Shown: positions 1-64,000 of the stretch, one piece after another
How positions within the stretch are numbered: position 1 is the stretch's first letter
How the letters are laid out: the number at the start of each line of letters is the position of its first letter
Source of the DNA: Candidatus Poribacteria bacterium
Lineage (GTDB): Bacteria; Poribacteria; WGA-4E; PCPOR2b
DNA: 64,000 bases
NCBI GenBank assembly: GCA_965116925.1
Contig: OZ220744.1
Span: forward strand, 2,176,001 to 2,240,000
Direction of reading: 5' to 3'
The notes under the pieces: generated by a model
What the model was told of the DNA's origin: nothing
The model's database searches: none
The model's input: only the letters and a program-made list of their open reading frames with translations
Translations under genes and position numbers: made by a program

Positions 1-1
1 A

Positions 2-1741
2 TTGAATCAATTCATGCGATGCACAGTACGAAATACGCGATATGCAACTTATTTGGGAGGTATCGCGTTTTACGTTCTCATGGTATTAGGATTTATAAGT
101 TGTGCCGCAACGGTGGATCCAATTCTGCTTGAATCAAGCCTGAATGACACACAACGGGCTATCTCTGAAGCGCGGCAGTTAGGAGCGGAAGAATATGCTG
201 CCGAAACATTCAACAAGGCGTCACGGCTATTTGAAGGGGCGCGACAAGCCCAACGTGATGGCGACGGAATTCTGAGCATAGAGTTAGCGTTTTGGGCGGG
301 GCTGGAGGCTCAGATTGCGGGTGCACAGGCGCGTCAACGAATCGCTCAGAACCGGATTGACGAAGCAGACGCGGAAGCACTGAGAGCTATGATTCAGGAG
401 ATGGAGTATAAGACCCAATCGGCCCAAGTCCGTCAGTTGATTGCCGAAGAGAAGACGAGGCGGGCTTTGGCTAGGGCACTCCGGGCGGAGCAGCAAGCGA
501 TAGCTGCTCACGAGGAATCAATTCAAGCGAGGAAAGATGCCCAAAACGCCCTGCTCCGATCACAGATACAGATTGGTATTGATAAGGTAGAGCTTGTACT
601 TAATGATGCAAAGGGAACAGGTGCGCTCACGTATGCTTCAGATGACTACCAAACAGCGAGGAATCTGATTGCTCAAACGCGCGCTGCGCTCTCACAAGAT
701 AATTTTGATGAGGCGAAATCGCTCGCAACAGAAGCGGAAAGCTACGCAAACAGGGCGAGAATTGCAGCCGTTGCCGGAAAGAATGCCGCTGTTAGTGAAT
801 CACAGGCGGCAAAGCTGGAAGCACACACAAATGCAAAGGTAGCAATTGCCCGGGCACAATTTGAAATAGATCGGGCTGAGAAGGTTAGTGCATTTGAGCA
901 TGCAGCGGAACTCTTTCAACGCTCCATCGCCAGCCTTGAAGGTGCAAATATGGCACTGGTAGGAGAGCAGTACGATCGAGCGTTGCAACTCGCAGCGCAG
1001 GCTGAAAGCAGTGCCCACGATGCCTTCACTACCGCAGAACCGATTGAGCGCGAACGCCTCGCAAAGGAAGCGTTGGAGGAGCAAATCGCTCAAGCCAAAG
1101 ACGCGGTCTTCCGAGCGGAAGAAGCACTGAACCAGAAAGCATCAATAGCAAAAACTCTCCTCCCTTCACTCCACGAACAGGCGAAAACGCTACTCGCAGA
1201 TGCCACGCAGGCGATTGTGGATGAAAATTACGATCACGCGATTGAAAAGGGGCGGCAGAGCTACGACCACCTGATCACTGCGATTGAAAAGGGGAAAGAG
1301 ATTGAAGCGATTGAAACCCAGATTCTAGAGGCAGCGACAGCGGTTCCTGACGCGGAGACAGGACGTAGTGAAAAGGGTGCACTCATTCGATTCAGCGGAG
1401 ACCTTTTCCAACAAGGAAGTTCAGAAATCAACCCGAAATTCCTCCCCAAAATTGGTCAACTTGCTGAGGTGCTCAAAGCATTTGCCGACTACAAAGTGCG
1501 AATTGAAGGACATAGCGACAGCAGTGGGGGAACAGATGTGAATCTAAGATTGACGCAGAGGCGTGCCGATGCGTTCATGAAGTACCTCGCTGAAGAATGC
1601 GGTATTCCCATGGAACGGATGACTGCCCTCGGTTTGGGTGAAGATCATCCCATTGCAGACAACAATTTTCGGGCGGGCAGGGATAGGAATCGACGGATTG
1701 ATACGATCCTTCTGACGAGGGAGATAGAAATCCAAGAATAA
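2..1741 (+). CDS. OmpA-family (peptidoglycan-binding) lipoprotein with a long Ala/Glu-rich helical region of DUF4398-like repeats; start uncertain (near window edge)
   Basis: Hydrophobic stretch ending LGFISC (lipobox-like); repeated A..A.GA..YA..F..A units; C-terminal IEGHSDSSG...NLRLTQRRA...GRDRNRRID OmpA_C motifs. Confidence 0.88.
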   Translation: MNQFMRCTVRNTRYATYLGGIAFYVLMVLGFISCAATVDPILLESSLNDTQRAISEARQLGAEEYAAETFNKASRLFEGARQAQRDGDGILSIELAFWAGLEAQIAGAQARQRIAQNRIDEADAEALRAMIQEMEYKTQSAQVRQLIAEEKTRRALARALRAEQQAIAAHEESIQARKDAQNALLRSQIQIGIDKVELVLNDAKGTGALTYASDDYQTARNLIAQTRAALSQDNFDEAKSLATEAESYANRARIAAVAGKNAAVSESQAAKLEAHTNAKVAIARAQFEIDRAEKVSAFEHAAELFQRSIASLEGANMALVGEQYDRALQLAAQAESSAHDAFTTAEPIERERLAKEALEEQIAQAKDAVFRAEEALNQKASIAKTLLPSLHEQAKTLLADATQAIVDENYDHAIEKGRQSYDHLITAIEKGKEIEAIETQILEAATAVPDAETGRSEKGALIRFSGDLFQQGSSEINPKFLPKIGQLAEVLKAFADYKVRIEGHSDSSGGTDVNLRLTQRRADAFMKYLAEECGIPMERMTALGLGEDHPIADNNFRAGRDRNRRIDTILLTREIEIQE

Positions 1742-1786
1742 GGGTAGCTGCCGAATTTGCACATTTTCACGGAGGCTTGAAAGCAC

Positions 1787-2086
1787 GTGTCAAATCAAGA
1801 TACATTTCAAAAGATTGAACCGTTCATTGTCCACCAAATCGCGCTAAGTCTGTTCGGAGATCGGTATATCATCATTTACGATAACACGATTCAATTTCAT
1901 AGTCATTGCTATCATGTCAAGCAGATCGAGGATACAACACACCTATACACCGGACACTATTATCTGATGGATGCTAACACACGGTTGGCGATGCAGACTG
2001 ATGAGGACTTCGCCACACCGGGCAGTTACGGGGCAATCTTTGACTCGGCTACAGGTGAAATCGTTGGTTATGATGAGGAGGGGTAA
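1787..2086 (+). CDS. Hypothetical protein (99 aa)
   Basis: GTG start with upstream GGAGG; fills the gap between the OmpA gene and the tRNA promoter. Confidence 0.65.
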   Translation: MSNQDTFQKIEPFIVHQIALSLFGDRYIIIYDNTIQFHSHCYHVKQIEDTTHLYTGHYYLMDANTRLAMQTDEDFATPGSYGAIFDSATGEIVGYDEEG

Positions 2087-2133
2087 CATAGTAGGCTTGA
2101 CTTCATGAGTCTCGGTAAATTTGCACTTTTTGG

Positions 2134-2162
2134 TTGACAAATGCGAGCGTGTTTGATACACT
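2134..2162 (+). promoter_or_regulatory. Sigma70 promoter of the tRNA operon
   Basis: TTGACA (2134-2139), 17-bp spacer, TG-n-TACACT (2157-2162), 13 bp before tRNA-Gly. Confidence 0.85.
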
Positions 2163-2175
2163 TAGAAACACTCTC

Positions 2176-2251
<76 letters not shown>

Positions 2252-2254
2252 TGT

Positions 2255-2329
2255 GGCGGCGTAGCCAAGTGGTAAGGCCGGAGTCTGCAAAACTCCTATG
2301 CGTCGGTTCAATTCCGACCGCCGCCTCCA
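2255..2329 (+). tRNA. tRNA-Cys(GCA)
   Basis: GGCGGCG/CGCCGCC acceptor stem, anticodon loop CTGCAAA, GGTTCAATTCC T-arm, TCCA end. Confidence 0.98.
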
Positions 2330-2340
2330 TTTCTTCATAC

Positions 2341-2414
2341 GGGCGGTTAGCTCAGGTGGTTAGAGTGCTTGCTTGACATGCAAGAGGTCACTGGTTCAAA
2401 TCCAGTATCGCCCA
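2341..2414 (+). tRNA. tRNA-Val(GAC), CCA not encoded in register
   Basis: GGGCGGT/ATCGCCC acceptor stem, CTTGC-TTGACAT-GCAAG anticodon arm, GGTTCAAATCC T-arm. Confidence 0.97.
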
Positions 2415-2432
2415 TCCATACCATTTCACATT

Positions 2433-2456
2433 AAAGAGCCGAAAGGCTCTTTTTTT
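2433..2456 (+). terminator. Rho-independent terminator of the tRNA operon
   Basis: AAAGAGCC-GAAA-GGCTCTTT followed by a T run. Confidence 0.9.
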
Positions 2457-2544
2457 ATTGAAGAACACTTGAGGAACGGGAGTTTACACAGATTAGGCAG
2501 AAGTTGAAGCGAGTCGTAAGAGACGATAAACACTGGAGAGGATT

Positions 2545-4362
2545 ATGGAAAACTCAGAAAGAGATCTGCTTTATAAGATCAGACACAGCACCGCGCATGT
2601 GATGGCGCAAGCGGTCATGGAGCTTTATCCAGACGCCAAACTCGCTATTGGTCCTCCGATTGAAAACGGGTTCTATTACGATTTTGATCTCGGCAGCGAC
2701 AGCGACGGGAAACCGCAGGCATTTTCGCCGGAAGACCTAGAGCAAATTGAGAAGCGCATGCGACAAATCGTCGCTGGGAAACACGAGTTTAGTTATCGAG
2801 AAATCAATCCCGACGAGGCACGCGAACTATTCAAGGATCAACCCTATAAGTTGGAGTTGATAGATGGACTAATCGAAGGCAATGTCGATGAATATGGTGC
2901 TTCGACCGATGAGACACCGGTTTTGAGTACCTACCGACAGGACACTTTTGAAGATCTCTGCCGCGGTCCTCACGTCGGGGACACAGGCGAGATTCGACCG
3001 GATGCCTTTAAGCTTTTGACGGTTGCCGGTGCATATTGGCGGGGCGATGAAAACAGCGCCATGCTTCAGCGCATCTACGGCACAGCGTGGCACACCAGAG
3101 ACGAACTCAAGCAGCACCTTCAAATGCTTGAGGAGGCGAGAAAGCGAGACCATCGAAAACTAGGCAGGGAGTTAGAAATCTTTATCTTTGACGAAGACGT
3201 TGGGCCGGGGCTTCCCCTATGGCTGCCAAATGGCGGTATCGTTATCGAAGAGCTAGAAACGCTGGCGAAAGAGATGGAGGAGAAGCGAGGATACGATCGG
3301 GTTAGGACGCCTCACCTCGCCAAAGATGCACTGTTTGAGCGGACTGGTCACCTCTCGCACTATGCCGAGAGTATGTACCCACCGATGGAGATGGAGGGCG
3401 TGCGTTACTACATGAAACCGATGAACTGTCCATTCCATCACAAGATTTTTGATAGCAAGCCGCGTAGCTATCGCGATTTGCCGCTTCGCTTAGGCGAATA
3501 CGGCACCTGCTATCGTTTTGAAAAGAGTGGTGAACTCTTTGGGCTCATGCGGGTGCGGTCCATGCAGATGAACGATGCACACATTTACTGCTCTGAAGAT
3601 CAGTTTGAAGAGGAGTTTATGGGGGTCGTTGACTTATACCTCGAATATTTCCGAATCTTCGGCGTCGAGAAATATGTGATGCGCCTGAGTACGCACCACA
3701 AAGCTGGACTCGGTAAAAAGTATATCGACAATGAACCGATGTGGCTCAAAACCGAAGAGATGGTTCGTAATGCGATGAGGAATGGTAATGTGCCCTTTGT
3801 TGAAGTTCCCGATGAAGCGGCTTTCTACGGTCCCAAAATTGACGTGCAGATTTGGAGTGCTATTGGCAGGGAGTTTAGCCTTGCCACAAATCAGGTCGAT
3901 TTTGCTGTACCGGCGCGATGTGATCTGAGTTTTGTTAATAGTGCTGGTGAGTCTGAAATCCCGATATGTCTGCATCGTGCCCCACTGGGTACGCATGAGC
4001 GGATGATCGGTTTCCTGCTTGAGCATTATGCCGGTAAATTTCCCGTCTGGCTCTCACCGGAACATGCGCGTGTAATTCCAATCAACGACAGCCACAATGA
4101 CTATGCCCAGAAAATTGCTGAGAGGTTGAGGGAAGCCAAAATTCGCGCCCAAGCGGATCTGGGACCTGACCGCATGAATGCGAAAATCCGTCAAGCCCAG
4201 TTGATGCAGGTGCCTTATATGCTCGTCGTTGGGGACAGAGAGGTTGAAGGCAGCACGGTTTCCGTCCGGAAACGAGATGGGGCACGTCAGAACGGCTTGC
4301 CTGTGGAAGAATTTGTAGCCGCGGTCCAAGAGCGCATTGCAACCCGGTCGAACGAACTATAG
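2545..4362 (+). CDS. thrS: Threonine--tRNA ligase (short form without N-terminal TGS domain)
   Basis: RHSTAH, DLCRGPH, GAYWRG, RDHRKLG, KPMNCP, FYGPKID motifs. Confidence 0.98.
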   Translation: MENSERDLLYKIRHSTAHVMAQAVMELYPDAKLAIGPPIENGFYYDFDLGSDSDGKPQAFSPEDLEQIEKRMRQIVAGKHEFSYREINPDEARELFKDQPYKLELIDGLIEGNVDEYGASTDETPVLSTYRQDTFEDLCRGPHVGDTGEIRPDAFKLLTVAGAYWRGDENSAMLQRIYGTAWHTRDELKQHLQMLEEARKRDHRKLGRELEIFIFDEDVGPGLPLWLPNGGIVIEELETLAKEMEEKRGYDRVRTPHLAKDALFERTGHLSHYAESMYPPMEMEGVRYYMKPMNCPFHHKIFDSKPRSYRDLPLRLGEYGTCYRFEKSGELFGLMRVRSMQMNDAHIYCSEDQFEEEFMGVVDLYLEYFRIFGVEKYVMRLSTHHKAGLGKKYIDNEPMWLKTEEMVRNAMRNGNVPFVEVPDEAAFYGPKIDVQIWSAIGREFSLATNQVDFAVPARCDLSFVNSAGESEIPICLHRAPLGTHERMIGFLLEHYAGKFPVWLSPEHARVIPINDSHNDYAQKIAERLREAKIRAQADLGPDRMNAKIRQAQLMQVPYMLVVGDREVEGSTVSVRKRDGARQNGLPVEEFVAAVQERIATRSNEL

Positions 4363-4390
4363 AGAACACCTGAAGAAGACGGTGAAAACC

Positions 4391-5563
4391 ATGAAACGCA
4401 TATACCTAGACCATAACGCAACAACCCCAGTTCACCCGGAAGTACTTGAGGCGATGCTTCCCTTTATGGTGGGCCAGTTTGGCAACGGTTCGAGCATCCA
4501 CACCTACGGACGTGAGGCGCGTAATGCGATTGATGATGCCCGTGAACAGGTCGCAGCTCTCATCAACGCCAAGAGCCCGAGCGAAATCGTTTTCACAAGC
4601 ACCGGGACGGAAGCTGATAACTACGCCATCAAAGGGATTGCCGAGTTGCAGCAAAGCCGCAACGGCGGCAACCATATCATCACCTCTTCAATCGAGCATC
4701 ACGCTGTTCTGCATACGTGCCAATACCTTGAAAAACGTGGATTTGAGGTAACGTATCTCCCCGTGGATCGGTACGGACAGATTCAACTCGACGACCTGCG
4801 CGATGCAATTCGGAACGAGACAATCCTTATCTCGATTATGCACGCCAATAATGAAACCGGGGCGATTGAACCGATTGCGGAGGTTTGCGAAATCGCTCAA
4901 GAACGTCGTATTCCTGTCCATACGGATGCCGTGCAGTCCGTTGGCAAACTACCTGTTGATGTTCAGGGGTTGGGAGTTAGTATGCTTTCACTTTCGGCGC
5001 ACAAGATTTACGGTCCAAAAGGCATCGGTGCGTTATACCTTCGACGTGGCACACGATTGGAGAACCTGCTTCACGGGGGTTCACATGAACGGAACCGGCG
5101 GGCGGGTTCGGAGAATGTCCCGTCAATTGTTGGGATTGGTGAGGCGGCAGCATTGGCGAAGAAAGATCGGGAAGCGAATGTTGAACATCTGAATCAATTG
5201 ACGGGCAAGTTGCGTCAAGGGTTGCATGAAGGCATCGATTATATCCATGAGAACAGCGACCCCGAAAACAGTTTACCCGGAACGCTGAATATCTCATTTG
5301 AGTATATTGAGGGGGAAAGCCTCATTTTACGGTTGGATATGGAAGGTATCTGCGTCTCAACAGGTTCAGCCTGCACCTCCGGCTCGATGGAGCCGTCTCA
5401 CGTTTTGGCTGCGCTAGGTCTCCCACCGCAGCTGGCGCAAGGCACCGTCCGGTTTTCGCTAGGCAAAGACAACACCGAGATGGAGATTGATGAAGTCGTT
5501 GAGAAAGTTCCTAAAGTTGTTGAGCAGATGCGGGGGATGTCGCCGGCGTACAAGAAATTATAG
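4391..5563 (+). CDS. iscS: Cysteine desulfurase (IscS/NifS family)
   Basis: YLDHNATT, IEHHAV, SAHKIYGPKG (PLP lysine), STGSACTSG (catalytic Cys); ATG at 4391 chosen. Confidence 0.93.
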   Translation: MKRIYLDHNATTPVHPEVLEAMLPFMVGQFGNGSSIHTYGREARNAIDDAREQVAALINAKSPSEIVFTSTGTEADNYAIKGIAELQQSRNGGNHIITSSIEHHAVLHTCQYLEKRGFEVTYLPVDRYGQIQLDDLRDAIRNETILISIMHANNETGAIEPIAEVCEIAQERRIPVHTDAVQSVGKLPVDVQGLGVSMLSLSAHKIYGPKGIGALYLRRGTRLENLLHGGSHERNRRAGSENVPSIVGIGEAAALAKKDREANVEHLNQLTGKLRQGLHEGIDYIHENSDPENSLPGTLNISFEYIEGESLILRLDMEGICVSTGSACTSGSMEPSHVLAALGLPPQLAQGTVRFSLGKDNTEMEIDEVVEKVPKVVEQMRGMSPAYKKL

Positions 5564-5630
5564 TTTCAAGGGTTGAAGTATACAATAGACAGATACGTTA
5601 TTGAAAAATCAACTAATGGGAGGCAAACTA

Positions 5631-6182
5631 ATGCCAAAGAAACGTGCGAAGAATAAGTATCAGAAGCGGGCGCAGCGGGGCGGCGAAGACCGCTTGCGCG
5701 GCGACAAAATTGACCTTTACCTCTCGATGGCGTATTCGGATGACCCGGAGGACAGGATAGCTGCGATGGACAATCTGTGTCCGTGCCATGTTCGCAGACG
5801 GATTGATGCTGTGTGGGAAGCACTATATCGTGGGCTTCAAGACTCCAATCTCCAAGTTCGCAGAGCAGCATGGCATACGCTCGACGATGGTGGACGACCG
5901 AACGATCCACAGCTGCAGCCAATCCTCGAAAAGATTGCAAAGAAAGAGACTGATCCGAAACTGCGTCAACGCGCAATCGATCTCATCCAGTCTGCCAGAC
6001 GGTTGAGGGATGAACATCAGGAATTGGTGGCACAGAGAGCGGACTATTTTCGTGGGAAATGTGACTGGTGTGGTGAGGCAGACGTGCAGGTAACTTATGA
6101 TTATGAAACAGAGTTTGAGGGGGCAGACGGTCAGAAAAGATTTGCCCTGATGTGCTCTGATTGTGCAGATGTATCACGTTAA
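5631..6182 (+). CDS. HEAT-repeat protein with CPCH motif and C-terminal CxxC...CxxC putative zinc ribbon
   Basis: GGAGG RBS before ATG 5631; LQDSNLQVRRAA and ETDPKLRQRA HEAT-like units; CDWC...CSDC. Confidence 0.75.
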   Translation: MPKKRAKNKYQKRAQRGGEDRLRGDKIDLYLSMAYSDDPEDRIAAMDNLCPCHVRRRIDAVWEALYRGLQDSNLQVRRAAWHTLDDGGRPNDPQLQPILEKIAKKETDPKLRQRAIDLIQSARRLRDEHQELVAQRADYFRGKCDWCGEADVQVTYDYETEFEGADGQKRFALMCSDCADVSR

Positions 6183-6266
6183 TGTAGAAACCCAAAATTG
6201 CTAGAATTTCACGTGTTTTTACCATCGTAAAAAGCTTCCGGATTTATGGGGTGTCGAACCAAGCCG

Positions 6267-6446
6267 TCAACGCCTGTTGCGGGTCAGCTTATGCACACAG
6301 ATCCAAAAGACTTCGGCAGCACCAAAATTCAAGCATATCAAACGGTTCAATGGAACATTGGCGAAAAGGAAATCGACTTTGTCACTACCGATTTCCACAG
6401 TATATCGCTTGACGAACGCACTAGCATCAAAGTAAAAATAATACAC
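6267..6446 (-). pseudogene. Truncated VapC/PIN-domain toxin (59 aa; below the ORF-track cutoff)
   Basis: Manual translation MYYFYFDASAFVKRYTVEIGSDKVDFLF...GAAEVFWICVHKLTRNRR*; the YFDASA.VKRY..E.GS start is typical of PIN toxins, but about half the domain is missing. Confidence 0.8.
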
Positions 6447-6448
6447 AC

Positions 6449-6775
6449 CTATTTCTCACGTTCTTCAATGATGGCGTGACTGAACTCATTGTCTTCGGCA
6501 CGAATGCCATGGCGCGCCATACTCTTGCGAAGTTCCTCAATGGAGATAGGCTCCACCTCCGCAATTCCCATTTTGTCTAGAAGTTCACGGAAGATTTTAG
6601 CACTCTCTTTTTTATCTGTCCTGTAATGTGCAATTATCTCTGCGCCCGTCTTACAATCCATCGGCGGGTTTGCCACTAATTCATCAACAATCCAAGAGAG
6701 TTGCAGCGTCAATGCTGCAATCGCCTTTTCAGCTCGCTCTAACCGTTCTCCTAGGGTTTCAAGCGTTTCTGCCAT
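6449..6775 (-). CDS. Putative antitoxin (108 aa) upstream of the PIN toxin remnant
   Basis: AGGAGG RBS; C-terminus ...FSHAIIEERE resembles VapB-type S..II..R tails; stop is 2 bp from the toxin GTG. Confidence 0.65.
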   Translation of the reverse strand: MAETLETLGERLERAEKAIAALTLQLSWIVDELVANPPMDCKTGAEIIAHYRTDKKESAKIFRELLDKMGIAEVEPISIEELRKSMARHGIRAEDNEFSHAIIEEREK

Positions 6776-6816
6776 CGTAAAAAACCTCCTTTCATTTTTA
6801 TCTGCTATACGGCGAA

Positions 6817-7647
6817 CTACCACATCACGCGACCATCACAGTTGATGTCCTGCCCCGTCATGCTCGCTGAATCATCAGAGGCGAGAAAGAGTGCCAAGCC
6901 AGCCATCTCTTCGGATCCGGATCCTTTTTCACTATAGCCTTCATCAGCACACCATCTGCCTGCGAGAACGCCTTTCGGATTTGGCTGTCTGATCCGCTCA
7001 CGAAATGCTTCCTCATCAAAGGGTTGGTTCATATATTCTGCCCGCCCTCTCGCCAATTCGACGCTTCTTTCCTCATGCCCGCCCGGGCAGATCGCATTAA
7101 CATTGATATTGTAACGCCCAACATCGGCGGCGAGTGTGCGCGTGAAACCGATCACCCCCATCTTTGAGGTAGCATACGGCGCTCTGTGGGAAAGTGGCTG
7201 TTTACCCGTGCCCGAACTAAAGTTTATAATTTTTCCATATCGTTTCCTTATCATTTCGGGCAGCACTGCCTTACAGCAGAGGAAGTGCGAATCGAGATTG
7301 ACCGCGAGTGTTCGCTTCCACTCCGCTAAAGTCATGTCCCACACATCTTTGGTCGGTCCGGCAATACCAACAACGTTAGCGAGAATATCGACTGTCCCCA
7401 AAGTTTCAATCGTTTCCGTTGCCATCCTGTTTACCTGCTCCTCATCTGAAACATCGGTCTGGAAGCAGAGAACCTTTCCGCCAGCAGTCCTTATCTTTGA
7501 GCCAACCTTCTCCTCCAACGTTGTTACCGGAATCACATCGCATAAGGAAACTGCCGCACCTTCTTCTGCGAATCGCAGGGCAATTGCCTCAGCGTGGCCT
7601 CTACCAGCACCCGTAATCATTGCAATTTTACCATCCAATTTTCCCAT
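6817..7647 (-). CDS. SDR family NAD(P)-dependent oxidoreductase
   Basis: TGAGRGH glycine-rich motif, YATSK catalytic motif, VNAICPG. Confidence 0.93.
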   Translation of the reverse strand: MGKLDGKIAMITGAGRGHAEAIALRFAEEGAAVSLCDVIPVTTLEEKVGSKIRTAGGKVLCFQTDVSDEEQVNRMATETIETLGTVDILANVVGIAGPTKDVWDMTLAEWKRTLAVNLDSHFLCCKAVLPEMIRKRYGKIINFSSGTGKQPLSHRAPYATSKMGVIGFTRTLAADVGRYNINVNAICPGGHEERSVELARGRAEYMNQPFDEEAFRERIRQPNPKGVLAGRWCADEGYSEKGSGSEEMAGLALFLASDDSASMTGQDINCDGRVMW

Positions 7648-7666
7648 CTGAATTGTCCCTCTTTTC

Positions 7667-8698
7667 TTATTGTTCTGGCTGGAGACAAATCTTGCCAAAA
7701 TTTTCCCGCGCTTCTATGATTCGATGTGCTTCTGCTGCTGCTTTTAGCGGCAATACTTGAGCGATAATCGGTGTCAGCTTTCCCTGTTCGGCAAGACGGA
7801 TAATAGTCTGAAGCTCGGAGGTTGTTCCTAGTGCTGATCCCATCAGGGTCAACTGCTTTTGATACATTTTACGGATGTCAATCTCACCGATATTCCCCGT
7901 TGTAACACCGCACGAAACAAGACGCCCTTTTTTTGCGAGGCTTGCGATGCTCTGATCCCATGTTGCTGCCCCAACATGCTCAAAGACAACATCAACCCCT
8001 CGTCCATCTGTCGCATTGTGCACGGCTTCGCTGAAGTCGGTTTGCGTATAGTTGATTGTGAAATCGGCTCCCATCTGACGGGCACGTTCAAGTTTCTCAT
8101 CCGTACTCGCTGTCGCAAAGACTCTTGCGCCGCACAGTTTGGCAATTTGCAAGCCGGCACTCCCAACACCACTACCGGCAGATAAGACCAACACATCATC
8201 GCCGGGACGAACCTGTGCCCGTGCTACAAGCATGTGCCACGCCGTAAGGTAAGCGATAGGAATAGCAGACGCATCAACATATGAGAGGTCAGAGGAAATC
8301 TGAATGGCGTTTTTGGCAGGTGCTTTGACATATTCCGCGTAACCGCCATTGGTTTGAAAGCCCAAAAGCTCCTGAAAATCGCACATATTTTCGTCGCCGT
8401 TGAGGCAATCTGGGCACTGTTCGCAGGGGATACAGGGCGCGAGTACCACTTGATCGCCGACAGCGACGTTGTGAACTTCTGTTCCAACCTCAACCACCTC
8501 CCCGGAGATATCGGATCCGAGGATGTGTGGGAATGGCTGGACTTCCGGGCGATCTCGTCGGGCGCGGATATCGAGGTGGTTTACCGCACACGCCTTGACT
8601 TTGACCAATACTTCTGATGGGGCAATGGCCGGGATAGGGACTTCTTCATAGCGGAGTTTATCAATTCCGCCCTGTTCGTGGAAAATAATCGCTTTCAT
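7667..8698 (-). CDS. Zinc-binding alcohol dehydrogenase/quinone oxidoreductase (MDR family)
   Basis: PHILGSD.SGEV, CEQCPDC...C structural Zn site, AGSGVG, NFGKI C-terminus. Confidence 0.93.
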   Translation of the reverse strand: MKAIIFHEQGGIDKLRYEEVPIPAIAPSEVLVKVKACAVNHLDIRARRDRPEVQPFPHILGSDISGEVVEVGTEVHNVAVGDQVVLAPCIPCEQCPDCLNGDENMCDFQELLGFQTNGGYAEYVKAPAKNAIQISSDLSYVDASAIPIAYLTAWHMLVARAQVRPGDDVLVLSAGSGVGSAGLQIAKLCGARVFATASTDEKLERARQMGADFTINYTQTDFSEAVHNATDGRGVDVVFEHVGAATWDQSIASLAKKGRLVSCGVTTGNIGEIDIRKMYQKQLTLMGSALGTTSELQTIIRLAEQGKLTPIIAQVLPLKAAAEAHRIIEARENFGKICLQPEQ

Positions 8699-8750
8699 GG
8701 AGTTCCTTCGCTCGGTTTGGAGTCGGGTGGGTTATGTCTTCTTATTACGA

Positions 8751-9566
8751 TTAACCGTACGCCCCATGCTCAAGGAATCCCAGCAATCGCCGTAATCGTG
8801 GATTGGCGTCTTTGTAAATATGTTCTGGCATGGTATAGTTCATGAACGGATAATATTTGTGTCCAATCATGCGGCGGGCATAGGTAATTTGTGTAATATA
8901 GCGTGTTCGGTTGCTGCGATTAAGTCCACCATGGTGCCACACCTGATTGTTGAACATGACAACACTGCCAGCTTTTCCTAAGTTGTACTGAATCTTGTTC
9001 TCCCACTCTGTCCCTTCGATTTCAGGGGGCGGACCCGTGCCGTACAGATGGGAGCCGGGAATCACCTCTGTACCACCGTATTTGGCATCGGTCACATCCG
9101 TCAAATAATAGTTTGCCGTAAAAAACATAACAGACAAACGAATATTCTTCGGTGGTTCACCATCTGTAACGGTAAAATGAGGGGCATCATCCTGATGCCA
9201 GCGGGTTATGCCTCCACCCGGAAAACTCTGGAATGAGTTGTTGTGAATGACGTGACAATTCGGGGCGATAAGGGCTTCGGCAAAGCTGACGATGGGCTCT
9301 AAATCAAATAGTTTGAGGTTGGTTTCGCTGGTCTCAAACATTCGGTGTGCGAGTGCGGTGCGCTCATTTACACCATTGTGACCGTTCGGATTTTCTTTTA
9401 ACGCCCAATCCAGATCTGCGCGCATCTGAGCACACCAATCCGGTGGTAGGACATTCTGTAAAAACAGAAAACCATCTCGGTGGAATTGTTCCACCCATTC
9501 CTGAATCTGTTCTTCACTCACAATTTGATTGGCTAAATAGTCTCCATTTTCTGAAATGTGGCTCAT
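8751..9566 (-). CDS. Phytanoyl-CoA dioxygenase (PhyH) family Fe(II)/2-oxoglutarate dioxygenase
   Basis: F.RDGFL, WHQD, GGTEVIPGSH, WHHG..N.S..TR motifs; AAGGAG RBS before ATG 9566. Confidence 0.9.
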   Translation of the reverse strand: MSHISENGDYLANQIVSEEQIQEWVEQFHRDGFLFLQNVLPPDWCAQMRADLDWALKENPNGHNGVNERTALAHRMFETSETNLKLFDLEPIVSFAEALIAPNCHVIHNNSFQSFPGGGITRWHQDDAPHFTVTDGEPPKNIRLSVMFFTANYYLTDVTDAKYGGTEVIPGSHLYGTGPPPEIEGTEWENKIQYNLGKAGSVVMFNNQVWHHGGLNRSNRTRYITQITYARRMIGHKYYPFMNYTMPEHIYKDANPRLRRLLGFLEHGAYG

Positions 9567-9706
9567 AAGCGATCTCCTTGTCAAATCCGGAATATGGGGT
9601 ATGAGCGGTTGTGGTATACCGATACTATAGGTTTGTCGATATCGAATTCCGTTAATAGAGATACATCTGATATCCATTTGTGTAGGTTTAGAAGGGTAAT
9701 GCCCAA

Positions 9707-10866
9707 TTATAACTGAACGGAGATAATCTCACTATCTTGCAACGCTTCCGGCAGATCATCTGGAAAGCTCTGAATCTCCCGGAAATCGGGTACGGGCAGC
9801 GGAATCCCACCCTGATTGATTGATGCCTCCGAAACCAATCCCGGCACTGTCATATCGAGAGATTCGTAAACATCGATTGGGGGCTTTGCGTTGTTGATAA
9901 TTGAATCAGCAAACTCTCGGATCTCAAAGTAGTCTCCACCGCCGTGCCCAGCGCGTAAGGCTTCCTCCGGCGGATTGCGCCACATCTCCGGCATAAACTC
10001 CTCCTCGAAATCCCACAACGAACGCCACTCCATTTTCTCGTCATAGTCTGCCAACCAGATCTTCGGCGCATCGCCAAAGCCGCGTGGTGCCTCGTAGCAT
10101 CCCTGTGTCCCTTGCAAACTATAATAGGTGAGGTTGTGCGGACGGTTGGAAAGCATATCAACCCGGATTTCAATCAGTCCGCCGTTTGTCGTCTTGCACA
10201 TCATTGTCGTGCTATCTTCGTTTTCGTAATGTGCGCCGCGCGGATCGCGATAATGGTGCCCTGTGCCGAAACAGGAGACAGTACAGACGCGCTCATCGAA
10301 CCATTGTAACACGGGACCGAGGCTATGTGTCGGATAGGTTGATCCATTACGTCCGGTCTGCCATTTGCGTCGCCACTTTGTTCTTTCGTTACCCCCCTTC
10401 AGTTCATGGATATATGCGCCTTCGCCAAAATAGATCTCACCAAACAAACCACGCCGCGCGAGTTCGCGCACCAACACATTCGGCTTCATATAGGTATAGT
10501 TTTCCGCCATCATATACTTCTTCCCACTCTGTCTGACAGCGTTGACGAGGTGCCAACACTGTTCAAGGTCTGTTGCGGCGGGGACTTCAGAGAGCACATG
10601 CTTACCTTCCGAAAGTGCAATGACGGCTTGGGGAACGTGCAAGGGCATCGGTGTAGAGACGAGAATCACATCGAGGTCCGACTTTGCCATTTTTCAAAGT
10701 CTGTGTATCGCTCTTCTATCCCGTGCTGATCACCTACCTGATTTAGGATTTCAGTGTTGATATCACATATAGCAACGAGAGCAGTTTCATTCACAGTTTG
10801 GAATGCCCGGATAAACCCTGAACCGCGTGGGACTCCTACCAAGCCGACTTTCAGTTCGCTTGTCAT
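9707..10866 (-). pseudogene. Gfo/Idh/MocA oxidoreductase split by a 1-nt frameshift near 10690-10694
   Basis: N-terminal Rossmann part (10666-10866, LKVGLVG...YTDFEK) continues in another frame as MAKSDLDVILVSTP...HVLSEVP; one extra A in the A5 run restores a single ORF. Confidence 0.85.
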
Positions 10867-10923
10867 AGACCTACCTCTTAGATGTAGTTGACTAATCTAC
10901 CTTGAGATTTATGTCCTGTTTTT

Positions 10924-11403
10924 TTATTGATTTGATTCATGCGCTTCCTGTTCGTATACCAGCGGTTTTCCAACGATTTGTGCCAATTCCCTCCCCTGTC
11001 CCTCAATCTGATTTATCTGATAGGCGCGGGTAATGGAAAGTTGTGAGCCATCAACGAGGAGAAAGTAAAGATGCAAAATTTTAAGGAACTTCCCACGAGC
11101 TCTAATCCGCACAGAGCGGATGCCTGAAAATGGTATTGGGCGCGCATCGGGAAAAAGGAATAGGATACGCCGTTGCCACAGAATATCGCGTAGCGGGATC
11201 CGGATATCAATCCTCACGGTGTAAGTCAAGAGATGTAGCCCCATGAGCAAGAAGGGAACAGCAATCCATATCCGGTCATCCATCTTCAACTCTAACATGA
11301 GCGACCCAGCTATTCCAAACCAAATCAGACTAGAAAGTCGAGAGGCAAGGCTGCGTCTAAGAATAATTGTGTCTGGATTGGGTTTCTTGAGAATAAGAGC
11401 CAT
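10924..11403 (-). CDS. Hypothetical membrane protein (two TM helices plus soluble C-terminal domain)
   Basis: 159-aa ORF with two hydrophobic segments, co-oriented with neighbours. Confidence 0.7.
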   Translation of the reverse strand: MALILKKPNPDTIILRRSLASRLSSLIWFGIAGSLMLELKMDDRIWIAVPFLLMGLHLLTYTVRIDIRIPLRDILWQRRILFLFPDARPIPFSGIRSVRIRARGKFLKILHLYFLLVDGSQLSITRAYQINQIEGQGRELAQIVGKPLVYEQEAHESNQ

Positions 11404-11566
11404 GGGTAAAACTTACGCTGAATATTCTGTATTACATCTGCTGATACGCCAACGGGTATTGTAGTACCCAAATCACTAATGTGTCTATGGTCTTGGAAGT
11501 TTCTTCTTTTGTGCAGTAACGGTACTAGAGATTCACAGGGTTATTGGACATCAATTTTCCCATCTA

Positions 11567-11956
11567 TTACACCTCAACCTTGTAGTTCAATTCAATTTCG
11601 TCACCCGGCATACCGCGGAACCCCCAGTTGTGCTTGGGTGTCTCAGTGATTGTAATTTCAAGATCTTGTGGAGTGATATTCAGTTGTTGATACACTCTTT
11701 CAAAAAGCAGACGAATCAGGTGTTTCTTCGTTTCTACAGATCTGCCTTCAAACATACTAATCTCAATAATCGTGTACTTTGTCGTGCGTCCACTGGGATA
11801 ATAGAAATCAGAAGGATCTAGCGGAAAGAAACGATGGGCTCTTTTATCCTCCGGAAAATGCAAGGCATCAACGACACACGAATGAATGACATCGGAGAGT
11901 TCTGCTTTAATAGGGTCAAGGCTCTCCTTTAGTCCATAGATTTTAATCTGCGACAT
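11567..11956 (-). CDS. Tautomerase family protein (Tautomerase_2-like)
   Basis: IEISMFEGRSVETKK.L...DLEITITETPKHNWGFRG pattern. Confidence 0.88.
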   Translation of the reverse strand: MSQIKIYGLKESLDPIKAELSDVIHSCVVDALHFPEDKRAHRFFPLDPSDFYYPSGRTTKYTIIEISMFEGRSVETKKHLIRLLFERVYQQLNITPQDLEITITETPKHNWGFRGMPGDEIELNYKVEV

Positions 11957-11975
11957 TGCATTTCCTTTTGGCGAA

Positions 11976-12833
11976 TTAGGCTGTCAGAATCTCGACACCG
12001 GTCTCCGTTACGCGCACGGTATGCTCCCATTGCGCTGATAGCGAACCATCAACGGTGACGACTGTCCAGCCATCTGGAAGTGTCGTGCATTCGCAGCGAC
12101 CGGCGTTAATCATAGGTTCAATTGTAAACACCATATTCGGCACCATTGGCGGGCCATCATTTCTTTTGCCGTAGTGGGGAACCTGAGGGGCTTCCCAGAA
12201 CTCTAAACCCGTGCCGTGCCCGCACAATTCACGGACGACGGAATATCCGAGACTCTCGGCATGCTGCTGGATTGTGTAGCCGATGTCACCAATCGTGTTG
12301 CCGGGTTTCACTACATCAATACCAAAGTACATACACGCTTTCGTGTCCTCGATTAATCGTAGAGCTTCCTCTGATGCTTCACCGATTACGAACATACGAC
12401 TGGTATCGCCAAAATATCCATCCAGAATTGGAGTAACATCGACATTAATGATATCCCCGTCCTTCAAGACCGTATCATCGGGAATCCCGTGACAGATAAC
12501 ATTGTTAATCGAAGTACAGCAGCTTTTATTAAATCCCTTTACATCGAGGGTCGCAGGATATCCACCGTGGTCGCAGGTGAATTCGTAGACCCAGTGGTCA
12601 ATATCCTTAGTTTCTACGCCAGCTTCAATTCGTCCTTCCAGCATGTCCAAGGTTTTCCGCGCCAATTGACCGCTTCTACGGATGCCCTCAATCTGCTCCT
12701 CGGTCTTAATGATAATGCCTGACGCCATTCGTGGCTGAGATGTTCCTGATTTTTTATCCTGCTTGAGGTGGCAATTTTTATATCTTCTACCACTCCCACA
12801 CCAGCAAGGTTCATTTCGTGATAGTCTTCTCAT
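11976..12833 (-). CDS. map: Methionine aminopeptidase type I with N-terminal SEC-C motif
   Basis: RNEPCWCGSGRRYKNCH; CHGIP, INVDVT...DTSRM, GHG, FTIEPMIN, SAQWEHT. Confidence 0.95.
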   Translation of the reverse strand: MRRLSRNEPCWCGSGRRYKNCHLKQDKKSGTSQPRMASGIIIKTEEQIEGIRRSGQLARKTLDMLEGRIEAGVETKDIDHWVYEFTCDHGGYPATLDVKGFNKSCCTSINNVICHGIPDDTVLKDGDIINVDVTPILDGYFGDTSRMFVIGEASEEALRLIEDTKACMYFGIDVVKPGNTIGDIGYTIQQHAESLGYSVVRELCGHGTGLEFWEAPQVPHYGKRNDGPPMVPNMVFTIEPMINAGRCECTTLPDGWTVVTVDGSLSAQWEHTVRVTETGVEILTA

Positions 12834-12945
12834 TGTTATTAATCTTGCTAAAACCCTGTTTGGACCGGAACGGTTAATCTTGTATACTGTGAAAGGTTGT
12901 GAATCATAGAAATCGACAATATAAAATCTCTCTTGGATTATCTAC

Positions 12946-13707
12946 CTACCACGTCTCAAAATCCTTGATACAGGCTACGACCTCACTCGTGATGGCGTTA
13001 AGCAATGATTCCCCTTTTTCCGGCGTGGCGTGTTGCGGTTTCCCCATGGCCCCGGTCGGTGCCCACGTGACTAGTCGCTTACCGACATTGATGCGTCCGC
13101 CGTGCTCGCTATGGTAAAATGGTGAATCTATCAGCGGTGGACTGGACGTTACCCGATCCATCCGCATGATCTCGCCGTGCAAAAACAACATCATTGAGGT
13201 TTCGTACTCACAAGCGTGTGTCAGCTGCGGTGTCTCCATCCTATGAAGTTCTGGTGCCATCGCTGGTTCAGCCACGGTCCAATAAGAGGATAACGCAATC
13301 CACATATTGTTATAAATTTCCGATTCGTTCGCTAGCTCCGTGATTGCTTGTGTGCCGGGAACCACATTTCCTCCGTGACCGTTGAGCAAAAACACACGTT
13401 GAAAGCCTGCCTTGGCGATAGATCTGACAACGTTTTTGATCATCAACGTGTAAATGTGATTAGGGACACTCACCGTGCCGGGACGATCTAGATGATGGTC
13501 TGACGCACCAAGCCATAACGTCGGCAACAGATAGATCCCCTCACTGAGCTGTTTTTCGACGCGTTGTGCCACTGCGGTTACAAGATAGGTATCCGTCAGT
13601 AGTGGGGAGTGATGGCCATGCTGCTCCAGTGATCCAAGTGGAAGAACGACGACTTTCTCTTTGTCTGCCTCCTGCATATCAACCCAACAGTTGTCTCCAT
13701 ATTGCAT
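12946..13707 (-). CDS. Creatininase/creatinine amidohydrolase family protein
   Basis: PLGSLEQHG.H.P..TD, NGHGGN, HACEYETS motifs. Confidence 0.93.
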   Translation of the reverse strand: MQYGDNCWVDMQEADKEKVVVLPLGSLEQHGHHSPLLTDTYLVTAVAQRVEKQLSEGIYLLPTLWLGASDHHLDRPGTVSVPNHIYTLMIKNVVRSIAKAGFQRVFLLNGHGGNVVPGTQAITELANESEIYNNMWIALSSYWTVAEPAMAPELHRMETPQLTHACEYETSMMLFLHGEIMRMDRVTSSPPLIDSPFYHSEHGGRINVGKRLVTWAPTGAMGKPQHATPEKGESLLNAITSEVVACIKDFETW

Positions 13708-13799
13708 ATGAATGTGTCCTCCTGAATATAATAGCTGATCTAAATTTATGTTTCAACCTGATGCTGTATGGCGGTTAAAAAGTTTATAGCAAACTGCTA

Positions 13800-15023
13800 T
13801 CAATCGCTTAACTGATCCAGAGCCTCCGCTAACCGCTCTATCCCCGTGTTGATTGTTTCGAGACTCACCGCATAAGCAAAGCGAAGATGCCCTGGACGCT
13901 GAAACTTGCTCCCCGGCACTGTTACAACATTCGCGCTTTCAATTAAGTAGTGCGCTAACTCTTCGTCCGTATTGAGGAGTTTTCCTTCCGGTGTCCGACG
14001 CCCACAGTAGCGGCGTATATCAGGAAAAAAATAGAACGCCCCCGATGGACGCTCCCAAGGTGCACCCGTCACTAGTTCGCTAAAACGTTCCATCAATGCC
14101 TCTCGTCGCACCAAGAGTGCATCCCGAATTTGGTGTCGTAGGCGCAGATCTGCATCTTTCCGTAAAAAATGTGCGTACCCTTTCTGCGTGGGTAGGTTGA
14201 CGCACGAGGAGGTATTTCCCTCAACATTTGCTATTGTCCCCATCAACGCTTCCGGTCCCGCAATGAATCCTAGGCGAAGCCCTGTGCCCGAAACCTCCTT
14301 GGACATACCTCCAACGAGCAGGGTCTGATTGGGAAGGTATGAGGCAATACTCACATGTTCGATACCATCATAGATGATAGTGCGGTAAACTTCATCTGAT
14401 AAAATGCAGATCTGTTCGTGCTTTCCAATGATTTCGGCAAGTTCGCGTAACAGTGAATCCGGATAGACAGCCCCTGTCGGGTTATTTGGGGAATTTAGCA
14501 CAATCAGTGCAATCGTATCATCTTGGTTTAAAAGGTCAGCTAATTGATTTGGATCCGGTAGGAAATGTGGGTCAGTCTGCAAAATAATAGGTGGTTTACC
14601 CGTCAACAGGATAGGGAGATTCTCGAAAGATTCGTAGGTTGGGGCAAACGTGACCAATCGGTTCCGGCGAGAACTCGGGTTCAGCATCGTCACGCAGATT
14701 TTGAAGACCGCATCTTTGGGTCCAGGACAGACGACAATCTCTGACGGAGAATAGCTTAATCCGAACAGACAAAGGTCAGCATGAATGGCTTCAAGTAGTT
14801 CTGGATCGCCCGCCGCCGGAGAATAGTGCGTTGCATCCTCCATTACGGCTTGGGAGATTGCGGTTTTCAAGGAGTGAGGGACCGGAATCTCTGGGTTCAT
14901 TTCACCAATTCCGAAATCGTAAATCTGCTTTCCTTCCAGTCGCAGTTTGTCCGCTATAGATTTGATTTCCAGAGTCGGTGATAGTTTTATCTGTTGTGCC
15001 CAAGTTGATGGCGTCAGTCCCAT
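13800..15023 (-). CDS. Class I/II PLP-dependent aminotransferase (aspartate aminotransferase-like)
   Basis: NSPNNPTG, SDEVY, SKEVSGTGLRLG, PSGAFYFF motifs. Confidence 0.92.
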   Translation of the reverse strand: MGLTPSTWAQQIKLSPTLEIKSIADKLRLEGKQIYDFGIGEMNPEIPVPHSLKTAISQAVMEDATHYSPAAGDPELLEAIHADLCLFGLSYSPSEIVVCPGPKDAVFKICVTMLNPSSRRNRLVTFAPTYESFENLPILLTGKPPIILQTDPHFLPDPNQLADLLNQDDTIALIVLNSPNNPTGAVYPDSLLRELAEIIGKHEQICILSDEVYRTIIYDGIEHVSIASYLPNQTLLVGGMSKEVSGTGLRLGFIAGPEALMGTIANVEGNTSSCVNLPTQKGYAHFLRKDADLRLRHQIRDALLVRREALMERFSELVTGAPWERPSGAFYFFPDIRRYCGRRTPEGKLLNTDEELAHYLIESANVVTVPGSKFQRPGHLRFAYAVSLETINTGIERLAEALDQLSD

Positions 15024-15138
15024 AGAAAAATTCCCTCGTGATCTGTGAGATGGTGTGTTGATGGGTTTACGGCGTCCCAAACCTGTCGAAATAATAGCAT
15101 GAAGTACGCAACGTCGTCAATCTCAAACTTGTACCGGG

Positions 15139-15203
15139 TAAGGACATTTAATTCTCCTGTAGGAGGGATCTCCGAATCCCGACACCTCACTAAATAGTCC
15201 TAT
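15139..15203. repeat. Small element with AGGAC(T)ATTTA ends enclosing a GTAG-REP hairpin (15159-15183)
   Basis: AGGACATTTA...TAAATAGTCCT imperfect inverted ends; internal GTAGGAGGGATCTCCGAATCCCGAC; related copy at 20404-20548 in reverse orientation. Confidence 0.7.
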
Positions 15204-15220
15204 CACCGACCAAAAAAACA

Positions 15221-15249
15221 TTGACAGTCGAAAGTTAAGAGATTATACT
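15221..15249 (+). promoter_or_regulatory. Sigma70 promoter of argC
   Basis: TTGACA, 17 bp, TATACT; palindrome TTCATAATATGAA follows over the predicted +1. Confidence 0.8.
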
Positions 15250-15324
15250 TCATAATATGAACTGCAAGGGTTAATCTCGTTATTCGATCGTTCTTGAATC
15301 CAAGTATAGAAAAGGAGGCAGATC

Positions 15325-16296
15325 ATGTATAGCATCGGCATATACGGCAACACCGGCATGGTGGGCCAAGAGATTGAAAAAGTCTTAGAAAATCACGATC
15401 AGGTTGAAGTCTGCTTCAGGAAAAATTCAAGAAGAGAAGAAGGAGTGCTGAACTCCTGCGAACTGGTCTTTCTGGCGACGAAAGATCCAGAATCAATGAC
15501 GTTTGCACCGCCAATTTTTGAACTTGGCAAGAAAGTGATTGATATGAGCGGTGCCTTCAGATTTCCCAGAGAGGAATTTGAAGAAGAGTACGCACCCCGA
15601 ATTGGATTGAATCCCTACGAATCAACGGATTACGTTCCGGAATTGCTAGCGGAAGCCGTTTATGGGATGCCGGCACTGCTGCAAGATCAGATCGCTCAGG
15701 CACGACTCGTCGGGAATCCGGGTTGCTACCCGACGAGTGTTGTTCTAGCTTTAAGACCCCTTAAAGGGATTGTCCAAGGAGAAGCGACAATTGTAGCAAC
15801 TTCGGGCATTTCCGGCGCACGAAAGGATGTTGAAGAGGTGCCCAATGAAATCACGTACGCTTACGGCAGAAGGCACAAGCACATCCCGGAGATGGAGCTA
15901 TACTCCGGTTTTCGTGTCAACTTTACCCCCATCGTCCTACAGTCTGTTTTTAGGGGGATTAATACGAACATCAGAGTTGAATTGACGGAACCGCTGAAAG
16001 AGCTCTCTGAAGAGGCGGCTGTTGAGCAGTTGAGTCAGACCATCCGTAACGCTTACCAACCGGAGGATTTGGTGTTCATCGTAGAAGATACCGCTGATAA
16101 GCAGTGGGGCACACGCGATATTGCCGACACACATAAGCTCCTCGTCAAAGTAAGAGTCGATGAAGGATACGCCTATATCTGTTCCCTTGAAGACAACCTT
16201 GGCAAAGGTGCTGCTAGCCAAGCAGTCGAGAACATGAATATTATGCTCGGACTACCACGGCTATACGGTATCGAACCTGCGTATAGTACGAGTTGA
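15325..16296 (+). CDS. argC: N-acetyl-gamma-glutamyl-phosphate reductase
   Basis: VIDMSGAFR, VYGMP, GNPGCYPT (catalytic Cys), SGISGA, DNLGKGAASQAVENMN. Confidence 0.9.
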   Translation: MYSIGIYGNTGMVGQEIEKVLENHDQVEVCFRKNSRREEGVLNSCELVFLATKDPESMTFAPPIFELGKKVIDMSGAFRFPREEFEEEYAPRIGLNPYESTDYVPELLAEAVYGMPALLQDQIAQARLVGNPGCYPTSVVLALRPLKGIVQGEATIVATSGISGARKDVEEVPNEITYAYGRRHKHIPEMELYSGFRVNFTPIVLQSVFRGINTNIRVELTEPLKELSEEAAVEQLSQTIRNAYQPEDLVFIVEDTADKQWGTRDIADTHKLLVKVRVDEGYAYICSLEDNLGKGAASQAVENMNIMLGLPRLYGIEPAYSTS

Positions 16297-16548
16297 ATGG
16301 AGGTGTGCAAATAGATTTCCACATGAGTAGAAATAAGCAGATCGCTATAAGAAATGGTTCTGCGGCTCCCAATGTTGCCAATCAGCGGGACGGCTGCTGA
16401 TTGGCAATACCGTTGTTCAGATACTAATCCCACCGAGTCACTGTGTTTCAACCCCCAAAATCACGACAATGACCACCCCCGTCGAACAGGCCTTTCCACA
16501 CCGACAAGAATATTGAATTAATAACGCTAATTTTCAAAGGAGAATTTA

Positions 16549-17454
16549 ATGTCCGCAAACAGTTATCGTGGTGTATTCGTCATTCCATCTACACCGTTCC
16601 AAGAAAACGGAGAAATTGATGTTCCCAGTTTCCAACGCATGATCAATTTCTGCATCGAGTGTGGTTCACACGGCTTGGTTTATCCCGTGAACGCCAGCGA
16701 GTTTACCGCCCTCAGTGATGCGGAACGGTTTCAGATGTCGGAGATACTCGTTAAGCAGAACGCTGGTCGGTTGCCTGCCATTATCGGCGTTGCGGGAGTG
16801 ACACAGGAGATCGCGGAAGTGTTCGCCAAACACGCGCGCGATATTGGCGCGGACGGTGTCATCGCTATGCCGCCGTACATCCATCATATATCTGAAAGCC
16901 TCACCTTTGACTATTACCAAGCAATCTCAGATGCGGCACAAATGCCGGTTTTCATCCAGAACAATATGCCGCCGATTGGGTCAAACCTGTCGGCAGAATG
17001 CTTGCTTAAACTCTGTCGGGAGATTGAGCATGTCGAATACATCAAGGAGGAGACGCTGCCTAGCACGGTAAAATTGACCGCTGTGATGGAAGGAAACGAT
17101 GGCTCGTGCAAGGGGGTATTTGGCGGAGCAGGTGGACGTTATCTGATTGAGGAATATAGGCGTGGGAGTGCGGGACAGATGCCAGCCAGCCATGTCACTG
17201 AGGTCGTCGTCGCTTTATGGGACGCTTTAGAGACAGGCGATGAGGAACGATCAACCTATATTTACAAAGAGATGGCACCGCTTTTCCTCTTTGAACATCA
17301 ACTCCCCGGCTGTTACAAAGAGGTCCTGTATCGGCGTGGGATTATTGATTGTCCGCTCAAGCGTAATGGACAGATGCCGTTAGACGAGATCGCCTCGAAA
17401 TATTTGGATGAAATTCTCGCAAGGTTGGAGCCGTTGATGACTTGGAAAAAGTAA
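16549..17454 (+). CDS. Dihydrodipicolinate synthase/N-acetylneuraminate lyase family protein
   Basis: TPF.ENGEID, SEF.ALSDAER, GADGVIAMPPY, YIKEE Schiff-base Lys. Confidence 0.9.
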   Translation: MSANSYRGVFVIPSTPFQENGEIDVPSFQRMINFCIECGSHGLVYPVNASEFTALSDAERFQMSEILVKQNAGRLPAIIGVAGVTQEIAEVFAKHARDIGADGVIAMPPYIHHISESLTFDYYQAISDAAQMPVFIQNNMPPIGSNLSAECLLKLCREIEHVEYIKEETLPSTVKLTAVMEGNDGSCKGVFGGAGGRYLIEEYRRGSAGQMPASHVTEVVVALWDALETGDEERSTYIYKEMAPLFLFEHQLPGCYKEVLYRRGIIDCPLKRNGQMPLDEIASKYLDEILARLEPLMTWKK

Positions 17455-17484
17455 CTACGGTGGGTTGGCATGGTAGGGAAGGTT

Positions 17485-17512
17485 GTAGGGAACAACGATC
17501 GTTGTTCCCTAC
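17485..17512. repeat. Perfect 28-bp GTAG-type palindrome between convergent genes
   Basis: GTAGGGAACAACGATCGTTGTTCCCTAC equals its own reverse complement; related copy at 41346-41373. Confidence 0.85.
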
Positions 17513-17528
17513 TAAAACACAAATCGGG

Positions 17529-18377
17529 TTAGGGGATAACCGCATCTTCTCCGAGATGTTCCTGGATCCAATCTCTGAGAGGAACATCCTCGTCTTTCGG
17601 GGAGGTGTATCCCAATCCCCCTGTGCTAGCACCCAGCAACTGCCGCCGAATGGGATCGCTGCGCTCCATATAGTGGTCAACGGTCATATTGTCTCTCGGT
17701 CGCAACCACCGATAGCTGTAACCGTAGAACAATACCTTTCGGGTGATATCGGAATGATTCGGACTTGCGGAATGCCAGATTCGTCGATCGAAAAATACCG
17801 CCGTACCGGGCGGCACTTTCACCGCTGTCGTCCCTTCTGGATTTGAGACTCCATCTTCAGGCAGGTCTAACTCGTTCTGCAAATGGCTGCCGGGCAGGAC
17901 ATAGAAATTCCCACTTCCCTCTACCGTTGTGTCAGTCAGAAAGTAACCGATCTTGAGAGAGATTCGCGGACGGGGATTGCTTTCCAAGTCGCTGTTCAGA
18001 CGTCCGCTGTCTTGGTGCCAGCCCAAACGCCCCTCATCCGATCTTTCTTCGGGTGGTAATGGCGGCGTGATCCCCAAGTGTGAGTGGTAAAGCTGGATGT
18101 GCCATCCCAAGATGCCCCACACCTTCGGAAATGTCTTATACCAATCCAGCAACTCTAGGAAGCTATCATCCTTCCCAATGAAGTCGAAGATATTCAGCCG
18201 TTCATGGGGGGACAAGTCTTGCTGGGGTCGAAGTTCTGCCTCAAGCCGATCTAAAACGGCGTTAAGGTCATCGACTATCTTCGGGGGCAACGCATCTTCA
18301 ACGATGAAGAAACCGTTCTTATCAAATTGGAGTCGTTCTTCATGCGTCAGGCAATAATCTAAACATGCAGTATCCAT
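17529..18377 (-). CDS. Phytanoyl-CoA dioxygenase (PhyH) family protein
   Basis: F.KNGFF, WHQD, VLPGSH, FFDRRIWHSA..N.SD.TRK motifs; GAGGAGG RBS. Confidence 0.92.
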   Translation of the reverse strand: MDTACLDYCLTHEERLQFDKNGFFIVEDALPPKIVDDLNAVLDRLEAELRPQQDLSPHERLNIFDFIGKDDSFLELLDWYKTFPKVWGILGWHIQLYHSHLGITPPLPPEERSDEGRLGWHQDSGRLNSDLESNPRPRISLKIGYFLTDTTVEGSGNFYVLPGSHLQNELDLPEDGVSNPEGTTAVKVPPGTAVFFDRRIWHSASPNHSDITRKVLFYGYSYRWLRPRDNMTVDHYMERSDPIRRQLLGASTGGLGYTSPKDEDVPLRDWIQEHLGEDAVIP

Positions 18378-18434
18378 ATATACCTCCTCTACTGTTTCCC
18401 AAATTCTGAGTTCGGCAGATTTTCATTATAGCAT

Positions 18435-18463
18435 ATTATATCAGATATTCATGCCTGTGTAAA
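18435..18463 (-). promoter_or_regulatory. Sigma70 promoter of the PhyH gene, left intact next to the IS insertion
   Basis: Minus strand TTTACA, 17 bp, TATAAT preceded by TGA. Confidence 0.7.
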
Positions 18464-18482
18464 TAAAGAATAACAACCTTAT

Positions 18483-19804
18483 TAGGGTCATTTAGTTTTT
18501 CCCGTTGATTAAGTTAAAAGCGTGTAGTGGGTGTGCGGCGCAATAGCGCATTGTTTGTGTGATACTATTGTATCCAGCAAATCGCAACACCGCTAGTGCG
18601 GTATTGCGCAAAGCACTCATTACCTGCGGAATCACACCGGAGCGCACTTGAGAGGCATCTTCGCCTAAAACCACATCACGCACCCAATGAGACTGATTTT
18701 CAATGGTCCAATGTCCGCGTCGCAAAGTGAGTAAGTCCTTTGCTGATGCCTCGGTTGGAGTTAGACTCGTTATCCCGTATTGGGTCTTTTGCTTCACTTG
18801 ACCGGTTGATATGTCAATCCGTTCGTAACAACACTCAAACACTTGCTCAACTCCAGGCCACTGTATGTAATCGTTCAGTGCGGTACTTGCTGTCAACGTT
18901 CGTGTCTCAATGCGCCCATGGCTTTTTTCAACGGTTTGATAGGTATCAAGCGTTTGGTTCAATTCGGTGTGCATCTGCTGAAGCGCGTTGTCAGTCGGTT
19001 GAGTTGCACTTATATCTGTCGGTGGGTCAAACAAACAGCGAATATCGTGATGTAACTGTTTGTGATTCAATCCCACCGGCACCACATAATCGGCGTCCAA
19101 AGCACATACTTTTTGACAAAAGTCACGCTGTGTCAGCAGCGCATCCGTCGTTACGATTTTGCCTTTGACGTCAAAGGCGGAAAGTATCTCAGTGGAGATA
19201 GGGATTTCATTGGTTTTGGTATCGACTGCCTTTTGGGTAATCGTTACCCCCAGTTGATGACTGACGACCGAGAGCAGATGGCTCACTGAGGCGTTTTGCT
19301 TGGCACTGCCACGAAGCGTTTTGCCATCAATAGCCACAGCCATTGAGCCTGACGCACCGGACACGCTTTGAAGGGTTTGAGTCACCCATTGGCTCAACAC
19401 TGCCTCCAACTTGCCGATGTCCAATCGCTTAAACAGGTTATGTAACGTCGCCGCACAAGGCGTTTGAGCGCGCGTAAAGCCAAGGGCTTGGATTAACGCA
19501 GGTGAATAGGTACGTCCCCATTGGGCTATCGCACTATAACTCCGATACCCACACATGATTGCAATCACCGACAAGGCAAGAATCGCACACAAAGGGTGCC
19601 GCTTCCCTTTGGCGTTGCGGGGATCCGTAACTTCTGCTAAAATATCTATCAAGTGACCAGACTTTGTTTGGGTCATATTTCACCTCAAAGGTTGTGGGAG
19701 ATTTTTAAGGTGAAGTATAGCAAGTGCGGCATCAAATGTCACGCCGCACTTTCACTAAAAACATGGACATACACAAACAAAAGGCCGAAAACTAAATGAC
19801 CCTA
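18483..19804 (-). mobile_element. ISAs1-family insertion sequence (1322 bp)
   Basis: Perfect 17-bp TIRs TAGGGTCATTTAGTTTT / AAAACTAAATGACCCTA; perfect 10-bp target duplication ACAACCTTAT (18473-18482 and 19805-19814). Confidence 0.96.
18492..19676 (-). CDS. ISAs1 family DDE transposase
   Basis: DPR..KGKRHPL, AIDGKTLRGS, K.NEI, TDALLTQ, HGRIETR, RGHWTIEN..HWVRDV..GED. Confidence 0.96.
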   Translation of the reverse strand: MTQTKSGHLIDILAEVTDPRNAKGKRHPLCAILALSVIAIMCGYRSYSAIAQWGRTYSPALIQALGFTRAQTPCAATLHNLFKRLDIGKLEAVLSQWVTQTLQSVSGASGSMAVAIDGKTLRGSAKQNASVSHLLSVVSHQLGVTITQKAVDTKTNEIPISTEILSAFDVKGKIVTTDALLTQRDFCQKVCALDADYVVPVGLNHKQLHHDIRCLFDPPTDISATQPTDNALQQMHTELNQTLDTYQTVEKSHGRIETRTLTASTALNDYIQWPGVEQVFECCYERIDISTGQVKQKTQYGITSLTPTEASAKDLLTLRRGHWTIENQSHWVRDVVLGEDASQVRSGVIPQVMSALRNTALAVLRFAGYNSITQTMRYCAAHPLHAFNLINGKN

Positions 19805-19863
19805 ACAACCTTATAGCAATATACGGAGCAGCAGTAATACTGCTTTTCAAGAAGTATTTTTAC

Positions 19864-20313
19864 CTACCGAAGGCTTTTACGGAAAAACACCTCACCGACT
19901 CCTTCATTAATACCCGTGATAAACCCACACTCCTCAAACCCCATACGCCGATGCCACGCTTGAGGTTCAGGTTCATCAGCTTGCGATGAGCTATAGAGCG
20001 CCTCGTGCCCTGCGTCGTAGAGAAAGGTTTCAATGAACTGAAGCAAGGCTTTACCAACCCCCTGCCGACGGTATTCCGGCAATACACGGATCAGGGAAAT
20101 ATACGGCATGATTGACCACAAATACTCAAGCCGTACATACCCTACCCTTTCGCCATTCCACTCAGCAATCACAACATCCTCAATGCGATCGGGATTCAAA
20201 GCAGCGTGCGCCTCAATTTTTCGTTTTAACACTTCAGGGGGAATGTACCCATCCTGATACGCGAAATCCAAGTCATCAACTCTTGCAAAGCGTATCACTA
20301 TCTCGTCAGGCAT
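19864..20313 (-). CDS. GNAT family N-acetyltransferase
   Basis: VLPEYRRQGVGKALL acetyl-CoA binding motif; GAGGA RBS. Confidence 0.9.
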   Translation of the reverse strand: MPDEIVIRFARVDDLDFAYQDGYIPPEVLKRKIEAHAALNPDRIEDVVIAEWNGERVGYVRLEYLWSIMPYISLIRVLPEYRRQGVGKALLQFIETFLYDAGHEALYSSSQADEPEPQAWHRRMGFEECGFITGINEGVGEVFFRKSLR

Positions 20314-20414
20314 TTCTATTCCTCCTCTGTTGATTTTTAGAGTTTATACCACAGGGCGGGGGTATGTCAATCCTGTCGTTGTGAAAAGAGGAATTCATGG
20401 AGGATAGGACTATT

Positions 20415-20522
20415 TATAGTAGATTTTAGAATTAATGAGACACTCCAAATCGGCGCAGTTGGAAACAGCGCCTACCAAACATGGGGAGCGAAAGTGCCTA
20501 TTTATTTTTAGAATTCACTATA
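20415..20522 (+). mobile_element. Correia/RUP-like MITE, family A, copy 1 (108 bp)
   Basis: TATAGTAGATTTTAGAATTAAT...GAATTCACTATA ends; internal REP GGCGCAGTTGGAAACAGCGCCTAC; further copies at 43297, 50959 and 58025. Confidence 0.85.
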
Positions 20523-20570
20523 TGTTGGGATTCGGAGATCCCTCCTACAGATCCAATGAGGCAAACCGGA

Positions 20571-20600
20571 TTGACCGCAGAGACAGTATCGTGTTACAAT
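20571..20600 (+). promoter_or_regulatory. Probable sigma70 promoter
   Basis: TTGACC, 18 bp, TG-n-TACAAT, 40 bp before ATG 20640. Confidence 0.55.
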
Positions 20601-20639
20601 GCTGACACATTGATCATCGATAGGATCGAGGAAGAAACT

Positions 20640-21719
20640 ATGACAACAGAAACAGTACAATTAAAAACTGGTGAGCAACTTGTCATCAAGACACTACACC
20701 CACCGCTCCATGACTACGCTAGCAAAGTCGGCTGTTGGGGCGATATACGCGATGACCTGCTCAACGGAAAATTGACAGAATGGCTTTTCACGCCGTACTT
20801 CGTGGGCGAAATTGACGGCGAGGTTGTCGGCAGTATGAGTTATTATACGCCGACGGACACGCGCGATGTAGGTGTCGTGGAGTTTGTGCGAACAGAGGAG
20901 GAACATCGAAGCAAAGGCATCGCTTCGGCACTGATGGATTGCCTGATCCGGCGGTTTCGCGCCGATGATGGGATAGCACTCTACCTCTGTACCACCAATC
21001 CTATCGCCGGCAGCCTGTACGAAAAACATGGTTTCTGGTATCATGTGGGAGATGGGATGCGCTATCTCGCGCCCGATGCCGGGGACTTCGATCAGACCTA
21101 TCTGGCATTCTATGGACCGGCGCAAATCCGAGATGCCACGTGGGGAGATCTGCCTCGTGCCTCTGCGCTCTACAACCACCGTGAGCCGCGCTGGCTTGTC
21201 AAGGACTATTTCACCCAGACCTTCCGTGAGACCCGCTTTGAAAGCCACTTTGTGAGACTGATGCGACAGATCGAAGATCAGAACGGTGCGTTTGTCGTAT
21301 TAGAAAATCGCGAACAACGAATCGTCGGGACAGCGGTGCTGAAACGGTTTGACACCTTCCACGAACAGCATATCGCTACGCTCAGTTTTCGCGTCTGCCC
21401 GAATTACTTTGAGCAAGGTCCTGAACTTTTAACCGCTGCTGCGGAAAAAGCAAAAACCCTCTCGATTCAGGGGTTACAGATCTATATCGCTGACTGTGAC
21501 GACGACCAAAAAGAGATGGTGAAACAGGCAGGATTTGTCGAAGAAGCGCGTTTGCAGAATCGACTGTATGATGGAGAAAGCTGGATAGATATGTTAGTCT
21601 GCACCTTGTGGATGCCTGATGTTGCTCCATTGAGAAGCGAAGGGGATTATTACGGTAACAGGAAACCGTGGCAGGCAGAACGGGTTAATGCTGATTACAA
21701 CAAGAAGGGAAACAGATAG
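20640..21719 (+). CDS. Tandem-domain GNAT acetyltransferase
   Basis: HRSKGIASALM...LYEKHGF in domain 1; VCPNYFEQG...QAGFVEEARL in domain 2; start moved to ATG 20640 because the longer ORF start lies in repeats. Confidence 0.85.
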   Translation: MTTETVQLKTGEQLVIKTLHPPLHDYASKVGCWGDIRDDLLNGKLTEWLFTPYFVGEIDGEVVGSMSYYTPTDTRDVGVVEFVRTEEEHRSKGIASALMDCLIRRFRADDGIALYLCTTNPIAGSLYEKHGFWYHVGDGMRYLAPDAGDFDQTYLAFYGPAQIRDATWGDLPRASALYNHREPRWLVKDYFTQTFRETRFESHFVRLMRQIEDQNGAFVVLENREQRIVGTAVLKRFDTFHEQHIATLSFRVCPNYFEQGPELLTAAAEKAKTLSIQGLQIYIADCDDDQKEMVKQAGFVEEARLQNRLYDGESWIDMLVCTLWMPDVAPLRSEGDYYGNRKPWQAERVNADYNKKGNR

Positions 21720-21748
21720 GAACATCCAAACTAAGAAGGGATATCACA

Positions 21749-22786
21749 ATGTCAAAATCGAAGATCAGAGTGGGAATCGTTGGTGCTGGCGGTGTTGGTG
21801 GACTTGGCGGAAGAGACAACTCCCATGCCGGCGGCTATCGGCGGTGCGGGGAGGTTGATTTGGCAGCAGTCGCTGATATTAATGACGAACGGCTGCAACA
21901 GTTTGGCAACGAATGGGAAATCGCACCGGAACAGCGTTACAGCACCGCGCAGGAGATGTACGAAAAAGCGGATCTGGACATCGTGAGCGTAACCACCCAT
22001 AACTTCCATCATCATGAGCCGGTGATTGAGGCTGCAGAAGCGGGAATTAAGGTGATTATGGTAGAAAAACCGCTCGCTATTAGTGTCGAATGGGGACGGA
22101 AGATGGTCGAAGCCTGCGAAGCAAATGGGTGTCGGTTGGCTGTGGATCATACCCGTCGTTTCCTACCGCATTACCGCAGGCTGAAAAAAATGGTCGATGA
22201 CGGAGCGGTGGGAGATGTGCGAACCATCACCTACTCCGGGGCCCGTCCTCTGCTGCACAACGGCACACATACGGTGGACTACGCTTTCTACTTCACCTCG
22301 GCGCAACCCAAGTTAGTATCGGGTTTTCTCAGCGATGAACCCGTTGCCGATCCGGGCGGCGGAGGGATGGTTGTCTGCGAGGGTGGTGTGGTCATCTTTA
22401 TAAACTGCATCCCTACGCGCAAAGAATCTCTCAGCGATGTCATTATCGGGGGTACAGCGGGACAGATCCATTTCTGTGAGCGGCGCGGGATTTGGGAATA
22501 CGGGACCCTCGTTGAGGCGAGCGAAGGGTACGGTTCACGCTACGACTTTGAGCCCCTCCCGGATATGCCTGAAAATCTTATCCTTGACGACTATTTCTAC
22601 AGCGCGGCACGGGAAGCAGTGGACTGTCTGTTGGAAGATCGGGAAAGCGTCTCAACCGGGCGTGACGGACTGAAAGCGTTGGAAGTTATCACCGCCATGC
22701 ACATCTCGCATAAAACAGGGACGCAGGTTCCTCTACCCCTGAGAGAAGGGCTTGATAATGTAGAAATCCGATCGACGGGTCAGTAG
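21749..22786 (+). CDS. Gfo/Idh/MocA family oxidoreductase
   Basis: RVGIVGAGG, EKPLA, H.RRF, H.GTH.VD motifs. Confidence 0.92.
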   Translation: MSKSKIRVGIVGAGGVGGLGGRDNSHAGGYRRCGEVDLAAVADINDERLQQFGNEWEIAPEQRYSTAQEMYEKADLDIVSVTTHNFHHHEPVIEAAEAGIKVIMVEKPLAISVEWGRKMVEACEANGCRLAVDHTRRFLPHYRRLKKMVDDGAVGDVRTITYSGARPLLHNGTHTVDYAFYFTSAQPKLVSGFLSDEPVADPGGGGMVVCEGGVVIFINCIPTRKESLSDVIIGGTAGQIHFCERRGIWEYGTLVEASEGYGSRYDFEPLPDMPENLILDDYFYSAAREAVDCLLEDRESVSTGRDGLKALEVITAMHISHKTGTQVPLPLREGLDNVEIRSTGQ

Positions 22787-22866
22787 CACCTCAATAGATC
22801 GGGTGCAGACACCGGCAGCACCACTCTACTTTACCCGTCACAAATGCGTGTATTACGTTTCACGTT

Positions 22867-23628
22867 TCACGCCACATACCAATTATGGATGACATAAACC
22901 GGGGCAGATCCTTCCGCGAGGCGGATGGTCGCTTGATCTGCTCTTATCACAAACTCGTTCCGTAGGGTGTTTGTTCTGATCGGATCAACACGCAGCCCGT
23001 CCAAACTCCAGCGAAGGTTTGTACTGCTCTCGACAGTAACATTGGGGACTTCGGAGATGAGCGACACCCGTTGTACACCTTCGTTTTTTCGTTCGAGAGT
23101 CACGTCCGAAACGACGAAGTGAATTGTTTGAAGTGGATCTCGCATCTCTGCCTGCCAGCTATGCTTATCCCCATGTGGGCTCTCCTGAAACAGTTGGAGT
23201 CCGAGGCGCATTAACCGTAGATTGCCCAGAAAGTGATCTATTTCGTAACCGTTGGGGCGAGGGAGTCCACCGTAGAGTAGAATTTGCTGGCAGCTATATT
23301 CCGCGATCGCATAGGCGACCGCCAACTGTCCGTCTGTGTCATCCTTATCCACATGCCCGACCCACTCACGGACGATGTGCGTGCCAGACCGCTCCAACTG
23401 TTCAACGGTATCCGCCGGCATTTCCTCAAGGGAATCCAGATCGCCGATTAGGACGTTAGGGAAAATTGGGATGTCGGTGGTCTGGTTGAGTTCGGTGAAT
23501 AAGCGGATGCCCCCGTCAGCACAGATGAGTGGGTGCCTGTTTTCCGCCGCCCACGTCAGTGCTTCCTTGTAGAATTGAGGGTAGCGGAGGTCATAATGTC
23601 CATTGAGAAAAATTAAAGCAGATTTCAT
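22867..23628 (-). CDS. thiN: Thiamine pyrophosphokinase
   Basis: ALIFLNG, ICADGG, IGDLDS, DKDDTDGQLA, DHFLGN motifs. Confidence 0.85.
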   Translation of the reverse strand: MKSALIFLNGHYDLRYPQFYKEALTWAAENRHPLICADGGIRLFTELNQTTDIPIFPNVLIGDLDSLEEMPADTVEQLERSGTHIVREWVGHVDKDDTDGQLAVAYAIAEYSCQQILLYGGLPRPNGYEIDHFLGNLRLMRLGLQLFQESPHGDKHSWQAEMRDPLQTIHFVVSDVTLERKNEGVQRVSLISEVPNVTVESSTNLRWSLDGLRVDPIRTNTLRNEFVIRADQATIRLAEGSAPVYVIHNWYVA

Positions 23629-23649
23629 AACGTCTGAATTAGCAATCAG

Positions 23650-24561
23650 CTACGGGAGAAATAGATTGTAGGAGGCGAGCTGCTTGGCAGGACGATATGA
23701 GAGTTTCACACGTTTGAGGTTATCCAAGCCGGAGTCATCCATTGTGTTAATCCATTGATAGGTCGTTTGTTCTCGGCAGAACTCTCTGAAAAGAAATTGT
23801 GCTAACCCCTTGATTCGGAGATCTGTCACCTCAAAGAGGATACAGAAAATTTCGCTGTTGAGAGGGTATCCAAAGGTGTACCCTTTCAGGAGGCCATCAA
23901 TGAAAACGACTCTGCCGACCAAACCCAATTTTTCGTGGTTCATGAGTCCTGTGCGATGGGAATGCCAAGAATCTTCCAACATCGCTCGGTAAATTTCATC
24001 ATTGGACTGTGCATCTCGTTCCTGTTGCCATGATTCATAAAGCGCGAGGCAATCTGCGAGATGGGCGGGTTGGTACGGCTGCAACTGTGCGTCAGGATAA
24101 TTGCGGATCAGGGCGTTATAAGCAGCCCGTTTACTCTTGTAACGATCCCCCTTGAGTTGGATGAGGGCATCCGTTTGGTAAAGGTATTCGGTTTCTTTCT
24201 GAACGGCATGGAAGCCCATCTCTTGCAAAGAAGGAATCAGATTCGCTGGAACGTTTTCAATCCGTGCAATCTGCTTCGCACGATTGGCTTCAAGGGTGAA
24301 CCCATACGCTCGATGGATCACCCTTTGATTCAGTGACCGCCCCATTGGTAAAATCGGCATGAAGTAATCACCGTCCTGATTGACGAAAAGACAGAGCTGG
24401 TCATCAATTATTGTCCAGTAAAAATCGAAAAAGTTTCGCCATATATAGTGTGGAGCAAAGGCATAGCGCGACAGTTCCGCCGGCATTTGGCGGACGTATT
24501 GATCGAAAAGGGGTTTATCCTTTAACGTAAGTGGCTGTAGGTTCTTTGATAAATCAGGCAA
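23650..24561 (-). CDS. Stand-alone DUF2156 / aminoacyl-phosphatidylglycerol synthase-like (tRNA-dependent GNAT-fold) domain protein
   Basis: EYLYQTDALIQLKG.RYKSKR...N; WINTMDDSGLDNLKRVKLSYRP C-terminal signature. Confidence 0.85.
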   Translation of the reverse strand: MPDLSKNLQPLTLKDKPLFDQYVRQMPAELSRYAFAPHYIWRNFFDFYWTIIDDQLCLFVNQDGDYFMPILPMGRSLNQRVIHRAYGFTLEANRAKQIARIENVPANLIPSLQEMGFHAVQKETEYLYQTDALIQLKGDRYKSKRAAYNALIRNYPDAQLQPYQPAHLADCLALYESWQQERDAQSNDEIYRAMLEDSWHSHRTGLMNHEKLGLVGRVVFIDGLLKGYTFGYPLNSEIFCILFEVTDLRIKGLAQFLFREFCREQTTYQWINTMDDSGLDNLKRVKLSYRPAKQLASYNLFLP

Positions 24562-24564
24562 TTT

Positions 24565-25701
24565 TCAAGCAATGACCTGTTCGGTATGGTGGTCGAAAAG
24601 ATGGACCTGTTTGGCGTCGAAATCAAACCAAACGGACTGACCCGCATCGGGCTTGAATGCGGGATGTGTACGGCCTCTGAGGAGGATCAGATCTCCGGTG
24701 TGTGCATTTTCACCCAGAAATATATCAATAATATTGACCGACCCCAACGCTTCGACGAGATGCACCGATGCTTTGAAGCCCTTTTCAATCGGCTCCTTTG
24801 AGACGACAACATGCTCCGGTCTAATGCCAAAGATGATTTCAGTTGACTGACCGATGTGCGAGATCTGTTCTGCCGATAATTCGACCCAGACATCTGTGTG
24901 GTTCAGATGCAAGGCGGGTTTTCCGCCCCCAGTGGAATCAGGATTCAAAGCAGCATGTGACTGAACCGTGCCACTGATCAGGTTCATTGATGGACTTCCC
25001 ATGAATTGGGCGACGAAAACGGTCTGTGGCTGGTTATATACCTCTTGGGGTGTTCCGATCTGTTGCAAACGTCCTTGGTCCATGATGACGATACGATCTG
25101 CCATCGACATCGCTTCAACTTGGTCATGGGTGACGAAAATGGTGGTTGCTCCTAGTCTGTGCTGCAAGCGTTTCAGTTCCGCCCGCATGTCTACCCGCAA
25201 CTTCGCATCGAGGTTCGACATCGGCTCATCCATCAAGAACGCCTTGGGTTGACGGACCATCGCTCGTCCCAGTGCGACGCGTTGCATTTCGCCACCACTT
25301 AGATGGCTCGGCTTCCGATCCAGCATCGCCTGAATTTGCAGGATTGTTGCAACCGCTTTGACCCGTTCCTGAATTTCGGATTTCGGTGCTTTCACCGCTT
25401 TGAGCGGAAATGCGATGTTATCATAAACGGTCAGGTGGGGATAGAGCGCGTAAAATTGGAAGACAAATGCGATGTCCCGATCCGCGGGGGGTAACGCGTT
25501 TACTCGCTTCCCATCAATAAAGATGTCTCCCTCGTCGGGGTGTTCCAATCCGGCGATGGCTCGAAGCGTGGTTGTTTTTCCACAACCCGAAGGACCGAGG
25601 AAAACAACAAACTCTTGATCGTGGACTTCAAGGTTCATGTCGTCCACAGCAACGACATCCCCAAAACGTTTTGTGATGTGTTCAAGTTTAATCTCTGCCA
25701 T
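24565..25701 (-). CDS. MalK/UgpC-type carbohydrate ABC transporter ATP-binding protein
   Basis: GPSGCGKTT, VFQFYALYPH, LSGGEMQRVALGR, DEPMSNLDAKLR, C-terminal GIRPEH TOBE region; start at MAEIKL. Confidence 0.93.
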   Translation of the reverse strand: MAEIKLEHITKRFGDVVAVDDMNLEVHDQEFVVFLGPSGCGKTTTLRAIAGLEHPDEGDIFIDGKRVNALPPADRDIAFVFQFYALYPHLTVYDNIAFPLKAVKAPKSEIQERVKAVATILQIQAMLDRKPSHLSGGEMQRVALGRAMVRQPKAFLMDEPMSNLDAKLRVDMRAELKRLQHRLGATTIFVTHDQVEAMSMADRIVIMDQGRLQQIGTPQEVYNQPQTVFVAQFMGSPSMNLISGTVQSHAALNPDSTGGGKPALHLNHTDVWVELSAEQISHIGQSTEIIFGIRPEHVVVSKEPIEKGFKASVHLVEALGSVNIIDIFLGENAHTGDLILLRGRTHPAFKPDAGQSVWFDFDAKQVHLFDHHTEQVIA

Positions 25702-25743
25702 TTCTCGTATTTTAGCACACGCAAGAACAAATGAAAACCAAAA

Positions 25744-26877
25744 ATGACAACGACAACATGGGTGGAAGTGGATCTCTCTGCCATTCAATCTAACGCACGG
25801 GCAATCAAAGCGTATGCCCAAGGCAGCTCGCTGATTGCTGTAATCAAAGCTGATGCCTATGGACACGGTGTTATTCCGGTCGCCGAAGCATTACACGAGG
25901 AAGCCGCGATGTCCGCCGTCGCCACTGTGGGGGAAGCCGTTGAATTGCGTACCGCTGGCATTAGAAAGCCGGTACTGGTGCTGTTCAACGTGCTGCCCGC
26001 TCAAGTAGAAGCGATTGCTGATTATCAATTGACACCATCGGTGTATGAACCGACACTCTGCAAGGCGTTGTCCCGCGCAGCACAAGTGAAGGGAACGTTG
26101 GTTAAGGTGCATCTTGATGTGGATACCGGCATGAATCGCGGCGGGATATGGTATACAGAGGCGGTGGATTTCCTGAAATGGCTAACATCGCTGGAGGGGA
26201 TAAAGATTGAGGGCATCTTCACCCACTTCGCTACTGCGGATGAAGCTGATAAAAGCCACCTACATCTTCAGTTAGATCGGTTCAAGTTGGTGCTTTCCAG
26301 TCTTTCCAAATTAAACCTTCGGCCCCCGATTGTCCACGCTGCCAACAGTGCAGCTGCATTAACGCTTCCCGACGCCCATTTTGATGCAGTTCGTGTAGGT
26401 TTGAGTTTATACGGTGTCTATCCATCGCCTGATGTCAGAGAAACGAGTCCTGTATCGTTGCGTCCTGCCTTGAACTGGAAGGCACGTATTATTTCTTTGC
26501 GTCGGTCAATGCCAGGGGAAGGGATTAGCTACGGTCGCACTTACATAGTTGATGAACCGATATGGTTAGTTACATTACCTATTGGCTATGCCGATGGCTA
26601 TCCACGCGCGCTATCGAATCGTGGTGAAGCGTTGATTGGTGGAGTGAGGTGTCAACAGGTGGGATCGGTCTGTATGGATGGGACCGTCTTTCGGATTGAC
26701 ACACCGAAAGAGGATCCTCCCTTACGCATTGGCGATGAAGCCGTACTGATTGGGAAACAGGGAAACTTGGAGATTGCCGTCGATCAGGTTGCAGAAAAGG
26801 CGGGAAGCATCTCGTATGAGATTTTAACAGGAATAGGGAAACGGATCCCTCGGATTTATGTGAATCGGGAATCATAA
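25744..26877 (+). CDS. alr: Alanine racemase
   Basis: AVIKADAYGHG (PLP Lys), DTGMNR.G, HAANSA, ISYG, GYADGYPR, VCMD, ISYEI. Confidence 0.97.
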   Translation: MTTTTWVEVDLSAIQSNARAIKAYAQGSSLIAVIKADAYGHGVIPVAEALHEEAAMSAVATVGEAVELRTAGIRKPVLVLFNVLPAQVEAIADYQLTPSVYEPTLCKALSRAAQVKGTLVKVHLDVDTGMNRGGIWYTEAVDFLKWLTSLEGIKIEGIFTHFATADEADKSHLHLQLDRFKLVLSSLSKLNLRPPIVHAANSAAALTLPDAHFDAVRVGLSLYGVYPSPDVRETSPVSLRPALNWKARIISLRRSMPGEGISYGRTYIVDEPIWLVTLPIGYADGYPRALSNRGEALIGGVRCQQVGSVCMDGTVFRIDTPKEDPPLRIGDEAVLIGKQGNLEIAVDQVAEKAGSISYEILTGIGKRIPRIYVNRES

Positions 26878-26881
26878 GGGT

Positions 26882-26910
26882 TTGACATCAGGGCGGAAGG
26901 ATGATAAACT
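26882..26910 (+). promoter_or_regulatory. Sigma70 promoter
   Basis: TTGACA, 17 bp, TG-n-TAAACT upstream of the small ORF at 26961. Confidence 0.75.
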
Positions 26911-26960
26911 GAAGCACGGAATTTATTATCTGTCCCGGCCATACATTATAGGAGAATCCC

Positions 26961-27182
26961 ATGACGACGGAACAAGCAACCACCCTAAAAACGACTTTAG
27001 AATCAATGTTTGATCACATCGCCCAAAATGAGAGTATAATCGAAGATCTTGAGCAGATTGAGCGTCTCCAGCAGGAGGTTGGAACAACTGCCCCGCCGCA
27101 ATTACGTCATTATCTAGAACGTCGAAGTTATACCAAAGCACTCGATTTTCTGAGGGACGACTTCGTTCCTGATTCGGATTAA
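26961..27182 (+). CDS. Small hypothetical protein (73 aa)
   Basis: AGGAG RBS, own promoter; PQLRHYLERRSY.KAL.FL helical motif. Confidence 0.75.
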   Translation: MTTEQATTLKTTLESMFDHIAQNESIIEDLEQIERLQQEVGTTAPPQLRHYLERRSYTKALDFLRDDFVPDSD

Positions 27183-27240
27183 CATCACATAAGGTTTCAT
27201 TGAATGCAAACACGAGAAACCTAACAACCCAAATCCGCAA

Positions 27241-27996
27241 TTGAAATGCCCTGCAAACCGTAAACTGCTCATTCCATACGCCAGAATAATAAAAAAGAAA
27301 AAAGAAAATTATTTTAATTCGGAAGCAGAGAAGATTTACGGTGAAGTAAAGGGACCATATAACCAGAAAAGTATCAAAAAGAGAATTGAAGCCCTTTTTC
27401 TGGATAATCTCGGAAAGATTCTACTGCGAGAACAAATCATCGAAGCCGCTAGAAACCCGATAACCCAAAAGGACCCTGAAAATTGGCACCAGAGAGTATC
27501 GGAGTTACGGACTGATGATGGATACACAATTCTGTCATGGCGCAATCGAGGCGATCTAAAAATTCAAGAATACCTTATGCCTACCTCCGAAAAAAGACAG
27601 CGGATCAACAGGAGAGTCCGTCCACATGACGAAGTATGGCTACAGCTATTGGAAAAGGCGAACTACTCTTGTGAATGGGAGGAGGATGGTATTCGGTGCG
27701 GACTTGAGGACGGGCAAATAGATCCAATCGGGGGCGGCACCGTAAAACTAACGCCAGATCATAAAGCACCACATTCGATCAATGTTGAAACTGATCCGGG
27801 CGATCCCAATCAGTGGAGAGTCTTATGTGGGCGACATCAAGTTATGAAAAAGAATTTCTGGGATGATAGCACAGGCAAAATCAATGTTTATGCGATTGTC
27901 CAAGCTGCAAGTGAACAGGAAAAGCGGATTGTCTTCTCTTTTTTAGTCGATTATTTTGGATATCAAATTAACGACGAGAAATTGGAGAGGGAATAG
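27241..27996 (+). CDS. KpnI-like HNH type II restriction endonuclease; start uncertain
   Basis: RIEALFL.NLGK, PENWHQR.SELRTD.GYTILSW, ANYSCEW.EDG..CGL, IDPIGGGTVKLTPDH, LCGRHQVMKKN match R.KpnI as recalled (CCCH Zn finger, DH...Q active site). Confidence 0.85.
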   Translation: MKCPANRKLLIPYARIIKKKKENYFNSEAEKIYGEVKGPYNQKSIKKRIEALFLDNLGKILLREQIIEAARNPITQKDPENWHQRVSELRTDDGYTILSWRNRGDLKIQEYLMPTSEKRQRINRRVRPHDEVWLQLLEKANYSCEWEEDGIRCGLEDGQIDPIGGGTVKLTPDHKAPHSINVETDPGDPNQWRVLCGRHQVMKKNFWDDSTGKINVYAIVQAASEQEKRIVFSFLVDYFGYQINDEKLERE

Positions 27997-27998
27997 AC

Positions 27999-28805
27999 AT
28001 GACTCAAATGACTTTCGCAGAACTCGATGAAGTTACGCGTAATAATGGCAATAGAAAAGGAAATACTGTTATACTACCACCGATGGATGTATTTGAATCT
28101 ATTGAGTTGATTAAATCATCCGGTATTAAGCCGCGTGTCACAATGCTTGATCCGTGGTATAACAAAGGTTTTGGGGAGATAAGAACTGATTATAATGATT
28201 TTGTTATATCTATACTTGAAGCCCTAATTGGTGTCTCCGACCATCTGTTTTTGTGGGGTTTTCCTGAGATTATAGCTCAGTATTTTAATCAAATACCAAC
28301 TGAGTATCAGCTTGTTGCATGGCTCACTTGGTACTATAAGAATAACCCATCTGTTATCCGAGGTTGGCGATCGAGTCAGAACGCTTGCTTACATCTTTCT
28401 CAGGGTGATGCAAAACTATATCCCGAACATTTTTTGAATGACGCGCAAAAAGAAAAGCTAAAAGCAGGAAAACTAAGATATATGCCGGGTCCAACAAGTG
28501 TCATAGAAGCCGCCTTGTTGGTAGGCTTTGTGGGTAAGGATGAGCAAACGGGTCATCCATCTCAGAAACCGTTAAAAGTATATGAGCAGCTTTTTTTTAT
28601 GACGACAAAAGAAGAAGATTTAATTTATGACCCCATGTGTGGATCTGGGACTGCTGGTGCATTTGCATTGGAACATAATCGGAGCGCAATTTTATCAGAT
28701 ATCAACGAGGAATATATCTCTATCGTTGAGTCAAGGCTGTTAGAAAAGAGAATTCAGTCTAACAAAGCATCGCCCTTAATGCTTACAACGACATTACAAG
28801 CATGA
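27999..28805 (+). CDS. Beta-class amino (N6-adenine/N4-cytosine) DNA methyltransferase
   Basis: DPWY (DPPY-like) catalytic motif precedes HPSQKP and DPMCGSGT SAM-binding motif; 2 bp downstream of the endonuclease. Confidence 0.9.
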   Translation: MTQMTFAELDEVTRNNGNRKGNTVILPPMDVFESIELIKSSGIKPRVTMLDPWYNKGFGEIRTDYNDFVISILEALIGVSDHLFLWGFPEIIAQYFNQIPTEYQLVAWLTWYYKNNPSVIRGWRSSQNACLHLSQGDAKLYPEHFLNDAQKEKLKAGKLRYMPGPTSVIEAALLVGFVGKDEQTGHPSQKPLKVYEQLFFMTTKEEDLIYDPMCGSGTAGAFALEHNRSAILSDINEEYISIVESRLLEKRIQSNKASPLMLTTTLQA

Positions 28806-28856
28806 GCAAACCTGTGGTATATGATTGAAAGTCAAAAAAGAAAAAGAGGCACTAAA

Positions 28857-29624
28857 ATGGCAAGAGAAGATCGGCGTACGCCGAGTCAGATGCGTCCAAC
28901 CCGTATCGTTCGGAATTACACTAAACACCCGGAGGGATCTGTCCTGATTGCTGTCGGCGATACAAAGGTTGTTTGTACGGCATCGGTGGAGGAGTCGCAG
29001 CCGCGTTTCATGCGTGAGCAAAACCGCCGAAATCGAGGCTGGGTTACTGCGGAGTATTCAATGCTGCCCCGTTCCACCTCCGACCGGATGCGGCGTGAGG
29101 TTACCCGCGGATCGCTTGGCGGGAGAACGCAAGAAATTCAACGACTTATCGGTAGATCTTTGCGGGCGATCGTAGACTTCAAAGCCCTCGGTGAACGCAC
29201 AATCTGGATTGATTGCGACGTCATCCAAGCGGACGGGGGCACACGCACTGCATCAATTACCGGCGCATTTGTCGCGCTTTGGGATGCTTGTCAATGGCTG
29301 ATGGATCAGGAATTGATAAAAACAATTCCAATCATCGAACATGTGGCAGCAACCAGTGTTGGCATTATCAACGGAACACCTATGTTAGACCTCTGTTACA
29401 CGGAGGATTCTAGTGCTGATGTCGATATGAATGTTGTCATGACAGGCGCGGGGAAATTCGTGGAGATTCAAGGCACTGCAGAAGAGACCCCTTTCTCAAA
29501 GGAGGAATCGGATCAGCTGCTCGATCTGGCGGTCAACGGCATTGAACAATTGATCCGCCTTCAAAAACAGATTATCATTGAGAATAGAGATGAAGTTAGT
29601 ATTGGCAACTCGGAATCAGGGTAA
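28857..29624 (+). CDS. rph: Ribonuclease PH
   Basis: EGSVL...[55 protein letters not shown]. Confidence 0.98.
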
Positions 29625-30195
29625 AGTGCGAGAAATCGGCGAAATACTTAGCGATCAAAACGAGATCGAACTGTTGTCGCTTCGCAATTATCCGGAGGCA
29701 CCAGATGTCGTCGAAGATGGCAAAACCTATGAGGAGAACGCCATCAAAAAAGCATCCGCCCTTGCCGAATACACCGGACATCTAACCATCGGGGATGACT
29801 CTGGTCTAGCGGTAGATGCGCTTGATGGAGCACCCGGCGTCCATTCCGCCCGTTATGCCGGCGAGAACGCTTCAGACCAAGATCGTATTGACAAGCTACT
29901 TGACGCGCTTCAGAATGTTCCTGATGACCGGCGATCAGGACGTTTCATCTGTGCTGTAGCTATCGCCGAACCTCTCGCTCAAGTACAGGTTGTCCGGGGT
30001 ATCTGCGAAGGCCGAATTATTCAGGTGCCACGTGGGAAGAGTGGCTTTGGATATGACCCAGTTTTTGTCCCCACAGGCTATAACAAAACCTTTGCGGAGT
30101 TGGGCGACGCCGTTAAGAATCAGATCAGCCACCGTGCGAAGGCGTTGGGCAAAGCGAAAAAATTGTTAAGTGAAATGGACTTTGAGAAGTTCTAA
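29590..30195 (+). CDS. rdgB: XTP/dITP diphosphatase (Ham1 family)
   Basis: [48 protein letters not shown]; follows rph. Confidence 0.96.
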
Positions 30196-30204
30196 GAATC
30201 CCCT

Positions 30205-31470
30205 ATGAAAGCCCCTGCGGCAAATGCCCACTCCCGAAAAGCTCTTATACTGCTCTCCGTTCTAGTTGTCATTTCGCTGATAGGGATTGGGCTCTACTTT
30301 GCTCCCAGTTTGCTAGATACCACGCCACCGGTCCTGACAGTAAACGGGTTGGAAAAGGATCAACATTATCGCGGCTCTCTAACGCTCAAAATTGCTGCTA
30401 TGGACGAAAAGCCCGGCTTGGGGTCGTTGACCGTACAAGTCGATAATGTTCCTGCAAGCACTTTGAGCCTCGTCGAAGAGGAGCCCGCCTTTTGGACGCT
30501 CCAAACCGCCGCGTTTGCCGATGGACTGCACACGGTTTCCGTAACAGCGGTGGATAGGTCGTTGCACAAAAACCGGACGCAGTACACGCGTCCATTTTAC
30601 ATTGACAACACCCCACCAACGCTTCATGCTCCCTCAGAAACGCTCCATGTTGGGCAAGGTAGAACGCTTGCACTTTTTCTTCAAACGGATGAGCCGCTCT
30701 CAAACATGGAGGGACAGCTTTTTAACAGATCGGTCACCTTCTATCCGACTAGCTCAGAGAACTTGTACCGCAGTTTTCTTGGTGTTGGCGTGACAACCAC
30801 TCCCCAAAACTATTCACTCACGGTGAGAGCGACGGATTTGGTCGGCAATGAAGCGGAGAAAACCTTTCAGGTCGAGGTTCATAAAACGGTCTTCGCGCGT
30901 GGGGGGTACATTACCCTCTCTCCTAAAAAGCAGCAGATCATGATGGACAGATCTAAAGGCAGGGAAGACAACGCAAAACGCGGCGCAGCTTACGCACAGG
31001 CAGACCGGGAAACCGAGCAGCTTTGGGAGGGAAAATTCGTCCGTCCCACTGAAGGGCGACTGACATCGCCTTTCGGAAAGTATCGCGAGTATAACACCGG
31101 CGTCCGTCGGCATCACTACGGGACGGACATCGCAAATGTGGTGGGTACGCCTGTCTATGCGTCGAACCGTGGTGTGGTTAGCCTTGCCGACAGATTGCAT
31201 ATCTATGGGAATGCTGTGATTATCAATCATGGGCAGGGGGTTTCGAGCAGTTACAATCATCTCAATGAAATTCATGTGAAAACTGGCGATCATGTTGAGA
31301 AGGGACAACGCATCGGACTGATGGGAGCCACCGGACAAGCCACAGGCTCACACCTCCATTGGGGCATGGTGGTCAGAGGGGTGGCGGTTGCTCCGGAGGA
31401 ATGGACAGAACGAGATTTCTCGTCCCCGGAAATTAAGAATTTATCTCGGCTAGATGGGAAACAAAGATGA
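30205..31470 (+). CDS. Membrane-anchored M23 family metallopeptidase with Ig-like domains
   Basis: N-terminal TM, DTTPP Ig-like repeats, HYGTDIA, YGN.VII.HG, ATG.HLHW. Confidence 0.92.
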   Translation: MKAPAANAHSRKALILLSVLVVISLIGIGLYFAPSLLDTTPPVLTVNGLEKDQHYRGSLTLKIAAMDEKPGLGSLTVQVDNVPASTLSLVEEEPAFWTLQTAAFADGLHTVSVTAVDRSLHKNRTQYTRPFYIDNTPPTLHAPSETLHVGQGRTLALFLQTDEPLSNMEGQLFNRSVTFYPTSSENLYRSFLGVGVTTTPQNYSLTVRATDLVGNEAEKTFQVEVHKTVFARGGYITLSPKKQQIMMDRSKGREDNAKRGAAYAQADRETEQLWEGKFVRPTEGRLTSPFGKYREYNTGVRRHHYGTDIANVVGTPVYASNRGVVSLADRLHIYGNAVIINHGQGVSSSYNHLNEIHVKTGDHVEKGQRIGLMGATGQATGSHLHWGMVVRGVAVAPEEWTERDFSSPEIKNLSRLDGKQR

Positions 31471-32021
31471 GTCAATTAATCCCACTTGAACAAATTGTAC
31501 CCAGCAAGGTCTGTTTTTCATGCGATGTTTGCTGCCGATTCCTCGACCAAGACAGCTTCCTCGCCCCTATCTTCACCCAAGCTGAAATGAAAAACGCGAT
31601 CGCGAACGGGGTGAACTCGAATCTCTTTCGTCCTACGGTAGATGGGAAAAGCGTGCAGGTTAAATTGATAGCGGATGGGAATATGTACATCTGTCCCTGC
31701 TTTAATCCTGAAACGAGTGAGTGCACAATCTACCCGATGCGTCCGCTGGACTGCCAGATCTATCCTTTCGCCCTAATGTACAATCAGGACCAAACGCAGG
31801 TTGTCTTGGGCGTTGACATGATCTGTCCTTATGGTGAGTCGGAGATCCAGACGGAACCGTTCCAGTGCTATATCGACTACATGGCGGACTATCTGGAATC
31901 GAATCCAGTTGTTGAAACTGTAGCTGCAAATTGGCAGATCATTGGACCCTATCAGGACACAGTGGTAATTGTCCGCACTTTGGAGAAGTTGACATTAGCC
32001 AGAATGAAAAACAAGCATTGA
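31467..32021 (+). CDS. YkgJ-family cysteine-cluster (CxxCxxCC) protein
   Basis: CFSCDVCC...CPCF...CTIYPMRPLDCQIYPF. Confidence 0.88.
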   Translation: MSQLIPLEQIVPSKVCFSCDVCCRFLDQDSFLAPIFTQAEMKNAIANGVNSNLFRPTVDGKSVQVKLIADGNMYICPCFNPETSECTIYPMRPLDCQIYPFALMYNQDQTQVVLGVDMICPYGESEIQTEPFQCYIDYMADYLESNPVVETVAANWQIIGPYQDTVVIVRTLEKLTLARMKNKH

Positions 32022-32060
32022 GTCAGTCGGACGGAAAACCGTCCCAGAAAGGAGAAAAAT

Positions 32061-32864
32061 ATGGCAAACGTGCCGTGCCGTTTGGCGGCGTTAGATTTAG
32101 ATGGGACACTGCTAAATGATGAACATATCGTGACAGATCGAAGCTGCGAAGCACTCCAGAAATTATCGGTGCAAGGTGTTGTAGTCGTGCTGATTTCGGG
32201 GAGAATGCATCGAGCCATCTTACCGATCAGCGATCAGATTGGATTAGAAAATCCGATCATTTCATACAATGGTGGAATGGTTAAACACCCTCGAACGGGA
32301 GAGGTAATGCATCATACCCCCATTCCGGCAGCGGAAGCAATGGCGTTAGTCGAGTATGGAGATCAGAAGGGACTCCATCTTAACTTCTGTTTGAATGACC
32401 AGTTATTCATCAAGGAGTATAATCAGTGGGGTGAGCTCTATGAAAACAGAACGGGGGTCCCGGCGACGCCACTCGGCGATCTGCGCGAATTAGAGGGGAA
32501 AGAACCTACGAAGATGCAGATTTTGGATACACCCGAAACAATCGATCTGCTTCTCACTGAGTGCAAAGCCGAATTTGGTGAGCGGTTATATGTCACACGG
32601 ACACAGGTCGAATATATTGAGTTTATGAATCCGCAGGTATCGAAGGGGCGAGCACTACAAGCCTTGGCTGACCAACTTAACATTCCTAACAATCTGATTG
32701 TTACATTTGGCGATGGATATAACGATGAGAGCATGATGGAAATCGCCGGTTTCGGGGTCGCTATGGGCAATGCCGTCGATGAAATTAAGGCTATCGCCGA
32801 TTACACAACGGACACCAATCAGAACGATGGTGTTGCCCTAGCAGTCGAGCATCTGCTGCTTTGA
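32061..32864 (+). CDS. Cof-type HAD-IIB hydrolase
   Basis: DLDGTLL, SGR, SKG.AL, FGDGYNDESM, AMGNA, DGVA. Confidence 0.95.
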   Translation: MANVPCRLAALDLDGTLLNDEHIVTDRSCEALQKLSVQGVVVVLISGRMHRAILPISDQIGLENPIISYNGGMVKHPRTGEVMHHTPIPAAEAMALVEYGDQKGLHLNFCLNDQLFIKEYNQWGELYENRTGVPATPLGDLRELEGKEPTKMQILDTPETIDLLLTECKAEFGERLYVTRTQVEYIEFMNPQVSKGRALQALADQLNIPNNLIVTFGDGYNDESMMEIAGFGVAMGNAVDEIKAIADYTTDTNQNDGVALAVEHLLL

Positions 32865-32886
32865 AGGTGGTCATACTCGCATTGGC

Positions 32887-33162
32887 TTACGCCTGTATGG
32901 GATGGCGGACCTTCGTTCCGAGGACCGGGATATTTGCAACAAGTGCCATTGAGTCCTGTTCACGCTCAAGCTCCATTTCTACCTGTTCCTGCTCGAGTAT
33001 GAAATACCTCGACAAAACTTCAGTCAGCTCTGCTTGCAGGCTTTCCATTATCTCTTCATCAATTCCAGTGCGGTCTTGGACAAGGATGAGTTGTAGCCGA
33101 CTTTTCGCAACACTTTTGCTCTTCTGCTCCCGATTTAGTAACTGCATTAATCGTTTGAACAT
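32887..33162 (-). CDS. minE: Cell division topological specificity factor MinE
   Basis: SKSVAKSRLQLILVQDR, EVLSRY, LVANIP; AAGGAG RBS before ATG 33162. Confidence 0.93.
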   Translation of the reverse strand: MFKRLMQLLNREQKSKSVAKSRLQLILVQDRTGIDEEIMESLQAELTEVLSRYFILEQEQVEMELEREQDSMALVANIPVLGTKVRHPIQA

Positions 33163-33175
33163 CGATCTTCTCCTT

Positions 33176-33979
33176 TTAACTATTAAACAGTTTCCCAAAC
33201 CAGTTACCGAACAAACCTCCCGCCTTAAACTCTGGGATTGGAACATCTTCCCCTTCAAGCCTTTGCGCGATACGTTTGTAAGCCTGCCCAGCATCGGACC
33301 TGTGATTGTAGGCTGATGGCATACCTCGGTTTGTTGAAATAAGGATTTCCTTATCTTCTGGGATGACGCCAACTAGATTGATTGACAAGATGTCTATGAC
33401 ATCTGTCGGTTCCATCATGTCGCCTGCCTTGACCATCTCCGGCGCAAGTCGATTGATAATGAGATGCAAGTTACCAATGGTCATGTTCTGCAGCAAACCG
33501 ATGATTCGATCTGCATCTCTGACCGCTGCGACCTCCGGCGTTGTCACAATCAGTGCCTCATCCGCCCCTGCAGCTGCGTTTTGAAACCCCTGCTCAATGC
33601 CGGCAGGTGAATCGACCAAAACGTAGTCGTGCATCTCTTTCAGTTCTAGGCAGAGTTTTTTCATCTGTTCCGGCTGAATATCGCTTTTGTTATTTCTCTG
33701 CGAGGCCGCAAGGAGATAGAGATCTTTCGTCCTTCGATCTTTAACCAGTGCTTGTTCCAGTTCACAAACGCCTTCGAGGACATCCATTGATGTGTACACA
33801 ACGCGACTTTCCAGCCCCATAATGACATCAAGGTTTCTCAATCCCACATCCGCATCGACGACAACGACCTTCTTACCCAGCACAGCTAGAGCCGTCCCAA
33901 GATTCGCCGTGGAAGTGCTTTTACCGACCCCGCCTTTTCCAGACGTAACGACGATCACTTTTCCCATTTTTCTGGTCAT
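33176..33979 (-). CDS. minD: Septum site-determining ATPase MinD
   Basis: SGKGGVGKST, DVGLRNLD, DSPAGIE.GF, VRDADRIIGLL, C-terminal amphipathic helix. Confidence 0.97.
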   Translation of the reverse strand: MTRKMGKVIVVTSGKGGVGKSTSTANLGTALAVLGKKVVVVDADVGLRNLDVIMGLESRVVYTSMDVLEGVCELEQALVKDRRTKDLYLLAASQRNNKSDIQPEQMKKLCLELKEMHDYVLVDSPAGIEQGFQNAAAGADEALIVTTPEVAAVRDADRIIGLLQNMTIGNLHLIINRLAPEMVKAGDMMEPTDVIDILSINLVGVIPEDKEILISTNRGMPSAYNHRSDAGQAYKRIAQRLEGEDVPIPEFKAGGLFGNWFGKLFNS

Positions 33980-34224
33980 CCTTCCCTCATAAAGATTTAA
34001 AAATCGTACCAGTTCTGACTAGGAACAACGTCCAAAGACTTATCCCCTGGGATGTCTATAGTCTCGGTAGTAATCGCTCCTAACTACCAGCCGGTTATAG
34101 CCTCGACATCCAAAGACAATCGGCTGGCAAGCGATAATGCTTTATTATGATTCAGTAATTGACAAAACTTGAAGATGGTGAGAGGAGTCTACACCCGTTT
34201 GTATTTTTCTTATCCGGGTCAGAG

Positions 34225-34908
34225 TCAATCGTATTCTTCGACGATAATAGCATCTTCTAGGACGCGCGCAATTTCTGCTCTTTGGTGTTGTTGTTGTTCA
34301 GCAGGTGCGCGGGTGATAAAACGCCCAATCCTCAACTGGGTCGGCAGCAGGTTCAACGCGAAAATTATTGATGATATATTACCAAGCGCGCCAGCGTGGG
34401 CAACGCCCCGCAAGGTGCCAAGGACTATAATATCTCCGGCAGCGACCACTTCTGCTCCCGGATTCACATCGCCTAGGATGACCATATTCCCTTCCAAAGC
34501 ACGTTCGATCTGACCAGAACGCAGTGTGTGACGGATAAATCGCGTCTCCTCATTTATCTGAGCAAGCTGATTATAAACATGTTCTTCGCTATGGAGGGCT
34601 GGCACACCTGCAATCTGGGCTGATTCGGTTCTATTGAGTTCGTCTTGGGAATCACCAATGATTTGCTTGACTTCAAGTCCATAATTTTCGCTCAATAACT
34701 TTTTCAGGCGGACTAATTCTTCATCATTTAATGATCTACTTCCGAGATCGATGTTCATTGTCAAGCCTGATAACGAATCCCCTAAGCTTGCCATTCGTTC
34801 TACAATCGCTTGTTCAATCTGCTGCATTGAGGCTTCGGGGTCAATAATCAGGCGCATACCATCGCGGAAGCCCTTGAGTTCAACGGTCGGATGTGATTCG
34901 TTCTGCAT
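34225..34908 (-). CDS. minC: Septum site-determining protein MinC
   Basis: TLRSGQ, GDVNPGAEVVAAGDIIVLGTLRGVAHAG, PTQLRIG. Confidence 0.95.
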   Translation of the reverse strand: MQNESHPTVELKGFRDGMRLIIDPEASMQQIEQAIVERMASLGDSLSGLTMNIDLGSRSLNDEELVRLKKLLSENYGLEVKQIIGDSQDELNRTESAQIAGVPALHSEEHVYNQLAQINEETRFIRHTLRSGQIERALEGNMVILGDVNPGAEVVAAGDIIVLGTLRGVAHAGALGNISSIIFALNLLPTQLRIGRFITRAPAEQQQHQRAEIARVLEDAIIVEEYD

Positions 34909-34941
34909 TTCACTCCTCTTATAGAATAATAGTCCTAGTCC

Positions 34942-36216
34942 CTAGTCTTCAACTTTTGCTAAGACATAGGGGCCGTCGGGAAGCGCAGCAATTTGGGCAT
35001 CAGTTCCATGTTTGGCAAGGACGCGCTCGATCCCTTCTTGTGGGGTTCGGATTGGCTGCACAAATAGATCTTTCAATTGATCATGAGGTATGCCATCAGC
35101 ATAGCAGTATATTTCAGCTTTTTTGGCGGCTTTTGCTAACTCCTCCAACTGCCATTGGTCAATGACAAAGTTGGCTGGGTCGTGAATATCATGAATAAAT
35201 TGCTTCAGGTCTTTCGTTTTCAAGATGAGATCGGTGAAAGGTCCGCTCCCAATTCCTTGGCTGCACTCCGCGACCAGAATAATGCTTCCATTCTGTTTAA
35301 CGATCTCCACCGCTGCCAGCATTCCTTTGACTGCTTGATAAAACGTGGTATCGAGCGGATAGCCTGCACTTGACACGAGAACGGCATCGACAGGTTTCGG
35401 CAATGTTACCTTCACCTGTCTTTCGACAAATCTGACGCCTTCTAAATGAGATTCGACGATATCGCCAGCAAATATACCGGTGAGTCTACGTCGGTCATCA
35501 ATTGTGACGTTCACGTTAAAATCTACGCCTGCCATCAAGGCGATTTCGGTGGCTTCGATATGAAGTGGGTTACCTTCGAGGTTGCCGACCGAAGCTTTCG
35601 GATGTTCAAGAATCTGAGGTCCGTGCAGCACTTTCATCGTCTCAATTGAAGCTAATCCTGGACAGATCGATTTGCGTCCGCCGGAATATCCTGCCATCAG
35701 ATGGGGTTCAATCAAAGCGGTCGTGACCTTCAAATCCGATTCCAGATAGGTCTTATCAATATAAACCGGAGCACCGCCCTGTGTTAAACCGAGATATTTG
35801 TGCGTTTCGAGATCTTGCGAAAAATGGTTGACGATTCGATAGCTATTCATAATCTCGGTGCCGACCATTTCTTCGAGTTCTTTCCCTTGGTTGGGGCGAT
35901 GGATGCCCGTCGCAATCAGAATTGTGATTTTTTCGCGCAGGATGCCACTGGATTCCAGCGTTTGCAGGATTGGCGGGAGGATTAGCTTATTGGGGACGGG
36001 ACGTGTTACGTCGGAAATGACAACGCAGGCGGAAGTCCGATCCTTCGCCAACGCGGCTAGCGGCGCGGAGTGAATTGGTGACTCGATCGCGTCCCAAACT
36101 GCACGTTCCGGATGCTCAATTGGGACAGATTTCTGGAGGGTCAGCACACCTGCCAAATTCTGGTCAGGGATTTCGACTTCCAGCAGATCTCGTCCATATT
36201 TCATGCCAACTCGCAT
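34942..36216 (-). CDS. larA: Nickel-pincer-dependent lactate racemase (LarA) family protein
   Basis: SDVTRP, ATGIHR, EPHLMAGYSGGRKS..PG, GYPLD..FYQAVKG; substrate may differ from lactate. Confidence 0.88.
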   Translation of the reverse strand: MRVGMKYGRDLLEVEIPDQNLAGVLTLQKSVPIEHPERAVWDAIESPIHSAPLAALAKDRTSACVVISDVTRPVPNKLILPPILQTLESSGILREKITILIATGIHRPNQGKELEEMVGTEIMNSYRIVNHFSQDLETHKYLGLTQGGAPVYIDKTYLESDLKVTTALIEPHLMAGYSGGRKSICPGLASIETMKVLHGPQILEHPKASVGNLEGNPLHIEATEIALMAGVDFNVNVTIDDRRRLTGIFAGDIVESHLEGVRFVERQVKVTLPKPVDAVLVSSAGYPLDTTFYQAVKGMLAAVEIVKQNGSIILVAECSQGIGSGPFTDLILKTKDLKQFIHDIHDPANFVIDQWQLEELAKAAKKAEIYCYADGIPHDQLKDLFVQPIRTPQEGIERVLAKHGTDAQIAALPDGPYVLAKVED

Positions 36217-36487
36217 TAGAATTCACCTCAGTATGCTGACTTTAAGGTTAGGAGGCTTTATATATACTTGTTATAACATTATAAACAAGATACCGTCCCT
36301 AATGCAAGTCTTTTTTCAGGCAATTGAGCGGGAAAATGCCTTGCTGTACTTGATTCCAGAATCTGTATGACGATTAAGTTCGTTCCATGAAACGGAGTAA
36401 GGGATAAGTGTTCAAAAATTTGAGACTTGACGAATTGAGGGGTTGTGTGGAATAATTTTAGGCTTGCGCTAAGAATATGGAGGATGA

Positions 36488-37492
36488 TTGGATATGCTAA
36501 GAGTTGGAATTAACGGCTTTGGTCGAATTGGACGCAACGCATTGAGGGCTGCATTAAAAAATAAAAACGTAGATCTTGATTTTGTGGCAATTAACGATTT
36601 AACAGACCCAGAAACACTTGCACACCTGCTCAAATACGATTCGGTGCTTGGGGAACTTGATGCCGATGTCCAACCAACAAATAACGGACTTATTGTCAAC
36701 GGGAAAAAGATCCTCGCCTTTTCCGAACGAGATCCAGTTGCGCTCCCTTGGAACACTTTAGGAATTGACGTTGTTATTGAATCGACAGGTTTTTTTACGG
36801 ATGGAAGGGATGCATCGAAGCATCTGGAGGCGGGCGCGAAAAAAGTGGTGATCTCTGCACCTGCTAAGAACGAGGATATCACTGTCGTACTGGGCGTTAA
36901 TGAAGATAAATACGATAAAGAGAAACATCATATTATCTCCAACGCTTCCTGTACGACGAATTGTCTAGCACCGATTGCAAAGGTGCTCTTGGAAAACTTT
37001 GGTATCCATAGTGGTCTAATGACTACTATCCATTCGTATACGAACGATCAGCAAGTGTTGGATCTCCCGCATGAAGATATACGCCGGGCGCGTGCGGCTG
37101 CACTTTCAATGATTCCGACGTCCACAGGTGCAGCAAGCGCGATTTCGCTGGTCATTCCTGAACTAGAAGGGAAATTTGATGGGATGGCGATTCGGGTTCC
37201 AACACCGAACGTATCTGTAGTGGATCTCACCGTTGACCTAGAAACGAAAGCGAGTGTAGAAGCAGTTAATGCAGTTGTGAAGAAAGCTGCCGAGGGAGAG
37301 CAGCGAGGCATCCTAAGTTATTCAGAAATTCCACTTGTATCGGTTGACTTCAAGGGTAACCCCCATTCGTCAATCTTTGATGCTGAATTCACAAGGGTGA
37401 TTGATGGCGAATTGGTGAAAGTGCTCTCTTGGTACGATAACGAATGGGGATACTCAAACCGTTTGGTTGAATTGGCTGCGCGTGTGTTGTAA
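36488..37492 (+). CDS. gap: Type I glyceraldehyde-3-phosphate dehydrogenase
   Basis: GINGFGRIGR, SNASCTTNCLAP, WYDNEWGYS. Confidence 0.98.
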   Translation: MDMLRVGINGFGRIGRNALRAALKNKNVDLDFVAINDLTDPETLAHLLKYDSVLGELDADVQPTNNGLIVNGKKILAFSERDPVALPWNTLGIDVVIESTGFFTDGRDASKHLEAGAKKVVISAPAKNEDITVVLGVNEDKYDKEKHHIISNASCTTNCLAPIAKVLLENFGIHSGLMTTIHSYTNDQQVLDLPHEDIRRARAAALSMIPTSTGAASAISLVIPELEGKFDGMAIRVPTPNVSVVDLTVDLETKASVEAVNAVVKKAAEGEQRGILSYSEIPLVSVDFKGNPHSSIFDAEFTRVIDGELVKVLSWYDNEWGYSNRLVELAARVL

Positions 37493-37567
37493 TAGGCTCA
37501 GTCTATCTCAATTGGTCCCCAACTGAACTGACTCTTGTTTCTGTAGCGTAACTCATAATAGGAGAAG

Positions 37568-38347
37568 ATGCGAACACCAATCATTGTCGGTAACTGGAAA
37601 CTCAACAAGACCGTCCGTGAAGCGGTGGTGCTTGTCACCTTACTTCAGCCATTGGTCGCTGATGTCACCGATGTCGAAATTGTTGTTGCCCCTGTTTTTA
37701 CGGGGCTTTCTGCGGTGGCGCAGACACTAGTAGGTGGAGATATTCGACTTGCAGCGCAGGATGTCTTTTGGGAGAACAACGGCGCATTCACCGGAGAAGT
37801 GTCGCCGGGGATGCTCAAGGATGTGGGGTGCGACTACGTGATCATCGGTCACTCCGAACGCCGGCAATACTTCAATGAGACAAATGAAGGCGTCAACCGT
37901 AAAGCCAAGGCAGCACACGCACACGGCTTGATACCGATAATCTGTGCAGGCGAAAGCCTTGAAGAGCGTGAAGCGGGGAAAACCCCAGCAGTGGTTAAGG
38001 ACCACGTTCTCAACGGAATCGCTGGGTTATCCGCAGATCAGATTGTGTTGACGGTCATCGCTTATGAACCCGTTTGGGCAATTGGGACAGGACACAATGC
38101 AACCCCAGACCAAGCCCAAGAGGTTCACGCACTTATCAGATCGCTCCTATCAGAAATCTATTCGGCTGATGTGGCATCACGGGTCCGGATTCAGTATGGT
38201 GGGAGTGTTAAGCCGGACAATGCTGCTGCGTTGATTGCACAGCCCGATGTAGATGGCGCATTGGTCGGTACAGCAAGTTGGGAGGCGGAATCGTTTGCCC
38301 AAATCGTCAAAGCTGTGTACGATGTTTGTTCAATCAGTAAAAAATAA
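37568..38347 (+). CDS. tpiA: Triose-phosphate isomerase
   Basis: [35 protein letters not shown]. Confidence 0.98.
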
Positions 38348-38378
38348 ATAACTACGCTCATGTTAAGATTTGGTGCAA

Positions 38379-38412
38379 AGAAACCGAGCTTTTTCTTGCA
38401 AACTCGGTTTCT
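38379..38412. repeat. AGAAACCGAG hairpin repeat, copy 1
   Basis: AGAAACCGAG...CTCGGTTTCT; other copies at 48357, 49789 and 52324. Confidence 0.85.
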
Positions 38413-38474
38413 CTTCATGCTTTGCACTTTCTTTTTATATGAGCCAATAACTATTACGAAAGTGAGGAAGTATC

Positions 38475-38891
38475 ATGGAAATCATCGTTGGTTTTATTCT
38501 CGTCCTATTTGTACCCGCCTGTATTTTGCTGCCTATTATTATCCTGTTGCAAGATAGCAAAGGGGAAGGACTTTCATCAAGTGCATTTGGTGGAGCGGGC
38601 GGCAGCATGCAATCAGTTCTAGGGGGGCAAGGTGCCGCAACTTTCCTTTCTAAGGTTACAACGTGGCTCGCTATCGGATTCATGGTAATGGCACTGTTTC
38701 TAATGCGCTTCTATGGTGAAACGGGCGGCGAATTAAAACCGCTAGAGGGAGCAGCAGCGCAGCCTGAAATCACGATTACACCCCCAGATGAGACAACGGA
38801 TGCGGGTGCAGCATCTGACACCGCCGAGACGGATGGAACTGATACGTCATCTGATAGCGCAGATGATGTTGCAGAAAGTGCTGGGAAGTAG
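38475..38891 (+). CDS. secG: Preprotein translocase subunit SecG with acidic tail
   Basis: Two TM helices around ILLQDSKGEGLSSSAFGG; FLSKVT; follows tpiA. Confidence 0.93.
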   Translation: MEIIVGFILVLFVPACILLPIIILLQDSKGEGLSSSAFGGAGGSMQSVLGGQGAATFLSKVTTWLAIGFMVMALFLMRFYGETGGELKPLEGAAAQPEITITPPDETTDAGAASDTAETDGTDTSSDSADDVAESAGK

Positions 38892-39038
38892 AACAGTAAT
38901 GAGTGAGGCTAAAATTCGGCAGGTGTGCTTACGTGGGACGTAAACCGGAATCTACATGAGTATACCTCCCCTTATGCTTCACTCGTTCTGATGTTTCAAA
39001 CGCTGGAAAGTACCTTCTTAAAATATGCGAATTCACCA

Positions 39039-40693
<1,655 letters not shown>

Positions 40694-40748
40694 TGCGGTA
40701 TAATATAGTTACGCTTACCTTATCAAAATCCGAAGGAGATTTAATACA

Positions 40749-41315
40749 ATGAGGAGAAGATATTGGATTTTCGGAATAGCAATTTTTTCGACGATGATAT
40801 TTGTAACCCTCTGCTTAAATTACGCCGAAAGCCAGAGTGATCTGGTCAAACGCGGAAAATATCTCGTTGATGCAGCTGGAGCGTGTGGTCAGTGTCATAC
40901 GCCGCGTAAACGTGCAGAGATGGATATGAGTATGTATCTCGCAGGCCATCCTGCAAATGAACCGTACCCTAAATTCGATATGAGCATGATGCAACGCGGC
41001 ATTTTCATGGTCGCTGCACCGACGCTTGCGGCATTTTCGATGCCCTTTGGGACAACATTTGCCGCAAACCTAACACCTGATAAAGAGACAGGACTCGGTG
41101 AGTGGACAGAAAAAATGTTCGTCGATACGATGCGAATCGGACACCATCAAGGCGATACGAGCAATCGAAAACTCCTGCCACCGATGCCGATTAAGAACGC
41201 CTATGCAAACATGAGCGATGAAGACCTCAAGGCGATGTGGGCTTATTTGAAAACCATCAGGCCCGTCAAGAATGCAGTACCTGTCGCGCTCAATCGCATG
41301 GGTAGACCTTTTTAG
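40749..41315 (+). CDS. Exported c-type cytochrome (one CxxCH)
   Basis: Signal peptide, RGKYLV...CGQCHTP, ANLTPDKETGLG.W, LLPPMP, DLKAMWAYLKT. Confidence 0.9.
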   Translation: MRRRYWIFGIAIFSTMIFVTLCLNYAESQSDLVKRGKYLVDAAGACGQCHTPRKRAEMDMSMYLAGHPANEPYPKFDMSMMQRGIFMVAAPTLAAFSMPFGTTFAANLTPDKETGLGEWTEKMFVDTMRIGHHQGDTSNRKLLPPMPIKNAYANMSDEDLKAMWAYLKTIRPVKNAVPVALNRMGRPF

Positions 41316-41345
41316 GGTTGGATACAAACGCTTTACAATTGGGTA

Positions 41346-41373
41346 GTAGGGAACGCAGATCTACGTTCCCTAT
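41346..41373. repeat. GTAG-type REP palindrome
   Basis: GTAGGGAACG-CAGATCTA-CGTTCCCTAT; same arms as 17485-17512. Confidence 0.75.
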
Positions 41374-41423
41374 GTTTGCCGAACGTTTTCTTTTTTATCA
41401 AGGTGGTAACTCCGGTAATACCT

Positions 41424-42779
41424 ATGAAGGATCTAATTATCATCGGCGGTGGGCTAGCCGGCAGCGAAGCGGCGTGGCAAGCGGCTGAACGTGGGGTCCA
41501 AGTACATCTTTACGAGATGCGTCCATCTACCGCGACAGGTGCCCATCTCACCGGTAATCTTGGGGAGTTGGTCTGTTCTAACTCGCTTGGATCTGATCTT
41601 CCAGATCGCGCCTCCGGCGTTCTCAAGGCAGAACTGCGCCGATTGGGATCGATGCTGCTGGAGTGTGCCTATAAAACGGCGTTGCCCGCGGGGAGTGCGT
41701 TGGCGGTAGATCGCGAAGCTTTTGCTCAACTCGTAACGACGCGGATCTCGAATCACCCCAAAATTGAGGTGATACGCGAAGAGGTTACCATCCTTCCTGA
41801 CAAACCTACCATCATTGCCTCCGGTCCACTGACCTCACCAAATCTCTCAAAAGCCATTGCTGCCTTGAGTGGACAGGAGCACCTTTACTTCTTCGACGCC
41901 ATCGCACCGATTGTGAACCTAGAGTCGATTAATACAGAAATTGCTTTCCGCGCTTCGCGCTATGGGCGCGGCGAACAGGTGGAGGGTGATTACATCAACT
42001 GTCCAATGAGCCGCGATGAATATGATGCCTTTGTCGCTGCGTTAGTCGGGGCGGAGCGCATTAGGTTGGAATCTTTCGAGCAGGAGTTAGAACAGGGGGT
42101 CAGGGCGGGTTGGCATCAATTCTTTGAAGGGTGTTTACCTGTTGAAATTATAGCGCGACGTGGTCATGAGAGTTTGGCTTTTGGTCCGATGCGTCCGGTG
42201 GGGTTGACCGACCCACGTACCGGACGGCGGCCTCATGCGGTAGTGCAACTGCGCCAAGACAACCTTGCCGGCACGCTCTATAACATGGTCGGTTTTCAAA
42301 CGAACCTGAAATTTCCTGAGCAGAAGCGGGTTTTCCGTATGATCCCCGGGCTTGAAAAAGCTGAGTTCGTGCGCTATGGACAGATGCACCGCAACACCTT
42401 TATTGATGCACCGACACTGTTACAGCCCACGCTTCAGTTCTGTGGACGCGAAAACCTCTTTTTTGCGGGGCAGATCACGGGCGTTGAAAGCTACATGGGT
42501 AACATTGCAACAGGCTTACTCGCTGGTTGGAACGCTGCACGTCTCCTACACGGTCAAGCCCCATTATCCCTACCAATTACTACGATTCTTGGGTCGCTTT
42601 GTCACTACGTGACCCACGCCAGTCCCGCCGATTTTCAACCGATGAAGGCGAATTTCGGGATCTTACCCCCCTTGAACACAAATGAACGTCTCAATAAACG
42701 GAAACGCGCTGCCGCTTATGCAGGACGGGCATTGGCAGATCTAGAGATTTTTCTGTTAGATCTTGATGACGAAATTTAA
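41424..42779 (+). CDS. trmFO: FADH2-dependent tRNA (uracil-54) methyltransferase
   Basis: [60 protein letters not shown]. Confidence 0.97.
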
Positions 42780-42784
42780 CATAT

Positions 42785-42902
42785 AGGACTTACGCATTTC
42801 AGCACAGTTGGTGCGGGACAAGTCCGAGGAGTATCCGTCCGTGCCCCCGATAGATCGGGACAGGCAGGATACAAGTACCTACAGTTGGCTGGATAAATCC
42901 TA
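42785..42902. mobile_element. Degenerate TAGGACTTACGCA-ended MITE (family B)
   Basis: Left end TAGGACTTACGCA; degenerate right end GGATAAATCCTA; internal CCCGATAGATCGGG palindrome. Confidence 0.5.
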
Positions 42903-42947
42903 AAAGTGTTAGATTTTGTTAGATTTTGCCAAGGGTGCCGTTAAAGT

Positions 42948-43204
42948 TAGGACTTACGCAGTAGGAGAGAATTCCGATTCTCGACATATGTGGTGTTTGA
43001 GGCTATGTTCCTGTCTTGATAAATTTAGTCTTTACATTTTCCATATTTGAAGCGTGCAATTCCTCCCCGTTCCGCTACCTCTGCGCGTGTGTAATGCGCT
43101 GGCATCTGCGGGGATTTCCATCGTCCCGCGACTTGCATATCCACAACAGACACTCCAGCTTGAGCAAGCGATATAGCAGATACACTTTAACTGCGTAACT
43201 CCTA
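42948..43204. mobile_element. TAGGACTTACGCA-ended element (family B) enclosing a REP and a recombinase fragment
   Basis: TAGGACTTACGCA (42948-42960) and TGCGTAACTCCTA (43192-43204), 12/13 inverted match; REP GTAGGAGAGAATTCCGATTCTCGAC at 42961-42985. Confidence 0.7.
43025..43186 (-). pseudogene. C-terminal fragment of a Cre-like tyrosine recombinase
   Basis: Manual translation SVSAISLAQAGVSVVDMQVAGRWKSPQMPAHYTRAEVAERGGIARFKYGKCKD*; W-x8-Y spacing as Cre W315/Y324; no start codon. Confidence 0.8.
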
Positions 43205-43278
43205 AAGCTGTTGAAGCTGCGCCTACTTCTGACGGTGTATGCTTCCAGAAAATAGTCAGCCAACGGTAGGATATCCAC
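43205..43278 (-). pseudogene. Possible short relic of a sigma54-dependent activator (bEBP)
   Basis: DILPLADYFLEAY...SFNSF resembles the EDI..LA..FL...GFS segment of NtrC-family AAA+ domains; only about 25 codons, bounded by MITEs. Confidence 0.45.
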
Positions 43279-43296
43279 TTTAAATTTTTGAGGAGT

Positions 43297-43399
43297 TATA
43301 GCGAATTCAAAAAATAAAGAAACACTTGCGCTCCCCCGGTAGGTGCGGTTTGTAACCGCATCGGTTTGGCGTGTCCAATTAATTCTAAAATCTACTATA
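43297..43399 (-). mobile_element. Correia/RUP-like MITE, family A, copy 2 (103 bp)
   Basis: TATAGCGAATTC...ATTAATTCTAAAATCTACTATA; internal REP GTAGGTGCGGTTTGTAACCGCATC. Confidence 0.85.
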
Positions 43400-43474
43400 A
43401 ATCAATAGTTTAACTCTAAAAAAAATAAATTAGAGGGGAGTTGTGCAGTTTGTATTATACCCTATCTCAAGCGC

Positions 43475-43667
43475 TAGGGCAATCGCATGTAAATATTGTG
43501 TAGGATTTACACCCTTGAATTGTGAAAATTATTTCGTATTTCCTATCGTAGGTACAGATTTCCAATCTGTACGTGCCCCAGGGCAGCACATCTACGCTAC
43601 AACAGGGGATTACCCAGTGTTCTGATTGCCCAACTGCCTAATTCCTATAACAAATGCGATTGCCCTA
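43475..43667. mobile_element. ISAs1-type MITE (193 bp)
   Basis: Perfect 14-bp TIRs TAGGGCAATCGCAT / ATGCGATTGCCCTA; 10-bp flanking repeat TCTCAAGCGC / TCTCAAGCAC; internal REP at 43548-43572. Confidence 0.88.
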
Positions 43668-43777
43668 TCTCAAGCACTCGTTGAGGTTGGCAAGGCGGTG
43701 GGATATGTGATAAAATTTATCAAATTTCTCGGTAATGTACGGGTTTTGGTTTCCCCCTTAGAACTTGTGCGAGAGGA

Positions 43778-43826
43778 TTAGTAAAATTTACTAACATTAG
43801 TAAAATTTGCTAGCAATATTTACTAA
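43778..43826. promoter_or_regulatory. Three tandem palindromic sites, putative upstream activator (enhancer) sequences
   Basis: TTAGTAAAATTTACTAA (43778-43794), TTAGTAAAATTTGCTAG (43797-43813), CTAGCAATATTTACTAA (43810-43826); related TGATAAAATTTATCA at 43708-43722. Confidence 0.7.
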
Positions 43827-43913
43827 TAATCGAGTTATTTCCTTCAACGACTTTTTGACCATTTCGCCTTGAAAGCCCGATGCCCACTGGGTTTGGGCGA
43901 TTTTCGTCTCTTT

Positions 43914-43929
43914 TGGCATGTTAATTGCT
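43914..43929 (+). promoter_or_regulatory. Sigma54 (-24/-12) promoter
   Basis: TGGCAT-GTTAA-TTGCT with GG (43915-43916) and GC (43927-43928) at canonical spacing. Confidence 0.8.
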
Positions 43930-44117
43930 CCTTATGAGTTTGTGGTTGAATCCTTTAACCGTAACGCGTAGCGGAAAAGCATAGATTTTCAATGATTAGC
44001 AATAGATTAGCTTATTCTCAAAGCGGGTGTGCTAAGACATTTTGTGAAGTTGAAAATCTTTTCTTTCCGGACAGAATGCTAAACGCATTCTTAACAGTTT
44101 ATAGGAGGAATTAAAGT

Positions 44118-44280
44118 TAGGACTTACGCAATTCAGTAGAATGCCTTAATGGAGTCCCTACTGAAGTTGCCCGTCTCTTAATCCCGATAAATCGGGGATT
44201 CATCGGACGTTGGGAATTGTGTCCTGCAGCGATTCATCACCAAACTACAGGATCTCGATCGTTCAACTGCGTAAGTCCTA
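44118..44280. mobile_element. TAGGACTTACGCA-ended MITE (family B, 163 bp)
   Basis: Perfect 13-bp TIRs TAGGACTTACGCA / TGCGTAAGTCCTA; imperfect flanks TAAAGT / TAAGGT; internal CCCGATAAATCGGG. Confidence 0.85.
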
Positions 44281-44475
44281 TAAGGTGTTATTTGTTTCTA
44301 ACGTAGAAGTTTTTTCCCTAACGGAATGCTAACGCATTCCCTTTAATGCCAAAAGTTTCGACAAAAACAAAGGACTGTGTGATTCGACGATGCAGCCTTT
44401 TTCTGTGCCGATTTATCGGCATCCTCGACAAGTCGGGATTTTCAGGTCGAAACGATGGCTACAAGGAGATTCACT

Positions 44476-44874
44476 ATGTTTGCAACAAAAGGACGGTTGA
44501 AAGTCTTGTTGCTAGTAGTTTCGTTGTTGGTGGTTGGTTTGGGGATGTATGCGGCTTTTCAGGTTCAGGAAGTTCATGCCCATGTTAGATTCCATTCGGG
44601 GGCCGACAATGATTTATTTCACTACAGCAAATCCGGCCACAAATACAAGTGGAAAGATATGTCGTCGGATACGATCAGTGGTACTTGCTCGTATTGTGGA
44701 AGTTCGACTACAATCAATCGAACTCGCGTCAGAGAGGAGTGCTGGAATGTAACAAACACCTATCACCGTATAGTTCATTCTTTCTGTCACAGACATTGGC
44801 TTAATATAAAATGGGCACGGTATTATTGGCGGCTTGATTCGGTAACGTGTTCAAATTCAAGCTGCGGAGGTTAG
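44476..44874 (+). CDS. Secreted Cys/His-rich small protein (132 aa), function unknown
   Basis: AAGGAG RBS; signal peptide ending EVHA; mature part has 6 Cys (CSYC...C...C...CSNSSC) and many His/aromatic residues. Confidence 0.8.
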   Translation: MFATKGRLKVLLLVVSLLVVGLGMYAAFQVQEVHAHVRFHSGADNDLFHYSKSGHKYKWKDMSSDTISGTCSYCGSSTTINRTRVREECWNVTNTYHRIVHSFCHRHWLNIKWARYYWRLDSVTCSNSSCGG

Positions 44875-44956
44875 TTGAATCCGTATGAGCGCGTGGTTCG
44901 GGGCAGGTGGTTAACCTTGTCCTAGCCCATACATACTTATTGAGGAGGTTATTACC

Positions 44957-46312
44957 ATGTTCAATCGTCGTTTCATACCCTATATCATTCTGGCAGGACT
45001 GATACTGGTGTTATCGGCCTGCTACATCAGTTATAGGGCATATCAGAAACACCTTGCATTCGAGCGATTTATCTCGGACGCCTCATCGTTTAATAGGTCT
45101 ATTGAACACAACGACAAAGATAGGCATGTTCATCCTACCGATACGCATAGCCATCGACAGCGTGATGCCGATAGCAATCCAGTCCCACCAGCAGCAGATG
45201 ATATCGCTAACCCCTTTTTCATTGGCAAACAGGGCAATGAGTATGTTTATAAAGTCGGTGTGGGAGATTACGGGCATATCTATACATCTGAACCTTTTGA
45301 TCGGGGGTTTATAGAGATGCAAGCGTGGGAGATTACGGGCGAAAAAACCCCTTATGTGGAGAAGCGTCTAAAGGAGCTTGCCGAGAATTCGCCCTATAAA
45401 GGTCAGGTTGTCCAGCGAATCGTAACCCCTGACGGTCAACTGCACAACGTGATTGTCCCGCACGACAGGCAGTATGAGGAAGGGGACGCGATATTACGGT
45501 CAGAGTTAGACCCGCCGATTTTAGAAGCACTTGAGCAGGACCAGCCCCCAGCGCGTGTTGAGGTAGCAGGCGAACCGATACCCGATGAATACTATGCGAT
45601 AGAAGATCCCTATGAACGTCACGAGTTCATAGACAAGGTCGGACTCAGTAAACAATTAAAGATCTCGATGGTGGAGATTGAAGCAAAGATAGCAAAGGGT
45701 GAAATTGATGTGTCGTTATCGGCGACACAAAAAGAGAATGTCGATAACAACCTGGCAATGGAGGAAAGAGGACGTATATTAAACTCTTTTGCCAAACCGG
45801 TTCCGTCTGATAAACCGCCGGTGAAGGTGCGGTTGCTGTCTGATACTGCTGAAGACGCACTACCGGGGTGGATGCGAAAATTGGGGGACACCCTCCCGTC
45901 AGGAAGTAGCGAGGCAGTACCCGATGGGGACTATTCAGCAACAGACCCCTTTTCTGAGGGAAGCATCAATGAAGATGCAAGTGGTGCCCCGGTTCGCTCT
46001 GATGTTCCTGTATCTCCATCAGATCTCCCCGATATAGTCAAGCCTATATCCCCTCAAAGTGTAGCGGACATTGAAAAACAGTTGACACCACAGGGGATTG
46101 AAGCGGAACTGAGCGAAGGGCTATCACCGGAGCGTTTTGATAAGGCACAACAGTTGATAGACCAGTACGGCACAGAGGAGGGGCTTCGTCGCCTACGGAC
46201 GATGGATCCTGAAGCAGCTCGTCGATTTGAGTCCGATAAATCGAGACCAAAGCGGGAGCGACGCAATTCACCTACCCGTGACACATCGGATGATGCAGCC
46301 TCGACACAGTAG
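44957..46312 (+). CDS. N-terminally membrane-anchored hypothetical protein (451 aa)
   Basis: GAGGAGG RBS; single N-terminal TM, His-rich linker, acidic Pro/Ser-rich region, C-terminal helical SPERFDKAQQLIDQYGTEEGLRRLR..DPEAARRFE block. Confidence 0.85.
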   Translation: MFNRRFIPYIILAGLILVLSACYISYRAYQKHLAFERFISDASSFNRSIEHNDKDRHVHPTDTHSHRQRDADSNPVPPAADDIANPFFIGKQGNEYVYKVGVGDYGHIYTSEPFDRGFIEMQAWEITGEKTPYVEKRLKELAENSPYKGQVVQRIVTPDGQLHNVIVPHDRQYEEGDAILRSELDPPILEALEQDQPPARVEVAGEPIPDEYYAIEDPYERHEFIDKVGLSKQLKISMVEIEAKIAKGEIDVSLSATQKENVDNNLAMEERGRILNSFAKPVPSDKPPVKVRLLSDTAEDALPGWMRKLGDTLPSGSSEAVPDGDYSATDPFSEGSINEDASGAPVRSDVPVSPSDLPDIVKPISPQSVADIEKQLTPQGIEAELSEGLSPERFDKAQQLIDQYGTEEGLRRLRTMDPEAARRFESDKSRPKRERRNSPTRDTSDDAASTQ

Positions 46313-46336
46313 GGTTGCGTCTGAGATTCACACTGT

Positions 46337-46377
46337 AAGCGGTATCACGCCCTTTTGGGGGGTGATACCGCTTTTTT
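46337..46377 (+). terminator. Rho-independent terminator closing the two-gene module
   Basis: AAGCGGTATCAC...GTGATACCGCTT stem followed by a T run. Confidence 0.88.
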
Positions 46378-46452
46378 ATTTATCTCTGAGAAAAAAGTCA
46401 GGGACTGGCTTTTTAACCCTTCCCCTTGCATATACGCCTTGACTAGATCTTC

Positions 46453-47154
46453 TTATACCGTAATTTTCGTTATCCATCCAGAGGTGGCGTCGCAGTAAAG
46501 AAAATCATCACCGAAGGCCGAAAGACCGTGTGGTTCGGGTTCGTCTTCTGGTACTTCAATCCGATCTAACTCCTCACCGCTATCCAGATCGAGTTTAACG
46601 ATCACCCGGTCGGAGGTGTGCACAACCCATGCCCCGTCCTCCACCCGCACAACGCCGTGTCCTCGTCCGTACGGTAACGGAATCGAGTGCTGCACAGACC
46701 AATCCGAAATCCGCACTTTGTGCATGATCTGGTTTTTCAGTGTTTGGACCCAGAGATAGCCCTCTTCATAATGATCGTATTCCACGCCGTGCGTGCCACC
46801 GCCATCCGGTATCGGATACCGACCGAGGCATTCGCCGGTATGTGGATCGGTCTTAATAATCTCTCCCAGCCCCGGTTTTGCATCGTTCGGCCGCGCTGGA
46901 CGCCACTGCTCACCGGCACCGTTCGCCGCTAGCCAGAGTGCGCCATCGCCATAACACATCCCACTGGTATTGGAGCAGTCGCTCGGAATATCCCGGACTA
47001 GCTTGGTCACTCCGTAGCCAGAGGGTTCAGTAATCTCTACCAATGCCACCCTGTCAGTAATTTGATCCGCAATCCACAGACCTTCATCTGTCACTTGCAA
47101 GCCGTTGGGTACGCCGTAAGGTGCACGAAATAGCTTCTCAATTTTTCTGCCCAT
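46453..47154 (-). CDS. Hypothetical beta-propeller-like protein (Vgb/YncE-like repeats)
   Basis: Repeated P.G/HG-hydrophobic...LW units about 40 aa apart; AAGGA RBS. Confidence 0.75.
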   Translation of the reverse strand: MGRKIEKLFRAPYGVPNGLQVTDEGLWIADQITDRVALVEITEPSGYGVTKLVRDIPSDCSNTSGMCYGDGALWLAANGAGEQWRPARPNDAKPGLGEIIKTDPHTGECLGRYPIPDGGGTHGVEYDHYEEGYLWVQTLKNQIMHKVRISDWSVQHSIPLPYGRGHGVVRVEDGAWVVHTSDRVIVKLDLDSGEELDRIEVPEDEPEPHGLSAFGDDFLYCDATSGWITKITV

Positions 47155-47426
47155 CTGTTTGTCCTTCCTTTATATTAGACTGCTATAGTAGTTACCTCCA
47201 AAAATTATAGCATGATTTCCCAAAAATACAACAAAATTTCCATATAACCTAAAATCCATTGCAGTAATATGAAAACTCGTCCCCTCGCTTCCTCTAATTC
47301 TTCCCTGTATTACTCCGCGTTCTCCATGTCCCCTGATCTTATCGGGACTCAAAGCAATCTGCGGTAAAGTGTCCCCGGATAGAATTGAGATTCAAATTGC
47401 ATATTTCTAATGATTCGGGAAAACGG

Positions 47427-47455
47427 TTGCGTTTCTTTCTAAAACAGGGTAAAAT
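47427..47455 (+). promoter_or_regulatory. Probable sigma70 promoter of the pyr operon
   Basis: TTGCGT, 17 bp, TAAAAT about 90 bp before pyrK. Confidence 0.55.
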
Positions 47456-47545
47456 TATCAATGTCCTTCGTACTTGGTGGAGGAACTCACTCTGATAAAG
47501 CGTAAATAGCAACGCTTACGTTTGACTTGCGATGGCATAAATTCG

Positions 47546-48349
47546 ATGCTGACTCCCGCTAAAAAATTCGACCTTTCTACAGAAGTTATCTCTAACGAGC
47601 CGGTTGCCGAAAATCACTATTTACTGCGCTGTTCGTGTCCAGAGATCGCCACGAACGCACGCCCCGGACAGTTCATCCACGTGCTCATCCCACAAGGTAG
47701 TGGCTTACTCCTGCGTCGTCCATTTACAATCTATACTGTCGAGGGCAATCAGATCACGATGCTCTATCAGCTCATCGGTGAAGGGACAAATGTGCTGTCA
47801 CGTTTGCAGCGGGGTGATTCAATTCGAGTGCTGGGACCGCTTGGAAATACCTTTGAGATTTCACCAGCCCCCGATCCCGCTATAATTGTTGGTGGTGGAG
47901 CTGGCATAGCATCATTGATGTTACTTGCTGCTGTATTAAGGGAGGGAGGTGTAGGGGCGCTAGGCTTGGTTGGATCGATGAACAGAGCACGGTTATTGAG
48001 CGTGGAGGATTTGAAAGCTATCGGCGTTGAGACATACGTTGCAACCGATGATGGGAGTATTGGGCATCACGGATTCGTCACCGAACTGATCACACATATC
48101 CTCGAAACTCGTGAACTGAAAAATCCCATAATCTACGCTTGTGGACCCGACGGCATGCTGCGTGCCGTTACAAAAATTGCACTAGATTATCGTGTTCCCA
48201 CACAACTAGCGATGGAGAATCGGATGGGGTGTGCGTTGGGAGTCTGTCTCGGTTGCGTCTGCAAGGTGCAAATGCCGGACGGTGGGTTTGAGTATCAGCG
48301 GGTATGTACAGAGGGACCCGTGTTTAACGCTGAAGATATTATTTGGTGA
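47546..48349 (+). CDS. pyrK: Dihydroorotate dehydrogenase electron transfer subunit
   Basis: PGQF, LRRPF, GPLGN.F, ACGP..ML, ENRMGCALGVCLGC...RVCTEGPVF [2Fe-2S] motif. Confidence 0.95.
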   Translation: MLTPAKKFDLSTEVISNEPVAENHYLLRCSCPEIATNARPGQFIHVLIPQGSGLLLRRPFTIYTVEGNQITMLYQLIGEGTNVLSRLQRGDSIRVLGPLGNTFEISPAPDPAIIVGGGAGIASLMLLAAVLREGGVGALGLVGSMNRARLLSVEDLKAIGVETYVATDDGSIGHHGFVTELITHILETRELKNPIIYACGPDGMLRAVTKIALDYRVPTQLAMENRMGCALGVCLGCVCKVQMPDGGFEYQRVCTEGPVFNAEDIIW

Positions 48350-48356
48350 AAGATAG

Positions 48357-48411
48357 AGAAACCGAATTTTTTTGGAAGTAGGGGCGGGGTAACCCCGCCC
48401 CTACGGTTTCT
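48357..48411. repeat. AGAAACCGAG repeat, copy 2, interrupted by a GTAG-REP palindrome (48378-48404)
   Basis: AGAAACCGAA...[GTAGGGGCGGGGTAACCCCGCCCCTAC]GGTTTCTTTGTAC. Confidence 0.8.
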
Positions 48412-48467
48412 TTGTACGATTTCTTGACATGAGCGAACGTGAAAAGAATTTGAAAGGAGATTTAATC

Positions 48468-48809
48468 ATGGAGGCATTAACAGGGATGAAATGTGTTGCC
48501 TGCCGTCGGGACGCGCCAAAGGTTACTGAGGCAGAGGTTGCGGAATATCACCCACAAGTTTCCGACTGGGAGTTGATTGAACGCGATGAGATTAAGCGGC
48601 TAGAAAAGCTTTTCCAGTTTGACGGTTTCGCCCAAGCCTTGGCGTTCACGAACCGTGTGGGAGAACTGGCAGAGGAGGAAGGTCATCATCCCGCGCTCCT
48701 GACTGAATGGGGACGGGTGACTGTCACATGGTGGACGCACAAAATCCGAGGGCTGCATCGGAACGACTTCATCATGGCAGCAAAAACGGATGCGTTGTAT
48801 GCAGAGTGA
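48468..48809 (+). CDS. phhB: Pterin-4-alpha-carbinolamine dehydratase
   Basis: [43 protein letters not shown]. Confidence 0.93.
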
Positions 48810-48816
48810 GGAAAAA

Positions 48817-49743
48817 ATGAGTAATATCCAGTCTTCACTTGAAGTTAATGTTGCTGGTATCCAGATGAAAAACCCCGTTATGACCGCGTCCGGGACTTTT
48901 GGTTACGGCAGCGAATACGTGGACTTCATTGATCTGAACCAGCTTGGTGCAATCGTTGTCAAAGGCATCACCAGTGTGCCGTGGGCGGGCAATCCGATGC
49001 CGAGAATCTTTGAAACGCCATCGGGGATGCTCAACGCCATTGGGTTACAAAATGTTGGCGTGGATGGGTTTATCGATAAGAAGCTGCCCTACCTCCGCAA
49101 TTTCGATGTCCCCGTGATTGTCAACATCTGCGGCGAGCAGGTGGAAGAGTATTTGGAAGTTACGGAGAAATTGGACGCTGCCGATGGAGTTGCGGCAATC
49201 GAACTCAACATCTCTTGCCCAAATCTCCATTGTGGTGGGATGAGTTTTGGCGTTGACCCAAAGTTGACCGACGAACTCGTTAAAGGCGTTAGAGAAAAAA
49301 CTACCCTACCGTTACTAGTCAAACTCTCGCCAAATGTCACAGATATCACTGTCATTGCGCGTGCCGCAGAGGGTGCCGGTGCTGACGGGCTTTCCGTGAT
49401 TAACACTCCCCTCGGAATGGCAATTGACATCAACACCCGTCGTCCACAGCTTGCCAACGTGACAGGAGGGCTTTCTGGACCCGCCATTAAGCCGATTGCG
49501 CTGCGTATGGTCTGGCAAGTCTACAATGCTGTCAGTATTCCAATCATCGGCATGGGGGGGATCATGACCGGCGATGACGCTGTTGAGTTTTTCATTGGGG
49601 GTGCTTCTGCCGTTGCGGTCGGGACAGCAAACTTCATCAATCCACGCGCCTCCTTGGAGGTAGTTGACGGCATTCAAGAATATCTCGAACGGCATGAAAT
49701 GCGTTCGATCGCAGAATTGGTGGGAAGCCTAGAGGTCCCATAA
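48817..49743 (+). CDS. pyrD: Dihydroorotate dehydrogenase B catalytic subunit
   Basis: [44 protein letters not shown]. Confidence 0.97.
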
Positions 49744-49788
49744 ACGAAAAAACCTGACTCAGGTAAAAAGAAAGTGCAAAGCGCAAAA

Positions 49789-49821
49789 AGAAACCGAGTT
49801 TTTTTTCAAAACTCGATTTCT
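49789..49821. repeat. AGAAACCGAG hairpin repeat, copy 3
   Basis: AGAAACCGAGTTTT...AAAACTCGATTTCT. Confidence 0.8.
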
Positions 49822-49870
49822 GTTGAACGAATTCTTTATATGAGCAAGGAATTTTTGATAAGGATTGCCT

Positions 49871-50950
49871 ATGAGACACCTCATCACGCTTGATGACTTA
49901 TCCAACTTTGAAATTGAACAGCTTTTTCGACTCGCGGATCAGATGCGCACGCAGCTTGCCACGTGGTCCGGTTTCTGTAAAGGCAAACTGTTAGCGACGC
50001 TGTTTTATGAACCGAGCACACGGACGCGCCTCTCCTTTGAAAGTGCGATAGGACGGCTTGATGGACGGGCACTCGGCTTCGCAGATCCTGATGCTGCTTC
50101 CGTCGCAAAGGGCGAAACCATCGCGGACACCGCTCGCATGGTGACCAACTACTCAGACCTAATCGTAGTGCGCCACAGTTGGGCGGGCGCGGCTCACGTT
50201 ATGGCTCGCTATTCTAATGTCCCGGTAATCAACGGCGGCGATGGCAGCCACAGACATCCCACGCAAGCACTCACAGACCTGTACACAATCCTCCAACGGA
50301 AAGGGCAGATAGAAGGATTGACGGTTGGCATTTGTGGCGATCTGCGATATGGGCGGGCAGCGCATTCGCTCGCGCTCGGTGTTGCACGATTCGGCGGAAA
50401 GCTCCTCCATATTTCACCCGATGGATTTCAGATGCCTGAATGGGTGTCTACCCGATTGAAACATCTCTATGGTCAAGAACCTATAGAGAGCAATCAACTC
50501 AGTGACGTGATTGGTGAGCTTGATGTTATCTATGTCAATCGCCTTCAGGAAGAGCGCTTGCCGCCGGAGATTTCGCCGGAAGATGCACGGGGAAGCTACC
50601 TTGTGGATGTAGCCATAATGGATTACGCGAAAGCTGATGCGATAATCATGCACCCACTGCCGCGGGTGAATGAACTGGCTTATGAGTTAGATGAGGATTC
50701 ACGTGCGGCGTATTTTGATCAATCTGCAAACGCTGTACCTACTCGGATGGCACTACTTGCAAGTTTACTGGGGCTTGAGCAGTTGGTTTTGACGCAACCA
50801 CCGACGAGAAAGATGATATCGGATCAACAGGCATGTGAGAATCCCAACTGTGCTAGCAATCATGAACGTTACTTGGAACCCGAGACGGAAATAATCGCGG
50901 ATCAACCCTTGATTTCTGCTTGTGCTTACTGTGGCACCCTTAAAACGTGA
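49871..50950 (+). CDS. pyrB: Aspartate carbamoyltransferase with fused C-terminal PyrI-like zinc domain
   Basis: FYEPSTRTRLSFE, HPTQAL.DL, GDLRYGR, HPLPR; tail CENPNCASNHE...CAYCG. Confidence 0.95.
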   Translation: MRHLITLDDLSNFEIEQLFRLADQMRTQLATWSGFCKGKLLATLFYEPSTRTRLSFESAIGRLDGRALGFADPDAASVAKGETIADTARMVTNYSDLIVVRHSWAGAAHVMARYSNVPVINGGDGSHRHPTQALTDLYTILQRKGQIEGLTVGICGDLRYGRAAHSLALGVARFGGKLLHISPDGFQMPEWVSTRLKHLYGQEPIESNQLSDVIGELDVIYVNRLQEERLPPEISPEDARGSYLVDVAIMDYAKADAIIMHPLPRVNELAYELDEDSRAAYFDQSANAVPTRMALLASLLGLEQLVLTQPPTRKMISDQQACENPNCASNHERYLEPETEIIADQPLISACAYCGTLKT

Positions 50951-50958
50951 TCTGCAAA

Positions 50959-51065
50959 TATAGTAGATTTTAGAATTAATTGGACACTGCAAATCGGCGC
51001 AGTTGGAAACAGCGCCTACCAAACCCGGGGAATGAAAGTGCTATTTTTTTCTATGATTCACTATA
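50959..51065 (+). mobile_element. Correia/RUP-like MITE, family A, copy 3 (107 bp)
   Basis: TATAGTAGATTTTAGAATTAAT...GATTCACTATA; same internal REP as copy 1. Confidence 0.87.
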
Positions 51066-51081
51066 AATTCAAGGAGTATCT

Positions 51082-52314
51082 ATGAGCAACCTAAAAATTC
51101 GTGATGTTCGCACCATTGTGACGCAACCGACAGCGAACCTCATTGTGGTCAAAATAGAGACCGATGAACCGGAATTGTACGGTTTGGGTTGTGCTACCTT
51201 TACCCAACGTGCCCTTGTTGTTGAAACCGCTATCAACGATTATCTCCGTCCGTTCCTCATCGGCAAGGATCCCGCCGACATCGAAGATATCTGGCAGTCG
51301 TGCAATGTATCTGCATACTGGCGGAACGGACCTATCCTCAACAACGCCATTAGTGGTGTGGATCAAGCGTTGTGGGACATCAAGGGCAAAGTCGCAGGAA
51401 TGCCCGTTTACGACCTATTCGGTGGTAAATCGAGGGAGGCTGCTGCCGTATACGTCGTCCCGGGCGGAAACGACCTTCAGGAGTATGAAGAAAATGTCTG
51501 GGCACTTATTGAAGACGGTTTCCGCCACTTCAAACTTGGGGGCGCAGACCGCCTCTTTGCCGACGATACCCCCCACAGTGAAAAGCCCGTTATCACAGAC
51601 AAAGTTTCCGACTCAAGGGGCAGTATCTACGATCCTGTAAAAGCGGTTCGTGGCATCGTGCGTGCTTTTGAACATTTCCGCTCCACTTTCGGTTGGGATG
51701 TCGAGCTTATCTACGATATCCATGAACGCCTTCCGCCTATCATTGGACTCGGCTTGGCGAAGGAGCTTGAGCCGTTTAGGCTATTTTTCTTGGAGGATCT
51801 TTTCGCACCTGAAGACAACGATTACTTCCGGCTAGTACGCGAACAGACAAGCACGCCGATTGCTATGGGTGAGTTATACAACAATCCACACGAGATGATT
51901 CCGATGGTTAAGGATCGATTGCTGGATTTCATGCGTGTCCACGTCTCTCAAATCGGTGGACTGACGCCGGCACGGAAATTGGCAGCACTCTGCGAAGCCT
52001 TCAACGTCCGCACCGCTTGGCACGGTCCCACGGATGTGTCTCCGGTGGGACACGCTGCCCAACTGATGCTAGATTTGAATGTGTGGAACTTCGGCATTCA
52101 AGAGGCAGGTCCCTATCAGACCGATCTGCTGAAAGAGGTGTTCCCCGGAACGCCTGAAGTCCGCAACGGGTATATGTGGGCTAACGGCAAGCCGGGCTTG
52201 GGCATTGATATAGACGAGGAGTTAGCGGCGAAGTATCCAATCACAGAACCCGCAAGTTCCAACTGGTCGTGGGGCAATGTCAGACTGGCTGATGGAACTA
52301 TAATCCGTCCGTGA
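51082..52314 (+). CDS. Enolase-superfamily sugar-acid dehydratase (RspA/ManD-like)
   Basis: YWRNGPILNNAISGVD.ALWDIKGK, DIHERL, FFLED, AMGEL, RTAWHGP.DVSP, PGLGID. Confidence 0.92.
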   Translation: MSNLKIRDVRTIVTQPTANLIVVKIETDEPELYGLGCATFTQRALVVETAINDYLRPFLIGKDPADIEDIWQSCNVSAYWRNGPILNNAISGVDQALWDIKGKVAGMPVYDLFGGKSREAAAVYVVPGGNDLQEYEENVWALIEDGFRHFKLGGADRLFADDTPHSEKPVITDKVSDSRGSIYDPVKAVRGIVRAFEHFRSTFGWDVELIYDIHERLPPIIGLGLAKELEPFRLFFLEDLFAPEDNDYFRLVREQTSTPIAMGELYNNPHEMIPMVKDRLLDFMRVHVSQIGGLTPARKLAALCEAFNVRTAWHGPTDVSPVGHAAQLMLDLNVWNFGIQEAGPYQTDLLKEVFPGTPEVRNGYMWANGKPGLGIDIDEELAAKYPITEPASSNWSWGNVRLADGTIIRP

Positions 52315-52323
52315 TGAACTAAG

Positions 52324-52357
52324 AGAAACCGAGTTTTTTCTTCAAAACTCGGTTTCT
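52324..52357. repeat. AGAAACCGAG hairpin repeat, copy 4
   Basis: AGAAACCGAGTTTT...AAAACTCGGTTTCT. Confidence 0.85.
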
Positions 52358-52393
52358 TTGTACAATCTCTCAAAACAGATACAAGGATAAATC

Positions 52394-53563
52394 ATGTCAG
52401 ATCGACTCAAAATGGGGTTAATTGGTTGTGGCGGTATGTCCGGTGCCCACATGCGGGGCTATCAAGAGCTATGGTCGAAGGGGATTAAGTCCTTTGATAT
52501 CGTTGCTGCCTGCGATATTGATGTGAGCCACGCAGAAGAACGGGCGACCCAAGCGCATGAATTTCAAGGGGGGCAAAAACCGGCGGTTTACACGGATGTG
52601 GAAGAGATGTTGTCTAAGCATTCAGATCTCGATTGTGTAGACATCTGTGCCCTCCATAGCGCGCACCACACCCTCGCTGTTACCGCACTGAAAGCAGGAA
52701 AACACGTCATCATCGAAAAACCGCTCGGTATCACCATGCGTGCCTGTAATCTCATCCTTGATGCTGCGGAAAAGAACGGGCGCATCCTGTCTGTCGCAGA
52801 AAACTATCGTCTAGATCGGGTTCAACGGGCGCGACGGTGGGCGGTGCGTCAAGGACGGATTGGCGATCCACGGATGTTTTTCTGGGTGGAGGTCGGCGAG
52901 GGTTTGGGAAAATGGAGTTGGCGTAATTTCAAGATGGACGCCGGCGGCGGTTGGGTGCTCGATGGTGGTGTCCATTTTACAGATCTTATGCGTTTTATTC
53001 TCGATGCGGAGGCGGTAGAGGTGTATGCAATCAACAAGGCTTACGAACCGTATCGCTATGATGATCCAGCAGCGCGGCAGGGCGGTTACGATGTTGACGT
53101 TGAGGATGCGATGATCTCCGCAATCAAATTTGAGAGAGGTATCTCCGCGCAGTGGACATGGGTCGGTTCGGGACCGGGGAACGGTATCAGTCGCAGAACC
53201 CTTTATGGCAGCGAAGGCAGTTTGGATTTCGAGGCAGGTCTTACACCTCGCGGTGGTGAAACTATTAGCAACGAAGTCCTACTCCAAGAATTTCTGGCAC
53301 ACATCAGCGACGATGAACGCGAATATTACTTCCCAAGTGGTATCGAGGATACCGTCGCCATAGAACTCAAGTATTTTGCGGACGCTATCACCACCGGCGG
53401 CAAACCGGAGGTCGATGGGATTGAGGGTATGAAGTCCGAAGCGATCTGCATGGCGGTCTACGAGTCCGGTTGGCACGGTCGTCCGGTGACATTGGCAGAG
53501 ATTGAAAATTGTGAATTGGAAGGCTATCAGGGCGAGATTAATGAGAAACTGGGGATAACGTAA
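52394..53563 (+). CDS. Gfo/Idh/MocA family oxidoreductase
   Basis: GLIGCGG, GKHVIIEKPL, AENYR, DGGVHFTD. Confidence 0.92.
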   Translation: MSDRLKMGLIGCGGMSGAHMRGYQELWSKGIKSFDIVAACDIDVSHAEERATQAHEFQGGQKPAVYTDVEEMLSKHSDLDCVDICALHSAHHTLAVTALKAGKHVIIEKPLGITMRACNLILDAAEKNGRILSVAENYRLDRVQRARRWAVRQGRIGDPRMFFWVEVGEGLGKWSWRNFKMDAGGGWVLDGGVHFTDLMRFILDAEAVEVYAINKAYEPYRYDDPAARQGGYDVDVEDAMISAIKFERGISAQWTWVGSGPGNGISRRTLYGSEGSLDFEAGLTPRGGETISNEVLLQEFLAHISDDEREYYFPSGIEDTVAIELKYFADAITTGGKPEVDGIEGMKSEAICMAVYESGWHGRPVTLAEIENCELEGYQGEINEKLGIT

Positions 53564-53602
53564 AGTGTAAAAACCTCACGGATACTCAGACAGGAGATAA
53601 TA

Positions 53603-56158
53603 ATGAATCAACAGATAACTTCCCCCGAAGCGTTTTTTGGCTTCCAGCTTGGAAGCGATCGGAAGATGGCGCGGTGGAACCAGATTGTCGATTACTTCCG
53701 GTTATTGGAAGCACAGAGCGATAAGATCCAAGTTATTGATATGGGTCCCTCTACAGAGGGGCACCCGTTCCTATTTGTGATTATCTCCTCACCGGAGAAC
53801 CTATCGAATTTGGAGCGTCTCCGCGAGGTGAACGGGCAAATCAAAGATCCGCGTGGAATGTCGGAGGAGGTCATAAATTCGTTCATCGGGGAAGGGAAGG
53901 CGATTATCCTTCAATCGATGGGGCTGCACGCAACGGAGATCGGCAGCACGCAGATGGTATCGGAACTGGCTTACGATCAGATTACACGGACTGATGAAGA
54001 AGCGACGCGCATTCTGGATAACGTTATCTCACTGATGGTGCCGTGTTTCAACCCAGATGGTCAGATCATGGTGACCGACTGGTACAACAGATATGTCGGT
54101 ACAGAGTACGAAGGCAGTACACCACCGTGGCTGTATCACAAATATGCTGGGCATGACAACAACCGCGACGCTTTCATGTTCAACCTAGTCGAATCTCAGT
54201 ATATGGCGCAGATCATGTATAAAGAGTGGCAGCCCCACGCCTACCAGGATCATCATGAAATGGGCTGCTACGGCGCACGTTTATGGGTGTGTCCCTATTC
54301 GGAGCCGCTGCATCCGCACGGTGATCCGTTGGTTTGGCGGGAGATTAGCTGGTATGGGGCGCACATGGCATATAAATTAGAGGAGGCGGGCAAGACCGGC
54401 GTCCTTAATGCGTCGTTGTTCCCGGCGTGGAGTCATCTCGGTTTCCACTGGATGGGTAACTATCACAACATCGCCAGTATGCTGACAGAATCGGCACACG
54501 CCAAGTTGGCAACGCCGATGTATATCCACAAAAGTCAACTGAAAGGCGAAGATGATCGGAAGCAGTTGCTCGACGAAGGGGGTAACACGCTAAGGGCGTT
54601 TCCCCACTATAAACCTCAGACCAACTTCCCCCACCCGTGGGAGGGCGGTTGGTGGCGAGTTCGTGACATTGTTGAACAGCAAAAGATCTCGGCGTGGGGA
54701 TTGCTTGACATGGCAGCACGGAATAAGGACACAATTCTGCGGAATGCGTATCTGAAGGCAAAGCGACAGACCGCACTCGGCGCGTCCGGCACACCCGCCG
54801 CATACCTCATCCGCCCGGACCAACACGATCCGCTGACCGTCGTAAGGACGATTAACAAGCTACTCGTTCAGGGAATAGATATCCAGAAAGCGGTACAAGC
54901 TTTTACGGTCAACGGTTCAAACCACCCGGCGGGGACCTACTGCATCCCTCTCAATCAACCGAAGATGGGAGTCATTAAGACGCTGCTGGGACGGACTTTA
55001 TACCCGGACGACGCTTGGACGAGGCAACCCGATGGCACACCGCAGCGTCCTTACGATACTACAACGGATACCATGACGGAGTTTATGGGGGTCGATGCTG
55101 TGCCGGTACAGGGGAATATCGAAGGGAGTTTTGAGGCTGTTACGGAACCGGAACCCCTTACCGGGAAGGTCGTCGGCACCTCGCAGGTCGGTTATCTTTT
55201 CGATGGTAGACTCAACGATAGCTTCCAAGTCCTCAATCAGTTATTCAATAGGGGTGTAGAAGTTACCCGCCTGCACGAGACGGTGTCAGTGGGGGACGAA
55301 GACTTTCCGACAGGCGCGTTTGTGGCTGCTGCTAGGGCTGAAAATCTGCTCACAGAAATCGCCCAAGATTGTGGCGTTACCTTCCACGCGCTTGAAGGGG
55401 AGTTAGACGCAAAACAGAGTGAAATCCGGCGAGCGCGGATTGGTATGTATCAGCGATATTGGGGTGGTAACATGGATGAGGGGTGGACGCGGCTGGTCTT
55501 GGAGCAGTATGGATTCCCGTACCAGACACTGAAGGATGCGGAGATTAAAGCCGGCAACTTGAACGAGTGTATTGACGTTCTCATACTGCCCGATGACTCT
55601 ACCGATATGATCATCGGCGACAATGCAGCGGATCGACTCAGAGAAAACCCTATCCCTCCAGAATATCGAAGCGGTATCGGGGAGGAAGGCGTCAAAGCGA
55701 TAAAGGAATTTGTCGAAAATGGTGGCACATTGATAACGCTCAACCAAGCCTGTAACTTCGCCATCAAGAAGTTGGATTTGCCGGTGCAAAACGTCGTGGC
55801 AGGTAAGTCAGCCAAAGAATTCTACTGCCCCGGCTCCACCCTACACGCTAATATCGACACAAATCATCGGCTCACCTACGGTATGCCCGACGAAGGACTC
55901 ATCTTCTTCTGGAGCGGTCCCACCTTCCGTGTCCGTCCCTCTTTTTCCAATGAGAGATGCGAGATTCTCGTCCAATATCCTGAGAGAGACATTTTGCAGA
56001 GTGGTTGGCTTGTCGGTGAGGAGCAGATAGCGGGGACTGCTGGTATGATTGCAGTGGGGTACGGCGAAGGATCGGTTGTCCTTTTCGGATTCAGACCGCA
56101 GCATCGGGCGCAAACGCATGGGACGTTCAAGTTGTTTTTCAATGCGCTTATTGGTTAG
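53603..56158 (+). CDS. M14 family zinc carboxypeptidase with C-terminal GATase-like domain
   Basis: LHATE (HxxE), NPDG, DNNRD, DHHEMG Zn ligands; MDEGWTR and FRPQHR C-terminal motifs; no obvious signal peptide. Confidence 0.9.
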   Translation: MNQQITSPEAFFGFQLGSDRKMARWNQIVDYFRLLEAQSDKIQVIDMGPSTEGHPFLFVIISSPENLSNLERLREVNGQIKDPRGMSEEVINSFIGEGKAIILQSMGLHATEIGSTQMVSELAYDQITRTDEEATRILDNVISLMVPCFNPDGQIMVTDWYNRYVGTEYEGSTPPWLYHKYAGHDNNRDAFMFNLVESQYMAQIMYKEWQPHAYQDHHEMGCYGARLWVCPYSEPLHPHGDPLVWREISWYGAHMAYKLEEAGKTGVLNASLFPAWSHLGFHWMGNYHNIASMLTESAHAKLATPMYIHKSQLKGEDDRKQLLDEGGNTLRAFPHYKPQTNFPHPWEGGWWRVRDIVEQQKISAWGLLDMAARNKDTILRNAYLKAKRQTALGASGTPAAYLIRPDQHDPLTVVRTINKLLVQGIDIQKAVQAFTVNGSNHPAGTYCIPLNQPKMGVIKTLLGRTLYPDDAWTRQPDGTPQRPYDTTTDTMTEFMGVDAVPVQGNIEGSFEAVTEPEPLTGKVVGTSQVGYLFDGRLNDSFQVLNQLFNRGVEVTRLHETVSVGDEDFPTGAFVAAARAENLLTEIAQDCGVTFHALEGELDAKQSEIRRARIGMYQRYWGGNMDEGWTRLVLEQYGFPYQTLKDAEIKAGNLNECIDVLILPDDSTDMIIGDNAADRLRENPIPPEYRSGIGEEGVKAIKEFVENGGTLITLNQACNFAIKKLDLPVQNVVAGKSAKEFYCPGSTLHANIDTNHRLTYGMPDEGLIFFWSGPTFRVRPSFSNERCEILVQYPERDILQSGWLVGEEQIAGTAGMIAVGYGEGSVVLFGFRPQHRAQTHGTFKLFFNALIG

Positions 56159-56200
56159 GGGTGATAGGTAGGGTAGAGGTAAATATTATTTGAATCGCGG

Positions 56201-56424
56201 ATTATTGTCAGAATCAGAATTTCAGGATTTTAGGATTAGCAGCTTTCAAGGACACATGTCGCCCTTCTGGGGCTTGGAAGGAGATCCCTATCGCCTGACT
56301 ATAAACATATCGCCCCCTCTGGGGTTAAATGGATCGATGCACAGGCTTGATGTACCACGAACCACGTTCTGTTTTTTTATCCTGTAAATCCTTAAATCGT
56401 GAAAATCCTGATTCTGACAATAAT
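56201..56424. mobile_element. MITE-like element with long TIRs enclosing two CGCCCC/TCTGGGG units
   Basis: Perfect 17-bp TIRs ATTATTGTCAGAATCAG / CTGATTCTGACAATAAT extending imperfectly to about 35 bp; internal ACATGTCGCCCTTCTGGGG and ACATATCGCCCCTCTGGGG. Confidence 0.78.
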
Positions 56425-56506
56425 TATGGGCACCCCTCAAACAACCTTAGCTGGATGCATCAAAACGGCAGGGACGTTGAGCAGGTATAGTTTAACTCAC
56501 CCCAAC

Positions 56507-57910
56507 CTATTCCCACTTCCGAATATCCACAAAATGTCCAGCGATCGCAGCCCCCGCAGCCATCTGCGGACTGACGAGATGCGTCCGTCCTCCCTTGCCC
56601 TGTCTTCCCTCAAAGTTCCGATTCGACGTACTCGCACACCGTTCACCCGGCATCAGGATATCCGGATTCATACCGAGGCACATGCTACAGCCAGACTCAC
56701 GCCACTCAAATCCCGCCTCACGGAAAATCTCGTCCAAACCTTCCGCCTCCGCCTGTCGCTTAACCGCCTGTGACCCCGGCACAACGAGCGCGTTCACCGT
56801 TGGAGAAACCTTGCGTCCCTTGGCAACCTCAGCAGCAACGCGGAGGTCGTCAATCCGAGAATTGGTACAACTCCCGATGAATACCTTATCGATCTGAATC
56901 TCCTCAATGGGTGTCAGCGGCTTCAAATCCATATAGGTCAATGCGTGCTCCGCTGCCTGTTTCTCATCCTGCGTCGGCATCCGAGCCGGATCCGGCACCT
57001 GTCCCGTCACCTCAGTCACCATCCCCGGATTCGTTCCCCACGTCACTTGAGGTGCCAGCGTTGCAGCGTCAATGGCAATCGACTTGTCGTAGACTGCTCC
57101 TTCGTCTGTCGGCAACTGTTTCCACCTTTCGACCGCCTGATCAAACGCCTCACCCTGCGGACAAAATTCCCGTCCTGCGAGGTATTCATACGTTTTGTCA
57201 TCCGGGGCAATCATACCAGCACGCGCCCCCGCTTCGATGGACATATTGCAAACCGTCATCCGCTCCTCAATGCTCAACGCCCGAATGGCAGATCCAGTGT
57301 ATTCGACCACCGAGCCCGTTCCGCCAGCGGTCCCGATCCGACCGATAATCCCCAAAATAATATCCTTTGCAGTAACCCCGTGCCCCAATTCCCCATCAAC
57401 CTCAATCTTAAAGGTCTGCGGACGCTGCTGCAAGAGACACTGGGTCGCCAATACATGCTCCACCTCACTGGTCCCAATACCGATAGCAAGTGCGCCCAAC
57501 GCCCCATGTGTCGAGGTATGGCTATCCCCACAAACGATTGTCTTCCCCGGTTGGGTGATACCTAACTCAGGTCCAATCACATGCACAATCCCCTGATTGG
57601 GGCTATGCAGGTCATACAAGGTGATACCAGTTTCAGCGCAATTCTGTGCCAATACCTCCATCTGCTTGGCGGCAATCTCATCGAGGATTGGAAGGGTTCG
57701 ATCCGTGGTTGGCACATTGTGATCCATGGTCGCAAAAGTCAGATCCGGACGGCGCACCTTTCGACCCGCGAGCCGGAGCCCCTCAAACGCCTGTGCAGAG
57801 GTAATTTCGTGAACGAGATGTGTATCAATATAGAGAATTGTTGTTTCGCCCGGTATTTCATGGACGATGTGGGCATCCCAAATCTTTTCAAACATCGTTT
57901 TCGGTGTCAT
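56507..57910 (-). CDS. leuC: 3-isopropylmalate dehydratase large subunit
   Basis: [57 protein letters not shown]. Confidence 0.98.
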
Positions 57911-58024
57911 CTATCTCTCCTACCTATCAACAGCTCAATAAAATGTGTTTTAATTTCCGTTTGTTTAGTATACCCGATTTTCTCTCTCCTATGCAATACC
58001 ATAAGACAATATATTAGGGCTATT

Positions 58025-58163
58025 TATGGTAGATTTTAGAATTACTGAGACAGTTCCAATGCAGATGTACAGATTGGGAAATCTGTACCCACAAACAACC
58101 CCCTAAATCCCCCTTGTCAGGGGGACTTTGGCAAATGTTCACTTATTTGTCTAATTCACCATA
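58025..58163 (+). mobile_element. Correia/RUP-like MITE, family A, copy 4 (139 bp) with different cargo
   Basis: TATGGTAGATTTTAGAATTA...AATTCACCATA; carries GTACAGATTGGGAAATCTGTACCCAC and CCCCCTAAATCCCCCTTGTCAGGGGGAC. Confidence 0.82.
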
Positions 58164-58399
58164 GTTTTCCGTTTTGGTTCATGATTCACTGGCTATCTGA
58201 GCGACCGTTTGTTAATTTTTTATCGCCTCAATAGCTACCTGTGCTTTGAATTGACTAGTGTACTGCTTTCTACGGGACATGGGGGTGAAAACTCCTTTCT
58301 ATGTTTGGACGTTTCTGACCTATATGGTCGCACAGATGGCGACTGTTTTACAGTCCAAAATATATCTTATTCAGCTGCCCAGGTTTTGGGGTAATTACA
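58164..58399 (-). mobile_element. IS3-family relic: left inverted repeat plus interrupted start of orfA (58179-58280)
   Basis: Minus-strand end TGTAATTACCCCAAAACCTGGGCA; MSRRKQYTSQFKAQVAIEAIKN*QTVAQIASES* matches the IS3 OrfA HTH start. Confidence 0.78.
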
Positions 58400-58480
58400 C
58401 TCGTTGGGACTTTTGTTGGTTCATTAGTGCATTGGTTCATTAACTGTGAATTGGGTTTCACTTTAGCTGCCTGTAAGAAT

Positions 58481-58550
58481 GTAGGGTTGAAATTCAGAAA
58501 CGCTGCTGTCCTTGATAGCGAGGTACTTTCAACCGTTCAACCCAACCTAC
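58481..58550. repeat. Degenerate inverted GTAG-REP doublet
   Basis: GTAGGGTTGAA...TTCAACCCAACCTAC just 3' of the TolC gene. Confidence 0.5.
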
Positions 58551-58603
58551 GGCACTGATTTGCCTTATTTTAGGGATTGCAGATTTTTCGCCATGAGATT
58601 CGA

Positions 58604-60043
58604 TTACTCTATCCAGCCCATTGCTTCTCGCAGATTCTCTTTCGCATCGGCATGGTCCCGACGCGTGCGATAAAACACCCGTTGCGCTTCGGTGAATTGG
58701 GCTTGTGCCTCAAAAGCGTCGTCAAACGTCAAGCCGCGATAGCTTGGAAGGTCCAACCCTTCGTCCAAAACCCGCTCAATCGTCCGGAGTCGTTGCTCGA
58801 AGATTTGCACACGCTTTTCTTCAATTTCCATCCGTTCCCTGGCGTTTGCTACCTCTCGATAGGTGCGGCGCACCTCAACTCGGATCTGCTTCTGTAAATC
58901 AGTAAGTTCCAATTCGAGGTGGGCAAGCTCGGCACGCTCGACATCTCGATGTCCTTCCGTTAAGCCCCCATCGAAAAGAGGAAGGTTGAGGTTCAGGCGT
59001 ATTTCCCAGCCGTCCCGATCATCACGGGTTCCTTCAAAAGGCGTCGCATCGTCTCTCTCTTGTTTGAGAACCGCCGGATCGTACACCACCGTCGTATCCC
59101 ACGTCCGATCTCGCTGGTTTAGAAGCAGATGGGCATCCCGGTAGCGAAGAGCGGCATCAAGTTCTGGAATTCGATGCCAGCGCGTCTCCTTGACCAACCG
59201 TTCTTGACGGCTTATTGCGCCGGTAAGTTCTTTGAGCCCCAATCGGTTCTCCAATCCCAACTTAACTGCACGTTCAAGCGTTAGATCATCATCTGGTATG
59301 CTGTCAACGAGACGAACGCTTGCCAATACTCCCAATCCTGTCAATCGAATCAATTCCGCCTTGTCGATATCCAACCGCCGTCTCAATTCGTTGAGTGCCA
59401 GCTGCTGTTCTGCCAATTCCAGCTCTGTGTTCAGTACACTGAGGATGGGGATTCGCTTTTCTGCATGCTTTCTTTTGGTCCCTTTGAGCTTTTCCTGTAG
59501 TGTGGCTTCGACAGCACTCCGTTGTTCGATCTCCTCCTCTGTCAGGGCGATGTTGTGCCAGAGCCTTCTGAGGGCAAAGATGATCTCTTGCTTTGTACGC
59601 TCGAGTTCAATCCCGGAGAGGCGTACATCTTCTTGTGCCTGATCCAGATCTTTTGGGATCTCACCAAACTGCGCGATGAGTTGACTGAGGGAAACGCGAG
59701 AGAAGTAATCCCTTTCCAAGCCTAAAGCGTCGTTTTTCCTTCGTTCATAAAGACCGGTGAGCCCCAGTTGTGGCAAGTAAACAGAGCGAGCAATTCGCAG
59801 GTTCGCCTTGGCGCGATCCAGAATTTTCTGCGCTTTAAGCACTTTCTCACTGTTTTCCAACACCAGTCGCGATGCGTTTTCCAACGTCAGCGTCACCTGA
59901 TCCTGAGCAAACATAGGCACTGAAACACTCAAAAACAGGTAACATAATGCGTGAAACGTGAAACGTGAGGTATTATACGCCATTCGTGATACACGATACT
60001 TTCTTTCCATCCTGTTTTTCCTTCCCTTCACGCTCATTTCCAC
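58604..60043 (-). CDS. TolC-family outer membrane efflux protein; start uncertain
   Basis: Signal peptide ...PMFAQD, LTLENA...LEN, ARSVYLPQL.L, L.LPLFDGG, two-fold repeat architecture, L.EAMG C-terminus. Confidence 0.9.
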   Translation of the reverse strand: MEMSVKGRKNRMERKYRVSRMAYNTSRFTFHALCYLFLSVSVPMFAQDQVTLTLENASRLVLENSEKVLKAQKILDRAKANLRIARSVYLPQLGLTGLYERRKNDALGLERDYFSRVSLSQLIAQFGEIPKDLDQAQEDVRLSGIELERTKQEIIFALRRLWHNIALTEEEIEQRSAVEATLQEKLKGTKRKHAEKRIPILSVLNTELELAEQQLALNELRRRLDIDKAELIRLTGLGVLASVRLVDSIPDDDLTLERAVKLGLENRLGLKELTGAISRQERLVKETRWHRIPELDAALRYRDAHLLLNQRDRTWDTTVVYDPAVLKQERDDATPFEGTRDDRDGWEIRLNLNLPLFDGGLTEGHRDVERAELAHLELELTDLQKQIRVEVRRTYREVANARERMEIEEKRVQIFEQRLRTIERVLDEGLDLPSYRGLTFDDAFEAQAQFTEAQRVFYRTRRDHADAKENLREAMGWIE

Positions 60044-60049
60044 GATTCC

Positions 60050-62371
60050 TTATCGACGGCTGATCCGAACTGTGATGATCGCAATCCCAATGACAAGCAG
60101 CAGGAGTAACCCAAACAGAATTGTTGTCACCGAGAGCCGCGTCTTCGATTGGATATGAACCCGCACAGTCTTCTCTCGCGCTTCAAAATGACGGTTATCA
60201 ACGGTGAGTTCCGCGTTGACCTTCGCTTCGTATTCGCCGACACCCACATCCGCAGATGGAATCAGCGTCAGATAAATCTCAACCTCCTCATTCCGAAGCA
60301 ATCCTGACACCACCTCCGGTTCTACAACATATTTCCAATCGGTGTAGACATCAACCACCATCCGAATATCGACGAGATCCCGTGTGCCGATATTCCGCAG
60401 CTTCAGCGTCATACCAATCTGTTCGCCCATTTTGATAGTATGGTAAGCGTTAGGGATAAACAGTTCAATCTCCGGTACGCCTTTGGGGATAAGCTCAAAC
60501 CGTTCAATGCCACCTTTAATCTGGGCAATCTGTTCCGGTGAAAGGGACAGTCGATTATTGACACCATCGAGTTGTCTGGCTTCCGCTTCATCAATGACGG
60601 CGACATAGAATTCCAGTGTTTCATCTAGGTAAGAAGCCTCTAGTTCTTCAGGAAGGTAGACAATCAACGAGAGATCGCGTTTGGATTGCGCCTGTGTGAA
60701 CTTGACTTGAGACATGCGCGATTGGCTTTCAGCATCTTGGAATTCAAAGCTCAGACGATTAAGAAGATTGATAATCCTCAATTGAAAAGTATTTTCCGTC
60801 TCCGCCAACCGATCCAGCGTCAGGTCATAGGTAACGGGGCTGCCCAGATTTCCCTCCTGAGAAAATTGTAGCGAACTGACATTAACCACATCCTCCTCTG
60901 ACTCTTTTTGGAGGTATACCAGACGGTTATCCGCTTCTATCAGATCGGGGTATTTCAATGCGATCATAATCGAGTCCACATCCTTCTGGAGTTGGAATGT
61001 CAGACCGATTTCATCGTTGTAGCCGAGCAGCGGAATCTTCTGCTCATACGGTTGAGCAATATTGGTCGGTTGGGCTGCGTTGGTTGGATCAATATCCTTG
61101 AGAGAAACAAAGATAGATCGAATCTCGTTGGCGGCGGCGATTTCTTCAGGGGTGGCATTGACGGGCATGGATTCGGTGGTCGAAGTGTTCTTCAGACGGA
61201 GATCAACCATAATCTGGTTGTCTACGCGATATTTCTTCGCACTGATGACCGAAATGTGGCGGGTGTCTTCTTCGAGATGAATCTTATAGGGATATACCTT
61301 TTCCAGATACCGCAGGCTGACGATAATACTATCGACGTTGCGGCGGAGTTCAAAATCGAGAGTTTTCGACTGCTGATCTTTGAGATTCGGGATTCGGATT
61401 TCATACGGTACACCGATGATTGCTCCCTGTTCATCCTGAATTGAGACGTAGACGTTGTTGATCTCTTGTGCTGCGGCATATGTTGTGCCCTCAGTCGAGG
61501 AGGGTGGTAATTCATCGGTGCTATCCTCCTGATCCGATGGGGAGGGAGAGTGTCCCAAAACCGCTCCATATTTGAGGACGAGCTCCAACCGCCGCCGATC
61601 CGCCTCCTTGTATCGACGTGCAGAGAGCACAGAGATGTAGGGTTCCTCCTGCTTGAGGTGGATGTTACGGTCTTCTTCAATGTCGAGATATTTCAGGCTT
61701 ACCACCACGTCTTGCAATTCATCTTTGACCAGCTCAAACTCTAAGGTTTTCTCCTCGCCCTCCTTCAGGGACGGAATACGTACCTCATAAGGTATTGCGA
61801 CAATCGCCCCCTGTAGTGAAAATTCTCCTTGGTCTTTAATGGAAACAAAGATGTCGTCAATCTGTGCGCTGATGATGACCTCTCTGTCAAGGACCTTTGA
61901 ACTCTCTTCTAGTTTGACTGGCGATGAGCTGTTTTTTAACGTAATTGAGAACATCTCCCTGCCATCTCGGGCTTCATAACGTCGAGTGCTCAAGATGGTA
62001 ATATGCCAAGCAGTCTTCAACGAATCGAGTTCAACGTTTTGCAGGTTTAGCTTTGCGTCCTCATACGCTGCCTTTGCGCGTTCGTATTCCTCCTCCGCTC
62101 GGTTTACCTCTTGGACAGTGACGATGTTATTCGCCTCTTGAAGCATATCTCTTAGGTTCGTAAGCTCATCTTCTTTCTTCTCCATCAGCTTTTTCGCCAA
62201 ATCCATATCAAGTTTGGCTTTGTCAATCTGAATCTGGCGCAGTTGGTCATCTTTGGTTCGTGCCTTTTCGGACTGTGACGAATCTTGAGATGCTTCTTCT
62301 TGTGCCCAAAGCGGCTGATGGCTCAATAGAAACACCAAACCAATCATCAACGAGAGATATATCTTGTACAT
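60050..62371 (-). CDS. Exported 773-aa protein: coiled coil, three beta-rich internal repeats, NEW3/CARDB-like Ig domain, C-terminal TM anchor
   Basis: Signal peptide ...LWAQEE; heptad-rich residues about 40-120; three I.V.S.R/KY...I..I.VSI.D...PYE.RIP.L...L.FEL repeats; LRNIGTRDLVDI...VGVGEYE domain; hydrophobic tail ending RISRR. Confidence 0.85.
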   Translation of the reverse strand: MYKIYLSLMIGLVFLLSHQPLWAQEEASQDSSQSEKARTKDDQLRQIQIDKAKLDMDLAKKLMEKKEDELTNLRDMLQEANNIVTVQEVNRAEEEYERAKAAYEDAKLNLQNVELDSLKTAWHITILSTRRYEARDGREMFSITLKNSSSPVKLEESSKVLDREVIISAQIDDIFVSIKDQGEFSLQGAIVAIPYEVRIPSLKEGEEKTLEFELVKDELQDVVVSLKYLDIEEDRNIHLKQEEPYISVLSARRYKEADRRRLELVLKYGAVLGHSPSPSDQEDSTDELPPSSTEGTTYAAAQEINNVYVSIQDEQGAIIGVPYEIRIPNLKDQQSKTLDFELRRNVDSIIVSLRYLEKVYPYKIHLEEDTRHISVISAKKYRVDNQIMVDLRLKNTSTTESMPVNATPEEIAAANEIRSIFVSLKDIDPTNAAQPTNIAQPYEQKIPLLGYNDEIGLTFQLQKDVDSIMIALKYPDLIEADNRLVYLQKESEEDVVNVSSLQFSQEGNLGSPVTYDLTLDRLAETENTFQLRIINLLNRLSFEFQDAESQSRMSQVKFTQAQSKRDLSLIVYLPEELEASYLDETLEFYVAVIDEAEARQLDGVNNRLSLSPEQIAQIKGGIERFELIPKGVPEIELFIPNAYHTIKMGEQIGMTLKLRNIGTRDLVDIRMVVDVYTDWKYVVEPEVVSGLLRNEEVEIYLTLIPSADVGVGEYEAKVNAELTVDNRHFEAREKTVRVHIQSKTRLSVTTILFGLLLLLVIGIAIITVRISRR

Positions 62372-62442
62372 GCTCTGTTCCCCCTTCTTGGAGGTGAAAA
62401 AAATAAATAAGAATAGGTGAACACTGACACAAACGCCTTTAA

Positions 62443-63207
62443 TTAGGCAACTTCCTCTTTCCCTGACTCATATCCCGCCACATAGCGGAGGTATAACGCT
62501 TCTAGATCCTCGGTTTCGATCTCTTGGCGGGTGAGCTCACGAACCAGATTGCCTTGTACCAAAATCCCAATCTGATCGGCAATTTCCTTCGCGCGGAAGA
62601 TGTCGTGGGTGGACATAAAAATCGCTTTCCCTTCACTCTTTAGTTCGCGCAATAGGTTCAAGAAATCTGCACCACCCTTCGGATCCAGTCCAGACGTTGG
62701 TTCATCGAGAAGCACCGCATCAGCACCCTTTATGATGGCTATCGCAATCCCCAACCGTTGACGCATCCCTTTCGAGAACGTCTTCACCCGCCGTTTAAAT
62801 GCGTCTTCAGGCAGCCCCACCCGAGCCAGTGTCTCGTCCAGTTCTTCGCGAGTTATCTTTTTTCTACCACCCAGCTTGGCGAAGAACTCCAAGTTTTGTC
62901 GAGCGGTGAAATTCCGATACAATTCGACGTTTTCTGAGACGTAAGCGAGATGCTTTTTGGCTTCCAGCGGAAACTTGGGAATCTCGATGTCATTGACCAA
63001 CGCCGTGCCGCTGGTTGGGTCGATGAAGTTCAGGAGCATGGAGATGGTGGTGCTTTTGCCTGCGCCGTTAGCACCCAAGACCACATAGATCTCCCCGGGA
63101 TTGACTTTCAGGTTGAGTTTATTGACAGCTAAAATGGTGCTGTCATAGACTTTGGTTAGGTCTCTCGTTTCTAACATGGTAGATCCTCCTTTGGCTTTAT
63201 TAGGCAC
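62443..63207 (-). CDS. ABC transporter ATP-binding protein (ABC-2/exporter type)
   Basis: GANGAGKSTT, FSKGMRQRLGIA, LLDEPTSGLDP, STHD; true start may be the ATG at 63177 after GGAGG. Confidence 0.95.
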   Translation of the reverse strand: MPNKAKGGSTMLETRDLTKVYDSTILAVNKLNLKVNPGEIYVVLGANGAGKSTTISMLLNFIDPTSGTALVNDIEIPKFPLEAKKHLAYVSENVELYRNFTARQNLEFFAKLGGRKKITREELDETLARVGLPEDAFKRRVKTFSKGMRQRLGIAIAIIKGADAVLLDEPTSGLDPKGGADFLNLLRELKSEGKAIFMSTHDIFRAKEIADQIGILVQGNLVRELTRQEIETEDLEALYLRYVAGYESGKEEVA

Positions 63208-63241
63208 AACGACCCTTATTATTAGTTGTTTGGGTTCTTAA

Positions 63242-64000
63242 TTAAGGTTTCACATCATACTGCAAAAAAGCCGCGTATCCACCGACTAAAAATAGTGTTG
63301 TAAAGAGCAGCAAAAGAGCTAGTGGCACAAAGCCGGATTTCAATCGCTCATTCACCGTTAGTTCGCTGTAAGAAAAAACGTCCCCTTTTTCGATTGGGGG
63401 CTCGGCCTCCATATGGGGTAACGTATGTTGTAACGCCCTGCTGAGTTCATTGAAATATTCGCTATCAAATCGTTCTGCTGCTGCAATAAACTGAGCCTCA
63501 CTCCTCGAATCGGTCCCCGCTAATTGAGTTACAAATGAAGCGAAACAAGCGTATGGTGACAGTGACGCAATTGCTGCTGTAATTTGTTCTTGTCTTTGCA
63601 CTTTGCGACGATAATCCACAGTGAGTTTCGACAATGCTTCTTTTTTAGCGTTTATGAAACGTGCTTCGGTATCTACCTGCAATTTCCGACCATCAGCCAG
63701 AGACAGTCGCCTGTCAATAACTTCCAGTGAGGCTTCATCATGCCACCTTTGACGTTGATCTTGAAGTTCTTTTTCCGCCAGTTTCAACTCGCGGGCGTGG
63801 GACACGAAGGATGGAATTCGATAGACCACCTTTGCGAGATCAGGACCAAGATTAGGAATAACGAACACACCTACTCCCCACAACATCAAAAGTGCTACAA
63901 TTGCTGTTGATGAACGGGAGGTCAGCGTGGAAACCAACACCCCAAGCGCAAAGACGCAAGCCAAATACAGCGACGCACCGAACAGCAACCAGCCTACAAT
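63242..64000 (-). CDS. ABC-2 type permease (partial; N-terminus outside the window)
   Basis: LGVLVSTLT.RSSTA...LW...VIP, large periplasmic loop, SLSP, AFLQYDV end; frame open to the window edge. Confidence 0.88.
   Translation of the reverse strand: MVGWLLFGASLYLACVFALGVLVSTLTSRSSTAIVALLMLWGVGVFVIPNLGPDLAKVVYRIPSFVSHARELKLAEKELQDQRQRWHDEASLEVIDRRLSLADGRKLQVDTEARFINAKKEALSKLTVDYRRKVQRQEQITAAIASLSPYACFASFVTQLAGTDSRSEAQFIAAAERFDSEYFNELSRALQHTLPHMEAEPPIEKGDVFSYSELTVNERLKSGFVPLALLLLFTTLFLVGGYAAFLQYDVKP

Follow-up and report, generated by a model that had tools for sequence, protein, structure and literature searches.

A two-gene Poribacteria cassette behind a portable sigma-54 module: a putative exported effector and its membrane-tethered partner

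Introduction

The described systems that come closest to the locus considered here include polymorphic toxins, reportedly surveyed in 2012 by Zhang, de Souza, Anantharaman, Iyer and Aravind; the Sec-exported bacteriocins or microcins lactococcin 972 and microcin V, which come with membrane immunity proteins; and the lipase-specific foldases (Lif), which have an N-terminal membrane anchor and are encoded after the exported protein. On the side of regulation, PspF, with its target pspA, and HrpS represent control by sigma-54 activators without a sensing domain. Polymorphic toxins are multi-domain proteins as a rule, according to the part of PMC3482391 consulted.

Poribacteria are abundant uncultured symbionts of sponges (consulted part of PMC3909097). 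The window analysed here is a stretch of 64,000 nucleotides (contig OZ220744.1, 2,176,001-2,240,000, forward strand), and coordinates below are window positions. Judged by sequence, the two-gene unit that it contains is one copy of an undescribed, phylum-wide family of Poribacteria cassettes. We found no description of these cassettes in the literature searched, and they are not mentioned in the consulted portions of PMC5087111 and bioRxiv 2023.06.09.544420; the Poribacteria pangenome of Podell et al. 2019, which lies outside that search, may bear on the novelty.

Results

Organisation of the locus

The features read directly in the window sequence are collected in Table 1. Re-reading recovers the elements listed in the initial annotation, namely the -24/-12 box, a secreted-type ORF of 132 aa, a single-helix ORF of 451 aa and the terminator. 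The terminator hairpin, which was missed by a simple terminator scan of the window, recurs after cassettes at the trmFO-side site in the related genomes G017, G010, G009 and G012. An alternative start of ORF1 at an upstream ATG (44455) would yield a protein of 139 aa.

Table 1. Features of the cassette locus (window positions; terminator energy computed for 46330-46385)
Feature	Position	Strand	Evidence or remark
Tyrosine recombinase 3' remnant, ~50 codons of 305 aa	43031..43180	-	tblastn, 86% identity to residues 255-304
Fourth perfect palindrome, not conserved	43708..43722	.	sequence comparison of module copies
Three palindromes of 15 bp in tandem (TAGYAA-N3-TTRCTA type), predicted sigma-54 activator sites	43779..43825	.	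fixed spacing, conservation
Conserved spacer with two IHF-site-like motifs	43843..43896	.	high column conservation among module copies
Predicted sigma-54 -24/-12 promoter TGGCAT-N5-TTGCT	43914..43929	+	predicted start ~43940
Module's native 5' UTR with a terminal RBS, AGGAGG (44103-44108), now without a gene	43930..44110	+	85-93% identity to other copies
MITE-like repeat at junction, inverted arms 44118-44133 and 44265-44280	44111..44286	.	64 genomic matches, 4 near full length
Cassette's own short leader, the 3' half of an attenuator-type leader	44281..44474	+	nhmmer model positions 88-197
ORF1, small protein, putative effector	44476..44874	+	132 aa, RBS AGGAGA at 44464
ORF2, partner, putative immunity or receptor protein	44957..46312	+	451 aa, RBS GAGGAGG at 44942
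Three-helix tail domain, partner residues 391-428	46127..46240	+	common to nearly all partner classes
Intrinsic terminator, hairpin 46337-46373 followed by T's	46337..46380	+	-28.4 kcal/mol for 46330-46385

As initially annotated, neither protein matches a recognised family: there is no Pfam, NCBIfam or PHROGs match above the cut-off, and for Pfam this extends to 111 partners and 23 small proteins. A toxin or bacteriocin domain was found in none of 52 cassette proteins compared with Pfam, 44 with NCBIfam and 17 with PHROGs, and the ESM Atlas gave no usable match for either window protein.

A portable sigma-54 module

The initial annotation described three or four palindromes upstream of a sigma-54 promoter. 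The three tandem ones (43779-43793, 43798-43812 and 43811-43825), which precede the -24 box by 89-135 nt and so lie within the ~80-150 bp usual for activator sites, hold up, whereas the fourth is imperfect in the closest module copy, is absent from the other four and probably lies outside the enhancer. Tandem groups of at least two boxes number six in the genome, and a -24/-12 box follows the last palindrome at 87-88 nt in 6/6, compared with 0/109 single boxes and a random background of 0.7%, with the box pattern used for this count being derived from these same module copies. The palindromes are conserved across 40 module matches, 39 of which keep TGG[CT]-N7-TTGC. Thus, the prediction of a sigma-54 promoter with upstream activator boxes is upheld by the fixed spacing and by the conservation of the box. 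The genome also has the rpoN on which that prediction depends (two rpoN-like genes, one with the canonical RpoN box ARRTVAKYR), along with 31 sigma-54 activator-domain matches, 25 of them strong, and, by motif search, one HU/IHF-like ORF; the spacer motifs of Table 1 are what we take to be similar to IHF sites.

The candidate activator, C1:2829526-2830572, combines an AAA+ domain with a Fis-type HTH, has no sensing or receiver domain, which leaves the signal inducibility suggested in the initial annotation hypothetical, and divergently adjoins a module copy. In 12 of the 20 genomes of the genus, a member of its clade lies next to a module copy (G004 and G012 being counted via partial matches only), and in G011 the match lies ~8 kb from its module. 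Its activity is putative given that it carries a GA(Y/F)TDA motif where sigma-54 activators usually have GAFTGA. No activator gene is encoded at this locus, so the activator must act here in trans and the earlier description of the cassette as self-contained is not supported; no anti-activator was identified for the module, and a radical SAM gene adjoins a different module copy, not this one.

Nor can "sigma-54-driven" be maintained as a property of the gene pair, because, among 9 cassettes of the same class, a single one has the module. In the closest paralogous pair, which is encoded in the same genome, the promoter is sigma-70-like and the leader is of the attenuator type. The module itself is copied as a portable unit, with six copies in this genome, and the identity of its UTR with other copies stops at 44106-44107. 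Thus, the sigma-54 module is real but not native to this gene pair, and this cassette copy has been spliced behind a portable sigma-54 switch.

The leader and the insertion site

What had been described as one long leader turns out to be a patchwork of module UTR, MITE-like repeat and cassette leader. Among the nine same-class cassettes, five have a predicted antisense-attenuator leader. Where sister cassettes have a full leader, its sequence shows a terminator, a convergent promoter and a helix that might act as antiterminator, the antisense promoter being predicted in 27/27; the antiterminator helix is 98.9% paired, with no significant covariation (119 of 500 shuffles as high). The window's copy lacks this combination, which is that of a pT181-type attenuator: its 5' half is absent, the antisense -10 box is lost and only a degenerate 3' half remains, with a weakened terminator-like hairpin at ~44369-44403 (-9.8 versus -21.1 kcal/mol in an intact copy). 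G017 and G012 have the same short leader at the corresponding site. There is no Rfam match for the leader at the gathering threshold; isrD (E 0.001) and TD-1 (E 0.06; described in the consulted part of PMC1950547) are matches below the cut-off and were rejected.

The initial annotation had placed the cassette in a decayed mobile islet, and the recombinase remnant together with the emptiness of the site in 12 of 16 syntenic relatives bears this out. In G017 and G012, this site contains an intact recombinase (305 aa), which matches PF00589 and phrog_1, and recombinase homologues lie near several cassettes. The site after trmFO is a cassette hotspot with a recombinase remnant. No VipB match was found in this genome.

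Could the cassettes be purely selfish, that is, toxin-antidote pairs spread by the tyrosine recombinase and kept by post-segregational killing? Such addiction would be compatible with the nearby recombinases, with the universal antisense promoter in full leaders and with a patchy copy number of 1-34 per genome. However, the toxin candidate carries an export signal, orphan antidotes under selection (see below) are unexpected from addiction alone, and no phage copy was confirmed among 36 pattern matches in IMG/VR. We consider this possibility very unlikely.

The partner and its tail

In the AF2 model, the partner consists of a membrane helix (residues 4-49), a disordered linker, a folded acidic middle domain (residues 85-310, 45209-45886, charge -17), a second disordered linker and the conserved tail. 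We identified 307 partner homologues; the partners are unusually large (320-490 aa). The tail, which can serve as a searchable marker for the whole family, forms 412 clusters at 50% identity and is found in 121 of 176 Poribacteria genomes, with 1-34 copies in each of these. Across 71 tails, the median dN is 0.26 and the median dS is 1.52; synonymous sites being far more diverged than non-synonymous ones, the tail was rejected as a mere DNA recombination arm. An assignment of the partner as a lipoprotein (LSAC at 19-22) was likewise rejected, since an alignment of 111 homologues does not show this Cys to be conserved.

A PDB sequence search gave 0 matches for the partner profile and 4 weak ones for the tail (E 0.16-1.4). 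With the predicted partner model, the best Foldseek match has E 0.41 and the best VIA match Z 4.9; the VIA matches are dominated by the membrane helix, so that the middle domain was barely probed.

The small proteins

ORF1 contains 6 Cys and 9 His and has the signal peptide shared across the family, with a predicted cut after AxA at residue 33. The mature part (97 aa, CxxC...CxxxxC) is modelled by AF2 with pLDDT 85.9 as three long beta strands (14-35, 42-62 and 67-90). The best Foldseek matches of this model are at E 0.14 in the PDB and E 0.05 among viral structures, and the best VIA match is a designed protein (Z 5.1, rmsd 2.8, 50 aligned). Neither predicted structure has a clear known fold, and the fold searches do not show the folds to be new. 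RiPP modification of ORF1 was rejected, there being no maturase at the locus.

One signal-peptide family fronts unrelated mature parts. The cargo types behind related leaders include beta-meanders, 8-Cys helical hairpins, Ala-rich hydrophobic hairpins and Gly/Ser-rich proteins, and hydrophobic hairpins or leader motifs of a double-glycine-like kind occur in some of the relatives that share the promoter. Evolution is fastest in the mature parts (dN/dS 0.68 when pooled and above 1 for 4 of 10 pairs, compared with 0.17 for the tail), whereas in ORF1's own class the mature dN/dS is 0.37-0.49, which is purifying rather than diversifying. The median charge of the small proteins is -1, that of ORF1 +6.

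In metatranscriptome contigs from two sponge runs of one study (X1 and X6), parts of both ORFs are covered at ~90-98% identity and low depth, which may include DNA carry-over; runs X2 and X9 hardly cover either ORF.

Pairing and orphan partners

A small exported-type ORF lies directly upstream of 39 of 70 full-length tail proteins and, in a fresh set drawn mostly from other genera, upstream of 10 of 20 partners, compared with 4 of 227 control genes (under a slightly different filter). Intact small genes with visible downstream DNA are followed by an intact partner in 25/25 cases, 24 with the tail; 13 of these small genes belonged to the training set, and outside it the count is 12/12. The partners fall into 11 clusters, and no small-protein cluster spans two of them; one partner class takes three small-protein clusters. 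Over 41 pairs, the mature part co-varies with the partner middle domain at r=0.81, a value that overstates co-adaptation because linked genes co-vary anyway, compared with r=0.43 between signal peptide and middle domain. On these counts, the two genes do co-occur as the cognate pair that had been proposed.

Among the 70 partners, 11 are preceded by a small gene that is broken or truncated at its 5' end, and another 16 lack a small gene in the directly upstream position; tandem partners without small genes also occur. Genomes G010 and G009 have a common deletion of the small gene after trmFO, and since their split the partner middle domain has evolved at dN/dS 0.26 (p=0.001), the opposite of a foldase-like decay without a client. 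In G010, G003 and G021, partners are present and no intact small gene was found with the class profile. Pairing combined with orphan partners under purifying selection is, at the sequence level, an effector-immunity pattern. An orphan partner could, on the other hand, act in trans for a divergent small protein that escaped detection.

The initial annotation left the partner as a receptor, immunity or display protein, and the orphan data favour either of the first two and argue against the third. A dedicated periplasmic chaperone or display scaffold resembling lipase foldases, with the pair directed at the sponge host or serving as an adhesin, would agree with the anchor-linker-domain architecture and with the fact that intact small genes always keep a partner. 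Among the best fold neighbours of the ORF1 model are G5 domains, which form elongated three-stranded rods in surface proteins; with Z 4.8, 74-89 aligned residues and an rmsd of 6.4-7.3 A, this match stays within the background of unrelated rows. Such a role is disfavoured, and in our estimate unlikely, because partners remain intact and under purifying selection after deletion of the client, in genomes without an intact cognate gene found, and because partners occur in tandem without small genes.

A polymorphic ligand-receptor system without killing explains the pairing, the asymmetry and the selection on orphans equally well: the small protein would either signal in a strain-specific way or scavenge metal through its His and Cys, with the partner as its receptor and the orphans as eavesdroppers or cheaters. 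Conservation of His and Cys in ORF1's class is compatible with this scenario, and the constant tail could serve to relay a signal, or hand over cargo, to a common component. However, only ~5 residues of the partner precede its membrane helix, and it lacks an output domain; the site maps reveal no kinase or transporter as a recurrent neighbour of cassettes; the His count is only 0-2 in several cargo classes, which disfavours a single metal-binding role; and control by terminator plus antisense RNA fits a costly or harmful product better. This scenario is possible, if somewhat improbable.

Discussion

What function could accommodate the observed architecture, class-by-class pairing, orphan partners under selection, hotspot insertion and two interchangeable control regions? 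We propose, with a probability of about 0.5, that the cassette encodes an exported effector directed against rival cells and a membrane-tethered neutralising partner. The sensor-less activator would bind the three palindromes and open the -24/-12 promoter. The small protein would be exported by Sec, form a long, probably disulfide-held three-stranded sheet, and might exit via one of two secretin systems. The partner, anchored in the inner membrane, would catch the cognate small protein with its variable middle domain and dock on a common envelope component with its constant tail. Recombination would swap the block of mature small protein and partner middle domain between the constant signal peptide and the constant tail, and strains losing the small gene would keep the partner as protection. 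Against the effector reading, the small proteins taken together lack a cationic character and ORF1's own class is under purifying selection; the size of the partner and its conserved tail go beyond what immunity alone needs.

Tentatively, this proposal could be extended to the whole phylum, which would then possess an arsenal of small exported effectors, with many unrelated folds not described before, and of membrane-tethered antidotes whose tail plugs into a common envelope machine, the cassettes being shuffled between the sigma-54 module and an antisense-RNA attenuator. If true, a dominant sponge symbiont that is uncultured would harbour a new class of conflict system among bacteria. In any case, the family comprises hundreds of small exported-type proteins that match no known family and for each of which a cognate binder is predicted, so that toxicity, protection and binding are testable pairwise in laboratory strains without culturing Poribacteria. 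Should these proteins kill, they would provide new antibacterial folds; should they signal, they would form a new polymorphic recognition code. The sigma-54 module defines a regulon of six members, for which there is a candidate activator.

Comparison with known systems

Like PspF/pspA- or HrpS-type control, the module has a -24/-12 box, tandem boxes ~90-135 nt upstream and a candidate AAA+ plus Fis-HTH activator without a receiver; unlike these, it is copied as a portable unit, with a candidate activator that carries GA(Y/F)TDA and that would have to act in trans. The full leaders of sister cassettes share a terminator, a possible antiterminator and a convergent promoter with the pT181 attenuator, as described in the consulted part of PMC3753616, but are chromosomal, precede exported-type proteins and display no significant covariation.

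With the Sec-exported bacteriocins and microcins (lactococcin 972, microcin V), the cassette shares a small disulfide-type exported protein next to a membrane partner. The differences are the absence of any Pfam or NCBIfam bacteriocin match, the lack of cationic character as a group, the lack of a dedicated transporter beside the cassette and a partner made of one helix and a large soluble domain. ORF1 also departs from class II bacteriocins or microcins, which are cationic amphipathic peptides made with a double-glycine leader and a dedicated ABC exporter, in its Sec-type AxA signal, its 97-aa mature protein predicted to be beta and the lack of an exporter in the flanks. Lif foldases resemble the partner in the N-terminal membrane anchor, the flexible linker and the position of the gene directly after that of the exported protein; however, none of the 111 partner members has a Pfam match, and partners persist under selection without a client.

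Polymorphic toxin systems, so far as the consulted part of PMC3482391 describes them, share several traits with the cassettes: a constant 5' trafficking part and a swapped 3' cargo, a cargo gene preceding a partner gene that travels with it, strings of orphan partners, tandem partners and remnants. The family accordingly displays exchangeable cargo, the cargo-then-partner order with co-variation, and orphans, tandem arrays and remnants. The cargo, in contrast, is a single domain of 60-170 aa behind a bare signal peptide and without a known toxin fold, ORF1 itself being a single-domain protein of 132 aa rather than a multi-domain toxin. Toxicity in the cassettes is putative, and, unlike in polymorphic toxin systems, partners of unrelated classes share an N-terminal anchor and one tail domain.

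A paired cassette of Poribacteria

Re-reading of the sequence confirmed every element named in the initial annotation, each where that annotation had placed it; the window spans C1:2176001-2240000 of a genome of 6.47 Mb that is 99% complete. Neither the small protein nor its anchored partner matches a family above cut-off in Pfam, NCBIfam or PHROGs, and our literature searches yielded no description of the cassette proteins, of the shared tail or of the swapping of two control modules. Homologues of the partner number 307 at E<=0.001 and carry the name Ca. Poribacteria; the AlphaFold model has a membrane helix at residues 4-49, a middle domain folded with a pLDDT of about 90 (85-310) and a tail of three helices (391-428), with long disordered linkers in between. 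The tail, found in 7 ORFs of this genome, forms a family of 412 clusters at 50% identity, occurs in 121 of 176 Poribacteria genomes (1-34 copies per genome) and is conserved at the protein level (median dN 0.26, dS 1.52 over 71 tails). Among the matches listed in a tail search of the species collection (at least 47 loci), 46 of 47 belong to Poribacteria, the other being a weak actinomycetotal match (E 1e-5).

The fetched loci L003-L119 hold 90 distinct tail ORFs, 20 of which were excluded (incomplete, split, close to the edge of a locus or with no anchor called); a signal-peptide ORF of 60-220 aa lies directly upstream in 39 of the 70 retained. With a slightly different filter that also required two Cys, such an ORF precedes 10 of 20 full-length tail proteins in a fresh set (14 from another family) and 4 of 227 control genes of this genome that are similar in size and anchor. 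The 41 pairs fall into 11 partner clusters and 17 small-protein clusters, each of the latter confined to one partner cluster. Similarity among partner middles is tracked more closely by similarity among the mature parts of the small proteins (r=0.81) than by that among their signal peptides (r=0.43). For 33 of 41 pairs (3 expected), the nearest neighbour by small protein is also one of the three nearest by partner. Because the pairs are related, the permutation p-values overstate. A ligand-receptor system, in which the partner would sense the small protein, is an alternative to which we give about one chance in four. Across cassettes, the mature parts belong to unrelated types; in the window class the CxxC and the C-terminal Cys are invariant. 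The model of the window protein consists of three strands, each 21-24 residues long (pLDDT 85.9). Fold searches give no clear match; G5 rods are among the nearest, within background. All 41 partner middles are acidic and the small proteins are mixed (median charge -1); for the window pair the values are -17 versus +6.

Orphan partners and the likely function

The main functional clue is the asymmetry between small gene and partner in a cassette that we read, with a probability of roughly 0.5, as an effector-immunity system. A small-protein profile found 47 places, 30 of which were fetched: 26 hold intact small genes, all 25 with visible downstream DNA have an intact partner (24 tailed), three broken small genes keep intact partners, and one truncated small gene of 83 aa is without a partner. 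Among the 70 partners, 31 are without a called small gene: 11 stand behind a broken or 5'-truncated copy, 16 have no small gene immediately before them, and the remaining 4 are missed or ambiguous cases or are separated from it by an IS. The relatives G010, G003 and G021 have window-class partners and, by the class profile, no intact small gene. An addiction system, with the partner countering its own small protein, appears the least probable of the readings considered. The deletion breakpoint after trmFO is identical in G010 and G009. After these two diverged (dS 0.15), their orphan partner evolved with a dN/dS of 0.42 for the gene as a whole and of 0.26 for the middle domain (p=0.001); the other 11 comparisons with at least one orphan also indicate purifying selection on the whole gene, the middle domain being not significant in 2 and borderline in 1. 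A chaperone devoted to its own client should decay when orphaned, whereas a binder of neighbours' proteins should not, so that this persistence argues against the partner being a chaperone, and a chaperone or display role seems improbable. Across 10 independent pairs, the mature small protein has a dN/dS of 0.68, the partner middle 0.51, the anchor 0.39 and the tail 0.17; the value for the mature small protein is nominally above 1 in 4 of the 10. The window class yields 0.37-0.49.

Control regions and the splice at the window locus

The window locus is a recent splice of the sigma-54 module onto a cassette. As far as the RBS, the module and its native 5' UTR are 85-93% identical to other copies, and the short leader after the MITE-like repeat is common to the same-site cassettes of the relatives G017 and G012. 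Among 41 paired cassettes, the module lies within 1 kb in 6, a full attenuator-type leader in 19, a partial one only in 2 and neither in 14. The expected conservation of the -24/-12 motif upstream of homologues holds for the wider family and fails for this pair, because the window copy alone among the nine cassettes of its partner class has the module (full leader in five), and its nearest paralogues within the genome, a pair with 70% and 73% identity, are fronted by a sigma-70-like promoter and a full leader.

The sigma-54 switch belongs to a known kind. A palindrome-only search yields 115 box groups genome-wide; a -24/-12 box lies 87-88 nt beyond all 6 groups of two or three tandem boxes and beyond none of the 109 single boxes (background 0.7%). 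The module is present in 15 of 20 genus genomes; of 9 genomes from the family's other genera, 1 has it, and only as 34-nt traces. The -24/-12 box is kept in 39 of the 40 matches that the fetched loci contain, a tally in which one place figures twice. The genes 3' of module copies are mostly small exported-type ORFs and single-helix partners. The genome encodes rpoN with a canonical RpoN box. The best candidate for the predicted activation, judging from sequence, is a clade encoded away from the window locus that combines AAA+ and Fis HTH domains (a 349-aa form without receiver domain), with a sigma-54 contact loop reading GA(Y/F)TDA; complete copies occur in 11 of the 29 genomes of the family, each belonging to this genus, and in most of the 11 the gene is divergent to, and adjoins, a module copy.

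Full leaders (29 matches, 17 of 20 genus genomes) carry a terminator at the 3' end, immediately 5' of the RBS, and a reverse-strand promoter of the TTGAAA-17/18-TATACT type in all 27 aligned; an alternative terminator-blocking helix is possible by sequence (98.9% paired, covariation not significant). The window leader is a weak 3' half only.

The proposed decayed mobile islet was borne out by the recombinase remnant, by the corresponding site of G017 and G012, where a tyrosine recombinase of 305 aa is intact, and by variable occupancy: a match to trmFO is present in 19 further genomes, of which 16 keep trmFO, a vgb-like gene and the pyr genes in that order, with the gap empty in 12 of these 16 and filled by different cassettes in 4.

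Features of the window and of related loci (G000, source genome; L, fetched loci)
Feature	Location	Remarks
Repeats of three genome-wide kinds	window 42784-42986, 43296-43402, 43475-43666	Within islet; second with 369 genomic matches, 187 near full length
Recombinase remnant	window 43031-43180	Last 50 codons
Module segment	window 43663-44009	5 further copies in genome
RBS of module 5' UTR, gene lost	window 44103-44108	End of module match
MITE-like repeat	window 44111-44286	Follows this RBS
Mismatch-free contigs, runs X10, X11 (either possibly source sample)	window 43814-44205, 43957-44205	Span module-MITE junction
Mismatch-free contig, X11 (possibly source sample)	window 44177-44493	Spans MITE-leader junction
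Second, divergent rpoN-like gene	L002 (G000 C1:5246670-5247068)	Box ARRTVTYYR
65-80-aa exported-type peptides	L006:7414-7608 (G000 C1:4673913-4674110), L150-L158	Immediately 3' of sigma-54 module; near-constant leader, hypervariable 30-45-aa core rich in His/Cys/Trp; usually PMT-like glycosyltransferase gene next; in G000 preceded by radical SAM/SPASM gene and SBP_bac_5 protein
Short acidic ORF, CCSYS motif	G000 C1:4670152-4670325 (L006)	Just 5' of radical SAM/SPASM gene (top model TIGR04280, under the cut-off); by sequence likely a RiPP precursor
Cys-rich exported-type proteins	G017 L145:3057-3518 (-) and next ORF	Double-glycine-like motif past signal peptide; 3' of sigma-54 module and 680-aa protein
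80-aa membrane-anchored CxxC protein	L005:3510-3758 (-), 4 relatives	Often 3' of 8-Cys-class partners
Reversed-order second cassette type	L004:8519-9283, L143, L144, L145, L083	Same module; tail-less 255-270-aa anchored protein, then small exported-type protein
Module copy adjoining rnpB (RNase P RNA gene)	L007:5133-5774 (-)	Fronts two related 100-aa proteins and tail-less anchored protein; partner gene at same site in G003
571-aa GMC oxidoreductase	L179:396-2108 (G000 C1:5131396-5133111)	Attenuator-type leader upstream; twin-arginine-like signal; presumably cholesterol-oxidase-like
Emptied cassette slot	G000 C1:5108841-5109150	Full leader, then just a short signal-peptide-like stub

Comparison with polymorphic toxins

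Two secretins are encoded in the genome and VipB has no match there, so that export of the small protein beyond the outer membrane is possible. Set against the account of polymorphic toxins in PMC3482391, the anatomy agrees with the cassette logic in order, pairing, orphans and remnants, but falls outside the multi-domain criterion and has no known toxin domain. On our analysis, it would be one that works like a polymorphic toxin system, rather than one to be filed as a member.
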